Assembly: GCA_951406725.2 (NCBI GenBank) | Contig: OX597820.1 | Coordinates: forward strand, 20,708,001-20,772,000 | Source of the DNA: Octopus vulgaris | Taxonomy: Eukaryota | Reading direction: 5' to 3' | DNA length: 64,000 bases | Shown: positions 1 to 64,000 of the stretch, piece by piece | How positions within the stretch are numbered: position 1 is the stretch's first letter | Layout of the letters: every line of letters starts with the position of its first letter | The notes under the pieces: model-generated | The model's input: the letters and a program-made list of their open reading frames with translations, nothing else | Told to the model about the DNA's origin: nothing | The model's database searches: none | Program-made: the position numbers and the translations under genes

Positions 1-367
1 GACATTGCACACGCACGCACGCACGCACGCACGCACACACACAAACACACACACACACGGGTGTGCGCGCATAAATGCACATTTGAATATGTGTGTGTGT
101 GCGTGTGTGTATTCGAATGCGCAAAATATATGTATATGCATGTGTGTATGTGTGTACTTTTACTTGTTTCAGTCATTGGACTGCGGGTATCCAAGGCCCC
201 GCTTTGAGTGGTTCAGTCGATGAAATCGCCTTGCAGTTTCTACTTTTAAGTCTGGTACTTATTTCAACTATCGAACCGCTTAGTTTCGGGATGCAAAGAA
301 AAAAAAAGTTAGTTGTCAAGTGATATATGTATATAATATATACATACATATATATATACACAAGTAT

Positions 368-808
<441 letters not shown>

Positions 809-879
809 CTTATGTCGACATCAAAATGCACAAAAATCTTTTAACTGACTGCTCTCAAGGAGAGCAGTCAATATTTAAA

Positions 880-1009
880 TCTAAATATTTAAATCTAACG
901 GTTTTTGTGTGTTTTAAATGGCTTATAAACACCTTCCACGCTGCAATTATTTTCGTTCAAGTACACGATCTCAAATTAGGTCACTTGCTACCCAAGTACA
1001 TCTCCGTAA

Positions 1010-1011
<2 letters not shown>
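880..1011 (+). mobile_element. 3' segment of H2 element
   Basis: Matches 20110-20172 and the reverse complement of 19749-19866; ends at (TA)n. Confidence 0.7.
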
Positions 1012-1074
<63 letters not shown>

Positions 1075-1090
1075 TATGTATATATATATA

Positions 1091-1125
1091 CTAGCAGGTC
1101 AGCCCAGTCCCACCCGGTCTGTTTG
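1091..1125 (-). mobile_element. Helitron-like 3' terminus
   Basis: Minus strand CCGGGTGGGACTGGG imperfect hairpin followed by CTGCTAG|T, like the other Helitron ends in the window. Confidence 0.5.
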
Positions 1126-1295
1126 GATGATGTGGCTGTGATCGTTTCCGGTTAGGCATAATCCTCTTCCTCTCCTTTTTTTATTTCTGAGACGCTAAAA
1201 ACTATATTAAATGTGTTTCAGAATAGTAGGCTTATCCAACTAGAGCATCTAAAATAATATCTCAAAAGAGAAGTGCTTGTGTCAAAGAGCATTCT

Positions 1296-2912
1296 TTGGA
1301 AAACGACTGCAGGATACCAAAGAAACTTCAAACTGTCGGTTGCTACCTGTTACTTGGAGGTACCATCAAAGGAAGAAAACAAAGAGCAAAGGAAATTTCG
1401 AAAGAAGTAACTTTTTTATGGCAAAAGAAATTAAATTTCCCATATTCATCAATTCAAAATTTACAAGCAAAAGTAGAAGTGTTGAATACCTACGATAAAT
1501 GTGTAAGACGAAGAAAATACGATTCATTGAAAGAAATTTTTGACATCACAAAGGAAAACGGTGAATGGCTGAGCAGTGAGGATAGAAGGTTATATTATCT
1601 TCAAATTGAAAGCAAGGGTCAGGTTGGGTATGCAACTGGAAAGGCTAGTTCCAAAGCTATCCACCCATCCAAAAGAATATAAGTGTCCTTATTGCCAACT
1701 TCAACTAGAGAAACTCCAGTGTCATCGTCAACGACTGAAGCAGAGACTGAAAATGAATATCAAGAGTCCGAAAAATCAGATGAAGAATCCACACAAACAA
1801 GGAGGAAGTATAGCAAAACTGGAACTGCAACCGAATTAGTAATATCTTCCAACTTATCAACTGAATTATCTCAAGATGGAATCAATGTCGAGACTCCTTC
1901 CCAATCTGGCATTTACACATCGACTATCAAAGAAGCTGTTAAACTAAAAACGAAAATGAAGAAAACACTACATTTAGAAAACTGGTCATTGCATTTTGAT
2001 GGAAAACGTATTGATGACCAAGAATACCAAGTGTTAGTTTTAAAGAATGAACAGAGTGAAGTTAAGTTAGAAGCACTCCAATTACTAAACGGAAAAGCCA
2101 ATACTGTTGTGAAAGGAATAACAGCTATTTTAGATGAATACAATTTATGGAACTTCGTAAAGATGATTATCGCTGATACAACGTGTGTGAACACGGGGAA
2201 AAGAAATGGCATTGTCATTCAGTTGCAAAGACTGTTTGCTCAAAAGGGTTTGAAAGAACCGCATTTTATTGGTTGTCAGCATCATATCCTTGATAGAGTT
2301 CTTCGTGCTGTAATGAATAACGAACTTGGAGAAAATAATGTCATTCCCAATAGTTAATATAAAATTCATCCCAGAGCTTCTGTATGATTACGAGAAACTC
2401 CAGGCTAATTTCAAAAATGGTGAAGAAAGGTTTACTGAATCAGCAGGATGGCGAAATGACATGAATTTCTATTTCATTTGACCAGAGGTTTTCGTTTCTT
2501 TAAAGAAACCGGCAAATTTCCTACTGTAAAGTTTCAAAAACTACCCAACTTAAGTAATGCAAAATGGAATTATCGAGCAATACTAGCTCTTTTGGTATTC
2601 ATTCTTCTAGCAGAGAAACGAGTTTTGCTTCTCAATGTTTGTCGATTCATCTCTTACAACTGGGCAGATTTTTGGTTTACTGACCAAATGTTCAATGCAC
2701 ATGATAATCAGAAGTTATGTGGTATCCTGCAAGTTCATAAAAAAGCATTGAACTCTGTAAAAAACCTTTGGAGTCGAGAACCATCAAAAATGGAAATTAC
2801 CAGAACAAATTAGAGAGCAGAACGGGCAATCAAGTGTCTTCACAATCTTTATGATGTTTGTAAAAAAGAAGGAGAAACTTCAGCTTCGATTTATTTTATC
2901 TAACAAACATTA
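1296..2912 (+). pseudogene. hAT-superfamily (hATm-like) DDE transposase, disrupted
   Basis: ORFs 1296-1682, 1683-2357 and 2478-2813 carry LHFDGK, ADTTCVNTG, GCQHHILD (CxxH) and TN*RAERAIK; stops and frameshifts present; no TIRs recognised. Confidence 0.8.
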
Positions 2913-3436
2913 ATTCTTTATGTTTAAAAATTGGTTAACATCCAGCACCCTTTTTCTTATACAGTTATTTAGAATTGGAATTAAACCTATAAAGTTAAAA
3001 ATATGTATTGTTTTTAATTTTGTATTTTATCGAATACTTGTAGTAGCCTCCGTCTTTAAATAGCCTAGTTTTGAACCTTTGCATAGAGCAATTTCAATTC
3101 AGTAATTTAAGAATGTACAAATACACTTTTATTCCACATCTCTCTTGCGTTTACAAGGATACTGGCAGCAGAAATACCGAAGTGTGAATACTATTTCTGC
3201 ATTGCATTGAGTCAGTGCACCAAGTTTGGTAAAAAAAAACCCACCTGAGCAGGCGTTATGAACGCTCCTAGAATTTTGCATGATTTGGGTCAAAAGTGGT
3301 GATCGATTTCTTAAGTTGGGGTGACGTTTCTTTTTTCAAATAAAGCAAAATAAATGTTAGTTTCTTGACTTTTACTAAATTATTCATCGAATTACAGTAT
3401 AGAGTTATTGGGTTGTGAAAAAGTCATAACCGTGAT

Positions 3437-3491
<55 letters not shown>

Positions 3492-3511
3492 CCGAAATTA
3501 ACAGCATTGCA

Positions 3512-3705
3512 GTCAATCTTACCGATTTGCAGTGGGGGTCCAACAGGATATTAGATAGCAACATGATTAGGTAACAATGCGCTCTTCAGAGTTGGCAGTT
3601 AGGGAGGAAAATACAACAGTCAGCTCTGAAGAGCGCAGGGTTACATAATCGGGCTGTTATCTAATCTCCTGTTGAACCTCGAGTGCGAAACCAGTTAGTG
3701 AGATC
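3512..3705. mobile_element. Inverted pair of degenerate hammerhead-bearing termini (H3)
   Basis: 3512-3600 is the diverged reverse complement of 3615-3705; + arm reads CTGAAGA-GCGC...GTGC-GAAAC-CA-GTT; adjacent to (TA)n. Confidence 0.65.
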
Positions 3706-4529
3706 GGCCGTAATGGATATGTAATACAATACACCTCAATTTAACATACCTACTCTATTGACAAATATACGTATGCATATTTTTTCTAAATTATTGATTC
3801 TTAGACGGCTATATATTTGGGCGACGATTTTCTGTGCTTTTCCATCTGCCATATTTACTAAAGAAAATTTCTTCGGTGTGGTGCTAGAGTAGAAGACATT
3901 TGCTTAATGCGCAGAGTAGTGGGACTGAACCCGCAACCACACGACTAAGAAGCAAAAGTGTTAATAACATAACCATACATAATACAATACGCCCATGTAC
4001 ATAAGTGTGTGCGTGCATGTGTGTGTCTGCGTGACTGCGTGCGCACGTGTATGTCTCGTTAAATAACTGAATGTAAGTTATGCAATGCTATTTCTCAAAA
4101 TACCTTATAAAAGCTACACCGAAACGATGGCAATCGCAGACAAGTTCTACTAAACATCATTTACATACCATTGCGATATTTTTTCTATAAATGATGAATG
4201 CAGTTTTTGCTTTATGGTTGTATTTCAATTTTGTTTTATTGAAGAATACTTTATCCACTTCTATCATATAACTCTGGTTATTGATAAAGAATATTTTTAG
4301 CTCCTTATACCGACTTGATTATTCAATCTTTTAGCAAACATCTTATCGTGATTTTCTTTCCCATTTTTGCAATAAATACTTAAAAGACAATCTTTAATTG
4401 AACGATAAACATCTTTTTTTTTTTAAATTTTCTGGGTATTTCTGTTTCTTCGACTTACCTCCTTCCCAAACTTACTGGCATTGGGCCAAAGTTTGAACTC
4501 GTTGAAATCAATATTTATTCATGAAATCA

Positions 4530-4730
4530 AGGCAGCGAGCTGGCCGAATCGTTATTGAGCCGAACGAAATGTTTCGCAGCATTTTGCGAGTTCAAATGCT
4601 GCTGGCGTCGAATTTGCCTTTTTTCCTTTCGGGTGGTCGACAAGAAAAACGTACCACTTGAACACTGGGGATCGAGGTAATCACTCATCCCCGCTCGAAC
4701 TTGCTGGCCTTGTGCCTAAATTTGATATCA
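4530..4730 (+). mobile_element. tRNA-derived SINE family B, diverged
   Basis: GGCAGCGAGCTGGC head, GAGTTCAAAT B box, GCCTTTTTTCCTTTCGGG core. Confidence 0.75.
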
Positions 4731-4799
4731 ATCTTTATTCATGAAATATAAACAAATTTTAATTTGTTGCCCAATTACGCCGTAACTATAGTAAATAAC

Positions 4800-5585
4800 C
4801 AGTGGTTTCAAATTTTGGCGCAAGGCCAGCAATTTCAGAGAAAGGTATAAGTCGAGGATCTTTTCCTTTTGAACGGCAGACAATTTCTAGTTAACTAAAC
4901 ACTTTAAAACTTCGTATACTGGTAGAATGTATCAAAATAAAACATTTTTTTCTCTTGGCTTTCTTGAGAAAATTGTAATTTGTTTGTTTAACGTAGTTTA
5001 ATTTTTCGAATTTTAACCAATCCTATGCTGTCTTTTGAGCTAAAATCATTTCCGTACGTATACGGAAAGCGTGTGTATAAATTTCGGTTTTCTTTTACAC
5101 GCGTAACAATTAAATTAATTTAACAATTAAGAAAAGAAAATTAGAGTTAGGGTTAAGTTGAGGGGTAGTGACAGGATGTTGTCTCAGTTTTAGACGCAGC
5201 AAATGATTTTAGCTCAAAAGAGAGCATAGGATTGGTTAAAATTGCCGAAATGCTCAGATTTTCAGACGCAACATCTTACAAACTATAGAATTTTCTCAAT
5301 AAAACCAAGAGAAAATGATGTTTTATAAAAACATTCTACCAGTATACGAAGTTTAAAAGCGTTTAGTTAACTAGAAATTGTGTTGGCATCTGCCGTTCAA
5401 AAGGAAAAGATCCTAAGTCGATTACATCGATTCCAGTGTTCAATTGGTACTTATTTTATTATTCCCGAAAGGAGGAAACGTAAACCCGGCCTCGACAGAA
5501 TTTGAACTGAGAATGTAAAGACGGACGAAATGCCTGTTGGTATTATGCCCAACGAGCTAACGATTCTTCCGGTTTGCCGCCTTAT
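4800..5585 (-). mobile_element. SINE B interrupted by a fold-back DNA transposon
   Basis: SINE B sequence at 4800-4855 resumes at 5414-5585. Confidence 0.75.
4856..5413. mobile_element. Non-autonomous long-TIR DNA transposon (Mutator/Merlin-like MITE)
   Basis: ~200-bp imperfect TIRs starting GGATCTTTTCCTTTTGAACGGCAGA; perfect 8-bp TSD TAAGTCGA at 4848-4855 and 5414-5421. Confidence 0.9.
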
Positions 5586-6502
5586 AGCAAATAAATATTA
5601 ACGAACAGTCCCTTATGTATAAGACAGTAATGTACGAAAAGATGGACAGTCATAAACTAATAAGCAGTTAACGTCCAAATATATTTAGTTGTATCCCCCA
5701 TCTGCTTCTGACGATTCTATAATTATTCCCTACACTTTTGAGTCTGCAAGCTGTGCAGCACTACTTTACAACTTCAGTTGAATCCACCGCCTCTCACTGT
5801 TCCTTATGTATCTCACATAGTATTAAATCGCACTAAACACTTCATCCGAAAACCTTCTATTTCCAGAATCTTTCAAGCTGCAAAGCAACCGAATTGAACC
5901 CAACGGTCTGGAATAATTCGTTGAGTTTATTGGTGCGTACTAATAACGAGGTGGTAGATCTCACGGTTGTAAAAATCGATACTATGGTAAAATTAAGTTC
6001 TAACATTGGCAAGACCCCATATTTGCATAAGGAATCGGTGTAGTCGATTAAATTGTTCTCAGTACCTAATTCAGAGCTTATAAAATTTCAAGCAGATGGA
6101 AGTAAAATTTTACACTGCTTTTCATTGGAAAGTTCCACTCCACTCGTCAGAATGACAATATTTTTCAAGAGAAGAATATGTAAGTGTTAGGCTATCATAC
6201 CGTACCTGCAACATACACAGATCCTATAGAGAAAATAGCACGGACGTGTAGGATGGTTTTCGCCTTTAAAATATTTGAAATGCTGTAAAGGCCACTGGAA
6301 CCATGAGGTACTTTTGAAGCTTTGACGAGTCTTTTTTTACATCCTGCAAAGTGTCCAAAAATCTTCCTTCCCACCAAGCAAGATTGGTGGAGTTGCCGGT
6401 TTAGTCATTGTAACAGGTTGTAATAGGCTACATCTTGCTAGTAGCGCAAGAGCTATCCTGACATGATTGTAATATAACTTATTATGACCTGACCTGACAT
6501 AG

Positions 6503-6556
<54 letters not shown>

Positions 6557-6557
<1 letters not shown>

Positions 6558-6699
6558 TGTTGTGTCTGGGGAGAGTCATTTTCTTTTTGTACCTTGAAAA
6601 TTTTAGGAAAATAAAAATAAGAAATAAGTGGAAATTTTACCGCTGGGTGTGTTACATTATAAGGCGCAAAAAGACAATGACTCTCCCCAGACACAACAG
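6557..6699. repeat. Short fold-back element in (TA)n
   Basis: CTGTTGTGTCTGGGGAGAGTCATT / AATGACTCTCCCCAGACACAACAG, 24 bp perfect and ~39 bp imperfect. Confidence 0.8.
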
Positions 6700-6761
6700 A
6701 ATATGCTTCAACACACGAACTCATATAAATAATCTTGCAAACCAAATCCAAAGATGAAATA

Positions 6762-6801
<40 letters not shown>

Positions 6802-7128
6802 ATGTTGAAAGATGTAAAAGGCCAAACAATGTAAATAGATTTTGAGATGAATTTTTTACAAATATAATTATAAAATTATATTATCTCCGACAAGAAACAT
6901 CTAACCAAGGATAGTTCATTTTTAACCCTGAAGAATGGATTTGTATGTCCCGAACTATTGGATACGCATAAGAACAAAGATTAACAAGAAACTTACCTAT
7001 AGTTTATGTTACCTCATCTTAAGATCTATTTGCATTGTTTGCCCTTTTACATCTTTCAACATTATATTCCATATACAATGCTTTAAGCAAAACTATATAA
7101 TCTGTTATATATATATATATATACATAG

Positions 7129-7200
<72 letters not shown>

Positions 7201-7669
7201 GCTATATTTGGACGTATCTACTCAACAGAATTAAAACTAGGGAGACACCAACTTATAAGAACCAAAGGAGTGAAGATAGTCTTTTTAGGAAATTGCTAAT
7301 GGTGAGAATAGACCCCATTGAATATAAATATTGTTGGACACAACTTCGTATCTGCGTGAGAGTGAGAGAGAGAGAGAGAGAGAGAGAAAGAAAGAAAGAG
7401 AGAGAGAATGTAAATATGAGTGTGTGTGTGTTTTATGAGCAATAATACATAAAATGGTTAAATATCAACTGAAGGATCGGGCACTATATTTAATTAGGGT
7501 ATAAAAATCATGTGTGTGTGATGAGAAAAAATTTCCATAATTGCATGTGTGTATAAATATATTGAGCGATTCTTCAGTTAATGCTTGACCGCTTTATGAC
7601 TCATCGGACTTACAAGACACACATTGATATACATAAGCGCGCGCGTACACACGAACACACGTTTATGTA

Positions 7670-7732
7670 TGTGTATGTATATATATAAATATATATTGAT
7701 CTCTCTGTCTCTCTCTCTCTATATACATATAC

Positions 7733-7795
<63 letters not shown>

Positions 7796-8065
7796 CATAT
7801 ATATATACATATATATATATATACATACATATATATATATATATATATACATATATATACATATACACCTACATGTATATACATATACACCTACGTGTAT
7901 ATACATATATATACATATATATACATATATATATATATACATATATATACATATATATATATGTATATGTATATATATGTATATATGTATGTATATGTAT
8001 GTATATATATGTATATATATATACATACATATATATACATATATACATATATATATACATATATA
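7670..8065. repeat. (TA)n/(TACA)n compound microsatellite
   Basis: Direct reading. Confidence 0.95.
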
Positions 8066-9920
8066 TTTTTTTTTTCTTGTTTCAGGTCAGAGCTGCGGCC
8101 ATGGTGATGCACCGCCATTTTGTGCTACACTGTTATTACGAAGAACCTCCTCTAATATGTGGCACTTGGTGAAGAATGGAGTTTGATATAGCTATTCCCA
8201 TTTGCACCTCTTGCCGTGAGGTAGGTTCATCTGGGACTCTCGACAGGAAGATGTCAAGCTTTGATTTAAAAACCGCTACATCTACTTTGTGCAAGTACCT
8301 CAGACTCTTTGGGAGAATATTAAAAAGCTGTGGGCCCTTGAAACCCAGGCTGTTGCAGAAGCTGGTCCTGAAGCGTGATGGCATTGCTGGGATCTTTGGC
8401 ACTATGCAGTGTCGTCCCGTTCTAGCATTGGTGTAGCTTACAATGCCAAAATTTGGCACAATTCCTTCCAGGATCTTCCAGACATATATTATTGCATACC
8501 TCTTCCGTCTTCTCTCCAGGGAGTAGAATCTTAGCTATTTCAACCTTTCCCAGTAGCTGAGCTGTTGCAAAGAGACGATCTTCTTTGTGAATCTTCTCTG
8601 GATTGCTTCAAGGTCCGCTGTTAATTTCACACTAGTGGGTGACCATAGCTGTGAGCAGTAATCCAGGCGGCTGAGGACGAATGTCCGCCAGAGGACCATC
8701 ATGGTTTCCTTATCTCTGGTTCTGAATGTTCTTAGGATCCATCCAGCCAGTCGTCTGTACTTTGTCGCCGTCCTGGTAATGTGCACTTGGAAAGAGGTAT
8801 CCTCACTCATGTCGATACCCAGGTCCCTCACAGACTTAGGCTCTGTGATTGAAATTCCCTGTGGACCGATGTATCCTGTAAGTTTAATATTCAGTTTTGG
8901 ATGCTGGTAACGCAGGGCCTGGAATTTTTCAGCATTAAACTGCATATTATTATCCTCAGCCCATCTGTAGATTGAGACCAAATCCTGCTGCAAGTGTGCA
9001 ACATCGCTGGGGTTCTGTATTTTCTGCGAGACTTTCGTATCGTCTGCATAGCTTGCCAGAGTGGCTATCCGGGCATTTGAGAGCATATCTGAGAGGGCCA
9101 CTATAAAAAGCAGTGGTCCCAAGACAGTGCCCTGTTGAACACCACTCACTATTTGTGTGTTCATAGAGGTGGCTCTATTAACCACTACTGCCTGACTCCT
9201 ATCATTCAGGAAGTCATGTAACCACACTCCAAGTTTTCCAGCTATGCCGAGGTCACGCAGTTTGTGGCATATCATACCATGATCCACCTTGTCAAAAGCT
9301 TTTGCAAAATCAAGGTAGATTACGTCCACATTTGATTTGTTGAGTAACTGCCTCAACACCCAGTCATAATGTTGTAAGAGCTGGGTCAGGTAGCTCCTAC
9401 CTGGTCGAAAACCATGCTGGGTATCACTCAGCAAGTTATTTTCCTCAAGGAATGCGATTAGTTTCTTTCTGACTATCCGTTCCATGACTTTGCTGATGTG
9501 TGAAGTCAGAGAGATAGGCCTATAGTTTTTGGCATCTGCTCTTCTTCCCCCTTTATGTATTGGGCATATCATTCCCTCCTTCAGCTTGCTTGGCAGTTTG
9601 CCATTTGTAAGAAAGCTCTGGAAGAGAATCTTGAGGGGCTTTGCCAGGGCATGCTTACACGCTTTGAGGAGAATTGCTGGGAAACCATCTGGACCAGCAG
9701 TTGAGTTTGTGTCTACTTCATCTATGGCTAGTAGGACATCTTCTTCACTAATATCAATACATTCTATTGTAGTCGCCTCGCTGGTTATAGGTGAGGCGGC
9801 AAAGAAGTCCGCTGGTTCGTTCACTTGTCTGTGTTCCAACGGGGTGGTAAAGACACTTTTGAACTGGTCATTCAGCATCTCACTGATCTTAGTTGGACTG
9901 TCTGTGAGGGAGCCATCCGC
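8066..9920 (-). mobile_element. 5'-truncated CR1-group LINE, reverse transcriptase and 3' end
   Basis: NYRPISLTS, QHGFRPGRS, YLDFAKAFDKV, QGTVLGP, YADD; one in-frame stop at 8535 then LERRRKRY...VPDEP; poly(A) tail at 8066-8075. Confidence 0.92.
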
Positions 9921-11903
9921 AACCAAGTCAGCCCCTCTGAAATCAACTACTGGGGATCTCATCAAGGACCAAAGCAAGTAAATGGATAGATGGGTGGAGT
10001 ACTACCAGGATCTCTACTCATGAGAGACCACGGTAGCTGAGGCTGCAATCGAGGTTATCAAGATCTTGCCAGTCATGTGTGAACTTGACAGTCTGCCATC
10101 TATAGCGGAGCTCACCAAGGCTATTGACTTCCTAGCAAGTAACAAGGCTCCGGGAAAAGACGGCATCCCCTTAAAGATCATCAAAACCGGCAAAAACACC
10201 ATCCTGCTTCGGCACATTCATGAGCTTCTGTGTCAGTGCTGGAAAGAGGGTACAGTCCCTCAGGATATGCGGGATGCTAACATCATTACGCTTTACAAAA
10301 ACAAAGGTGACCGTGGTGATTGTAACAACTACCGTGGAATATCTCTTCTAAGCACTGTTGGAAAGGCCTCTGCTCGCATTATCCTGTCCAGGCTGCAACT
10401 GCTTGCTTCTCGAATTTATCCAGAATCGCAGTGTGGCTTTAGAAGAAGCAGATCAACTATTGACATGATATTCTCCATACGCCAACTTCAGGAGAAGTCC
10501 AGAGAGCAGAAAATGTCATTATATATGGCTTTCATTGATCTGACAAAGGCCTTTGACTTGGTAAGTAGAAAAGGCCTCTTGATCCTGCTCCAAAAAATCG
10601 GATGTCCACCAAAGCTGCTGAGGATCATGACATCTTTCCATGATGATATGCAAGGCACCATACAGCACAATGGTTCGACATCAGCCGCGTTCCAAATAAA
10701 AAATGGGTAAAGCAAGGTTGTGTCCTTGCTCCTACATTATTTGGCATCTTCTCGCTGCTGCTGTCACATGCCTTTGTGACATCAGATGATGGACGGTTTC
10801 TGCACAGTAGAAGTGATGGGAAACTGTTCAATCTCTCGCGTCTGCATGCCAAGACCAAAATCAGAAGCGTCCTGATCAAGGAGATGCTATTTGCTGATGA
10901 TGCCGCTCTGGTATCACACACAGAAGAAGCCCTACAAAGGCTCATCAACTGTTTTGAGCAAGCATGTGGCAACTTTGGCTTATTTATCAGCCTCAAGAAG
11001 ACCAGCATCATGGGTCAGGCTACATCGACCATCCCAAACATACATATTGGAGACCACAGGTGGAGAGGTTTACCTATCTTGGCTCTACCGTCACCTACAA
11101 CCTATCCCTTGATACTGAGCTCAATATACGCATTGGCAAGGCAGCTGCTGTGATGGCCCAACTCTCCAAACGGGCATGGGACAACAATAAACTGACCAAG
11201 ACCACAAAAATGAAGATTTACCAGGCATGTATACTTAGCACTCTACTGTATGGAAGTGAGACTTGGACGCCATACACACGCCATACGACGCCATACGTCG
11301 CCTAAATATCTTTCACCTGCGCTGCCTCCGGAAAATCCTTCGCATCAAATGGCAGAATCATGTCCCCAACAAAGATGTCCTCAAGCAAGCAGGAATACCA
11401 AGCATGTTTACACTCCTCACACAAAGACGTATGAGATGGCTTCGACATGTTAGCCGTATGGAAGATGGCAGAATTCCCAAGGACATACTCAACGGAGAGC
11501 TTGCTAGGGGCACTAGGTCTGTGGGAAGACCGTTCTTACGATACAAGGATGTTTGCAAAAGGGACATGAATGCCTGCAACATCAATATTACCAACTGGGA
11601 AGCAGTCGCCAGCAACCGTGGAGATTGGCGACGTACCGTAAAAGAGGGAAAACAAAGGAGTGACATAGAGGGAGAGGAAAAATGGAAAGACAAGAAAAGA
11701 CGTCAACAAGAAAGTATGACATTACAACCAGCCAGGCAAAGTCTTCGCTACGTTTGCAGCACATATCAGAGGGAGTGTTTGTCCAGGATAGGACTACACA
11801 GCCACAGCAGGAGATGTATTAGGAAATGAAATGTAAAAGCCGGACTAGATTATTTTATGCGCAACTCCATTGTCTCCCGAGACAAAAAGGATGCCAACAA
11901 CAA
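9921..11903 (+). mobile_element. 5'-truncated RTE-clade LINE, frameshifted
   Basis: KAPGKDGIP, NYRGISLLS, PESQCGFR, FIDLTKAFD, LFADD, LLYGSETW, degenerate C-terminal zinc finger (SRIGLHSHSRRC); (CAA)3 tail. Confidence 0.93.
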
Positions 11904-12193
11904 TATATATGGATTTCGTCGACAGGAAGTGAAACAAATCAATCGTATATATATGTATATATGTAAGTGTATGTGTGTGTCTTTGTGTCTGTGTTTCGCC
12001 CACATCACTGCTTCACAACTGCTGCTCATTTATTTACATCCACAAAACTTACTGGTTTCACAAGAACAAACTAATAGAATAAGTACTAGGCTTATCAACA
12101 TAAAAAAGCACTAAGCTGTGTCTCATATTTTTGTTTGCCCACTCAGTTGTATCTATCAATTTATCTTCATGTGTGTGTGTATCTATATCTATA

Positions 12194-13245
12194 TCTATAT
12201 ATATATATATAACACCCTAATGGGAGCCTTAACTCCCAAATTTTAGTCATTTCTTTTATGATCCAAAGCTAGGTCAAAAGTACTGAATGGATCTTTATGA
12301 AATTTGGAAATTATATTCTAAGCATAAGGGCCATAGCCCCCATGACAATTCATATATTTTTGCTGTTGATGAAATTTTAACCATAGATATTAGATACAAA
12401 TGAAGTAATATTTATATAATTTCATCTTCTTACAAAGTTAGAAAGACTTAACACCCACAATTTTGTCATTTTATCTAAGCAAAAACGAATACAGTTGTGC
12501 TCTTGAAAGCTATAGGGTTACCCGAGCATAAAAGTTGGGCATTATTTCTAATTCAATGGTACAACAGTGTAACAGTTCGCTTTGACATACACTTACATTG
12601 TGATTTCTGCAATGTGCTGCATAAATTGTTAAGTAAATGAGAGGCATCTTTGTCTCCACTGATTCAGTTGCAAAGTGTTGAGTAAAGTTATTTGATTGCA
12701 GACCTCCTTTCAATCTTTTTATTATCACTCGGTCACACATAGTCCTCAGATGGTAACATTGATTACAAGGCCTTCCCAGATGAGTGACTGGTTATTCAAA
12801 AACATTTATAGATTTTAAATTCATTCTGTCCAGTTATGTATCAGTATAGTGGTCATTTGCAAACTCCAGAGGTGACATTTTAATTTCTCCTAAGCCCTCA
12901 CGTCACACAGTTGTTAATGTTGATTTCAGTTGGGTCACGCCCTTACAATTGCTATAGATTCGTAATGCATCTTACGGCTGTGCCTGTCACCTGGATGGCG
13001 AGGAATTCTACATTAGGGGTGGTAACGACTAGGGTAGGGTAACTAACCGCTTATTGTGATCATTCGTCTTTTGGTTTCCATGTAGCACGACTACAATTTT
13101 TTAGGGTGTGTAAAGAGGGATATAACCCTCATCTGCAATTTTGCTGAAATTCGAAACATAGATATTCCAGTTTATTCAGAAAATATAACAGAAAAGTCTA
13201 ATTCTTCAATTGAACATAACCGGGCAACGCCGGGTATCTATGTTA

Positions 13246-13246
<1 letters not shown>
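12194..13246 (+). mobile_element. Non-autonomous Helitron-like element
   Basis: 5' A|TCTATATATA; 3' CCGGGCAACGCCGGG hairpin then TTAG|T. Confidence 0.6.
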
Positions 13247-13304
<58 letters not shown>

Positions 13305-13414
13305 ATCAATAATAATAAAGGGCAATAAAGGGCAGAATAAATTAATCAATTTATAATTAATAATCTTACCAAGTAGTTTGGTATGTTAAAAGAACCATTA
13401 TCAGTAAACTTATA

Positions 13415-13643
13415 CAAAAATTATTATAATTATAAACATAATTATAATTATGGTTTAGCAAAATTGCTTCACCACATACCGAAATTTAGAAATAGCAATC
13501 AAATGCTATTCTACTACCATAAAATATCTCCCATCTTATGGTAGTGGAATAGTATTTAACTGCTGTTTCTAAATTTTGGTATGTAGTGAAACAATTTTGC
13601 TAAGCCCTAATTATAATTACGTTTATAATTATAATAATTTTTG
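13415..13643. repeat. ~105-bp-arm imperfect palindrome in a (TA)n-flanked element (13305-13647)
   Basis: Arms centred near 13530; the left part resembles 47692-47895. Confidence 0.8.
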
Positions 13644-13644
13644 C

Positions 13645-13690
<46 letters not shown>

Positions 13691-13694
<4 letters not shown>

Positions 13695-13790
13695 TTCTTT
13701 CCTGATGAGAAGGCGGCATAATGCACCCTTTATTCCTTCGGAATTAGGAATATGCAGTCTTCGAAACATATGTCGAGAATAAAGGAATTT
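13691..13790 (+). ncRNA. Type I hammerhead ribozyme (H1)
   Basis: CTGATGA (13702) - GAAGGCGGCATA/TATGCAGTCTTC stem II - GAAAC-ATAT-GTC; predicted cleavage after 13774; palindromic stem III ACATATGT. Confidence 0.8.
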
Positions 13791-13973
13791 TGTTAAATCG
13801 TCGTTCGACTCCATTCTTTCATTTATTTATAGTAAAAAAAACACACAAATTTCCACACGAAAGCACGTGATCTCTGCCCTTGGCATGTAGCTTCAACCGT
13901 GTTTTCTGACGTGAATTTGCTACCCAGGTATCGGTTAACCGAATTATCCATACTAGGATAATTCATTCAACTA

Positions 13974-13977
<4 letters not shown>
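13691..13977 (+). mobile_element. Solo hammerhead-bearing element H1 in (TA)n
   Basis: Flanked by (TA)n on both sides; second copy at 512-808. Confidence 0.8.
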
Positions 13978-14018
<41 letters not shown>

Positions 14019-15126
14019 CGGAACTTATTTTCCCTATTTTCTAATCTAGCAATACCCTAAAGAAACAGCCGTCATTGGTTTCTGTTGTATAATCTGCTAT
14101 CTTCTAACCGGTTTTAAGCTGATTGTGTAACTACATCAATATTGTTTTATTGAAAGATGTATTTAACACACTCTAGCTGGTTTCAAAGTTGTCGTTAATC
14201 AAAACTCTAAATAAGTAGACAAAGTAATTTGTTTGATAGATTGACTGAAAAATACGTAACAAGCTTGTATTATTCCCAAACACCTGCTGGATTAGTTGTG
14301 TTTGCGTTATTTTGTTTCTTCTAAGTTGTCTCCTTTTATATTTTCGATATAAAATTGATATCGCTTATACTTTGATGAGGCTTATTCTGCTTTTATTATT
14401 ATCACTAATGACAAATGAATATATGATATCATTCATCATTAACAATCTTAATGAATATTCAATGCCAATGAACGTCTATACAGAGGAACATCTGGCTTAT
14501 GAAACTAATATAAATATTATGAATTACATATGAATATACCATTTGGTAGATTATCAGGAAAAAATACATTTGTATATTCATTTATTTAAAATGTATTTAA
14601 TTTTTCCTACTCTAAATTAGCATTTACAGATGGTTTTAATTTAATTCTCTTATCATGATTTCATATTCATTCAAAATCAAAACGTACGTTTAAATGAAGC
14701 ATACTTCTTAAGAATTACTATTTCAAAGAAGTTAGAATATATTTAACGTTTCCATTTGAAATTTAGCATTTTGAGATAGCATAAGTTTTATTCCTAATAA
14801 TTCTTAGCATGTAAAATAATATACAGCTCCCTTTTCTTACCGATAACACCAACGACAAAACCGAGAGGTATTTGAGATTGATACTTTGAGCGGAAACGAA
14901 AAATTCTTTTAGATAGGTTTCCTTGTTGCAGCATCAATTCACTCTTCAGGTATAAACACCTGATCAGATCTTAAACTATCCTACTGAAATAATATAGAAG
15001 TTTGAAAAGAGAAATAAGATTATGGTGAGTTCGCTATCGTTCTGCTTAAAATCTAAATATTGACAAAATATTAATTGGCTTCAATAATTTCAAACAGACT
15101 CCTTTAAATAGGCTATTACTAATTTA

Positions 15127-15530
15127 TCAGGTCATCCCATAAATTCTGTCCGAATTTTGAATAAAGAAAATAAGTGATCAAATGTTATATTTAATTGAAA
15201 TTTAATCATCAATGTACTTTCCCTGATTATCTATGACTTCCTTCCATCTCTTTACAAGCTTTTTTAATCCAATCAGTGTAAAACTCATTTGTTTTCCAGG
15301 CGAAGAACTCTGAAATGTCAGCTTCGACCTTCTCCTGGCTGGCGAAAGTTATGTCCCCCAAATGATTTTGTAAACTACGAAACAAATGGTAGTCTGAAGG
15401 AGCAAGATCGGGAGAATAAGGTGGATGAGGAATTTTTCCCAACCAAGCTCTTCGATCTTCTGTGATGTGATCTTAGCAATGTGGGGTCGCGCATTGTCCT
15501 GATGAAACATCACTCATTTCGATTAACTCT
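15127..15530 (-). pseudogene. mariner transposase 3' fragment with probable TIR
   Basis: FHQDNARPHIA and PHPPYSPDLAPSDYHLFRSLQNHL. Confidence 0.88.
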
Positions 15531-15999
15531 CAAGCGCTAAACAAATGTTTCTTAAAACCTCCCTCTCGTTTTTTTTCTTTTACTCTCGTTTTTTCTTTCA
15601 TGATCTAATACAGACTTAACCTTGATTTCATTCGTAAACTAATGTCGTCACAAACATCTACTTCAAACTTTCAAACACTACTTTAACCACTCATTCTAAT
15701 GAGCCTGAATTTCATCTCTTCTTATTGTTAGGAGAGTTTGGAATAGATAGCCGAGCCAATAATGTATCCTGATTCAAGCTTTACGATACGATGGCGCTGA
15801 AATCATTATTATCGAGAGTCGAGACTATCAAGCTGCAAAATTTCTTGAAAAACGGTATAACTCCCCAGTATAACTGGTTTGACATCAGTTCTGTCTGCAA
15901 TAGACTGATATATCATAGAACGCATTGACTCTTTTTCCTTAGCACTTATCCTTTCTTTTAAGAAGGCAGCGTAAACGTCAAGAAATGTTTCATATAGAT

Positions 16000-16566
16000 A
16001 TATACATACACACTCACACACACACACACACACACACATACACACATACATTTGTGTGTGCGTGTGTGTGTATGTATATGTATATGTGTGTGCGTGTAAG
16101 CCCTATAAATGTAATATATATGAACATATAACATGTGTATATGTATATATACATATATATACATATGTGTATACATACATATATATATGCATATATATAT
16201 ACATATATATATACATATATATATACATACATAGATATATATACATATCTATATACATACATATATATATACATATATATATATACATACATATATATAT
16301 ATAAATATATATATATACATATATGTATACATATATATATACATATATATATACATACATATATATATACATATATACATATATATACATATATATATAT
16401 ATATACATATATATTTATACATGCATATATACATATATATATACATATATATATACACACATATATATATATATATATATACATGTATGTATATACATAC
16501 ACGCACATACATACATACACATACATACATACATACATACATATACACACATACACACATACATAT
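16000..16566. repeat. (CA)n/(TA)n/(TACA)n compound microsatellite
   Basis: Direct reading. Confidence 0.95.
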
Positions 16567-16984
16567 GAACCAACTGAAAGGTCAGAGATGAAATGAACAG
16601 GACCTAGAATTTTCTTCAAACTTATTATGATTATGAAATAAACATAAACGCTTTTTTCATTGTGCAGTTTGTCATTAAATTCCTCAATATCGCCATATTA
16701 CCCACTACCACAACACTTAAATTAGATCTGCAAATAGCAATATTTCTCGCTAACTCAAGGACATGAAACAGACATAAAACTTCCAGATATTATCTCCTGT
16801 TGGTCCTAATTGCAGTTTACTCGTAAGTATTAACTTCCTATTTTGATGTACGCAATTCGTCCTCGAATACGATATTTCAGTTTCCTTGCGAAATGGTGAC
16901 GAAATCTCTAAGTGTGTGAGAGCGTGCGTGTATAGCGGGGTGCTATGTGCGTGTCCGCGTGTCCTTGTGCTCGTGTATGTGTGA

Positions 16985-17155
16985 AGACCCGTGCCCTAGT
17001 GGTTATGATGCTGTATAGTAATCCGATTGCACAATCGTGTTTTCGATTCTCGTACCGTTCGGTGTGTTAGTGTTCTTGAACAAAACACTTCATTTTACGT
17101 GGCTCTCGTCCACTCAGCTGTATATGAGTGAATTTGCGACGGACAGGTGTTCCGT
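16985..17155 (+). mobile_element. Diverged tRNA-derived SINE family D head, interrupted
   Basis: CCTAGTGGTTA...TTTCGATTC...TTCTTGAACAAAACACTT...TCCACTCAGCTG. Confidence 0.65.
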
Positions 17156-17382
17156 GGAATCCAGATAAAAAAAATCACAGGAAAAAAAATCACAGTCCGG
17201 GGGTGGTTGTCTGAGGTGTTTTTGTCCTAGGGGGTTTTGTCCGGATCCCAAAAGTTATTTGTGACTTTTTTTCCTGTGACTTTATTACCGGTCACCATAA
17301 ATTAATTGTGACCTTTTTCCCTAGCCAAAATTGTGACTTTATTACTGTGACTTTTTTTTCCTGTGACTCTATTACCGCTCAC
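17156..17382. mobile_element. Small DNA-transposon remnant with subterminal TGTGAC(T)n repeats
   Basis: AAAAAATCACAG repeats at left, inverted TGTGACTTTTTT repeats at right; flanked by direct GTTCCGT. Confidence 0.6.
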
Positions 17383-17587
17383 CGTTCCGTCCGTGGGTTG
17401 TGGGGGTGGATTCATCTCACGGTCGGTCATGTGCAATCACATGCCCTGTTAAAGAAACATCTTACCTCTAGAAATAAAGCCAGACGTACATGTGTGACAA
17501 CAAAATGCAGAAACGGAACCACAGAAATGTATGGGGTCTGCAAAAAATCCGCTGTGTGGCAAGTGTGCGCTAAAACGTTGCGATAAA

Positions 17588-17808
17588 TACTCTTTACTCT
17601 TTTACTCTTTTACTTGTTTCAGTCATTTGACTGTGGCCATGCTGGAGCACCGCCTTTTTTAGTCGAGCAAATCGACCCCGGGACTTATTCTTTGTATGCC
17701 TAGTACTTATTCTATTGGTCCCTTTTGCCGAGCCGCTAAGTTACGGGGATGTAAACACATCAGCATCGGTTGTCAAGCGATGTTGGGGGGACAAACACAG
17801 ACACACAA

Positions 17809-17893
<85 letters not shown>

Positions 17894-18057
17894 TACGACG
17901 GGCTTCTTTCAATTTCCGTCTACCAAATCCACTCACAAGGCTTTGGTCGGCCTGAGGCTATAGTTGATGATATTTTCCCCAAGGTGCCACGCAGTGGGAC
18001 TGAACCCGGAACCATGTGGTTGGTAAGCAAGCTACCTACCACACAGCCACTCCTGCG
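17588..18057 (-). mobile_element. tRNA-derived SINE family A, full length
   Basis: A box TGGCTGTGTGG, B box GGTTCAGTCCC, internal (TA)(TG) microsatellite, (AGAGTAAA)n-like tail. Confidence 0.9.
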
Positions 18058-18551
18058 TTAGAATTTCAATAAATTTCTTTTTATTTTGTAAGGATAAGCT
18101 TCTTTCAAACTATCAAACTATTGCGACTAATATCATCGTGAAGTCATAAAATTCAATAGATTTATACATTTAGCAAAGGTTTTCGACTTCACCTCTTCTC
18201 TTTTTGAAAAAAAACATCTTTGCGCCAATTGACGCATTCTGGTCCTTAAAAATAGGTGAAAAGTTCGGTCCGGTCCTTCTACTGCTAATGTTGTGACAGT
18301 ATTTTAGTCTGAGTTAAAATAATTCTACATTGAAGAATTTAATATATAGCTGTATGTTATTTTGTGCTTGGGTTGATAGATATACTTTTTTATATATAGG
18401 AGACGGAGAGAGGGAGAACAATAAACTGATAATATAGCAAGGCCTTGCAGTCAAGAAATTTTTAACAACAAGTATTTACAAAGTTTTCAGCCCATAGGTA
18501 TTAAGTTATAGTTATCCAGGCATTTACAGTATGTTATTATTTTTTTTATTT

Positions 18552-18855
18552 ATGCGCCCTTTTCAAGCCTAGCCAGGCTCATGCGCCCGGTTTCCCGGTT
18601 TCTATGGCGTATGTGTTTCCACCAGCTGGACGGGACGCCAGTCCATCGCAGCATTACTCAAGAAACAGGAAGAAGCAGTGAGAGAAAGTTGGGGCAAAGT
18701 GTACAACAGGGGCCGCCATCACCATCTGCCGGAGTCTCGTCGAGCTTTAGGCGTTTTCGCTCAATAAACATACACAACGCCCGGTCTGGGAATCGAAACC
18801 GCGATCCTCCGACCACGAGTCCGCTTCCCTAACCACTGGGCCATTGCGCCTCCAC
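18552..18855 (-). mobile_element. SINE, C-type head with D-type tail
   Basis: Head GGAGGCGCAATGGCCCAGTGGTTAGG; tail shared with 18858-19107. Confidence 0.85.
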
Positions 18856-18857
18856 AA

Positions 18858-19107
18858 ATGCGCCCTTTTAAAGCCTACTCAGGCTCATGGGCCGGGTTTC
18901 CCGGTTTCAATGGCGTATGTGTTCCCTAGCTGGATGGGACGCCAGTCCATCGCAGCGTTACTCATTCTTGCCAGCTGAGTGGACTGGAGCAACGTGAAAA
19001 TGAAGTGTTTTGCTCAAGAACACAACGCGTCGTCCGGTCCAGGAATCGAAACCACAATCTTACGGTCATGATGCTGACACCCTAATCACTAAGCCATGCA
19101 TCTCCAC
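18858..19107 (-). mobile_element. SINE family D
   Basis: tRNA-like head; GCGATGGACTGGCGTCCCATCCAG core resembling V/Meta-SINE domains. Confidence 0.85.
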
Positions 19108-19890
19108 ATTTACAGTTTGTAGGTAACATAATTTGAAATATATATGATTTAATTTCTGAGTTCTTTGATATCCTTCAATGAAATTTCATCTTTGTTCATC
19201 TTTCCCAGAAAATCCTGTACGTCTTCTAAGAAAGTGAATTGTAAGTGCAGAAAAATTGCTTTACAACATACGACAAACGGCGTACATCTAATTTGAACTG
19301 AGGAGTTAATGTCTGTTTATATCAAATTTTCTCATTGTAATGTATTTCTAGTAATCATTATATCATTTATTTCTGCCGAACCACACAATAGTACTTTGAG
19401 TCAGTCCTGCCTGGTTCCACCTGGGGGTATGAACATTGCCAGCCTCCGGACGATGATGCAGAGCTGAAGACGAAAAGCATATGAAAGTTATTGGCTAACT
19501 CAAACAAAAACAAAGGATCGGAGGTTGGAATTAGTTTATAACGTTAGTTGGGGTCCGATGATTGATCATGCATAGAAATCAATAGATTTCGACTTGACTA
19601 ATTAAGAAACCCTTATACACAGGAAAAAGAGCAAATTGTATTATCACTAGGAAAACATTAATGTGTTATCTATAAATTCCTTCAATGTTTAAAAAATAGT
19701 ATTCGTTCTATATTGCAGATGATTCCTCAAAAGCATTTACTTGAAATTACGGAGATGTACTTGCATAGCAAGTGACCTGATCTGAGATCGTGTGCTGGAA
19801 CGAAAACAATTGCAGCGTGGAAGGTGTTTATAAGCCATTTAAGAAACACACAAAAACCGTTAGATTCACTTCAACAGTTAAATTTAATTT

Positions 19891-19940
19891 TTCAAAATAT
19901 TTTCATCGCTTTGAGACCGCGACCTGTTCACTGACAAAAT
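19891..19940 (-). ncRNA. Variant hammerhead (G3:C8), H2 second copy
   Basis: Reverse complement TTTGTCA-GTGAACA-G-GTCGC..GCGAT-GAAAATATTT-TGAA. Confidence 0.45.
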
Positions 19941-20040
19941 TCTATTATGGGAATTGGTAATTATTAAACAGCTGAAAGAAAATAAATTCAAATATGCTTG
20001 TTATTTCCCTATATTTCATTATGTAGATGCAGCACGGGAT

Positions 20041-20091
20041 TTTGTCAGTGAACAGGTCGCGGTCTCAAAGCGACGAAAATATTTTGACAAA
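20041..20091 (+). ncRNA. Variant type I hammerhead (G3:C8), H2
   Basis: Stem I TTTGTCA/TGACAAA (7 bp), core GTGAACA, stem II GTCGC/GCGAC, GAAA, palindromic stem III AATATT. Confidence 0.55.
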
Positions 20092-20362
20092 TCAAATTTA
20101 ACTGTCGAAGTGAATCTAACGGTTTTTGTGTGTTTCTTAAATGGCTTATAAACGCCTTCCACGCTGCAATTGATTTACTTGAAAAATATTAAGAAAAGGC
20201 AAAATCCCTTTTTGTCTTTCATGTACTTCTATGACAGTTTGCTGGTAAATAATTTGAAGTAATATATTTACTTATTAATTGTTTGCTGAAAATGAAATAT
20301 AGGGAAATAACAAGCATATTTCAATTCATTTTCTTTCAGCTGTTTAATAAATACCAATTCCC

Positions 20363-20410
<48 letters not shown>

Positions 20411-20416
<6 letters not shown>

Positions 20417-20484
20417 TTACCAGAAGCATTACAATATCGGATATATATTTGTTTTACCAGAAGCATTACAATATCGGATATATT
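20411..20484. repeat. 37-bp tandem duplication
   Basis: TTTGTTTTACCAGAAGCATTACAATATCGGATATAT twice. Confidence 0.9.
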
Positions 20485-20617
20485 TTCGTTACCATAACGA
20501 AATTATATAGATATTTCTTTCAGAGTCATAGGATTCTGGAGAGCGAATTGAGAAGTGATGAAGTCGATTGAATCGACTCAGATGTATAAAAAATTATCAT
20601 CTAATTGGAAGAAAAGG

Positions 20618-21215
20618 AAGGCGGCGAGCTGGTAGAAACGTTAGCACGCCGGGCGAAATGCGTAGCCGTATTTCGTCTACCGTTACGTCCTGAGTTCAAA
20701 TTCCGCCGAGGTCGACTTTGCCTTTCATCCTTTCGGGGTCGATAAATTAAGTACCAGTTACGCACTGGAGTCGATATAATTGACTTAATCCGTTTATCTG
20801 TCCTTGTTTTTCCCTTCTGTGTTTAGCATCTTGTGAGTAGTAAAGAAATAGAAATAGGTATTTCGTCTGCTGTTATGTTCTGAGTTCAAATTCTGCCGAA
20901 GTCAACTTTGCCTTTCGTCCTTTCGGGGTCGATTAGATAAGTACCAGTTACGCACTGGGGTCGATATAATCGACTTAATCCGTTTGTCTGTCCTTGTTTG
21001 TCCCCTCTATGTTTAGCCCCTTGTGGGCAATAAAGAAATAAGAAACGTTAGCACGCCGGTATTTCGTCTGTCTTTACGTTCTAAGTTCAAATTCCACCGA
21101 CGTCGACTTTGCCTTTCCGGAGTCGATAATTAAGTACCAGTTGCGTACTGGAATCGACCTAATCGACTGGCCAACTCCCCAAAAAGTTCGGGCTTTGTGC
21201 CTAGAGTAGAAAAAA
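20618..21215 (+). mobile_element. SINE family B, three-module copy
   Basis: tRNA-like head; repeated module with GCCTTTCATCCTTTCGGGGTCGATAAATTAAGTACCAG (Deu/Nin-like); GTGCCTAGAGTAGAAAA tail. Confidence 0.9.
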
Positions 21216-21225
21216 TTTTGAAAAA

Positions 21226-21440
21226 AGGTGGCGAGTTAGCAGAATCGTTAGCACGCCGGTCCAAATGTTTCTTAGCATTTCTTCCGTATTTAAGTTGTGT
21301 ACAAAACCTGCTCATTTCGACTTGTCCTTTTATTCTTTCAGAATCAATGACATAAGTACCAGTTGAGCAATGATATCGATGTAATCAACTTATCCACCTC
21401 CCTTCAAAATTACTGGCCTTATTCCAAACGTTGAAATCAA
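21226..21440 (+). mobile_element. SINE B, diverged monomer
   Basis: GGTGGCGAGTTAGCAGAATCGTTAGCAC head. Confidence 0.75.
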
Positions 21441-21684
21441 TATTATTTAGTCCTCGTATAAATTCATAATCTTTTTTTCTTTGGCACTCCATCGCTATAT
21501 ATCCAGAAAGCGGTAAAATTAATTCAAATTTTAAAAAAGGTAAACAAAGTAACGAGGGAGAATAGAGCTACAAAAACACTATAAACAATACGATAAAAAT
21601 ATTTTTCGAGCTAATTCGAATAACATTGGAAAGATTAAAATAATAAATGATAGGGAACGAACGAATTTATGTGACAACTCAATA

Positions 21685-22083
21685 TCTTTATATATAAAAG
21701 TCAAGTTGTGTGTCTGTCTCCTACGATTTAGATTCCTAACTACTCCCACATTTTGCGGTGCAGTTTAACCAAAACCGGGTATCTTACAGTCGTGATTCAT
21801 ATTGAGCCCTTCTGGGTATTAGCGCGCGTCTACGATGAGTCTACGATTTTTTAAAAAAATTACCATAATTTTTTTCCATTTTAATGCATTTTTTTCGTTA
21901 TTATATAAGGGAAGTAACTATCTAAAAATGTCTACGATGAGTCAACGATTTTAAAAAAAATTTACCATCAATTTTTTTCCATTTTTAATGCATTTTTTTC
22001 CTATTTGTTTGCTATAACTCTCTAAAAATGCTTATATAGTTATTTCCCTTACAAACCCGAGCAACGCCGGCGGATACTGCTAG
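21685..22083 (+). mobile_element. Non-autonomous Helitron
   Basis: A|TC start; CCCGAGCAACGCCGG hairpin; CTAG|T end; no TSD; copies at 26274 and 35960. Confidence 0.88.
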
Positions 22084-22344
22084 TATTTCATAATTGTCTT
22101 TGCAAGTCTAGCAGACAACGCCTGTCATGTTTCAGTATTGTTATAACCTTATCAGCAAAGTGTAGATTGTCTTGATGTCTACTGTAAAGAAATCATTTTT
22201 TCAGTTTAGAAATTATAGTTTTTCACAAAGACACAACAAATCAAATTGAGCAATGGGGCCGATCTATTCGCTTGGCCTTCGCCTCCAAAATTTCAGGCAT
22301 TGTGCTTATAGTAAAAAGGAATGTTTAATCAAAAATAGATAAAG

Positions 22345-23060
22345 AGGCGGGCAGCTGACAGAATAGTTAACACGCGGGACACTTTATGTTCTCAGTTCAA
22401 ATTGCGCTGAGGTTGATTTTGCCTTTCATTCTTTCAGGGTCGATAAAATAAGTACTTGTTGAGCACTGGGGTTGATGTAATCAACTTAGCTCCTTCCCCC
22501 AAAAGTTCTGAATCCAAATGCGACAAAGGGTAACTTTACGGGTCACCCTGCCAAGGTTCTGTGAAATATATTAGTAACAGTCAAGTTCCTGAGGGCGATT
22601 CAATCGAATATAGCCACTCCACTATTCTAAGGTAGTGAGCTGGCAGAACCATTAGCATGTCTGACAAAATGCTTAAGGCCACAAGCTGACAGAAACGTCA
22701 GCACGACGGACGAAATGCTTAGCAGTATTTCGTCTGCCGCTACGTTCTGAGTTCAAATTCCGCCGAGGTCTACTTTGCCTTTCATCCTTTCGGGGACGAT
22801 TAAATAAGTACCAGTTACGCACTGGGGTCGATATAATCGACTTAATCCGTTTGTCTGTCCTTGTTTGTCCTCTCTGTGTTTAGCCCCTTGTGGGTAGTAA
22901 AGAAATAGGTATTTCTTCTGGCTACTTACATTCAGAGTTCAAGTTCTGCCGAGGACAATTTTGCCTTTAATAGCTTCGGGGTTGACAAAATAAAGTAACA
23001 GTCCAGTTCTGGGGTCGATGTAATCAACTTGTCCATTCTTCTGTCAAAATAACTGGCCTT
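22345..23060 (+). mobile_element. Cluster of SINE B copies, partly nested
   Basis: Repeated SINE B head and module sequence. Confidence 0.8.
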
Positions 23061-23595
23061 GAATCCTGCAACAGACCGGCCTCCTGTTCCATGTGGATGG
23101 TGTGATCTCACTCACTTATAAGTCTTAGGGTTTAAGAAAAAAGTTTCCCTAAATAATAGCTTTGTGCGAGTTTTAGAAACCAATATTTAACTAGCAATTG
23201 ATTAAATTGTTTAAACTATTTTTACAATTTCTCCCTGAAATAACTGCTTCATTAATTCAGTCACCCATCTAAAATATCATTTTTATGATGCTAATTACGT
23301 GCGAGACTTCATGGATCCGAATAATAACTAAGTTTTCAGTTATACGAAGTCATTGATGAGCTTGATATCAGACAAAATATAATTGAAAATCCACATATTA
23401 ATCTGAAAAAATAAGAAAAAATATGCTTCATTATTAACTGTCAGACTGATGTAATTAATTGTATTCGATGTAGAAGCGTTTATTTAGTTACTGCATGTGG
23501 AATTCTGTAAATTGGACAATATCTACCGACAAACAAAACGAGATGATTTTTATTGAATAATGATGCATTTGTTAATAATGTTTGAATGTGTGTAT

Positions 23596-23640
<45 letters not shown>

Positions 23641-23883
23641 TATATATATATACATACACGTATACCAGTTGATGATTTGCTCGGAAATGAGTATCACAGA
23701 GTACAGGAAATAAGAGACGCCGAAAGGACAGAAGGCAAATTCGACATCAGCGGAATTTGAACTCAGAACGTAAAGACAGACGAAATACCGCTAAGAATAT
23801 CCAACAAAGATACTGATTAATGAACGTATATATATATATGTTCCTAATGAATGAACACACACACACACACCTACATATATCTA

Positions 23884-23926
<43 letters not shown>

Positions 23927-23930
<4 letters not shown>

Positions 23931-24318
23931 TCTTTACTCTTTTACTCTTACTTGTTTCAGTCATCTGACTGCGGCCACGCTGGAGCACCGCCTTTAGTCG
24001 AGCAAATCGACCCCAGGACTTATTCTTTGCAAGCCTAGTACTTATTCTATCGGTCTCTTTTTCCGAACATAAACACACCAGCATCGGTTGTCAAGCGATG
24101 TTGGGGGACAAACACAGACACACAAATACACAGACACATATATACATATACATATATAGGACGGGTTTCTTTCAGTTTCCGTCTACCAAATCCACTCACA
24201 AGGCCTTGGTCGGCGCGAGGCTACAGTAGAAGACACTTGCCCAAGGTGCCACGCAGTGGGACTAAACTCGGAACCATGTGGTTGTTAAGCAAGCTCCTTA
24301 TCACACAGCCCCTCCTGC

Positions 24319-24321
<3 letters not shown>
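23927..24321 (-). mobile_element. SINE family A
   Basis: Matches 17588-18057. Confidence 0.9.
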
Positions 24322-24360
<39 letters not shown>

Positions 24361-24554
24361 TACAAAATTAGAGAATGGAGAAACATACTTAAATCAGTAA
24401 AACATCAACTATCCGATGATACTCAATCTATACTTTAATACACCATTACATATGAGTAAAGGCAATATATAAAATGAAATGAGATATACAGTAATAGTAA
24501 AAAGATAAAGAGATATAAGTAAAAAAATTCAAATATAATATGCAAATAAATCAA

Positions 24555-24668
24555 AACTGACAGCTGTTTCGGCAGTGAGGGCAGTCATACCTCATTTAAC
24601 CTATAAGCCATAAAGGCAGGTATAAATGAGGCATTAACAAGGATGCCCCACGGCCTCTTCAGAGAATT
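24555..24668 (-). ncRNA. Type I hammerhead ribozyme with long stem II (H4)
   Basis: CTGAAGA-GGC.GTGGGGCA..ATGCCTCATTTA/TAAATGAGGTAT..TGCCCTCAC.GCC-GAAAC-AGCT-GTC; weak stem I; element runs to (TA)n at 24359. Confidence 0.72.
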
Positions 24669-25029
24669 AAATTAAATTTATTATAATAGTGAAAAATATT
24701 ATATAATCATATACATATAAATATAAAAATATAAAAATGTAAAATATAAAAACTTATACATCATAATGCTACACTTATATAATATAATACACATTTGTAC
24801 AAAAAAGGAAGGTAAACAGAACAAAATAAAACAAAATATATAACAGTGTATATATTAATATTAATAAGTACCGATATTATACATATTTGGCTAATAGTTT
24901 TTTTTATAAAAAAAAGGCTAACACATATGGAGATGAAAAATAATAATTAAAACCATGGTACAGTTCATAAAATTCTAAAGCTATAAAAGTTAATAAAAAT
25001 TACTATTAATATTAATAATAATAATAATA

Positions 25030-25088
<59 letters not shown>

Positions 25089-25257
25089 TAATAAAATATA
25101 TATATATATATACTATTATAATTCACTGCATGGTAGGCTTTGTTGCCTTTTGCTATAGAGCTGAACACCAGGCAAAAAAGAAGTGTTGCATTTTGGTGAC
25201 TTCTGCTACCTAATAGACAACGACCCAACTATATTGATGATACTGGAACACACACAA

Positions 25258-25292
<35 letters not shown>

Positions 25293-25545
25293 AAGATAGA
25301 TGTAGAGAGCAAGTGACTGATATAGAATGCAAAGTAATGAGCAACATAAAAACCAAGGAGTTGCGATGTGAACATGGCAGTTAGTGAATATCAAACAGTT
25401 CAAAAATGGGATTAAATGGTTTGCTCTGAGGAAAGAAGCGAGCCAAACGATTCGCACGGAACTCTGTTACAAAGAGTTCTGCCCGAAACTATATATCTTC
25501 CTTCTATTCTAGTGGCTAAAGTGATTAATTCAATTCCTGAACCAT

Positions 25546-25641
<96 letters not shown>

Positions 25642-25712
25642 ACTTCAGCTCGTTAATTTTTTAATTTAAATAATATATAATTATAAATTATTAGTATGAT
25701 ATGATATATTTT

Positions 25713-25755
<43 letters not shown>

Positions 25756-25799
25756 AGCTAAAACGGTGGTTATTAAATTAATATCACTTATTTTGATTT

Positions 25800-25835
<36 letters not shown>

Positions 25836-25925
25836 TTGGTATGACTCTCATTTCTAGCAGTACTGGTGCTGACTTGTGCCTTTAGCAACTTTAGTGTCGC
25901 CTATCGGTTTTTGCCTTTCGGTTAT

Positions 25926-25965
<40 letters not shown>

Positions 25966-25977
25966 TATTCTTACAGA

Positions 25978-26078
25978 AGAATGTTGCTGACAGTGACTTC
26001 GATGTTTCGGCCAGCTAAGCCTTCGTCTGACGATGGGTTAGCTGACCAAAACGTCGAAGTCACAGTTAACACCATTCT
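25978..26078. mobile_element. Palindrome formed by two hammerhead-bearing termini (H5)
   Basis: + arm CTGACGA-T-GG..CC-AAAAC-GTC (G12 mutated); - arm GACGA-A-GGC..GCC-GAAAC-ATC. Confidence 0.65.
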
Positions 26079-26273
26079 TGTTTAGGAATAATAAATGTGT
26101 ACTCTTCACAAGTATAGAGTAAGCCATCAGATTAATGTAAAATTACTTTTATCATAACTGAACAGAAAAAATATTAACACACACACACACACACATAAAT
26201 TTATGCGTTAACCAGTGAAATCAGTGACAATCCTGCTGAAAGTTTTGCAATCAACGAAGCTATCGTTCTCAAA

Positions 26274-26671
26274 TCTTCATATATAAAAGAGAGGTTGTGT
26301 GCTGTCTGTCTCCTACGATTTAGATTCCTAACTACTCCCACATTTTGCGGTGCAGTTTAACCAAAACCGGGTATCTTATAGTCGTGATTCATATCGAGCC
26401 CTTCTGGGTATTAGCGCGCGTCTACGATGAGTCTACGATTTTTAAAAAATTTACCATAATTTTTTTCCATTTTAATGCATTTTTCTGCTATTATATAAGG
26501 GAAGTAACTCTCTAAAAATGTCTACGATGAGTCAACGATTTAAAAAAAATTTACCATAATTTTTTTCCATCTTTAATGTATTTTTTTGCTATTTTTCTGC
26601 TATAACTCTCTAAAAATGCTTATATAGTTATTTCCGTTACAAACCCGAGCAACGCCGGGCGATACTGCTAG
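26274..26671 (+). mobile_element. Non-autonomous Helitron
   Basis: TC...CCCGAGCAACGCCGGG...CTAG; near-identical to 21685-22083. Confidence 0.88.
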
Positions 26672-27676
26672 TTGTGATATAAAGTAAACACATTCAGCAC
26701 GATAAAATTCTCCTCCATTATAGGTTACACTGAAAATACTTAAGACTGTGTCCTCCCATATTTGATCTAATACTCATAAACACCGAAGCTCGAAATTGAA
26801 ACGAATACTGTAAAGTGTATTAATATAAAGAAAATAGATTCGTTTATTGATTATGTAAAAGTAATCAAACCTTCTTCGTTGACATTATTTAGCTTAATCA
26901 ACGCTTTGAATAAAATTAGTTGAAAAAGCAGCACGGCGTACGTAGCTTGTATAAATAGATATAAAATTTACATGTGTTTATATTCAAACTTCTAAGAGTA
27001 GGTTGAAATCAAACGAAAAGTAAACGCTGATTGGTTTGAACTAAGGTATGAAGCATAGCAGTCTTTGAAGTTGTTAACAATACCTGTTGAAATAAACTTG
27101 TCTACTTGTGAAACAGCCAGACAGGGGTTCCGTGACGATGTTTTTAAAATGCTCTATTAGCTAAACCAGAGTAACAACTCCACAATTCTGACAACCCTTT
27201 AACAGTAAAAATCTAATCGTTTAGATGCAACAAATCAAACAAGACGGAAATTCTTGCGTGTTGCAAATCACAAGTATCGACCGATTCTGTCTCTTTTTTT
27301 TTTTGCGAGGGTACAAAATAATAAAGAATTAGAACCAAAGATAAACTGCATTACGTGTCAGTTTGCTGTGTCAGATATCACGACTGAACTTTCCTCTTGA
27401 ATATACATTGTTGCTTTAGCAAGCTTATGTTCTTCCGGTACTAAATAAATTGTGCTTTCTTCAATAATCCATAAAATAGATAGTATTATACCGCTGTTCG
27501 GAGACATATTTCTTCTCCATCTTTACCAGTATTACTATTCGTTATACATATTCCACTAATATTTTACTACTTATGACTGTTTGTGGAGTCCCAACATGCA
27601 GCTGAATAAACTATAAAATCTGCTGAAAACGTATGCATAAACGCATAAATGTATGTGTGTATATGTGTATACGTGT

Positions 27677-28630
<954 letters not shown>

Positions 28631-28984
28631 TATGTACGTATATATGTGTGTATCCGTGTAGGTAAAGTGAAAACTAATGCCAGAAGCACTGGTAACAACT
28701 GTAAGAGCTGTATTATCAACGTCTTTAACATTATAGTTGATCATCTGTATCTAAATTTACGCTGTAGAACTCGAACCAGAGTCGATGTGCAGATATATAT
28801 ATTTTTTTTTTACATTGACCTTCATAAAATTGATCGTAAGAAATCAAAATGAAATTTTAGTCTCAATGAATCGGTGATATAATTTTACAATATTACTCGC
28901 TTTGACAGACTTCACCACTTCTCGACTTTTACAAGCCTAAGTGTTTGAAATAATGTAAATGCACAATCGTTTAAACTGGAATGT

Positions 28985-29220
28985 GGCAGAGCACTCTGCA
29001 GATACGCGTACCCTTAACGATAGTTCTCAGGGAGATTCGGCGGGATACAGAATGTAATACGGCCAGCCATTCAATTACTGGCACAACCCATTTTTGCCAG
29101 CTGGCTGAACTGGAGCAACATAAAATAAAGTGTCTTACTCAAGGATACTACACGCCGCCAGGAGTTGAACTCACGACTATTACTGAATACTTTAACCACT
29201 GAACTACGCGACTTCACACA
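28985..29220 (-). mobile_element. Diverged SINE, D-type head with C-type tail
   Basis: GTACCCTTAACG..GGGAGATTC (C tail) joined to CTGGAGCAAC..AAGTGTCTTACTCAAGG (D head). Confidence 0.65.
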
Positions 29221-29427
29221 ATACAATGCACTCTATGTAAATAGTACAAGTTTAGACGTCGGTGCAAGGGGATCCCGAATACATTCGACAAATATAAACG
29301 AGTATCTAAACAAGCTTTCTGTGGTCAGAAAATTGAGGAATTGCAGGAGAGATTTCGGTCCTATTCGAAATAATTATTCAGCCATTGCACACAAATCTAT
29401 TATTTGTTCATGAAGTAATATTATATA

Positions 29428-29680
29428 TTCTTTTCTACTCTAGGCACAAGGCCCGAAATTTGGGGGGAGGGGGCCATTCGATTAGATCGACCCAAGTACG
29501 CAACTGGTACTTAATTTATCGACCCCAAAAGAATGAAAGCAAAGTCGACCTCAGCGGAGTTTGAACTCAGAACGTAAAGACAGACGAAATATTGCTAAAC
29601 ATTTCGCTCGGTGTGCTAACGATTCTGCCTGCTCGCCGCCTAAGAAGTATATATTTATTTCTTTATTGCCCACAGGGGGC
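29428..29680 (-). mobile_element. SINE family B
   Basis: Reverse complement of the SINE B monomer. Confidence 0.85.
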
Positions 29681-30571
29681 TAATCATAGAGTAATGAGCA
29701 TAGGACTGCCCTTAGAAAGTTCCCCTCTAAGGCATAAATCGGAGCAAGATTGTTTGTTGAGGACTAGCAGTCGCCCATGCATACCAGTCTACCCTCTTCA
29801 CACCACGGATGTTGTCCAAAGGAAAAGCAAAAGCCGATACAACTTGGCACCAGTGACGTCACAACACATTTCTACAGCTGAGTAAACTGGAATAATATGA
29901 AATAAAGTGTCTTGCTCAAGAACCCAACATACAGTCCAGTCTGCGTATCGAACTCACAACCTCACGTATAAAAACATAGATATATATATATATCGTTGCT
30001 ATTATGCAAATGTGTCGTAAGTCCAAAACGTCGGTTTCCAAAAAACGTAAAAATATTTTCACCATTTCATAGCAAAACCGTTGTACTACATTTTGACAAT
30101 TTTTGATATCTTGGCATTTGAAGAAGATGGAGATACGATAGCTTGACAAAAAAAAAAAACAGCAAATGCAAGCAAAGATAGCTATTGATTAAAAAAAACG
30201 CATTTGGCCAAATCAATGAAATTACAACATATTCTGATTTTCGTGTTTTATTATTTGCAATTTTTACAATTGTACAATCATACAATTTTACAACATTGAA
30301 ATAAACTAGTACTTTCATACTTTACGCAATCGTCAGGCTGATGTAGTGAGAGCCGCGTTCCACAATTGACAACTGTCAATATTTTGCTGCATATATGTAT
30401 ATATATATATACATATATAACGAACTTTTGTAGGTGGTTTATTAGCAATTTGAATTTAAAGGTAAAATTTGTAGAGGTAACAAAAGTGACTGGGGGTACT
30501 GACTAGCCGCACTATTACCAGAAAGAAGAGTTAAAACAACTAAAAAGCCACAAAAAGTACTACCTTAATGA

Positions 30572-30627
<56 letters not shown>

Positions 30628-30719
30628 TAATCCAAACAAGAAAACAAAAAGACAACAACGCAAGGATGGGGAACAAATAAAGTATTATTGGACGCTCAGG
30701 AAAGAAGGGAAGAAGGAGG

Positions 30720-30754
30720 GTTTGACGTTTCGAGCGGAGCTCTTCGTCGGCAAC
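30720..30754 (-). ncRNA. Minimal hammerhead-like motif (H6), U4C variant
   Basis: GTTG-CCGACGA-A-GAGC-TCC-GCTC-GAAAC-GTC-AAAC; element ends at (TA)n near 30622. Confidence 0.6.
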
Positions 30755-30960
30755 ATAGGAGAAAGAAAGATCCCGAGACGGGAGGACAGAGGAAATAAAA
30801 TTGCAGGTAGTATTCACGAGGTCACATATATGAAACAACAAATTTAAACAAGAATTTTTTATTTTTAGAAGCGACTAATGTGTATCGTATTTTACAGACA
30901 AGTAATATTTCAAACGTAGTATAACCGTGAGAACAGCAGAAGATTGAGCATTTTACTTTT

Positions 30961-31130
30961 CTTGTAAGACGGGGCTAATTGACAGCAGAGCCACAGGACT
31001 TGAACCCGTATTTCTCGGCTGAGTTCTCTACCATTAAGCTAAACTAAGCTAAAGTGCTCAGCCAGTGTCCGAGCGGTGCGGGTTTGAGTCCCGTAGCTGT
31101 CTGCTGACAACGTTTTCCGTCTTATAAGGG
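30961..31130. repeat. Head-to-head pair of short tRNA-like elements
   Basis: Minus arm TAGCTTAATGGTAGAG...GGGTTCAAGTCC; plus arm GGGTTTGAGTCCC; both end CCGTCTTA(C/T)AAG. Confidence 0.6.
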
Positions 31131-31407
31131 TGAAATAAAGGGTGAAATATACGTTCATGTCAATAATAGATATATAGGTATATAATATATATGTGTGTGT
31201 CTATACATACATACATGCGTACATATACATATGTGTGTATCTATGTATGTATAAATGTATGTGTGCATGCATGTATGTATGTATGTATGTATACACACAC
31301 ATACGCGTGCACACACACACACACACACACAAACACATATATTGTTGGTGACTCCTGTTGCAGAACGTAAAATTTTTCACCAATCACAATCATATATTGA
31401 ATGGAGA

Positions 31408-31449
<42 letters not shown>

Positions 31450-31593
31450 TGCATATACTCTCTTTCAAGTTGTCTCTGATAAAAATGAAAGACGCATTAA
31501 CATCGTATTTATTCACATTTATTTTTATATCTTTCTTTTGCCTTGTAATTGCATATATATGTGTACATGCATGTATGTATATATATGTGTGTG

Positions 31594-31636
<43 letters not shown>

Positions 31637-31695
31637 GTGTGTATATATGTATATATATACGTATGTATATATGTATATATATATATATGTATATA

Positions 31696-31772
<77 letters not shown>

Positions 31773-33347
31773 GGCGTACCCCCATCAAAATAAGGTATGC
31801 GTAATATATAGAGATAAACGCAAATAATACATGCGAAGACACATACACACACACATTCATATATGCATATAAATACATATTTAAACATATATATGTGTGC
31901 GTGTGTATATATATATATATATATATATATGACTTCAGTATAGTGGTATAAAAAACCGAAAGATATTGCTTCTGCATCTTGATTTAACAGCTTGATGAAA
32001 TATGTTTTATATCAAGACACGTTTATAAAAATTATTTCTCCAGATTTTTTCTTTTTTTTTTCTCTCTCTTTTATTGAACAGTATGAAGAACCATGTATGG
32101 GTTCCTTTGTTGACTCGTCTCGTCCGCATTTTTTTTTTCTCAGAACGAATTCCGACATCTGTTTATCCAAAATACTGCTTAGATCAATAAAATAGATAAA
32201 TATAAAGGGTTATCCACTCTGTTGGTTGTGAAAATATTAATTTTAGATATGAAAATTTGGTTTCGATTGAGAATTGAGTAAAAAAACATTCCTCTACAAG
32301 TGGAAAACTACTTTATATCTTTTGCAAAATTTAGAGCTTCTAAGTGGTCAATCAGCTGCCCAAACTAGCACCGAAATCTCTTCTAAATTACATCCTAGTG
32401 TATTAAGAAAAAAGGGTATATTAGGAAAATATAATGCTAGATTAACAAGAAGAACGGAATGGTTATAGCTGGAATGCCTTTATTCACAGAACTGTTCAGA
32501 CAGTGCTGAATTCTTGCTAAACTACAACTTAGTCGCCTGAGGAAATGGGAAACCCATCAACTTGAAATTACTTAATCATGTATATTAATTACATAATTAG
32601 ATAAATGATAATGTCTTTACTCTATTGAAACGGCTGTAGAGTTCAATTACATTATGAATCATTTGTGAAACTTTTGCTCCCATTCTATTCATTTTCCTAA
32701 GTATTGGTTTTTAGAAAGTTGATTGATAACAGAAGTGAATAAGTTCCAATCATATTTGCATTTTGGTATTTAATTGCAGCTCTTTATGTTCTGAGTTCAA
32801 AGCTTACAAGGATCGACTTTCACTTTCTTTTTTTCATAATTGATAATATTTATCCCCCATGTCAATCGTAAACCCCAAGTTCTTTCAGGCGTAGTTATAA
32901 CTACATTATCTAATACGTACTTCCAGATTTGAAAACCATAGGACCTACTTTGAAATACAGTTAACTACTATCTCTAGCAGACTGCACGACCGCGTAATGA
33001 TCCCCTTGTTTGTTCTTTCTTTCGGACTCTACGAAGAAAATCCCTATCAAGCGGCAGTCGATTCATCAACTGACTCTCACCGAAATATTTCGACATTTGT
33101 GGGAATATCATAAATCAGTATTGTAATTTACGTAAAGTATTAACCTTCAAGTTGCCCTTATTATTTGTGTACTCAGCGCGCTTCAATTCTGTTAACTAAC
33201 TGGACATTGTCCAGGGAAGACTTAAATATGGCAAACATAATATTCATATAAATTAATGATTTAATTAGTTAATTATATTCCCCCATTTCCCTGTGCGCTT
33301 TGATTAATTCATAATAACAATACTCACATATGCCCCAAAATAAAAAG

Positions 33348-33379
<32 letters not shown>

Positions 33380-33380
33380 C

Positions 33381-33446
<66 letters not shown>

Positions 33447-33488
33447 GAGAGAGAGACTATGAGAATTTGCAACTGTCTGTATAGATCC

Positions 33489-33543
<55 letters not shown>

Positions 33544-33546
33544 TAT

Positions 33547-33745
33547 ATTCTTTTATTTGTTTCAGTTTTTGACTGTGGTCATGCTGGAGCACCGCCGTTA
33601 GTCGAACAAATCGAACAAATCGACCCCAGGGCTTATTCTTTGTAAGTCTAGTACATATTCTATGGTTCTCTTTTTTCCGAAACGTTAAGTTACGTGGACG
33701 TAAACTCACCAACATCGGTTTCAGACGATGGGGAGACAAACACAG

Positions 33746-33822
<77 letters not shown>

Positions 33823-33986
33823 CGACGTGCTTCTGTCAGTTTTCGTCTACCAAATCCACTCACAAGAGATTGGGCGGCCCGAGGCTATAGCAGAAGATAT
33901 TTGCTCAAGGTACCACGCAGTGGGACTGAACCCGGAATCACGTGGTTGGTAAGTAAGCCACTTACCACAAAGCCATTCCTGCTCCT
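33547..33986 (-). mobile_element. SINE family A
   Basis: Similarity to 17588-18057. Confidence 0.88.
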
Positions 33987-34070
33987 ATATATTCATGTGT
34001 ATCACAATTTAGCAAGGTATAAAATAATTAAATTGAATTGAATTTATCATTTAATGATTAAATTATTTAA

Positions 34071-34279
34071 TTCTCTTTTACTCTTTTACTTGTTTCAGTC
34101 ATTTGACTGCGGCCATGCTGGAGCACCGCCTTTAGTCGAGCAAATGGATCCCAGGACTTATTCTTTGTAAGTCTAGTACTTATTCTATCGGTCTCTTTTG
34201 CTGAACCGCTAAGTTGCGGGGACGCAAACACACCAGCTTCGGTTGTCAAGCAATGTTGGACACACACACACACACAGAG

Positions 34280-34322
<43 letters not shown>

Positions 34323-34484
34323 AATATGACGGGCTTCTTTCAATTTCCTTCTACCAAATCCACTCACAAGGCTTTGGTTGGCCCGAAGCTATAGTAGAAA
34401 ACACTTACCCATGGTGCCACGCAGTGGGGCTGAACCTGGAACCATGTGGTTGGTAAGCAAGCTACTTACTACACAGCCACTCCT
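34071..34484 (-). mobile_element. SINE family A
   Basis: Similarity to 17588-18057. Confidence 0.88.
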
Positions 34485-35360
34485 TACTTATGTTTATGTA
34501 TAAATATAAAAGTGTGTGTGTGTGTGTATTTATGTGTGTATGTATAGAGAGCGCGAGTGAGAGAAAGAGGGGGAGAAGGAAAGATGCTTTAGGATATAAA
34601 CGTATATTTTTGTGACTTAAATTACATTAGTGCATAAACATTTCACTTCAAAGTTGTCTCATTTTAAGTCCCAGAACGTAATTCCCATGCAGTTTAATGT
34701 TATAATATAAACTACTATAATTTTATCAAGAGCAACAGATATTCCCTTAAATGTATTTATTCCTATAAGAATCTTAGAATTAATCGGAATTCATGAACTA
34801 ATTCAATTCATTAGACAGACAATACCAAACACAGATTCATTCAATCAAAATTGCACTTAACAACAACTAGAAATTAACATTACAGATGTTTGTGGGATAC
34901 ACCATCAAATCATATTTCACTGTCATGACTTTTGCGTATCGATTCATTTTATCAGAATACATATGCAAGAGTAACTCCAATTCATGTGGATATCGCATGT
35001 CCCAAGAATATCGAATGAATACATGTGTGTATACATGAATTTATGAATGTATACATCAACGTGTGTATCTACGCATTCTTTTCGATAGTAAAAGCCTCGC
35101 TAGTAAGAATTAAGTTTGTAAAGTGGATAGAGATGTTTGAAGGGTTGCTAAGGTCCAAAGGTAGTATGCCTGTCATACCTACAGGATATACAGACATACA
35201 TACACACATAATACACACACGCGCGCGCGCACACACACACAAATACACACACATATGTGTGTGTGTGTGTATAAAGCAAATAAGTAACAACGATGTCCAG
35301 GTATCAGTGCGTTACGGCCATTTCAAGCGGCTCCAGTCAACTGAATTTTAATTTTAATTG

Positions 35361-35396
<36 letters not shown>

Positions 35397-35478
35397 GTTT
35401 GACTTTTGCTTTACATTTGCACAAGCTGGCTCCAAGTCTCACCTAGAGACCTCAAGAGACAACAAGTTGGAAGTTCAT
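35397..35478 (-). mobile_element. Probable LINE 3'-end fragment in (TAA)n
   Basis: 80-bp unique island flanked on both sides by (TTA)n; TAA targeting is known for Dong/R4 elements. Confidence 0.4.
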
Positions 35479-35634
35479 TATTATTATCATTATTATTATT
35501 ATTATTATGATTATTATTATTATCGTATATTGATAGAAAGTGTAAGACAACAAAAGAATGAAAGAGACCTCGATTTTTTGTAAATCGAGGAATTTATCTG
35601 TAAATATAATACGTGACAATTATTCAGTAGCCAT

Positions 35635-35695
35635 GATAAAACTCTGAGTTTCGGATGTCGGAGCGAAAACCCACGCCGCCATTTCTTCAGTTATC
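35635..35695 (-). ncRNA. Type I hammerhead ribozyme (H7)
   Basis: Stem I GATAA/TTATC; CTGAAGA; imperfect stem II; GAAAC-T-CAG-A-GTT; downstream sequence shared with 49860-49975 and 51246-51362. Confidence 0.68.
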
Positions 35696-35959
35696 CGGCC
35701 ATCGAAAAAATTACTATGAAAATGAGCGTTAAACAAAGGGAAATTATTGTGTGATTGACCGTTATTATTAAGACAAGAAGAGGTATTAGACTGACCGCTA
35801 AGTGAGGGGAGGGAGTAAATTTAAGGGAATAAAAATGTTCGTAATTTTCACGTAAACGCGCATGTCCATACCTACACATGCGCGCCCGTACACCCACGAA
35901 TAATTATCACATATTATATTTACAGATATATATATATATATAATATATATATATATATA

Positions 35960-36265
35960 TCTTTATATATAAAACTGTAGTTGTGTGTGTGTCTGTCTAC
36001 TCCGATTTAGATTCCTAACTACTCCCACATTTTGCGGTGCAGTTTAACCAAAACCGAGTATCTTATAGTTGTGATTCATATCGAGCCCTTCTGGGTATTA
36101 GCGCGCGTCTACGGTGAGTCTACGATTAAAACAAAAATTTACCATCATTTTTCCGCATTTTTAATCCATTTTTCGCTCAGTTTTATATAAGGGAAGTAAC
36201 TATCTAAAAATGCTTATAGAGTTATTTCCCTTACAAACCCGAGCACCGCCGGGCGATACTGCTTG
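35960..36265 (+). mobile_element. Non-autonomous Helitron, short form
   Basis: Same family as 21685 but lacks the internal ~100-bp duplication; ends CTTG|T. Confidence 0.85.
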
Positions 36266-36710
36266 TATATATATATATACGAGTGTATTTGTAGGTAGAA
36301 TTAGATTACAAGAGCATCTACACGTATATACAGTGATTTGTGTAAACCCCTGTTTTTCAAGAACGCTCTTTAGATTTCCAGAATATTCATCCAGTCCCTA
36401 CTTAAGGCGATAAATCATAAACTAATAAAGTATAATTTAAGAAATAGAAACGAATCTTCCTTTAAGTGTATTTCCTTTTATAAACCACCTTAGTTTTAAC
36501 TTCAAAACCCGCAATCGACAATATAGTGCATTTTAAGATCTACAATTAAGGAAAGGTATACATACTTGTAGATAGTGAGAAATAAAGTTTAAAGATGATT
36601 ATATGGTATCGATCAATCATAGTATATTTTCGTGCTATATACATATCGATAGAGTAAATTTGATTGCAAATATGCATGCCTTCCTCTCATGATAGTAGTA
36701 AATGTATATA

Positions 36711-37086
36711 TGAGGCGCAATGGACTAGTGGCTAGGGCAGCGGACCCGCGATTGTAGGATCGCGGTTTTGATTCCGTGACCGGCGTTGTAAGAGTTTATT
36801 GAGTGAAAACATCTAAAGCTCCACGAAGCTCTGGCAAGGGTTCGTGGCGAACCTTGCTGTACCCTTTCACCACAACTTTCTCTCACTCTTTCTTCCTGTG
36901 TCTGTTGTACCTGTATTTCAAAGGGCCAGCTTTGTCACACTCTGTGTCACTCTGAATCTCCCCAAGAACTGCGTTAAGGGTACAAGTGTCTGTGGAGTGC
37001 TCAGCCACTTGCACGTTAATTTCACGAGCAGGCTGTTCCGTTGATCGGTTCAACTGACCCTCGTCGTCGTAACCGATGGAGTGCCA
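36711..37086 (+). mobile_element. SINE family C
   Basis: tRNA-like head GAGGCGCAATGGACTAGTGGCTAGGG; matches 41669-42038. Confidence 0.88.
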
Positions 37087-37133
37087 CGTTGGCACGAAAT
37101 GTATGCGTATATATATATATATATATATATATA

Positions 37134-38326
37134 GCGAGAAAGAAGCAACAAGAATGGATAGGTTTTTAGTACAATCGTTTCATACAAGGACAGGCTTTAT
37201 TAAAAGTTGCAAAAATTACAGCATATAAACGTGATTCTCTTTAAATTCATAGCTGATTTCAACAGCAATAAATTAGCTGTTTTACTGGTCAAAGAATAAT
37301 ATTCTCCTCTAGTTCCTAGATGCCTGTAGATTAAAACCAGACTTGCCGTCTGCTAATTCTTCTGTATAACTAGAACCCTCTTTTTTTTCTTTTTCTTTTT
37401 CCCTTCTTTCCCTATTTCTTTCTCTTTTCTCTTTTTTTCTTTTTCTTCTTCCTATCCTCTTTTTCCTTTTCTCTTCTCTTTTAGTCCCTCTCCCCCCTTT
37501 TTTGCTCCCTCCTCCTTTATTTTCTCTCTTTTCTTCTATTCCCTCCCCTTTTCTATTCTTTGCCTCTCTAGAAAGCCCTTCAGCCTTTAAAAGTTAAATA
37601 GCTACTGCCTCTTGTAAATAGCAGTAATGTGATTAATGTGGCAAATACCTAATCATATAACAAGAATTCATACCTACCTCATTGTGTTCAACCATTGATA
37701 AATTTATCGCCTGTGAATACGAAATTCCTCTTCATTTCTCTGGAAATTTACATCTACACCATTGGAAATTGTGCATCTATACAAAGGATTAATTCACCCT
37801 CTCTGTAATGCTAATAAGCAGGAATTGAGACCCGCCTCGTTGTGATTAACAATGGATAAATTTGTCGTCTGTGAGTATGTAATCCCTCATCATATCTCTG
37901 GAAATTCATATGTGCACTATGGATTAGGTCACCTTCTCTGTGATGCTGTTAAAACTTTTTTTTAAATTCTGTGATAAGACTGTACATCATCTTTATAGAA
38001 CTTTAATGAACTTTGGAAATCTGTTTATGTTACTTAATTATCTACTTCATGAGTATAGCCTCAACCAATAGGATGTCTAGAGAACTCACATGTATTTTAG
38101 CTGATGAGTACAGGACACGTTTATATGCTGTAATTTTTGCAACTTTTAATAAAGCCTGTCCTTGTATGAAACGATTGTACTAAAAACCTATCCATTCTTG
38201 TTGCTTCTTTCTCGCTTATAATCACCCCACATTATTGTATTGTTAAAACAGTATAGTTTTTTTGGTGCATCTAAGTTAGGTACCATATTCAAGTAAATTC
38301 ATTTAAATTAACTTGAATCTTTATTG

Positions 38327-38328
<2 letters not shown>
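37134..38328 (+). mobile_element. (TA)n-flanked PLE-like element with inverted partial pLTR
   Basis: 37134-37233 is the reverse complement of 38116-38215 with no mismatch seen; intact hammerhead near the 3' end. Confidence 0.8.
38095..38185 (+). ncRNA. Type I hammerhead ribozyme (H8), canonical core
   Basis: Stem I TTTTAG/CTAAAA; CTGATGA; stem II GTACAGGACA/TGTCCTTGTAT; GAAAC-GATT-GTA; predicted cleavage after 38179. Confidence 0.85.
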
Positions 38329-38382
<54 letters not shown>

Positions 38383-38489
38383 TACTGGTTTGCATGATTT
38401 TTTCTGTGAATTCGTGTGTTGAAATAAAATTTGTTGTGTCTATAGACACATATGATACTATATTATATCATATTTTTCATTATACCATA

Positions 38490-38735
38490 TTATTTCAGTA
38501 AAGCCACCTTCAGCTTCAACAACTGCTTCTATATGAGATCTAAATCATCTACATGCTCGAATCAACTGGTCCTGGTTCATTTTGGACATTACTCTGACTA
38601 TGGTAGCCTTCAAAGAATCTTTGGTGTTATGGGCGTGTTCATTGACCTCTCTATCAACAATAACAATGCTCCACATGCAATAGTCCAATGGTTTGAGATC
38701 TGGAGAATTAGGAGGCCAAATGTTAGTTTCGTTTT
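38490..38735 (-). pseudogene. Tc1/mariner transposase C-terminal fragment
   Basis: IWPPNSPDLKPLDYCMWS...LKATI...IRAC. Confidence 0.85.
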
Positions 38736-38826
38736 TAGTATTCTTGTTTGTGAGAGCAGTCGAGTTTATTTCGGATGTTATCATTTTAAAAATCATCTCT
38801 GGCTAATCATTGAGAGGACGTTGGTG

Positions 38827-38960
38827 TCTTCTTCTTCTTCTTCTTCTTCTTCTTCTTCTTCTTCTTCTTCTTCTTCTTCTTCTTCTTCTTCTTCTTCTTC
38901 TTCTTCTTCTTCTTCTTCTTCTTCTTCTTCTTCTTCTTCTTCTTCTTCTTCTTCTTCTTC
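38827..38960. repeat. (CTT)n microsatellite
   Basis: Direct reading. Confidence 0.97.
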
Positions 38961-39242
38961 CAATCAGGACTCACGCCATTAGCCACAAAGAATGATCTCT
39001 AATTTGAGCCTACTCTAAGCTACTAAGAATGCATGTGGCAACTTGAAGATCCACCCACCACACGCGATAAACTGGCGGTTGCAGGGGCGCGAAAGCTACG
39101 TTATCGTCATTCCATAAACGGTGGCTTTTAACGGGTGGAGTGCTGAACCATCCAGAGGTACAGAGGATTCGCAATCTAGACTTGGGTCTGAAAATTTACC
39201 ACACCATATTGGGTTACACCATGATTCTTCTGCTTTGTGGTA

Positions 39243-39435
39243 GAAGTAGAAAGAAAGAGTGAGAGAAAGTTGTGGTGAAAGAGTACAGCGGGGTTCACCC
39301 CCGCCCCGCTGGAGCCTCGTGGAGCTTAGGTGTTTTTGCTCAATAAACACTCACAATGCCCGGTCTGGAAATCGAAACAGCATTCTTACGATCGCGAGTC
39401 CGCTGCCCTAACCACTGGGCCATTGCGCCTCCACT
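39243..39435 (-). mobile_element. SINE family C, 5' half
   Basis: Matches 41850-42038. Confidence 0.85.
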
Positions 39436-39659
39436 GATTTTGGTGTTGCCCTGGCGGAGGTTTGCGCTCTCTGAGTACTTGTTAATTATTACTTTCTTAT
39501 TGCCGAACAGCAGTGTACCCCACCGTCTATGAATTTGAGTGTGTGTTTGTGAGTGCATATATATATAAAGGCGGTGCTCCAGCAAGGAGTCAAATGACTG
39601 AAACAAATAAAAAATATATATATGTGTGTATATATATATGTATATGTATATATACATAC

Positions 39660-39712
<53 letters not shown>

Positions 39713-39752
39713 CATATAAAACATATAAGTATATATATACATATATATTCAC

Positions 39753-39785
<33 letters not shown>

Positions 39786-40669
39786 TAGTTTAAATTTATA
39801 GAAAAACAAAATAGGAAGACAGGCGTGCATATATATATATATATGTACTATGTATATGCATATATATGAATACATGTCTCTGCATCTCTCTCTCTCTCTA
39901 TCTCTCTCTCTCTACATACACACAAACACACACACACACACACATATACATGCGGAACTGTATTTTGTGAGTGTACGACATGTAAATGGAAGAACACCAA
40001 TAGAGATAGATATTGAGAGAAAGAGAGAGAAAGAAAGAGAGAGATAGAAAGAGAATGAGAGAGAAAGATAATGAGAAGGAGAGAAAGAGAATGAGAGAGA
40101 GAAAGAGAATGAGAGAGAGAGAGAGAGAATGAGAATGAAAGAATGAGAATGCGGAGATAACAAAATCAAAAACTGTCCGTGTCAATTATCGATCTTTAAT
40201 GTTAATTCCCTTCCACCATCACCACCACCACCACCATCACCATCACCACCACCACCACCACCACCACCACCACCACCACCACCACATCACCATCACCACC
40301 ACCATCACCACAACCACCACCACCACCATCTCATTCTCGCGTAGCTCAAGTTATGGAGAGACAGGTTGACTCCAGTTAGTCCCGAGAGCCTTAATTAGTA
40401 GACTTGCAAGGTATCTGAAAGGAAGAACTGATGAATCTAGATTAATAAAACCAGTCTTGGATTTATATTGCAATTTGGAACGGTTTTAATTGGCTATTCC
40501 ATACAAACAATGCACACATCGGAGATACACACTGTCAGACCAACATAACATACGCGTACATCCATCATTATTTGTCTAACAGGAACACACGCACCGACAA
40601 TCACACTTACATCGATATAAGCATGTATTTGAATGTCTATGTATATATTTGTGTGTGCGCCCGCCTGTG

Positions 40670-40712
<43 letters not shown>

Positions 40713-40741
40713 ATGTATACGTGTATATATGTGTGTGTATA

Positions 40742-40796
<55 letters not shown>

Positions 40797-41012
40797 CATG
40801 CGTATATACAAACGTACACGCTCATACAGCAGTTGTGTTGCATACATACTCACGCACTCACACACACATACACGCGCACACACACACATAATATATATAT
40901 ATAAAATACAGTCACTGTTCATCTTTTGACTTTTGCTTTTGTTTATATTTTTGATTTGATTTTTAATTTGCTCATATGTCTGTGTGTGTGCATATATATG
41001 TGTGTATATATG

Positions 41013-41053
<41 letters not shown>

Positions 41054-41078
41054 ATTTATATATATGTATACATATATT

Positions 41079-41114
<36 letters not shown>

Positions 41115-41668
41115 TGTATATATATATATATATATACCATGGGAGAACCTCATGTCCCACCTTCTATATAAATCATGTGATAAACTTATTGACGCCGGGT
41201 TGAAATTCCAATAAAACCAACCAACCAACCATTTTTTCTCACACAGAATTTCTAACATACAATCTACACCATACACTGTTCATTCATCACATCAGGAACA
41301 ATCATTTTGTTTTGTCGACCAATTTTTTCGGAGATGTTTATATTTATGTCAGTTTGAACTTACGATTTCGCAGGAACTAATAGCACAAATAACAATGTTG
41401 TACCCACCACAAACAAATATTATTCCTACGATTCAACAAGTTCATATAATTAACCCCAAGTTAGCGCATATGATTGTTGCCTTTATACCTTGGCTTATGC
41501 ATTTGAACTGGTCATTGGAAACGCTCCAGAGAAGTTTTTATTTGATCAATCAAAAATGCGAGCACATTTAAGATTTTGCCTAGAAAACAATAAATTTGTT
41601 CTTTTTCCGAAAGTAAAGGTGTTTCAAATGTCTACAAAAACCACAGAAGTCACTCAGTTTCTATTGGA

Positions 41669-42038
41669 TGGAAGCACTCCGTCGGTTACGACGACGAGGG
41701 TTCCGGTTGATCCGATCAACGGAACAGCCTGCTCGTGAAATTAACGTGTAAGTGGCTGAGCACTCCTCAGACACGTGTACCCTTAACGTAGTTCTCGGGG
41801 ATATTCATCGTGACAAGGCCGGCCCTTTGAAATACAGGTACAACAGAAACAGGAAGTAAGAGTGAGAGAAAGTTGTGGTGAAAGAGTACAGCAGGGATCA
41901 CCACCATCCCTGCCGGAGCCTCGTGGAGCTCTAGGTGTTTCGCTCAATAAACACTCACAACGCCCGGTCTGGGAATCGAAACCTCGATCCTACGACCGCG
42001 AGTCCGCTGCCCTAACCACTGGGCCATTGCGCCTCCAC
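41669..42038 (-). mobile_element. SINE family C
   Basis: Reverse complement of 36711-37086. Confidence 0.9.
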
Positions 42039-42238
42039 CTCAGTTTCTATTATCCCTAGAAAGACAACTAAAAATTATAACTTCTTACATGAAAATTCAG
42101 AACAAATTTTATCACCCAATAGGTTCCGTGTTTCAAGTGATTTCGAGCAAAGCCCAAAAATTAGTCAGTAATCTAATGGGAGTAAAGACTCTGTAAACCA
42201 CTTGCCCGAGAAAAACCATCACACTACAGAATAAGTCA

Positions 42239-42520
42239 GTCATAAATTTATCTAAACTGAAACTTTCGTCTGACGATGTCTCGGTCATGGAGCTTGGACT
42301 GAGTTTCTGCCCAAGCACTAAGAATTTTGATAAGAATAAATTAGCTCAAGGGCTATTTCAGTTTGTCCGCCGTCACAAGCTGAAGGAATAGTTTTTTGAA
42401 AAAACTTGTATCGAGGAATCAGAGAACCCTATGCTTACTGAAAATAAATATGATGATGATCGAATCTGGCATAATTAGAGTGAAAAGAATCCCAATTGGT
42501 ATCCAGATAAAGATGATGAA
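42239..42520 (+). pseudogene. Penelope-like element ORF N-terminal fragment
   Basis: Hand translation VINLSKLKLSSDDVSVMELGLSFCP...FVRRHKLKE*FF fits the PLE pre-RT NLS...GLxFxP motif; not in the ORF track. Confidence 0.7.
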
Positions 42521-42804
42521 TGAAACACCCATGTTCCCAGGGATGAATTATTGAGGCCTCTAAGAATTCTGCTCAACACATGGCTATGATACGCCACCAC
42601 TACTCCAGCTCATGATCAGAGATGCGTACGCCGTCAGCCACTAAGGGACATGCTCAGCTGTTTAAGGTCAGGCAACCGACAAGTAAATATGTGGTATTGA
42701 GCAGAATATTTGCTGTAGCCCATCGATTTATACCAAGGCAAAACAATGTACATGATAACACTCCCACTCAGTCAAGATCGGAAGCCATAAGAGCCACTGT
42801 CTGG

Positions 42805-42845
<41 letters not shown>

Positions 42846-44050
42846 CTTCTTCTTCTTCTTCTTCTTCTTCTTCTTCTTCTTCTTCTTCTTCTTCTCCTCC
42901 TAGTTGTAAAAGGAAATCGTGGGCAAACGTATAGAGAAGAAATATTTACTTCATTGAAGCTATGCCTTAGCAACTTCCACTTTGTTCTTCATGGCTCTTC
43001 TGCTCATTCATGTAATGCCCAGGATTTCATGAGCCTTACTCGGATACGATCTACGAACCTTCGAATGTCAATCTCTACTGGCATCAACCCGTGCTTCACC
43101 CTTTTTTTTTTTTTTTTTGACGTTGGCTGTCCTTCACCAATTCCTGGTTCTTATCTCTCTTCCTTTCGTGCATCTCCCCCATCCTCTCCTCTTAAAGTAC
43201 AATTAACAGAATTAGTTGCCTTATTGTCTAGAAACCGAGATGATATCTAGTCTCAACAAGCATAGAGTATTTGTTTTAACGTTCTCAAATAACATTAACT
43301 TATATCATTTCCTGACAAATAAATGATGGCATTTGTTTACGCATTTATAAGTTTAAACAATATAAAGAAAAGTCGAAGTATTCTTTCACTGGAGATTACA
43401 CAGTGTAATAAAAAATATATATACTAAGAAAAATACGAAACAAACATTTCTTTCCTTTCATTACAATAAATTGTGTGTTGTTCTAACGTATTTTACAGAG
43501 ATGGGATGAGACTAACAACTTTAGAATCGTTATTTTTCTCTTGGTGCTATTCAAAGTCTTTAAAAGTAAACAATGCAAAATTTCAGGAAACCATTTTCCC
43601 TGGTGTCTGGAAAAAGTCACAATTTTAGCAAGGGAAAAATCACTAGAGACTAGTCACATACATTTTAATCAAATACTACAAACAATTAAATTAACAAAAC
43701 AAGAATATTTTAAATCAGTAATTAACTGGCAGTACATGACTTATACAGAATTTATATAATTCTGGCATTATACGTAAGTGAAAAAAACAACACTTTTATT
43801 CAATTTCTTAAGCGAAGTAAGACAATGAAACAAAAATATTCAGTCAGAAGTTTATTGATGATGCATAATATGTACAGACTAAAAACAACGTGGTGGCATT
43901 ACTTGAATATTTAATATTTTTAATACTGATAACTGAGTCGAATATTCCAGTGCCTTGTCCAATTCATGTTCCTTTCTTTAACTTTTTCCTGTAACGTTTT
44001 TATTTTGACTCATTCCAAGTGGTGAGAGGTCAGTCACAAACACGAATATA

Positions 44051-44549
<499 letters not shown>

Positions 44550-44589
44550 TTCGTTAGTAAAAAGAACCAGCTATAACACATCGTATATC

Positions 44590-44982
44590 TTTAATCTTTT
44601 ACTTTTTTCATTCGACTGTGGCCATGCTGGGGCACCACCTTAAAGAATTTTAGTCAAACGAATAGACTTCAATACTTGGTATTTTTTAAACGCCTAGCAC
44701 TTATTCAATCAGTCTCTTTTACTGGCCCGTTATGTTATGTGGACATAAAGAAATCAACAACGGTTTTCAAGCAGTGGTAGGGGACAGGGATAAACACACA
44801 CACACACACACACACATACGACGGGATTCTTTCAGTTTCCGCCTAACAGATTCACTCAAAAGGCTTTGGTTGGCCCGAAACTATAGTAGAAGACACGTGC
44901 CCACGCTGTCACACAGTGGGAATGAACCCTGTACTATGTCGTTGCGAAGCAAACTTCTTACCACACAGCCACGCCCGCGCCT
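44590..44982 (-). mobile_element. SINE family A, older subfamily
   Basis: Diverged but colinear with SINE A. Confidence 0.8.
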
Positions 44983-45494
44983 ATATAGTTATAGAATATT
45001 AAATGGTAAACTTAAATAGACACACAGACACTAAGCACAACGAACAAACAAAAATATTTAGTCAGACTTAAGAAAACCAACCTTAAACCTATTGAAAATG
45101 TCCATTCATGTGTGTAAGTCATAGGTCAATGAACTGGCCGTATGTAAACAAATATACAAATAGGAAATATAATACAATGATTAATGATCATCTTTATTAT
45201 CATTCTAGTAAAATTAGAAAAGTTGTTAGATATTTATCCATTTTATTGTATGCAGTTTCGATTGAGCAAATTTTTCAACCAATTTGGTGTGTTTCAAAAG
45301 ATAAACGAACAACAACACTGTAATTCGAAAGTTCCTTAACCTTTTGACGATGAGGAGCGATGCTTGAAGAAGAAAGTGGTTGCGAAATTTCCATTGCGAA
45401 AACCAGAAATTTCGGGAGTATTCCAAAATCTCTTAATTAGTTTGTGAAAATTATTATTACGAGTTTGTAGTATATCGATTACTTTATGTTTCTA

Positions 45495-45896
45495 AAGGCG
45501 GCGAGCTGGTGGAAACGTTAGCACGCCGGGCGAAAGGCTTACCGGTATTTCGTCTGCCGATACGTTCCGAGTTCAAATTCTGCCGAGGTTAACTTTGCCT
45601 TTCATCCTTTCAGGGTCGATAAATTAAGTACCAGTTACGCACTGGGGTCGATATAATCGACTTAATCCGTTTGTCTGTTCTTGTTCGTCCCCTCTGTGTT
45701 TAGCCCCTTGTGGGTAGAAAAGAAATGGGTATTTCGTCTGCCGTTACGTTCTGAGTTCAAATTCCGCCGAGGTCGACTTTGCCTTTCATCCTTTCGGGGT
45801 CGATAAATTAAGTACTAGTTACGTACTGGGATCGATCTAATCGACTGTCCCCGCTTCCCCCAAAATTTCGGGCCTTGTGCCTAGAGTAGAAAAGAT
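45495..45896 (+). mobile_element. SINE family B, two-module copy
   Basis: Head, two modules and tail. Confidence 0.9.
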
Positions 45897-47384
45897 TACT
45901 CTGTTTCTACTTTACATTAATACATATTCCAATGTCCAGTCTTACGTAACCAATGAATTATTCAAAAGAATTTATAATAAGCGAAACATTTATAAACTGT
46001 AATCGTAAACAAACATATAACAGAAAGTGAAACATTATTATTATATATTATTATTGAGTGAGAAAGCAGTGCATGCCATCAAAGTGACACTGGGGTAAAA
46101 TATACGAAGCCCAGTATACCCATTATGACTACCCGTCTGATAAGGATACAATAGGCACATGCATCACAACCATATGTGCGCAACATGGTGATCTTATATC
46201 AAGATAAACAGCGGATGACCTAGCAGATGGGGCCCAGTTAGAATTTTCTTCGGGTCGAGTAACCCATCCCGTTCAAAAGGGCCCTGAATAAGGGTTGTTT
46301 AAGGATGTTGAACGAACCAACTGTTTCAATAACATAACGTACTGAGCAATACAGCAATACAGCCCTACTTCCCTCAAAATTTCTTGTTCCGAAATTAAAG
46401 ATAAAAGGCGACAAGTTGGAAGAATCGAGACTCAACCCGTAACAGCATCGTTTCAAAGAGTGATTGTTAGTCACATTGCCATGCCCGTTGACCTCTTGCC
46501 GAAGCTTATGATCAAAGGTGTTCAAGTCGGGCTATTTCGTCTTTTTTAAACTATGTAAAGTTACATTGTCATTCAAGGAACATTTTCTTTATTTTTTAGA
46601 CCGCATGCAGAGAATGGGGGAGACTTTGGTTGCTATATCTAGCAGGTACGGTGAACACGTAGAGTCTCTCTTTTGTCTCCTGTAGAAATTAAATGTTTGT
46701 TGCTTGTTGCACTTCAAGAAAAAAGTAATAACAAGAAATTTACTGAATAAATGTCAAATGTAAGAAGAATCCTTGAATCACTTTGACTGGAAGATCTTGG
46801 AAGATCTTTTTTTTTCTTTTTACTGGAGAATATTTTCTAATGAAGTATTACCAGTGCGCTTGGTATTCAAGTAGTAAGTTGATGCAAATTAAATTAAACA
46901 ATTGTTTATTTCAAAGAAAAAATATGGTAGCTAAAAGTTTGATGAATGCCTGATTAATAAATAAATGTCAACAAGTACGGGTAGCCAGGAAATTAGCTTT
47001 AGCTTAGTCGTTAACGCGTCGGGAAAAACGCTACGCGGTATGTTCCTTCTATTGACAGGGCTCTGAGTTCAAACTCTGCCGAAGTCAAGTTTACTGTCTT
47101 TCCATACAGAGCCGACAAAATACTGTACCTGATCAAGTCGGTGGATTTACAGAATTATTACAGCTTCGAATGGGATTCTGGTGCACTTTTAGGATTGTCG
47201 TGTGATTGGTCGTTGTGTCACTATTTTTGTGGGTCGATTTGTTGTGAGAAAGATTAAGGTTGCAGTTTTATTAATTGAATGTAAGACTAGGCTGGTTGTG
47301 TATATTACAACAAAACTAAACTCTCGAACATCTAACCGCAGAAATGATAAATGGTTTACGGCAGAAAAGAAATCACTTTAAACT

Positions 47385-47612
47385 TACTATTTTTACTTGT
47401 TTCAGTCATTTGACTATGGCCATGCTGGAGCACCGCCTTTAGTCGAGCAAATCGACCCCGGGATTTATTCTTTGAAAGCCTAGTATTTATTCTATTGGTC
47501 GCTTTTGCCGAACTGCTAAGTTACGGGAACGTAACACACCAGCATCGGTTGTCAAGGATGTTGGGTGGACAAACACAGGCACACAAACACACACACACAC
47601 ATATATATATAC

Positions 47613-47686
<74 letters not shown>

Positions 47687-47891
47687 ATATAGTATCAAAA
47701 AGGGGGTAGAATTAATTAATTGTTAATAAATTCGACCAAGCAGTATTCGGTATAAAGACCATTTACGGTATATTTGAAGTATTAATTTATAAAAATATGG
47801 TAAAGTAAAAAAATTCACTTTACACACCGAACTTTTCAGAAATAGCAGCCAAAAATTTGGCTATTTCTTCAACTGCAAATAAAAGTCTCAG

Positions 47892-47954
<63 letters not shown>

Positions 47955-48221
47955 GACAAACCATGACACCAGTACTAGCGAATCCAAAAATACGAATGAG
48001 ATCATTATTCTCCTGTCTATATATAGATATATATCAGACGCCATGATAGATCGTTAGCCACTACACACATTCTTGTTTTCCTTTTCCTTGTTTTCTTTGT
48101 CCCTTTCTGTAGAAGAGCGTTGGCTCGAAACGTAAAAGACTTTTTCTATTCCTGAGCGTTATACTAATACATCTGTTTGTTTTGTACACCACTTGTCTTC
48201 GTATTTTGTTGTTTTTTTCGT

Positions 48222-48290
<69 letters not shown>

Positions 48291-48453
48291 GACGGGCTTC
48301 TTTCAGTTTCCGTCAACCAAATCCACTCACAAGGCTCTGGTTGGCCCGAGGCTATAGAAGAAGACACTTGCCCAAGGTGCCACGCAGTGGAACTGAACCC
48401 AGAACCATGTGGTTGGTAAGCAAGCTACTTACCACAGAGCCACTCCTACGCCT
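47385..48453 (-). mobile_element. SINE A split at its internal microsatellite by two insertions
   Basis: Tail half 47385-47590, head half 48289-48453; inserts at 47692-47895 and 47952-48225. Confidence 0.8.
48103..48138 (+). ncRNA. Minimal hammerhead-like motif (H6 relative), A6U variant
   Basis: CTTT-CTGTAGA-A-GAGC-GTTG-GCTC-GAAAC-GTA-AAAG. Confidence 0.6.
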
Positions 48454-48694
48454 GTTTATTAAAATAATGTTTGAAGTTGTTTATATGATTGGAGGTATAA
48501 TTATGAAGTGTTCAAGATGTCACGGTTAGAATTTCATCAAATACTTTGCAATTAAAAAATAAGTAGGGGAAAACTTTTTTAAATATAAATAAAGCGGAGA
48601 TCTGCAAAAATAAACATTATTTTCCATCTTACTGTTAGTTTCATTTTGAAAAATAAAAATAGATATTATGGTTTATTATTGTTCATATTTTGGA

Positions 48695-48926
48695 AGACGG
48701 CGAGCTGTCAGAAACGTTAGCACGCCGGGCGAAATGCGTAGCCGTCTGTTGTTACGTTCTGAGTTCAAATTCCGCCCAGGTCAACTTTGCCTTTCAATAA
48801 ATAAACAAATAAATAAATAAATTACCAGTTTTGCACTGGGGTCGATGTAATCGACTTAATCCGTTTGTTTGTCTGTCCTTGTTTGTCCCCTCTATGTTTA
48901 GCCCCTTGTGGGCAATAAAGAAATAA
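48695..48926 (+). mobile_element. SINE family B
   Basis: Head plus one module. Confidence 0.85.
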
Positions 48927-49596
48927 TTATATAGACACCAAAATTATTGTTCATATCTTGATATGCATAGGGACACCAAAAACTTGTAAGCCTCTATATG
49001 GGTCTTAAACCGGCCGTGTGTGTGACCGTGTAAGCTTCGCTGCTCTTGGGCCGCGAGTGCGGCGTCAAGGAACTTACCATTCATTCATTTACAAAGTGCT
49101 TGAAGTTGATTAATTCATCACAGATTTTTAATAATTTCTTTTGCTTATTTGTTTCCCCAATCAAATAATAAACGATGATAGATGTATACATTTTCTATTT
49201 CCGTCTATGTAGTGAACATTACTAACAAACTAATCGTTGGAATTGAAATATTTCTTTTTTCTTATTAATCAGACGCTATGTTTAATATTTTTACGTACGT
49301 ACAAGTTCTTAAGTACACAAGAATAAACATAGCGACAGATGACAAAATGTGTTTTCCAACTCGTATTTTATTTGGATTCTTGTGTAAACTTGGTGAGAAA
49401 CCTCTTATACATTAAAAAAAGATATGTATGTTATCTTTTTCTTTTCTTTTTTTTTTTTGTATCTGAACAAATTTTTAATCTCATCAAAGAGTTTTAAAAA
49501 TATCAACTGCATAAAATCCTCCTCCGCATATCAGAACAGCCATCTTAAGCGTATTTATAAAAACATAGGTAAACACGCACGCACAGACTCACTCAG

Positions 49597-49631
<35 letters not shown>

Positions 49632-49738
49632 CGCGCGCGCACGCACACACACACACATACCTATATATACATGTCTATATATAGATAGATAGATATATAC
49701 ACACAAATACACGCACACATTCATACATACATATATAT

Positions 49739-49820
<82 letters not shown>

Positions 49821-49825
<5 letters not shown>

Positions 49826-49971
49826 GTTACGTTACTCAATAGTCAAAATAAAACTCATAGTTTTATCTTGACTATTGAGTAATGTAACATATTATTTTAT
49901 AGATAAATTTCTTCTATTTACATAATATTGAGGTCTCTTTCTTTCTTTTGTTATCTCACCGTTTTTACCAA

Positions 49972-49972
<1 letters not shown>
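49821..49972. mobile_element. Fold-back H7-related terminus in (TA)n
   Basis: Palindrome 49821-49893 centred on AAACT-CAT-AGTTT. Confidence 0.7.
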
Positions 49973-50057
<85 letters not shown>

Positions 50058-50071
50058 AAACTGTTACATGC

Positions 50072-50250
50072 ATCTACGTATGTATGTATGTATGTATGTA
50101 TGTATGTATGTATGTATGTATGTATGTATGTATGTGAAGATTTGTCTGCTTTATGTATGTATCTACGTATGTATGTATGTATGTATGTATGTATGTATGT
50201 ATGTATGTATGTATGTATGTATGTGAAGATTTGTCTGCTTTATGTATGTA
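50072..50250. repeat. Tandem duplication of a (TATG)n-containing unit
   Basis: ATCTACG(TATG)n-TGAAGATTTGTCTGCTT twice. Confidence 0.9.
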
Positions 50251-50299
50251 TTTTGATGCATATAGTTGCATATCTAGACATGCTCATATTTATTTAAAT

Positions 50300-50828
50300 G
50301 ATAAACTTCTGAAAAGCTTTGAAGATTCTTTCAGTTCCAGTGATATATTGGATCTATAGCCTTCGAATTAGCTTTCGCCTTTCTGGTTTTGAGAAGCATA
50401 ATTTCTCAAGATTGATATTTAGGCAGTGTGATGCATATCCCAGGGCCCCAATAAATACAGGTATAAACCTGAATTTGTAATCTGGATTGAGTAACTGCAG
50501 ATTTCTCAATAGCTCGGCATAGGTGTTCTCTTGTTCACTGATCTTCAGCTTTATGTCAACATCCGCTGGGCAGCTAATTTCCACAACAGTGCACAGTTTC
50601 TCTCCTCTATCCCAAATCATTATATCAGGTCTGTTATGCTTACATTTTATTGAGGTCTTCGCTGGTACATTCCACCAGTATTCCTTTTTATTACGAGTGT
50701 CTATGGCTTCTACCATACTGTGGGTTCTTATTTCTTTGTCTTTGGGATTATCCTTCCGATGGATTTTATTGTAGAGTATCCTAGCTACAGCGTCATGTCC
50801 CATCGGTAGATAGTACCATGATGACATT
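50300..50828 (-). pseudogene. RLE-type non-LTR retrotransposon (R4/Dong-like) endonuclease fragment
   Basis: HDAVARILY, HNRPDIMIWD, VEISCP, IPVFIGALG (PD-(D/E)xK-type). Confidence 0.85.
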
Positions 50829-51120
50829 ATGTATGTACGTATGTATGTATCCATGTATTATGTTTGTAGGTATGTATGCATGTATGTGGAGACCAATTAC
50901 AAGTAGCACATGAATTATATAAGAGATATTGCAAAAGATTTATTTACACTTTTGTTACAGCATGCTTAAGTATAAAAAAAAAAAAACAATTGAAAATGGT
51001 CCAGGAAACGAAATCACAACCTTACTATCACGGGTTCAGCAACCTAACCGCTAAACCACGCATCTCCATTTACATCTCACTCTCTCTCTCGCTCTCTCTT
51101 TCTCCTCTCTCTCTCTCTCT

Positions 51121-51166
<46 letters not shown>

Positions 51167-51185
51167 TATATATAATATAAGATAA

Positions 51186-51362
51186 TATCTGTAAATATAA
51201 TTTGACAATTATTCGGTAGGCATGATAAAACTCCGAGTTTCGGATGTCGGAGTTTTATCATGGCTGCCGAATAATTGTCACATGTTATATTTACGGATAA
51301 ATTCCTCTACATGATATCGAGGTCTCTTGCATTCTTTTGTTGTCTTGCCATTTCTATCAATA
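51186..51362. mobile_element. Fold-back H7 terminus in (TA)n
   Basis: Arms 51186-51236 and 51246-51300 are inverted; matches 35530-35662. Confidence 0.75.
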
Positions 51363-51473
51363 ATATAACATATATATATAATTTGTAGTACTTGGTTCTA
51401 GTCGAAAAATCGAGCACCGGCATTGTTTAAAGTAGAAGACGATATATATGGTTATATATATATATATATATAT

Positions 51474-51880
51474 AGGTGCAGGAGTAGCTGTGTGGTAAGT
51501 AGCTTGCTTACCAACCACATGGTTCTGGGTTCACTCCCACTGCATGGCACCTTGGGTAAGTGTCTTCTACTATAGCCTCGAGCCGACCAAAGCCTTGTGA
51601 GTGGATTTGGTAGATGGAAACTCAAAGAAGCCCGTCGTATATATGTATATATATGTGTGTATGTGTGTGTGTGTATGTTTGTGTGTCTGTGTTTGTTTCC
51701 CTAACATTGCTTGACAATGTTTATATCCCCGTCACTTGGCGGTTCGGCGAAAGAGACCGATAGAAAAAGTACTGGTCTTACAAAGAATAGGTCCCGGGGT
51801 CGATTTGCTCGACTAAAGGCGGTGCTCCAGCATGCCTGCAGTCAAATGACTGAAACAAGTAAAAGAGAGAAAAAGAGAAT
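51474..51880 (+). mobile_element. SINE family A
   Basis: Full head to tail. Confidence 0.9.
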
Positions 51881-52571
51881 ATATATATACACGCACGCTC
51901 ACACACACAATCACACACACACTTGGATATGCATATACACGCATATACATAAATATACATTAAGTATTAGCGATGGACGACGCAGTATTAATACATACAC
52001 ACATACACACACTCATTAAGATGAGTGTGTGAACAAGAGAAACAACATATTCAATTGAAGTTTTAATTAGGTGGTCACAGCTACACGTTATTTTAAGTTT
52101 CGTGGGTACAGACACGCCCCACATCATCGTGTCAAAGGGAAGACAATTTACTACACCAAGTCAGGTAACTTGAACGAAATATAAAAATGGCTTTTCGGTG
52201 GGGAAAATTAACCCTTCCCTCCATTGGTCAGTTCAGATCACGTGGCTGCTTCGGTTGGCTAGAGACAACAGTTAGCTGTCTTATGAAATGCTCCAGTTGG
52301 CAAGACGAAGTTACAGCAGCAAAAGTTAAGACACGTGGCGACCTACAACGTGATAATCGTATGTAATGAAAGAACTGCTGTCGCTAGTTCGCTGAAGCGC
52401 TTCCATGAGTTGACCTGGCCAATAGCGACCTAAATAGACCATAAAGAAGCCATTTAAAAAATACTTTTAAATGTCTCCACACCCTAACTAATAATGTAAA
52501 CGCGTTTTATGCCCAAGAAAGTTTGAAATTTTATGTTGTGCGAAGGTGTGTCAACCTCTCTCACTCTGTAT

Positions 52572-52659
<88 letters not shown>

Positions 52660-52799
52660 AGACAGAGAGAAAGTGTGTGAAAGAGAGAGAAAGAAAGAGA
52701 AAAATACGCACACACATATACACATACAGACACACACATATGTATATAGGAAAAAGGTGAAGCCAGAACTTCTTAGACACTGGCCAACTACCTTCAGTG

Positions 52800-53481
<682 letters not shown>

Positions 53482-53862
53482 ATATATATATATATATATA
53501 TATACAATCTGTGTAACGGCGTTATTGTATATAACATTAATAAAAATATATACGAAAGACATATAAAATAAAATAGCACCCTATTTTGAAAGGTGGGGCT
53601 TCCTTTTCATATAAAATAAAATAACACCCTATTTTGGATCATTTATAAATAATCAAGGTAATATAAATAATCAAGGTAATCCTATACAATACAGTAACCT
53701 GAAAACAGGGTCGAAGGTTTTTTTCTGATGTATATGTAGAAACATAAGACTTTGCTATACGGATTAAGATCCACATAGCTTGGAAAACAAAATCCATTGT
53801 AGCGCTCATCGTTCAAGAGTCAAAATCAAAATTTCAAAAATCAAAAATACAAAATATATACT

Positions 53863-54190
53863 CTATCCATATGGTATATTTATATTCGACATTTTAAATT
53901 TAGCTGCGTGCCTACATAAGTTCATTAGCTCGCTTCTTTGATTCAAAGAATTATTGTCTTTGAATAAGATGTACATTTTTTCTAATAGACAAAGTTTGCA
54001 CTTGAAATTATTTTTGTAAGCTCCATGCCTGTATGGTGCCGCCCTGTCCAGAATGCTCCATGTCACGTTGAAAGCAAAAACGATGTACATTTTTTCTAAT
54101 AGACAAAGTTTGCACTTGAAATTATTTTTGTAAGCTCCATGCCTGTATGGTGCCGCCCTGTCCAGAATGCTCCATGTCACGTTGAAAGCA
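53863..54190 (-). pseudogene. PLE GIY-YIG endonuclease C-terminal half, with 120-bp tandem duplication
   Basis: WSILDRAAPY...CKLCLLEK...LNQRSELMNLCRH. Confidence 0.85.
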
Positions 54191-54194
54191 AAAA

Positions 54195-54430
54195 CGAAAG
54201 CTCCTGTCCGTTAGAAGGGAAATGTCTAGTGAAAGGAGTAGTTTATAGAGCCAAGGTGCAAGTGGAAGGCTCATCAGAATACAAGACATACACAGGGGCT
54301 TCAGAAAATTCATTTAAAACAAGATTTTATTCTCATAAAAATTCATTTCAATACCCAGAGAATAGGAAGAAGACCAGCCTAGCAAAATATGTCTGGGAAC
54401 TAAAAGAAAAGGAAGCCCCACCTTTCAAAA
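54195..54430 (+). pseudogene. PLE GIY-YIG endonuclease N-terminal half
   Basis: CPLEGKCLVKGVVYRA...YTG...FKTRFYSHKNSF...TSLAKYVWELK. Confidence 0.88.
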
Positions 54431-55291
54431 TAGGGTGTTATTTTATTTTATATGTCTTTCGTATATATTTTTATTAATGCACCCATTCTTTTTAAAAAGC
54501 AATGTTTTTTTCAAAAAAAGCAATGTTGTCAAAATTAAAATGTTGATGTAAGTATGTGTATAGCCGAGGATATGTATTTGTAAGCATGCGTATCTGTGTA
54601 TGTGTAAGTGAGAGTATGTTTGTGCTTAAGCACACATATACACGACTGTATGTATGTATCCATACGAACTTGTTTGTATACTTGTCTCCATATATGCCAA
54701 TAACGCCGTTACACAGATTGTATACATAATTTTTTCTTATTTCGTTTTTTTCCCCACCCCTCCTTCGTTCCTTTTTCTCTCTCTTCCTTTCTTTCGTTCC
54801 CCCCTTACTCAGTATATGAGAATCGCTACATACACGATTTTTAACTTGCGTGCGAGATGGTTTTGCGTGAATATATGTACACATGCATTTATGTGTATAT
54901 TTAGATTTATATTCATACGTCTGTATATGTATGGCGTTGGCGCGCATACTTTTTGTGTATGTTGATATATATATGCACATTTTAATAAAAATATGTATTG
55001 CAGTGTAATATTTATAACAGGTTTAATTCCTATGAATTAATTTATACTTTCTTCATTAATGTCAATATGTATTTTATTCAATGTAAGGAATTTTTATTCC
55101 TCGGATTTTATAATTTTTATAATTTTTATAAGCTTTTTTATATATATATACATATATTTTTGACCTTTTTGTTTATCGCTCGAAGATTGACCGTTTTTTT
55201 CTAAAGGGCCAATCAAACAAGTCCATTTCTTTTTAAAGGTGTAGCGTTTGTAAGAGTCTAGATTGAATTGATATATCGGTTCCATTCTAAC

Positions 55292-55339
55292 AAAAACTGT
55301 CTGATGAACGGCAACGAGAAACTCAGAGTAACAGATTTT
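55292..55339 (+). ncRNA. Minimal type I hammerhead (H9)
   Basis: Stem I AAAACTGT/ACAGATTTT; CTGATGA; very short stem II CG-GCAA-CG; GAAAC-T-CAG-A-GTA; predicted cleavage after 55330. Confidence 0.72.
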
Positions 55340-55392
55340 GTTGAATTTTCTGCTGCTTAAAATAAAGTATATATATATATATACATACATAC

Positions 55393-55472
<80 letters not shown>

Positions 55473-56267
55473 CATATATATATACATATATAAATACATA
55501 CACACATGCATATACATGTATGCGTTTGTGTGTGTGCGTGTGTGTACGTCACCGCGCGCGAAATAATAAGTTAAAACCTCACTATGATCAATTTTCCTTT
55601 ACGTACTTTTGGGATTCATGAAACATTGGATAATTTTCTTCATAAATTTTTTTTGCACTATTCTTCCTCTGTATTTGAGTTTCCTATTATAAATGAGCAA
55701 TATCGACAACACTATAAACGACATATTATTGACAATAAACAGTTGACATCTTAGATAAATGTATACTTCAGAAAAAAAAAACAACAACATTTTCTGGAAA
55801 TTTCTCCCATTGAAAACATCGGAAGTCCAATAATAATTTCGTTAGCTTTTGATTTTGTGGAGGAAGATTATATTTGTATAGACATTAACTAGTGCTTCTT
55901 CGTAAATAACTTCAGAATTATACAAGAAATTCTACATTTCCAACTGTCTTGCATTCCACTCCTACTCACATTGATTCCATATCATTCTGGTAGGCTGTCT
56001 TGTTAAAAGTGGCAGATGAGTGACAATATATTCACTCCAGTTAAAGAGTTTTATTTATATCACTTCATACTAACTCGGATGTCTCTGCTATTGATTGATT
56101 TCTTATCACTGATGCAGTATAATAGTACATTTCTATAGAATATGTCTTTGTCAGTATATTTTGGTAGAGTTAGATATATAACGAGAAAATATAATTTTCT
56201 CGTTATCTATGGCAATGTTTATTGTAATATATTATCAAACAAACTTTTGTAACTTAACAGCACAGTT

Positions 56268-56487
56268 CCCTTTCGTTACCAACCCGGTTGAAACCAGCTC
56301 TGGCTCTGTTGTACAGATGTCTTGTTTTCATAAGTTTTGAATTAAAATCTTCCACCAGACCTTAGTCACAATTTATGTTCCTAACACTAGCTGAATGATA
56401 ACTAAGTTATTTTACTAAATTCTTTGTTATATCTAAAGTAATTGAAAGAAATACAGAGCATCCAAAATAAATACAGTAACGAAAGGG
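56268..56487. mobile_element. piggyBac-like MITE
   Basis: TIR CCCTTTCGTTAC/GTAACGAAAGGG; TTAA on the right flank, left TTAA degenerate. Confidence 0.75.
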
Positions 56488-56649
56488 TTAATGGCGTCTT
56501 TATTTCATTTGTGTTATTAGAAAAAATTTGTCATGTTCTCTTTCTTTTCTGAAAGTACAAGGTGGCCTGGACGATGGTTTTAATAATTCTTTTATGTTCT
56601 ATTTTAAATTCATAATCATCATATACAGTATAAATACTCTCACACACAC

Positions 56650-57015
56650 ATAATATGGTTCAGGGTTCAGTCCGACTGCGCGGCATATTGGGCAGGTGTC
56701 TTCTACTAAAGCTTGAAGCCAACCAAGGCTTTGTGAGTGAATTTAGTAGACAGACAGTGAATGGAAGCCTGTCGTATACGTGTATATGTATGTTTGAACG
56801 TATGTATGTGTGTGCATATGTGTGTGTCTTTCTGTCAGTCTTTTGTCCTCCACTTCTATGTGGCAACCGGTGTTGGTGTGTTTACGTTTCGGTATCATAG
56901 CGTTTCGGCAAAAGAACCGACAGAATAAGTATTAGGCTTTAAAAAAAAACTGAAAACAACAACAAAAACTTCTTCATGGCGGTATCCCAGCATACGTACT
57001 GTCTAATGACAGATG
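56650..57015 (+). mobile_element. SINE family A, diverged
   Basis: Colinear with SINE A. Confidence 0.75.
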
Positions 57016-57424
57016 CAGATGTGCGCGTGTGTGTGTTTGTGTTTGTGTGTGTGTGTGTGCAATAGAAGGGATCATTCAACGCTGAAAAGAAAAATCAAGC
57101 AGCGCTTCAACTCTATGTGAGTATATGTGTGCATGTGTGTGCATGTACAAGGGAATTATGTGAATGTATGCATCTGTGATTATTATGTACCCTATTTATA
57201 TATAAATTACAACAATTAGCCGTCATTTTTCACACATCGGAGCCAGCTAGTTAAATAAATATTAAATACAGTATTAATTTACGTCGCCTGGCAAGACAGC
57301 AATAACGTTCACACTATACTGTAGTGTTAGTTCCGGGTTGTGTCGATTGATTACGTTCGTATTTGTATCCGGGAAATAAATAAAACAGCAATAGAAACAT
57401 ATAATCTGTATCGCATATTAAAAT

Positions 57425-57587
57425 TGTGGCTGTGTGGTAAGTAGCTTACTTACGAACCACATTGTTCCGGGTTCAGTCCCACTTCGTAGCACCTTGGGCG
57501 AGTGTCTTCTACTATAGCCTCGGGCCGACCAAAGCCTTGTGAGTGGATTTGGTAGACGGAATCTGAAAGAATCCCGTCGTATATATG

Positions 57588-57622
<35 letters not shown>

Positions 57623-57838
57623 ATTTGTATGTCTGTGTTTGTCCTCCCAACATCGCTTGACAACTGATGCTGGTGTGTTTACGTCCCCGTAACTTAGCGG
57701 TTCGGCAAAAGAGGCCGATAGAATAAGTACTAGGCTTACAAAGATTAAGCCCTGGGGTCGATTTGCTCGACTAAAAGGCGGTGCTCCAGCATGGCCACAG
57801 TCAAATGACTGAAACCAGTAAAAGAGTAAAGAGAGTAA
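57425..57838 (+). mobile_element. SINE family A
   Basis: Full head to tail. Confidence 0.9.
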
Positions 57839-58020
57839 GCCGGGCGAAATGCTTCGCGGTATTCGTCTTTACGTTCTGAATTCAAATTCTGCCGAGCTCG
57901 ACTTTACCTTTTATCCTTTCGGGGTCGCTAAATTAAGTACTTGTTGCGTACTTGGGTCGATCTAATCAACTGGCTCCCTCCCCCAAAATGTCGGGGTTTG
58001 TGCTTAGAGTAGAAAAGAAT
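57839..58020 (+). mobile_element. SINE family B, 5'-truncated
   Basis: Begins directly after the SINE A tail. Confidence 0.85.
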
Positions 58021-58567
58021 ATAAAAGTAGTCTAGGCTTGCCTAACAATTTACCGAATTCGTAGGCTAACATGAAAACAACCTAGGCTAGCCTAGGTTTT
58101 AATTATTACATTTTTATACATTTAAATAATGGTTATTTCGACTTAAGTCGTGTCATCTGGAACCAATTAACGATGTAGGGTAATGTATGATTGTATTTAT
58201 AAAAAGAATAAGTGACCTAGATCACAATATTCTCATGAACAGAAAGCTGGCCCCTTGCAAGTCTGGAGGCCAGCAACTTTGAGAGGAGAGGAAAATCTTT
58301 TACTTTGATCCCAGTGCTTGACTGATACTGTATTTTATCGATCGCGAAGTTGACCTCAGCGGGGTTTAAACTCTATTCGAAAACAGCCAAAAGAAAATGT
58401 CGCTATGCATTTTGTCCGACATGATAATGATTCTTCCAGTTCGTCAGGGTAAATTGCTACTTAAAAATTTACTGCAGAACACCTAATTAGACAAGTTTCA
58501 CTTAGAAATCGCTAAGCTCTCGTCGAAATCACAACGTATTTTCTATTTTGATCCTCACTTGAAAATA

Positions 58568-59115
58568 TTCTTTTCTACAATAGGAACAAGGCCCGAAATT
58601 CTGGGAGAGGGAAACAGTCGATAGGGTTGACCCCAGTACGCAGCTAGTACTTAATTTATCAACCTCGGCGGAAATTGAACTCAGAACATAAAGACAGATG
58701 AAATACCTATTTCTTTACTACTCACAAGGGGCTAAACACAGAGGGGACAAACAGGGACAGACAAACGGATTAAGTCGATTACATCGACCCCAGTGCGTAA
58801 CTGGTACTTAATTTATCGATCCCGAAAGGATGAAAGGCAAAGTCGACCTCGGCGGAATTTGAACTCAGAACGTAGCGGCAGACGAAATACCTATTTCTTT
58901 ACTACCCACAAGGGGCTAAACACAGAGGGGACAAACAAGGACAGACACACGAATTAAGTCGATTACATCGACTCCAGTGCGTAACTGATACTTGATTTAT
59001 CGACCCCAAAAGGATGAAAGGCAAAGTCGACCTCAGCGGAATTTGAACTCAGACCGTAAAGGCAGATGAAATACCGCTAAGCATTTCGCCCGGCGTGCTA
59101 ACGTTTCTGCCAGCT
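58568..59115 (-). mobile_element. SINE family B, three-module copy
   Basis: Reverse complement of head, three modules and tail. Confidence 0.9.
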
Positions 59116-59460
59116 CATTGCCTTCCCTACTTGAAAATATTGGCTACTTTTACCCTCATTCTTTTACTCATTTACACCAACTCGTTCCACCAATATGTGT
59201 TTTGCCTAATAAAAGCATAATTAATGCTTAAGTCGATTTACTCAAATCTACTATAATAATACTCTTCTGTATTTCTCTGTCACAACATGAATGAGAAAGG
59301 AAGGGGTGATAGATGAATAAGGAAGGAAGGAAGGAAGGAAGGAAGGGATGATGACAAACTTGGTAGTAGGATGATGAAAGTTCTACGGTGAAAACAAAAT
59401 CAAACAGCCTTTCAACTCTACATGAGTATATGTGTGTGTATGTAAAAGGAAGGCATGTGA

Positions 59461-59531
<71 letters not shown>

Positions 59532-60486
59532 GGAAGTAGGATGGTGGGCATTCAACGCTGAAAAGAAAAATCAAACAGCGTTTCAATTCTGTGTGAGTAT
59601 ATATGTGTGTGTGTGCGTATACAGGGAATTATGTGAATGTTTATATCTGTGATTATTATGTACCTTATTTTGTACCTTATTTATATATAAAATACTACAA
59701 TCAGCCGCCATTTTTGACGGCACGGGCACGGTAATTAATTTTATATTCAATTAAAGTGGTAACATATATCAATTGCATTTTGATTGATTCCTTTCCGTAG
59801 TGATTAAATGGCGACAAATTCAGTTTTACCAATCATCGTCTCTGTATCAAAAGCATCTACCAGTAATATACTGTGGTTGGTTTAAATTATCACACTTTCT
59901 CCAAAAATAATTGCATTATTCCATCGATCATCAGATCTGGTTTTCTTCAAAAACGTATTGGAAAACGTGTTGGTTGTTGAGAAATAATCAATATATTCTT
60001 TTTTTTTTTTTTTTTTTTTTGAGACAAAATTATTTGTCAAATAACAAAATCGAATATTTTATATATTAAAATATTTCGAGTTTTATAGCTGGATATCAGA
60101 AATTTTAAATCACTTGTTGTAGAATTTACTATTAGAAAAATCAAGTAATTTTTTTTTTTAAATTCTCCGAACTTTGAAACGACTAACTACGAAAGAACAA
60201 AGAAATAAAAGTTTGTCAAGCGTTGTAGTGTATAGAACGAGAGTGAAAAGGAAACCAAGAGGAAAATCTTTTGTGGTTAGTACAGGAGAAAGAGAAGAAA
60301 ATCGGAAAAGAAGAGATGTATGAAATGAAATGGAGAGAGAGGGGGAGAAGAAAGTGAGAGATAGAAAGAGAGGGAGAGAGAGAGAGAAAGAAACAACATG
60401 AAAAAATATACTCATAATATATTCCAAGATAAATTAGTTGGCAGATGTTTCTAAGTCTAATGACAATAAGTCAAGATTTTTAATGA

Positions 60487-60563
<77 letters not shown>

Positions 60564-60599
60564 TATTTATATATATATACACATATTTATATATATACA

Positions 60600-60634
<35 letters not shown>

Positions 60635-60637
60635 GCG

Positions 60638-60677
<40 letters not shown>

Positions 60678-60678
60678 C

Positions 60679-60720
<42 letters not shown>

Positions 60721-60948
60721 ATGGATGGATAGATGCATGGATGCATGAATGTATATATATAGTATGTGTGTGTGTGTTTGTGTGGTTTTGTAAATTGAGA
60801 ATTTGTACTTAATATACACATCATTAGTTCTCCATAAACATGCACGTAAAAATTTGGATATTTCTCAATGTCTGTCCTGTCTTTATCTGGGTTTCTTCTT
60901 GCCTGTCACTCTTCTACCTCTCTTTCTCAGTGCACACACACACATATA

Positions 60949-60998
<50 letters not shown>

Positions 60999-61082
60999 TA
61001 TGCATATACACACATATGTATATGTATACATATATACATGCCAATATATATATACAGAGATTGAGGTAGATAATTATATGGC

Positions 61083-61139
<57 letters not shown>

Positions 61140-61326
61140 TCTGTACTGTCTGCTCTGCGTCTAAACACGATATCTTTCCTATTTCACTCTTTTCCAGTCA
61201 AATGCCCAAATTAACGACAGACATCAGAGTGACGAAAGCAAATTCCATTAAAAATCAAATATCAAAAGAGAGCAGAAAACAAGAATTCACGTCGTATAAC
61301 AATGTCATTATCACCATCATGGGGCA

Positions 61327-61758
61327 ATGGTGGTGGTGATAACGATGATGATGATGATGACGACATTAATGATGATGATGATGATGGCATTGATGATGAT
61401 GGCATGGATGATGATGATGATAATGGTCGGTGGTGGTAGTGGTGGTTGAGGTAGTATTGATAGTGATGCAAAAGATGATGATGATGATGGTCGGTGGTGG
61501 TGTTGGTGGTGGTGGTGGTGGTGGTGGTGGTGGTAGTGGTGGTTGAGGTAGTATTGATAGTGATGCAAAAGATGATGATGATGATGGTCGGTGGTGGTGT
61601 TGGTGGTGGTGGTGGTGGTGGTGGTGGTGGTAGTGGTGGTTGAGGTAGTATTGATAGTGATGCAAAAGATGATGATGATGATGGTCGGTGGTGGTGTTGG
61701 TGGTGGTGGTGGTGGTGGTGGTAGTGGTGGTTGAGGTAGTATTGATAGTGATGCAAAA

Positions 61759-61789
<31 letters not shown>

Positions 61790-61833
61790 ATGATGATGAT
61801 GATGATGACGATGATGATGATGATGATGAAGAC

Positions 61834-61874
<41 letters not shown>

Positions 61875-62525
61875 CATTAATGATGATGATGATGATGATG
61901 ATGATGGCATTGATGATGATGGCATTGATGATGATGGCATGGATGATGATGGCATGGATGATGATGATGATGATAATGGTCGGTGGTGGTAGTGGTGATG
62001 GTGGTAGTGGTGGTTGAGGTAGTATTGATAGTGATGCAAAAGATGATGATGATTATGATGATGATGATGACGATGATGATGATGATGATGAAGACGGTGA
62101 TGATGATGAAGACGATGATGATGATGATGATGATGATGATGAAGACGATGATGATGATGATGATGACGATGATGATGATGATGATGACGACGACGACGAC
62201 GATGATGATGATGACGATGATGATGATGATGATGATGACGACGACGACGACGATGATGATGATGATGAGAGGGTGAAGGAGGAATGGCGAGAAAGAGAAG
62301 AATAGGAGAAGAGGGAGAGGGAGCGGAAAAATGTGATGGATGAGAGTAACGATGGTAATACTGCTCATGATGATGATGATGATGATGTTGATGAAGACGA
62401 TGATGATGATGAAGACGATGCTGATGATGAAGACGATGATGATGATGAAGACGATGATGATGATGATGATGATGACGACGACGACGACGATGATGACGAC
62501 GACGACGATGATGATGATGACGATG

Positions 62526-62557
<32 letters not shown>

Positions 62558-62757
62558 GACGACGACGACGACGATGATGACGACGACGACGATGATGATG
62601 ATGGTGGTGATGATGATGATGATGACGATGATGACGATGACGATGACGATGATGACGATGACGATGATGATGATGATGATGATGACGACGACGATGATGA
62701 TGATGACGACGATGATGGTGTTGACGATGTTGAGGATAACGATGACCATGGATGATG
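61327..62757. repeat. Compound (GAT)n/(GGT)n/(GAC)n array with higher-order unit
   Basis: GGTAGTGGTGGTTGAGGTAGTATTGATAGTGATGCAAAAGATG recurs five times. Confidence 0.95.
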
Positions 62758-63194
62758 AAAATGTTTGCCAAGGATTCAATCCCGCTCCCTTGCTCCCCCG
62801 TCACCCCCTATATCTCTCTCCCACCTTCTCTCTTTCTCTACCCACTCTCTCTCTCTCTGTCCACTCACTCTTTCCTTCTCTCTCCATCTCTCTCTATCTC
62901 TCTCCCCACCTCTTTCCTTCTTTTAGTTGAAACAGCTGCGTTAGTTTCCTTTAAACGACACAGTTGCCAAGCAACAGGTACCATTTTTTGATCTCTGCCT
63001 TTTCTCCCTCTTATGATAGACATATGATAAGTTACTGCAACAACAGCCAAAATACCAATAAATATTATGGCTACTCATGTTTTCTAATCACATTGAGCAA
63101 TAACTCAAATTATCCAACGAAAGATCTTCTAGGTGGTCGTCCTGAACAGCTGGAAATAACAGCAGAACGTCTCTCAAGCCACACCGTAATAGTA

Positions 63195-63365
63195 GCCATA
63201 TTTCGTCTACCGTTACGTTCTGAGTTCAAATTCTACCGAGGTTGACTTTGCCTTTCATCCTTTTGGGGACGATAAATTAAGTTCCAGTTGCGTATTGGGT
63301 TCGATCTAATCAACTGGCCCCCTCCCTCAAAATTTCGGGCCTTGTGCCAAGAGTAGAAAAGAACC
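63195..63365 (+). mobile_element. SINE family B, 5'-truncated
   Basis: Module plus tail. Confidence 0.85.
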
Positions 63366-63464
63366 GCTAGCACCATTCTCTCCTCAAAAATGTCTGCCCT
63401 TGTGAAAAAATTTGAAATAATAATAATAATAATAATAATAATGATAATAATAATAATAATAATA

Positions 63465-63527
<63 letters not shown>

Positions 63528-63528
63528 G

Positions 63529-63925
63529 AAGGCGGCGAGCTGGCAGAAACGTTAGCATGCCGGGCGAAATGCTTAGCGGTATTTCGTCTGCCGCTACGTT
63601 CTGAGTTCAAATTCCGCCGAGGTCGACTTTGCCTTTCATTCTTTCGGGGTCGATAAATAAGTACCAGTTACACATTGGGGTCGATATAATCGACTTAATC
63701 CGTTTGTCTGTCTTTGTTTGTCCTCTCTGTGTTTAGCCCCTTGTGTGTAGTAAAGAAATAGGTATTTCTTCTGCCGCGGCCTTGCGAGTTCAAATTCCGC
63801 AAAGGTCGACTTTTGCCTTTCAGCTTTCGGGGTCGATTAAATAAGTACCAGTTACACACTGGAGTCAATGTAATCGACTATTCCCCTTCCCTCAAATTTC
63901 AGGCCTTGTGCCTACTGCAAAAAGG
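63529..63925 (+). mobile_element. SINE family B, two-module copy
   Basis: Head, two modules and tail. Confidence 0.9.
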
Positions 63926-64000
63926 TTTATCATCATCATCATCATCATCATCACCACCACCACCACCACCACCACCACATCATGAAGAATTACATTAGAC

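What the first reader, a model, noticed from the sequence alone, without database searches (positions are those of the whole stretch)
20041..20091. Natural G3:C8-swapped hammerhead candidate
Seen: complete type I topology (7-bp stem I, 5-bp stem II, GAAA, palindromic AATATT stem III), but the core reads GUGAACA instead of CUGANGA. The inverted copy at 19891-19940 has the same core. Known: C3 and G8 form a Watson-Crick pair in the active fold, and compensatory swaps can rescue activity. Inference: an amplified family with a covaried core that standard searches would miss. Caveats: UUU triplet, extra G after A9, and a 2-nt loop III that requires dimerisation.
Basis: partly seen in the sequence, partly recalled or inferred. 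Interest (0 to 1): 0.8.

Follow-up and report, generated by a model that had tools for sequence, protein, structure and literature searches.

The report
Core-swapped hammerhead in octopus Penelope retroelement
A highly repeated sequence, likely the end of an octopus Penelope-type jumping gene, carries a hammerhead-shaped RNA motif whose two paired core letters are swapped (G3:C8 instead of C3:G8); it likely still cuts itself slowly, which would show that selection keeps these ribozymes working, but cutting is untested.

Summary
Confirmed. 20041-20091 has every minimal type I hammerhead feature except that C3:G8 reads G3:C8. [quoted passage not shown] The predicted cut is 57 nt before an ORF matching an Octopus sinensis protein start (29/31 aa), which overlaps (79%) a PLE-type RT protein. 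The insertion has a 12-bp target duplication, a 60-nt tail and an inverted partial copy, so the inverted copy is neither independent evidence nor a dimer partner. Across 5,510-13,004 laid contigs in each of four organisms, no other base at C8 reached 1%; G3 probably fell in a blind zone. I found natural U3:A8 and engineered G3:C8 (partial rescue) in print but no natural G3:C8; one key paper was unreadable. This scan noted G3:C8 motifs beside PLE RTs in two other genomes. Most likely a slow, dimer- or protein-assisted ribozyme under selection in source elements; cleavage untested. New variant of a known kind; interest 0.5.

The parts
20041..20091 (+). Minimal type I hammerhead motif, copy A, with G3 (20048):C8 (20053), extra G 20055, U17 20084; predicted cut 20084|20085
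20025..20172 (+). Copy A: partial pseudo-LTR copy without the tail, inverted relative to copy B. 20025 and 20172 are common edges of homology in all four runs (20024-25 in X8)
   Evidence: table 7
19747..19942 (-). Copy B: 5'-truncated pseudo-LTR plus tail; 5 differences from copy A in 134 nt; shares with A a base (20102 in A) that 97-99.8% of laid depth lacks
19888..19938 (-). Hammerhead motif in copy B; same G3 (19931):C8 core, with C11.1 changed to U and one stem I pair broken
19746..19838 (-). Start of the element's ORF (31 codons, P0002), 57 nt after the predicted cut; 29/31 identical to the N-terminus of Octopus sinensis protein P0004
19747..19806 (-). 60-nt tail present in copies B and C and absent from inverted copy A (ends at ORF +32 versus +92)
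19735..19746 (+). Left target-site duplication (12 bp)
   Evidence: the 12-mer occurs only at 19735 and 20173 in the window
20173..20184 (+). Right target-site duplication (12 bp)
19943..20020 (-). Filler between the two copies: inverted copy of nearby flank 20291-20368 (3 differences in 78 nt), likely captured by template switching
875..1009 (+). Copy C: separate, shorter insertion of the same family, ending at the same tail base; lacks the hammerhead

Best explanation
This is a minimal type I hammerhead motif with a natural G3:C8 swap, lying in what is likely the pseudo-LTR of an octopus Penelope-like retroelement, where it likely still cleaves the element's RNA slowly after 20084, probably as a strand-swapped dimer or with help from the element's protein. 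Shown: the motif, its position 57 nt before the ORF start, the target duplication, tail and inverted copy, wide presence in four organisms, and no second base at C8 at 1% or more. Inferred steps: (1) tandem source elements are transcribed through two pseudo-LTRs. (2) Two motifs pair through the AAUAUU palindrome to rebuild stem III, and G3:C8 stands in for the C3:G8 pair of the active fold, while G8's catalytic 2'-OH is supplied by C8. (3) Cleavage is slow or late, so uncut RNA serves as template. Reverse transcription starts at ORF +32 or +92, and copies therefore keep the whole motif. (4) Selection acts only in source elements; dispersed copies, these two included, decay neutrally.
For: All other core positions, G10.1-C11.1 and both stems are intact. 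Two random hits would fall on positions 3 and 8 and restore a pair with rough post hoc odds of 1/165 to 1/2000. PLE context: the protein chain P0002 to P0004 (29/31) to P0006 (79% over 151 aa); P0006's nearest Atlas clusters carry DUF8422, several with RVT_1, HTH_animal or GIY-YIG (feature score 0.97). Insertion anatomy matches Craig 2021 and Frangieh 2024. In one search, every C-to-x change counted at 1% or more in each run is accounted for by listed rows, and none is at 20053. Non-CpG subfamily changes of 4% or more hit 3 of 9 loop II positions, 6 of 58 downstream positions and 1 of 31 core or stem positions; that one turns U-A into U.G in stem I (loop versus pair-breaking changes p = 0.0085). 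C3G/G8C partly restores a PLE hammerhead (PMC11167929). A G3-C8 variant works better without C17 (PMC3884650, 'data not shown'), and this motif has U17.
Against: No cleavage data. No C3:G8 member was seen, so covariation within the family is not shown. G3 lies 24 nt from the edge of homology, where appears to hide variants (an expected change at 20154 was not listed). Conservation against all unconstrained positions is only p = 0.054 (9/67 versus 0/31), and the 4% cut was chosen after seeing the table. CpG sites in stem II decay at 2-8%, like those outside it. The swap gives only partial rescue, and UUU (1 of 56 in Cervera Fig. S3) and an extra G (1 of 56) may lower the rate further; an extra G harmed a viroid hammerhead (recalled). 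PLE insertion in vitro does not need cleavage, and Naiads spread without canonical hammerheads. The modelled dimer is only 0.6 kcal/mol better than two monomers, and another dimer via stems I and II scores lower. Expression was not shown. Pfam gave no RT hit for the truncated P0006.
Confidence: 0.7

Rival explanations
1. A dead hammerhead relic. It descends from a PLE hammerhead, lost catalysis in a founder element and was amplified by hitchhiking; the restored pair is coincidence, or the stems are kept for a non-catalytic role such as protein binding.
For: Cleavage is dispensable for PAc insertion in vitro and no reads ended at its cut site. Min-HHRs cleave poorly even as dimers. Three mild departures stack up here. 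CpG decay in stem II.
Against: The 3:8 pair belongs to the active fold, so a non-catalytic role would not need it. The only two core changes are exactly complementary. Subfamily changes avoid breaking core and stems.
Confidence: 0.2
2. An overlapping constraint, such as an internal promoter, a splice site or the 22-codon upstream ORF across the motif, forced one change and the other followed. The ribozyme is secondary or only weakly active.
For: The motif sits just after a stretch that reads like a 3' splice site (loose-end consensus before 20025, agreement about 0.5). PLE pseudo-LTRs carry promoters and introns.
Against: No long ORF crosses the motif in the window copies, and searches with the antisense frame found no protein. 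This reading still needs the pair to be restored by selection.
Confidence: 0.08
3. A chance look-alike inside an unrelated repeat, such as a MITE with terminal inverted repeats.
For: The two copies do form an inverted repeat bounded by a target duplication. No Rfam hammerhead hit.
Against: The inverted arms are unequal, one carrying a tail that starts a PLE-type ORF. One motif this strong arose in 60 shuffles. Position and anatomy match PLE min-HHRs.
Confidence: 0.02

Closest known systems
Minimal type I hammerheads (min-HHR) of metazoan Penelope-like elements (Cervera and De la Pena 2014, PMC4209133)
   Same: Type I topology, extra nucleotide between 9 and 10.1, G10.1-C11.1, palindromic vestigial stem III, location in the pseudo-LTR, inverted second copy nearby. 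By my eye count of their Fig. S3, U17 occurs in 24 of 56, UUU in 1 (Crassostrea), an extra G in 1 (Nasonia).
   Different: Core pair is G3:C8. In Fig. S3, 53 of 56 are C3:G8, 2 are U3:A8, 1 is U3.G8 and none is G3:C8 (eye count). All 34 rows of Craig 2021 File S2 are C3:G8.
PAc (Anolis Poseidon) hammerhead and its engineered C3G/G8C mutant (Frangieh 2024, PMC11167929)
   Same: Hammerhead at the pseudo-LTR/ORF junction; two reverse-transcription starts inside the ORF that leave a tail; the same swap partly restores cleavage.
   Different: There the swap is man-made and the ORF starts inside stem II. Here it is natural, the ATG is 57 nt after the cut and the tail is 60 nt rather than 30-40.
Natural U3:A8 hammerheads (Perreault 2011, PMC3088659; Schistosoma Cercyon PLEs)
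   Same: Natural compensatory change of the 3:8 pair.
   Different: U3:A8 needs two transitions via a wobble and keeps pyrimidine-purine order. G3:C8 inverts the order and needs two transversions on the direct path.

Membership tests
Hammerhead ribozyme, minimal type I (PLE min-HHR) | Three-way junction with stems I and II and type I order | tested here: met
Hammerhead ribozyme, minimal type I (PLE min-HHR) | U4 G5 A6, A9, G12 A13 A14, A15.1-U16.1, H17 | tested here: met
Hammerhead ribozyme, minimal type I (PLE min-HHR) | Literal consensus C3 and G8 (CUGANGA) | tested here: not met
   G3 and C8; the published descriptor requires 'cuganga'. Hence filed as a variant, not a plain member.
Hammerhead ribozyme, minimal type I (PLE min-HHR) | Watson-Crick pair possible between positions 3 and 8 | tested here: met
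   G3:C8 in both window copies; no other base at C8 at 1% or more in 4 of 4 runs
Hammerhead ribozyme, minimal type I (PLE min-HHR) | Extra nucleotide 9/10.1, G10.1-C11.1, palindromic stem III | tested here: met
   extra base is G, whereas the >80% consensus is H
Hammerhead ribozyme, minimal type I (PLE min-HHR) | Site-specific self-cleavage 3' of N17 | not testable with these tools
   needs a bench assay; only contigs were laid
Rfam hammerhead families | Covariance-model match | tested here: not met
   no hammerhead family among 11 matches at E<=10 in 19850-20130; a canonical-core but decayed motif at 55301 was also missed, so the swap need not be the cause
Penelope-like element | Pseudo-LTR with 5' truncation, inverted partial copy and one-sided tail | tested here: met
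   compare
Penelope-like element | ORF with PLE-type RT | tested here: met
   Indirect: overlap chain P0002-P0004-P0006; Atlas neighbours with DUF8422, RVT_1, HTH_animal, GIY-YIG; DK, RT1, RT2 and motif-A-like strings (labels recalled). Local Pfam and PDB gave no RT hit.
Penelope-like element | GIY-YIG endonuclease in the same ORF | tested here: inconclusive
   the proteins retrieved end inside the RT; no full-length element could be fetched
Naiad or Hydra PLE clades | N-terminal GIY-YIG (Naiad); identity to published consensus families | tested here: not met
   no GIY-YIG hit in P0003, P0004 or P0006; exact motif and peptide strings absent from Craig 2021 supplements; clade not determined

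The most novel reading that the evidence does not exclude
G3:C8 hammerheads are a hidden, recurrent and catalytically active class in Penelope-like elements. The swap, helped by U17, tunes cleavage down so that the 3' repeat survives until reverse transcription. Searches tied to CUGANGA miss them, so some PLE families scored as ribozyme-less in fact carry one, and the fixed double transversion is in-vivo evidence that PLE hammerhead catalysis is under selection.
Probability: 0.3. Interest if true: 0.7.

Novelty: new variant of a known kind. Interest (0 to 1): 0.5.

Why it matters
Whether PLE hammerheads do anything is open: they cleave poorly, are dispensable for insertion in vitro, and have been suggested to be passengers. 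A compensatory inversion of a pair that belongs to the active fold, kept in a family amplified in four related organisms, is a natural experiment that favours selection on catalysis, and it gives a ready set of four variants to assay. It also extends the natural hammerhead core beyond C3:G8 and U3:A8 and shows a blind spot in standard descriptors. It is not a new system: hammerheads in PLE repeats, their dimers and the laboratory rescue by this swap are all known.

Tried and rejected
No whole genome is held, so copies could not be aligned one by one. The 17-nt scan of metagenome contigs gave 119 loci, none of which continues into the element (best 31 nt). Searches with the antisense frame across the motif, meant to read positions 3 and 8 from predicted proteins, found nothing. 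P0006 found no related loci in viral or prokaryotic contigs. Rfam gave only microsatellite or hairpin miRNA-type matches below gathering score (one search listed 150 of 284). The Atlas search with P0003 was uninformative (score 0.75). Three of 7 listed opposite-strand joints start the sense side at 20081-20089, near the predicted cut. One of them is a stem I fold-back, only 15 of 57 joints were shown, and the site is AT-rich, so this is not counted as evidence. Summed depth (millions at the motif versus 30-46 on the flanks in X1 and X5) is not used as a copy number. Rejected: the inverted copy as independent support or as dimer partner; a MITE reading; Naiad membership.

Full report
Observation. 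Stem I 20041-47/20085-91, core GTGAACA 20048-54, extra G 20055, stem II 20056-60/20070-74, GAAA 20075-78, palindrome 20078-83, U17 20084. Against CUGANGA it differs at exactly two places, C3 to G and G8 to C. A scan allowing any base at 3 and 8 found only this motif and its inverted copy. Sixty shuffles gave 0.067 hits per window with a Watson-Crick 3:8 pair, and one hit in total with stems this long. Stems I and II dominate the predicted fold.

One insertion, not two. Copy B (19942-19747, minus), a 78-nt filler and copy A (20025-20172, plus) lie between two identical 12-mers at 19735 and 20173, the only two in the window. A and B differ at 5 of 134 positions and share a base at 20102 that 97-99.8% of laid depth lacks. 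The filler is an inverted copy of the flank 20291-20368 (3 of 78 differences). B runs 60 nt further than A, and a separate copy at 875-1009 ends at the same base as B. This is the inverted partial copy plus one-sided tail described for Penelope-like elements (PMC8557442). On any one transcript the two copies are sense and antisense, so they would pair with each other rather than form a ribozyme dimer (inference).

Host element. An ATG 57 nt after the predicted cut opens a frame that runs through the tail (P0002). A search of 1.84 billion representatives returned one protein, from Octopus bimaculoides. It led to an O. sinensis protein whose first 31 residues match at 29, and to O. vulgaris P0006, which overlaps that protein at 79% over 151 residues. 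P0006's nearest Atlas clusters carry DUF8422 (feature score 0.97), several with RVT_1, HTH_animal or GIY-YIG, the PLE architecture. Against this, local Pfam and PDB searches gave no RT hit, the link is a chain of gene predictions (P0004 is fused to a methyltransferase), and no full-length element was obtained. The clade is undetermined; exact strings were absent from the Naiad, Chlamys and Hydra files. That the window is octopus is inferred from these matches. In the Anolis element PAc, reverse transcription starts at two sites inside the ORF and leaves the tail (PMC11167929); here the two ends fall at ORF +32 and +92.

Family variation. The stretch is held at 72-94% of its words by 19 of 24 listed runs, in four coded organisms. 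I laid one DNA-scale run of each (4 of 24) on 19990-20200 at 80% likeness: 13,004, 10,301, 5,510 and 6,941 contigs. The table shows 40 of 43 variant rows. Matching the per-run counts by kind of change shows the hidden rows are two T-to-C in X1 and probably one G-to-A in X5. No G-to-C change occurs in any run, and all C-to-x changes are accounted for, none at 20053. So C8 has no alternative at 1% or more, which also excludes a C3:G8 form at that level among contigs 80% alike. G3 itself is less certain: it lies 24 nt from the edge of homology, and an expected change at 20154 was not listed, so the tool seems to hide places near edges. I dropped CpG transitions and three near-fixed differences from the window copy, then counted changes reaching 4% in any run: 3 of 9 loop II positions, 6 of 58 downstream, 1 of 31 core or stem positions. 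That one (20087, 12-34%) turns U-A into U.G. Loop versus pair-breaking changes gives p = 0.0085, loop versus any constrained change p = 0.03, all unconstrained versus pair-breaking p = 0.054; the cut-off was post hoc. CpG sites in stem II decay at 2-8%, like others, so dispersed copies are not under selection; copy B has already lost two pairs. Contig depth is no copy number, but the family is clearly abundant.

The caveats. In Cervera and De la Pena's 56 PLE hammerheads (Fig. S3 as extracted text, counted by eye) an extra base after A9 is the rule, U17 occurs in 24, UUU in 1 and an extra G in 1, and several have a 2-nt palindromic loop III. None of the three caveats argues against identity, although together they may slow cleavage.

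Mechanism. Shown: anatomy, context, C8 invariance. Established: C3 and G8 pair in the active fold and G8 contributes its 2'-OH. Either single change kills a PLE hammerhead and the double change partly restores it, with cleavage needing the element's protein. Min-HHRs cleave weakly as dimers. Inferred: two complementary transversions with all else intact are unlikely by decay (rough post hoc odds 1/165 to 1/2000), so source elements were probably selected for the pair. A slow ribozyme suits an element whose copies must be made from uncut RNA, and the intermediate mismatch could be survived because insertion does not need cleavage. U17 may avoid a G3-C17 trap, suggested by an unpublished remark in PMC3884650. 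The modelled strand-swapped dimer is only slightly favoured (-25.4 versus -24.8 kcal/mol) and a competing dimer scores -30.6, so protein help is plausible. I put active, selected ribozyme at 0.7, dead relic at 0.2, overlapping constraint at 0.08 and chance at 0.02.

Novelty. Natural U3:A8 is known (PMC3088659, PMC4209133). Full-text searches found G3:C8 only as an engineered change. The library lacks most subscription papers; Lunse 2017 was not held and could already list it. What I saw: PMC4209133 main text parts 1-2 of 4, supplement parts 1-2 of 3 and passages; PMC11167929 parts 1-2 of 4, supplements not opened; PMC3088659 abstract, passages and part 3 of 8, figure and supplements unseen; PMC8557442 passages, supplement parts 1-2 of 59 and two term searches; PMC3884650, PMC6765202, PMC8495972, PMC7151607, PMC3376415, PMC10085705, PMC6155905 and PMC13725137 passages only. 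Hammerhead numbering, RT motif labels and the viroid extra-G result are recalled. Two earlier notes of this scan report G3:C8 motifs with an extra core base beside PLE RTs in other genomes; I did not check them, and no note covers this sequence.

Verdict. A real, natural core-swapped variant of the PLE minimal hammerhead, likely active and selected in source elements, untested for cleavage. New variant of a known kind; interest 0.5.

Noticed in passing
window 54190-54430 (+) and 55297-55334 (+): A GIY-YIG-like endonuclease fragment (recognised by eye; no Pfam hit) and, about 900 nt later, a hammerhead-like motif with canonical CUGAUGA core (55301-07), a 4-bp stem III and decayed stem II. It is shaped like the Hydra-clade PLE hammerheads in Craig 2021 File S2: likely a second PLE family with the ordinary C3:G8 core.
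   Followed up: partly
upstream of window 20025, loose ends: The consensus of letters preceding the repeat in other copies (agreement about 0.5) reads like branch point, pyrimidine tract and CAG, ending 14 nt before stem I: a possible intron end, as in Drosophila Penelope.
   Followed up: no
window 19943-20020 and 20291-20368: 78 nt of nearby flank copied in inverted form into the middle of the insertion, suggesting a template jump to the target DNA during integration.
   Followed up: partly
window 20081-20089, joints: Three of 7 listed inversion joints in other copies start the sense side close to the predicted cut; one is a stem I fold-back. A weak hint only.
   Followed up: no
P0004 (XP_029654200.2): An annotated Octopus sinensis protein joins this element's N-terminal 220 or so residues to a methyltransferase domain; probably a gene-prediction fusion, but exonisation is not excluded.
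   Followed up: no
window 20668-21045, 52966-53333, 58662-59075: Tandem 184-190 bp SINE-like units, with further dispersed copies.
   Followed up: no
window 8535-10001 (-) and 10024-11829 (+): Two LINE-type reverse transcriptase remnants lying back to back (type judged by eye).
   Followed up: no
window 1230-2813 (+): Broken ORFs resembling a DNA transposase remnant (judged by eye).
   Followed up: no
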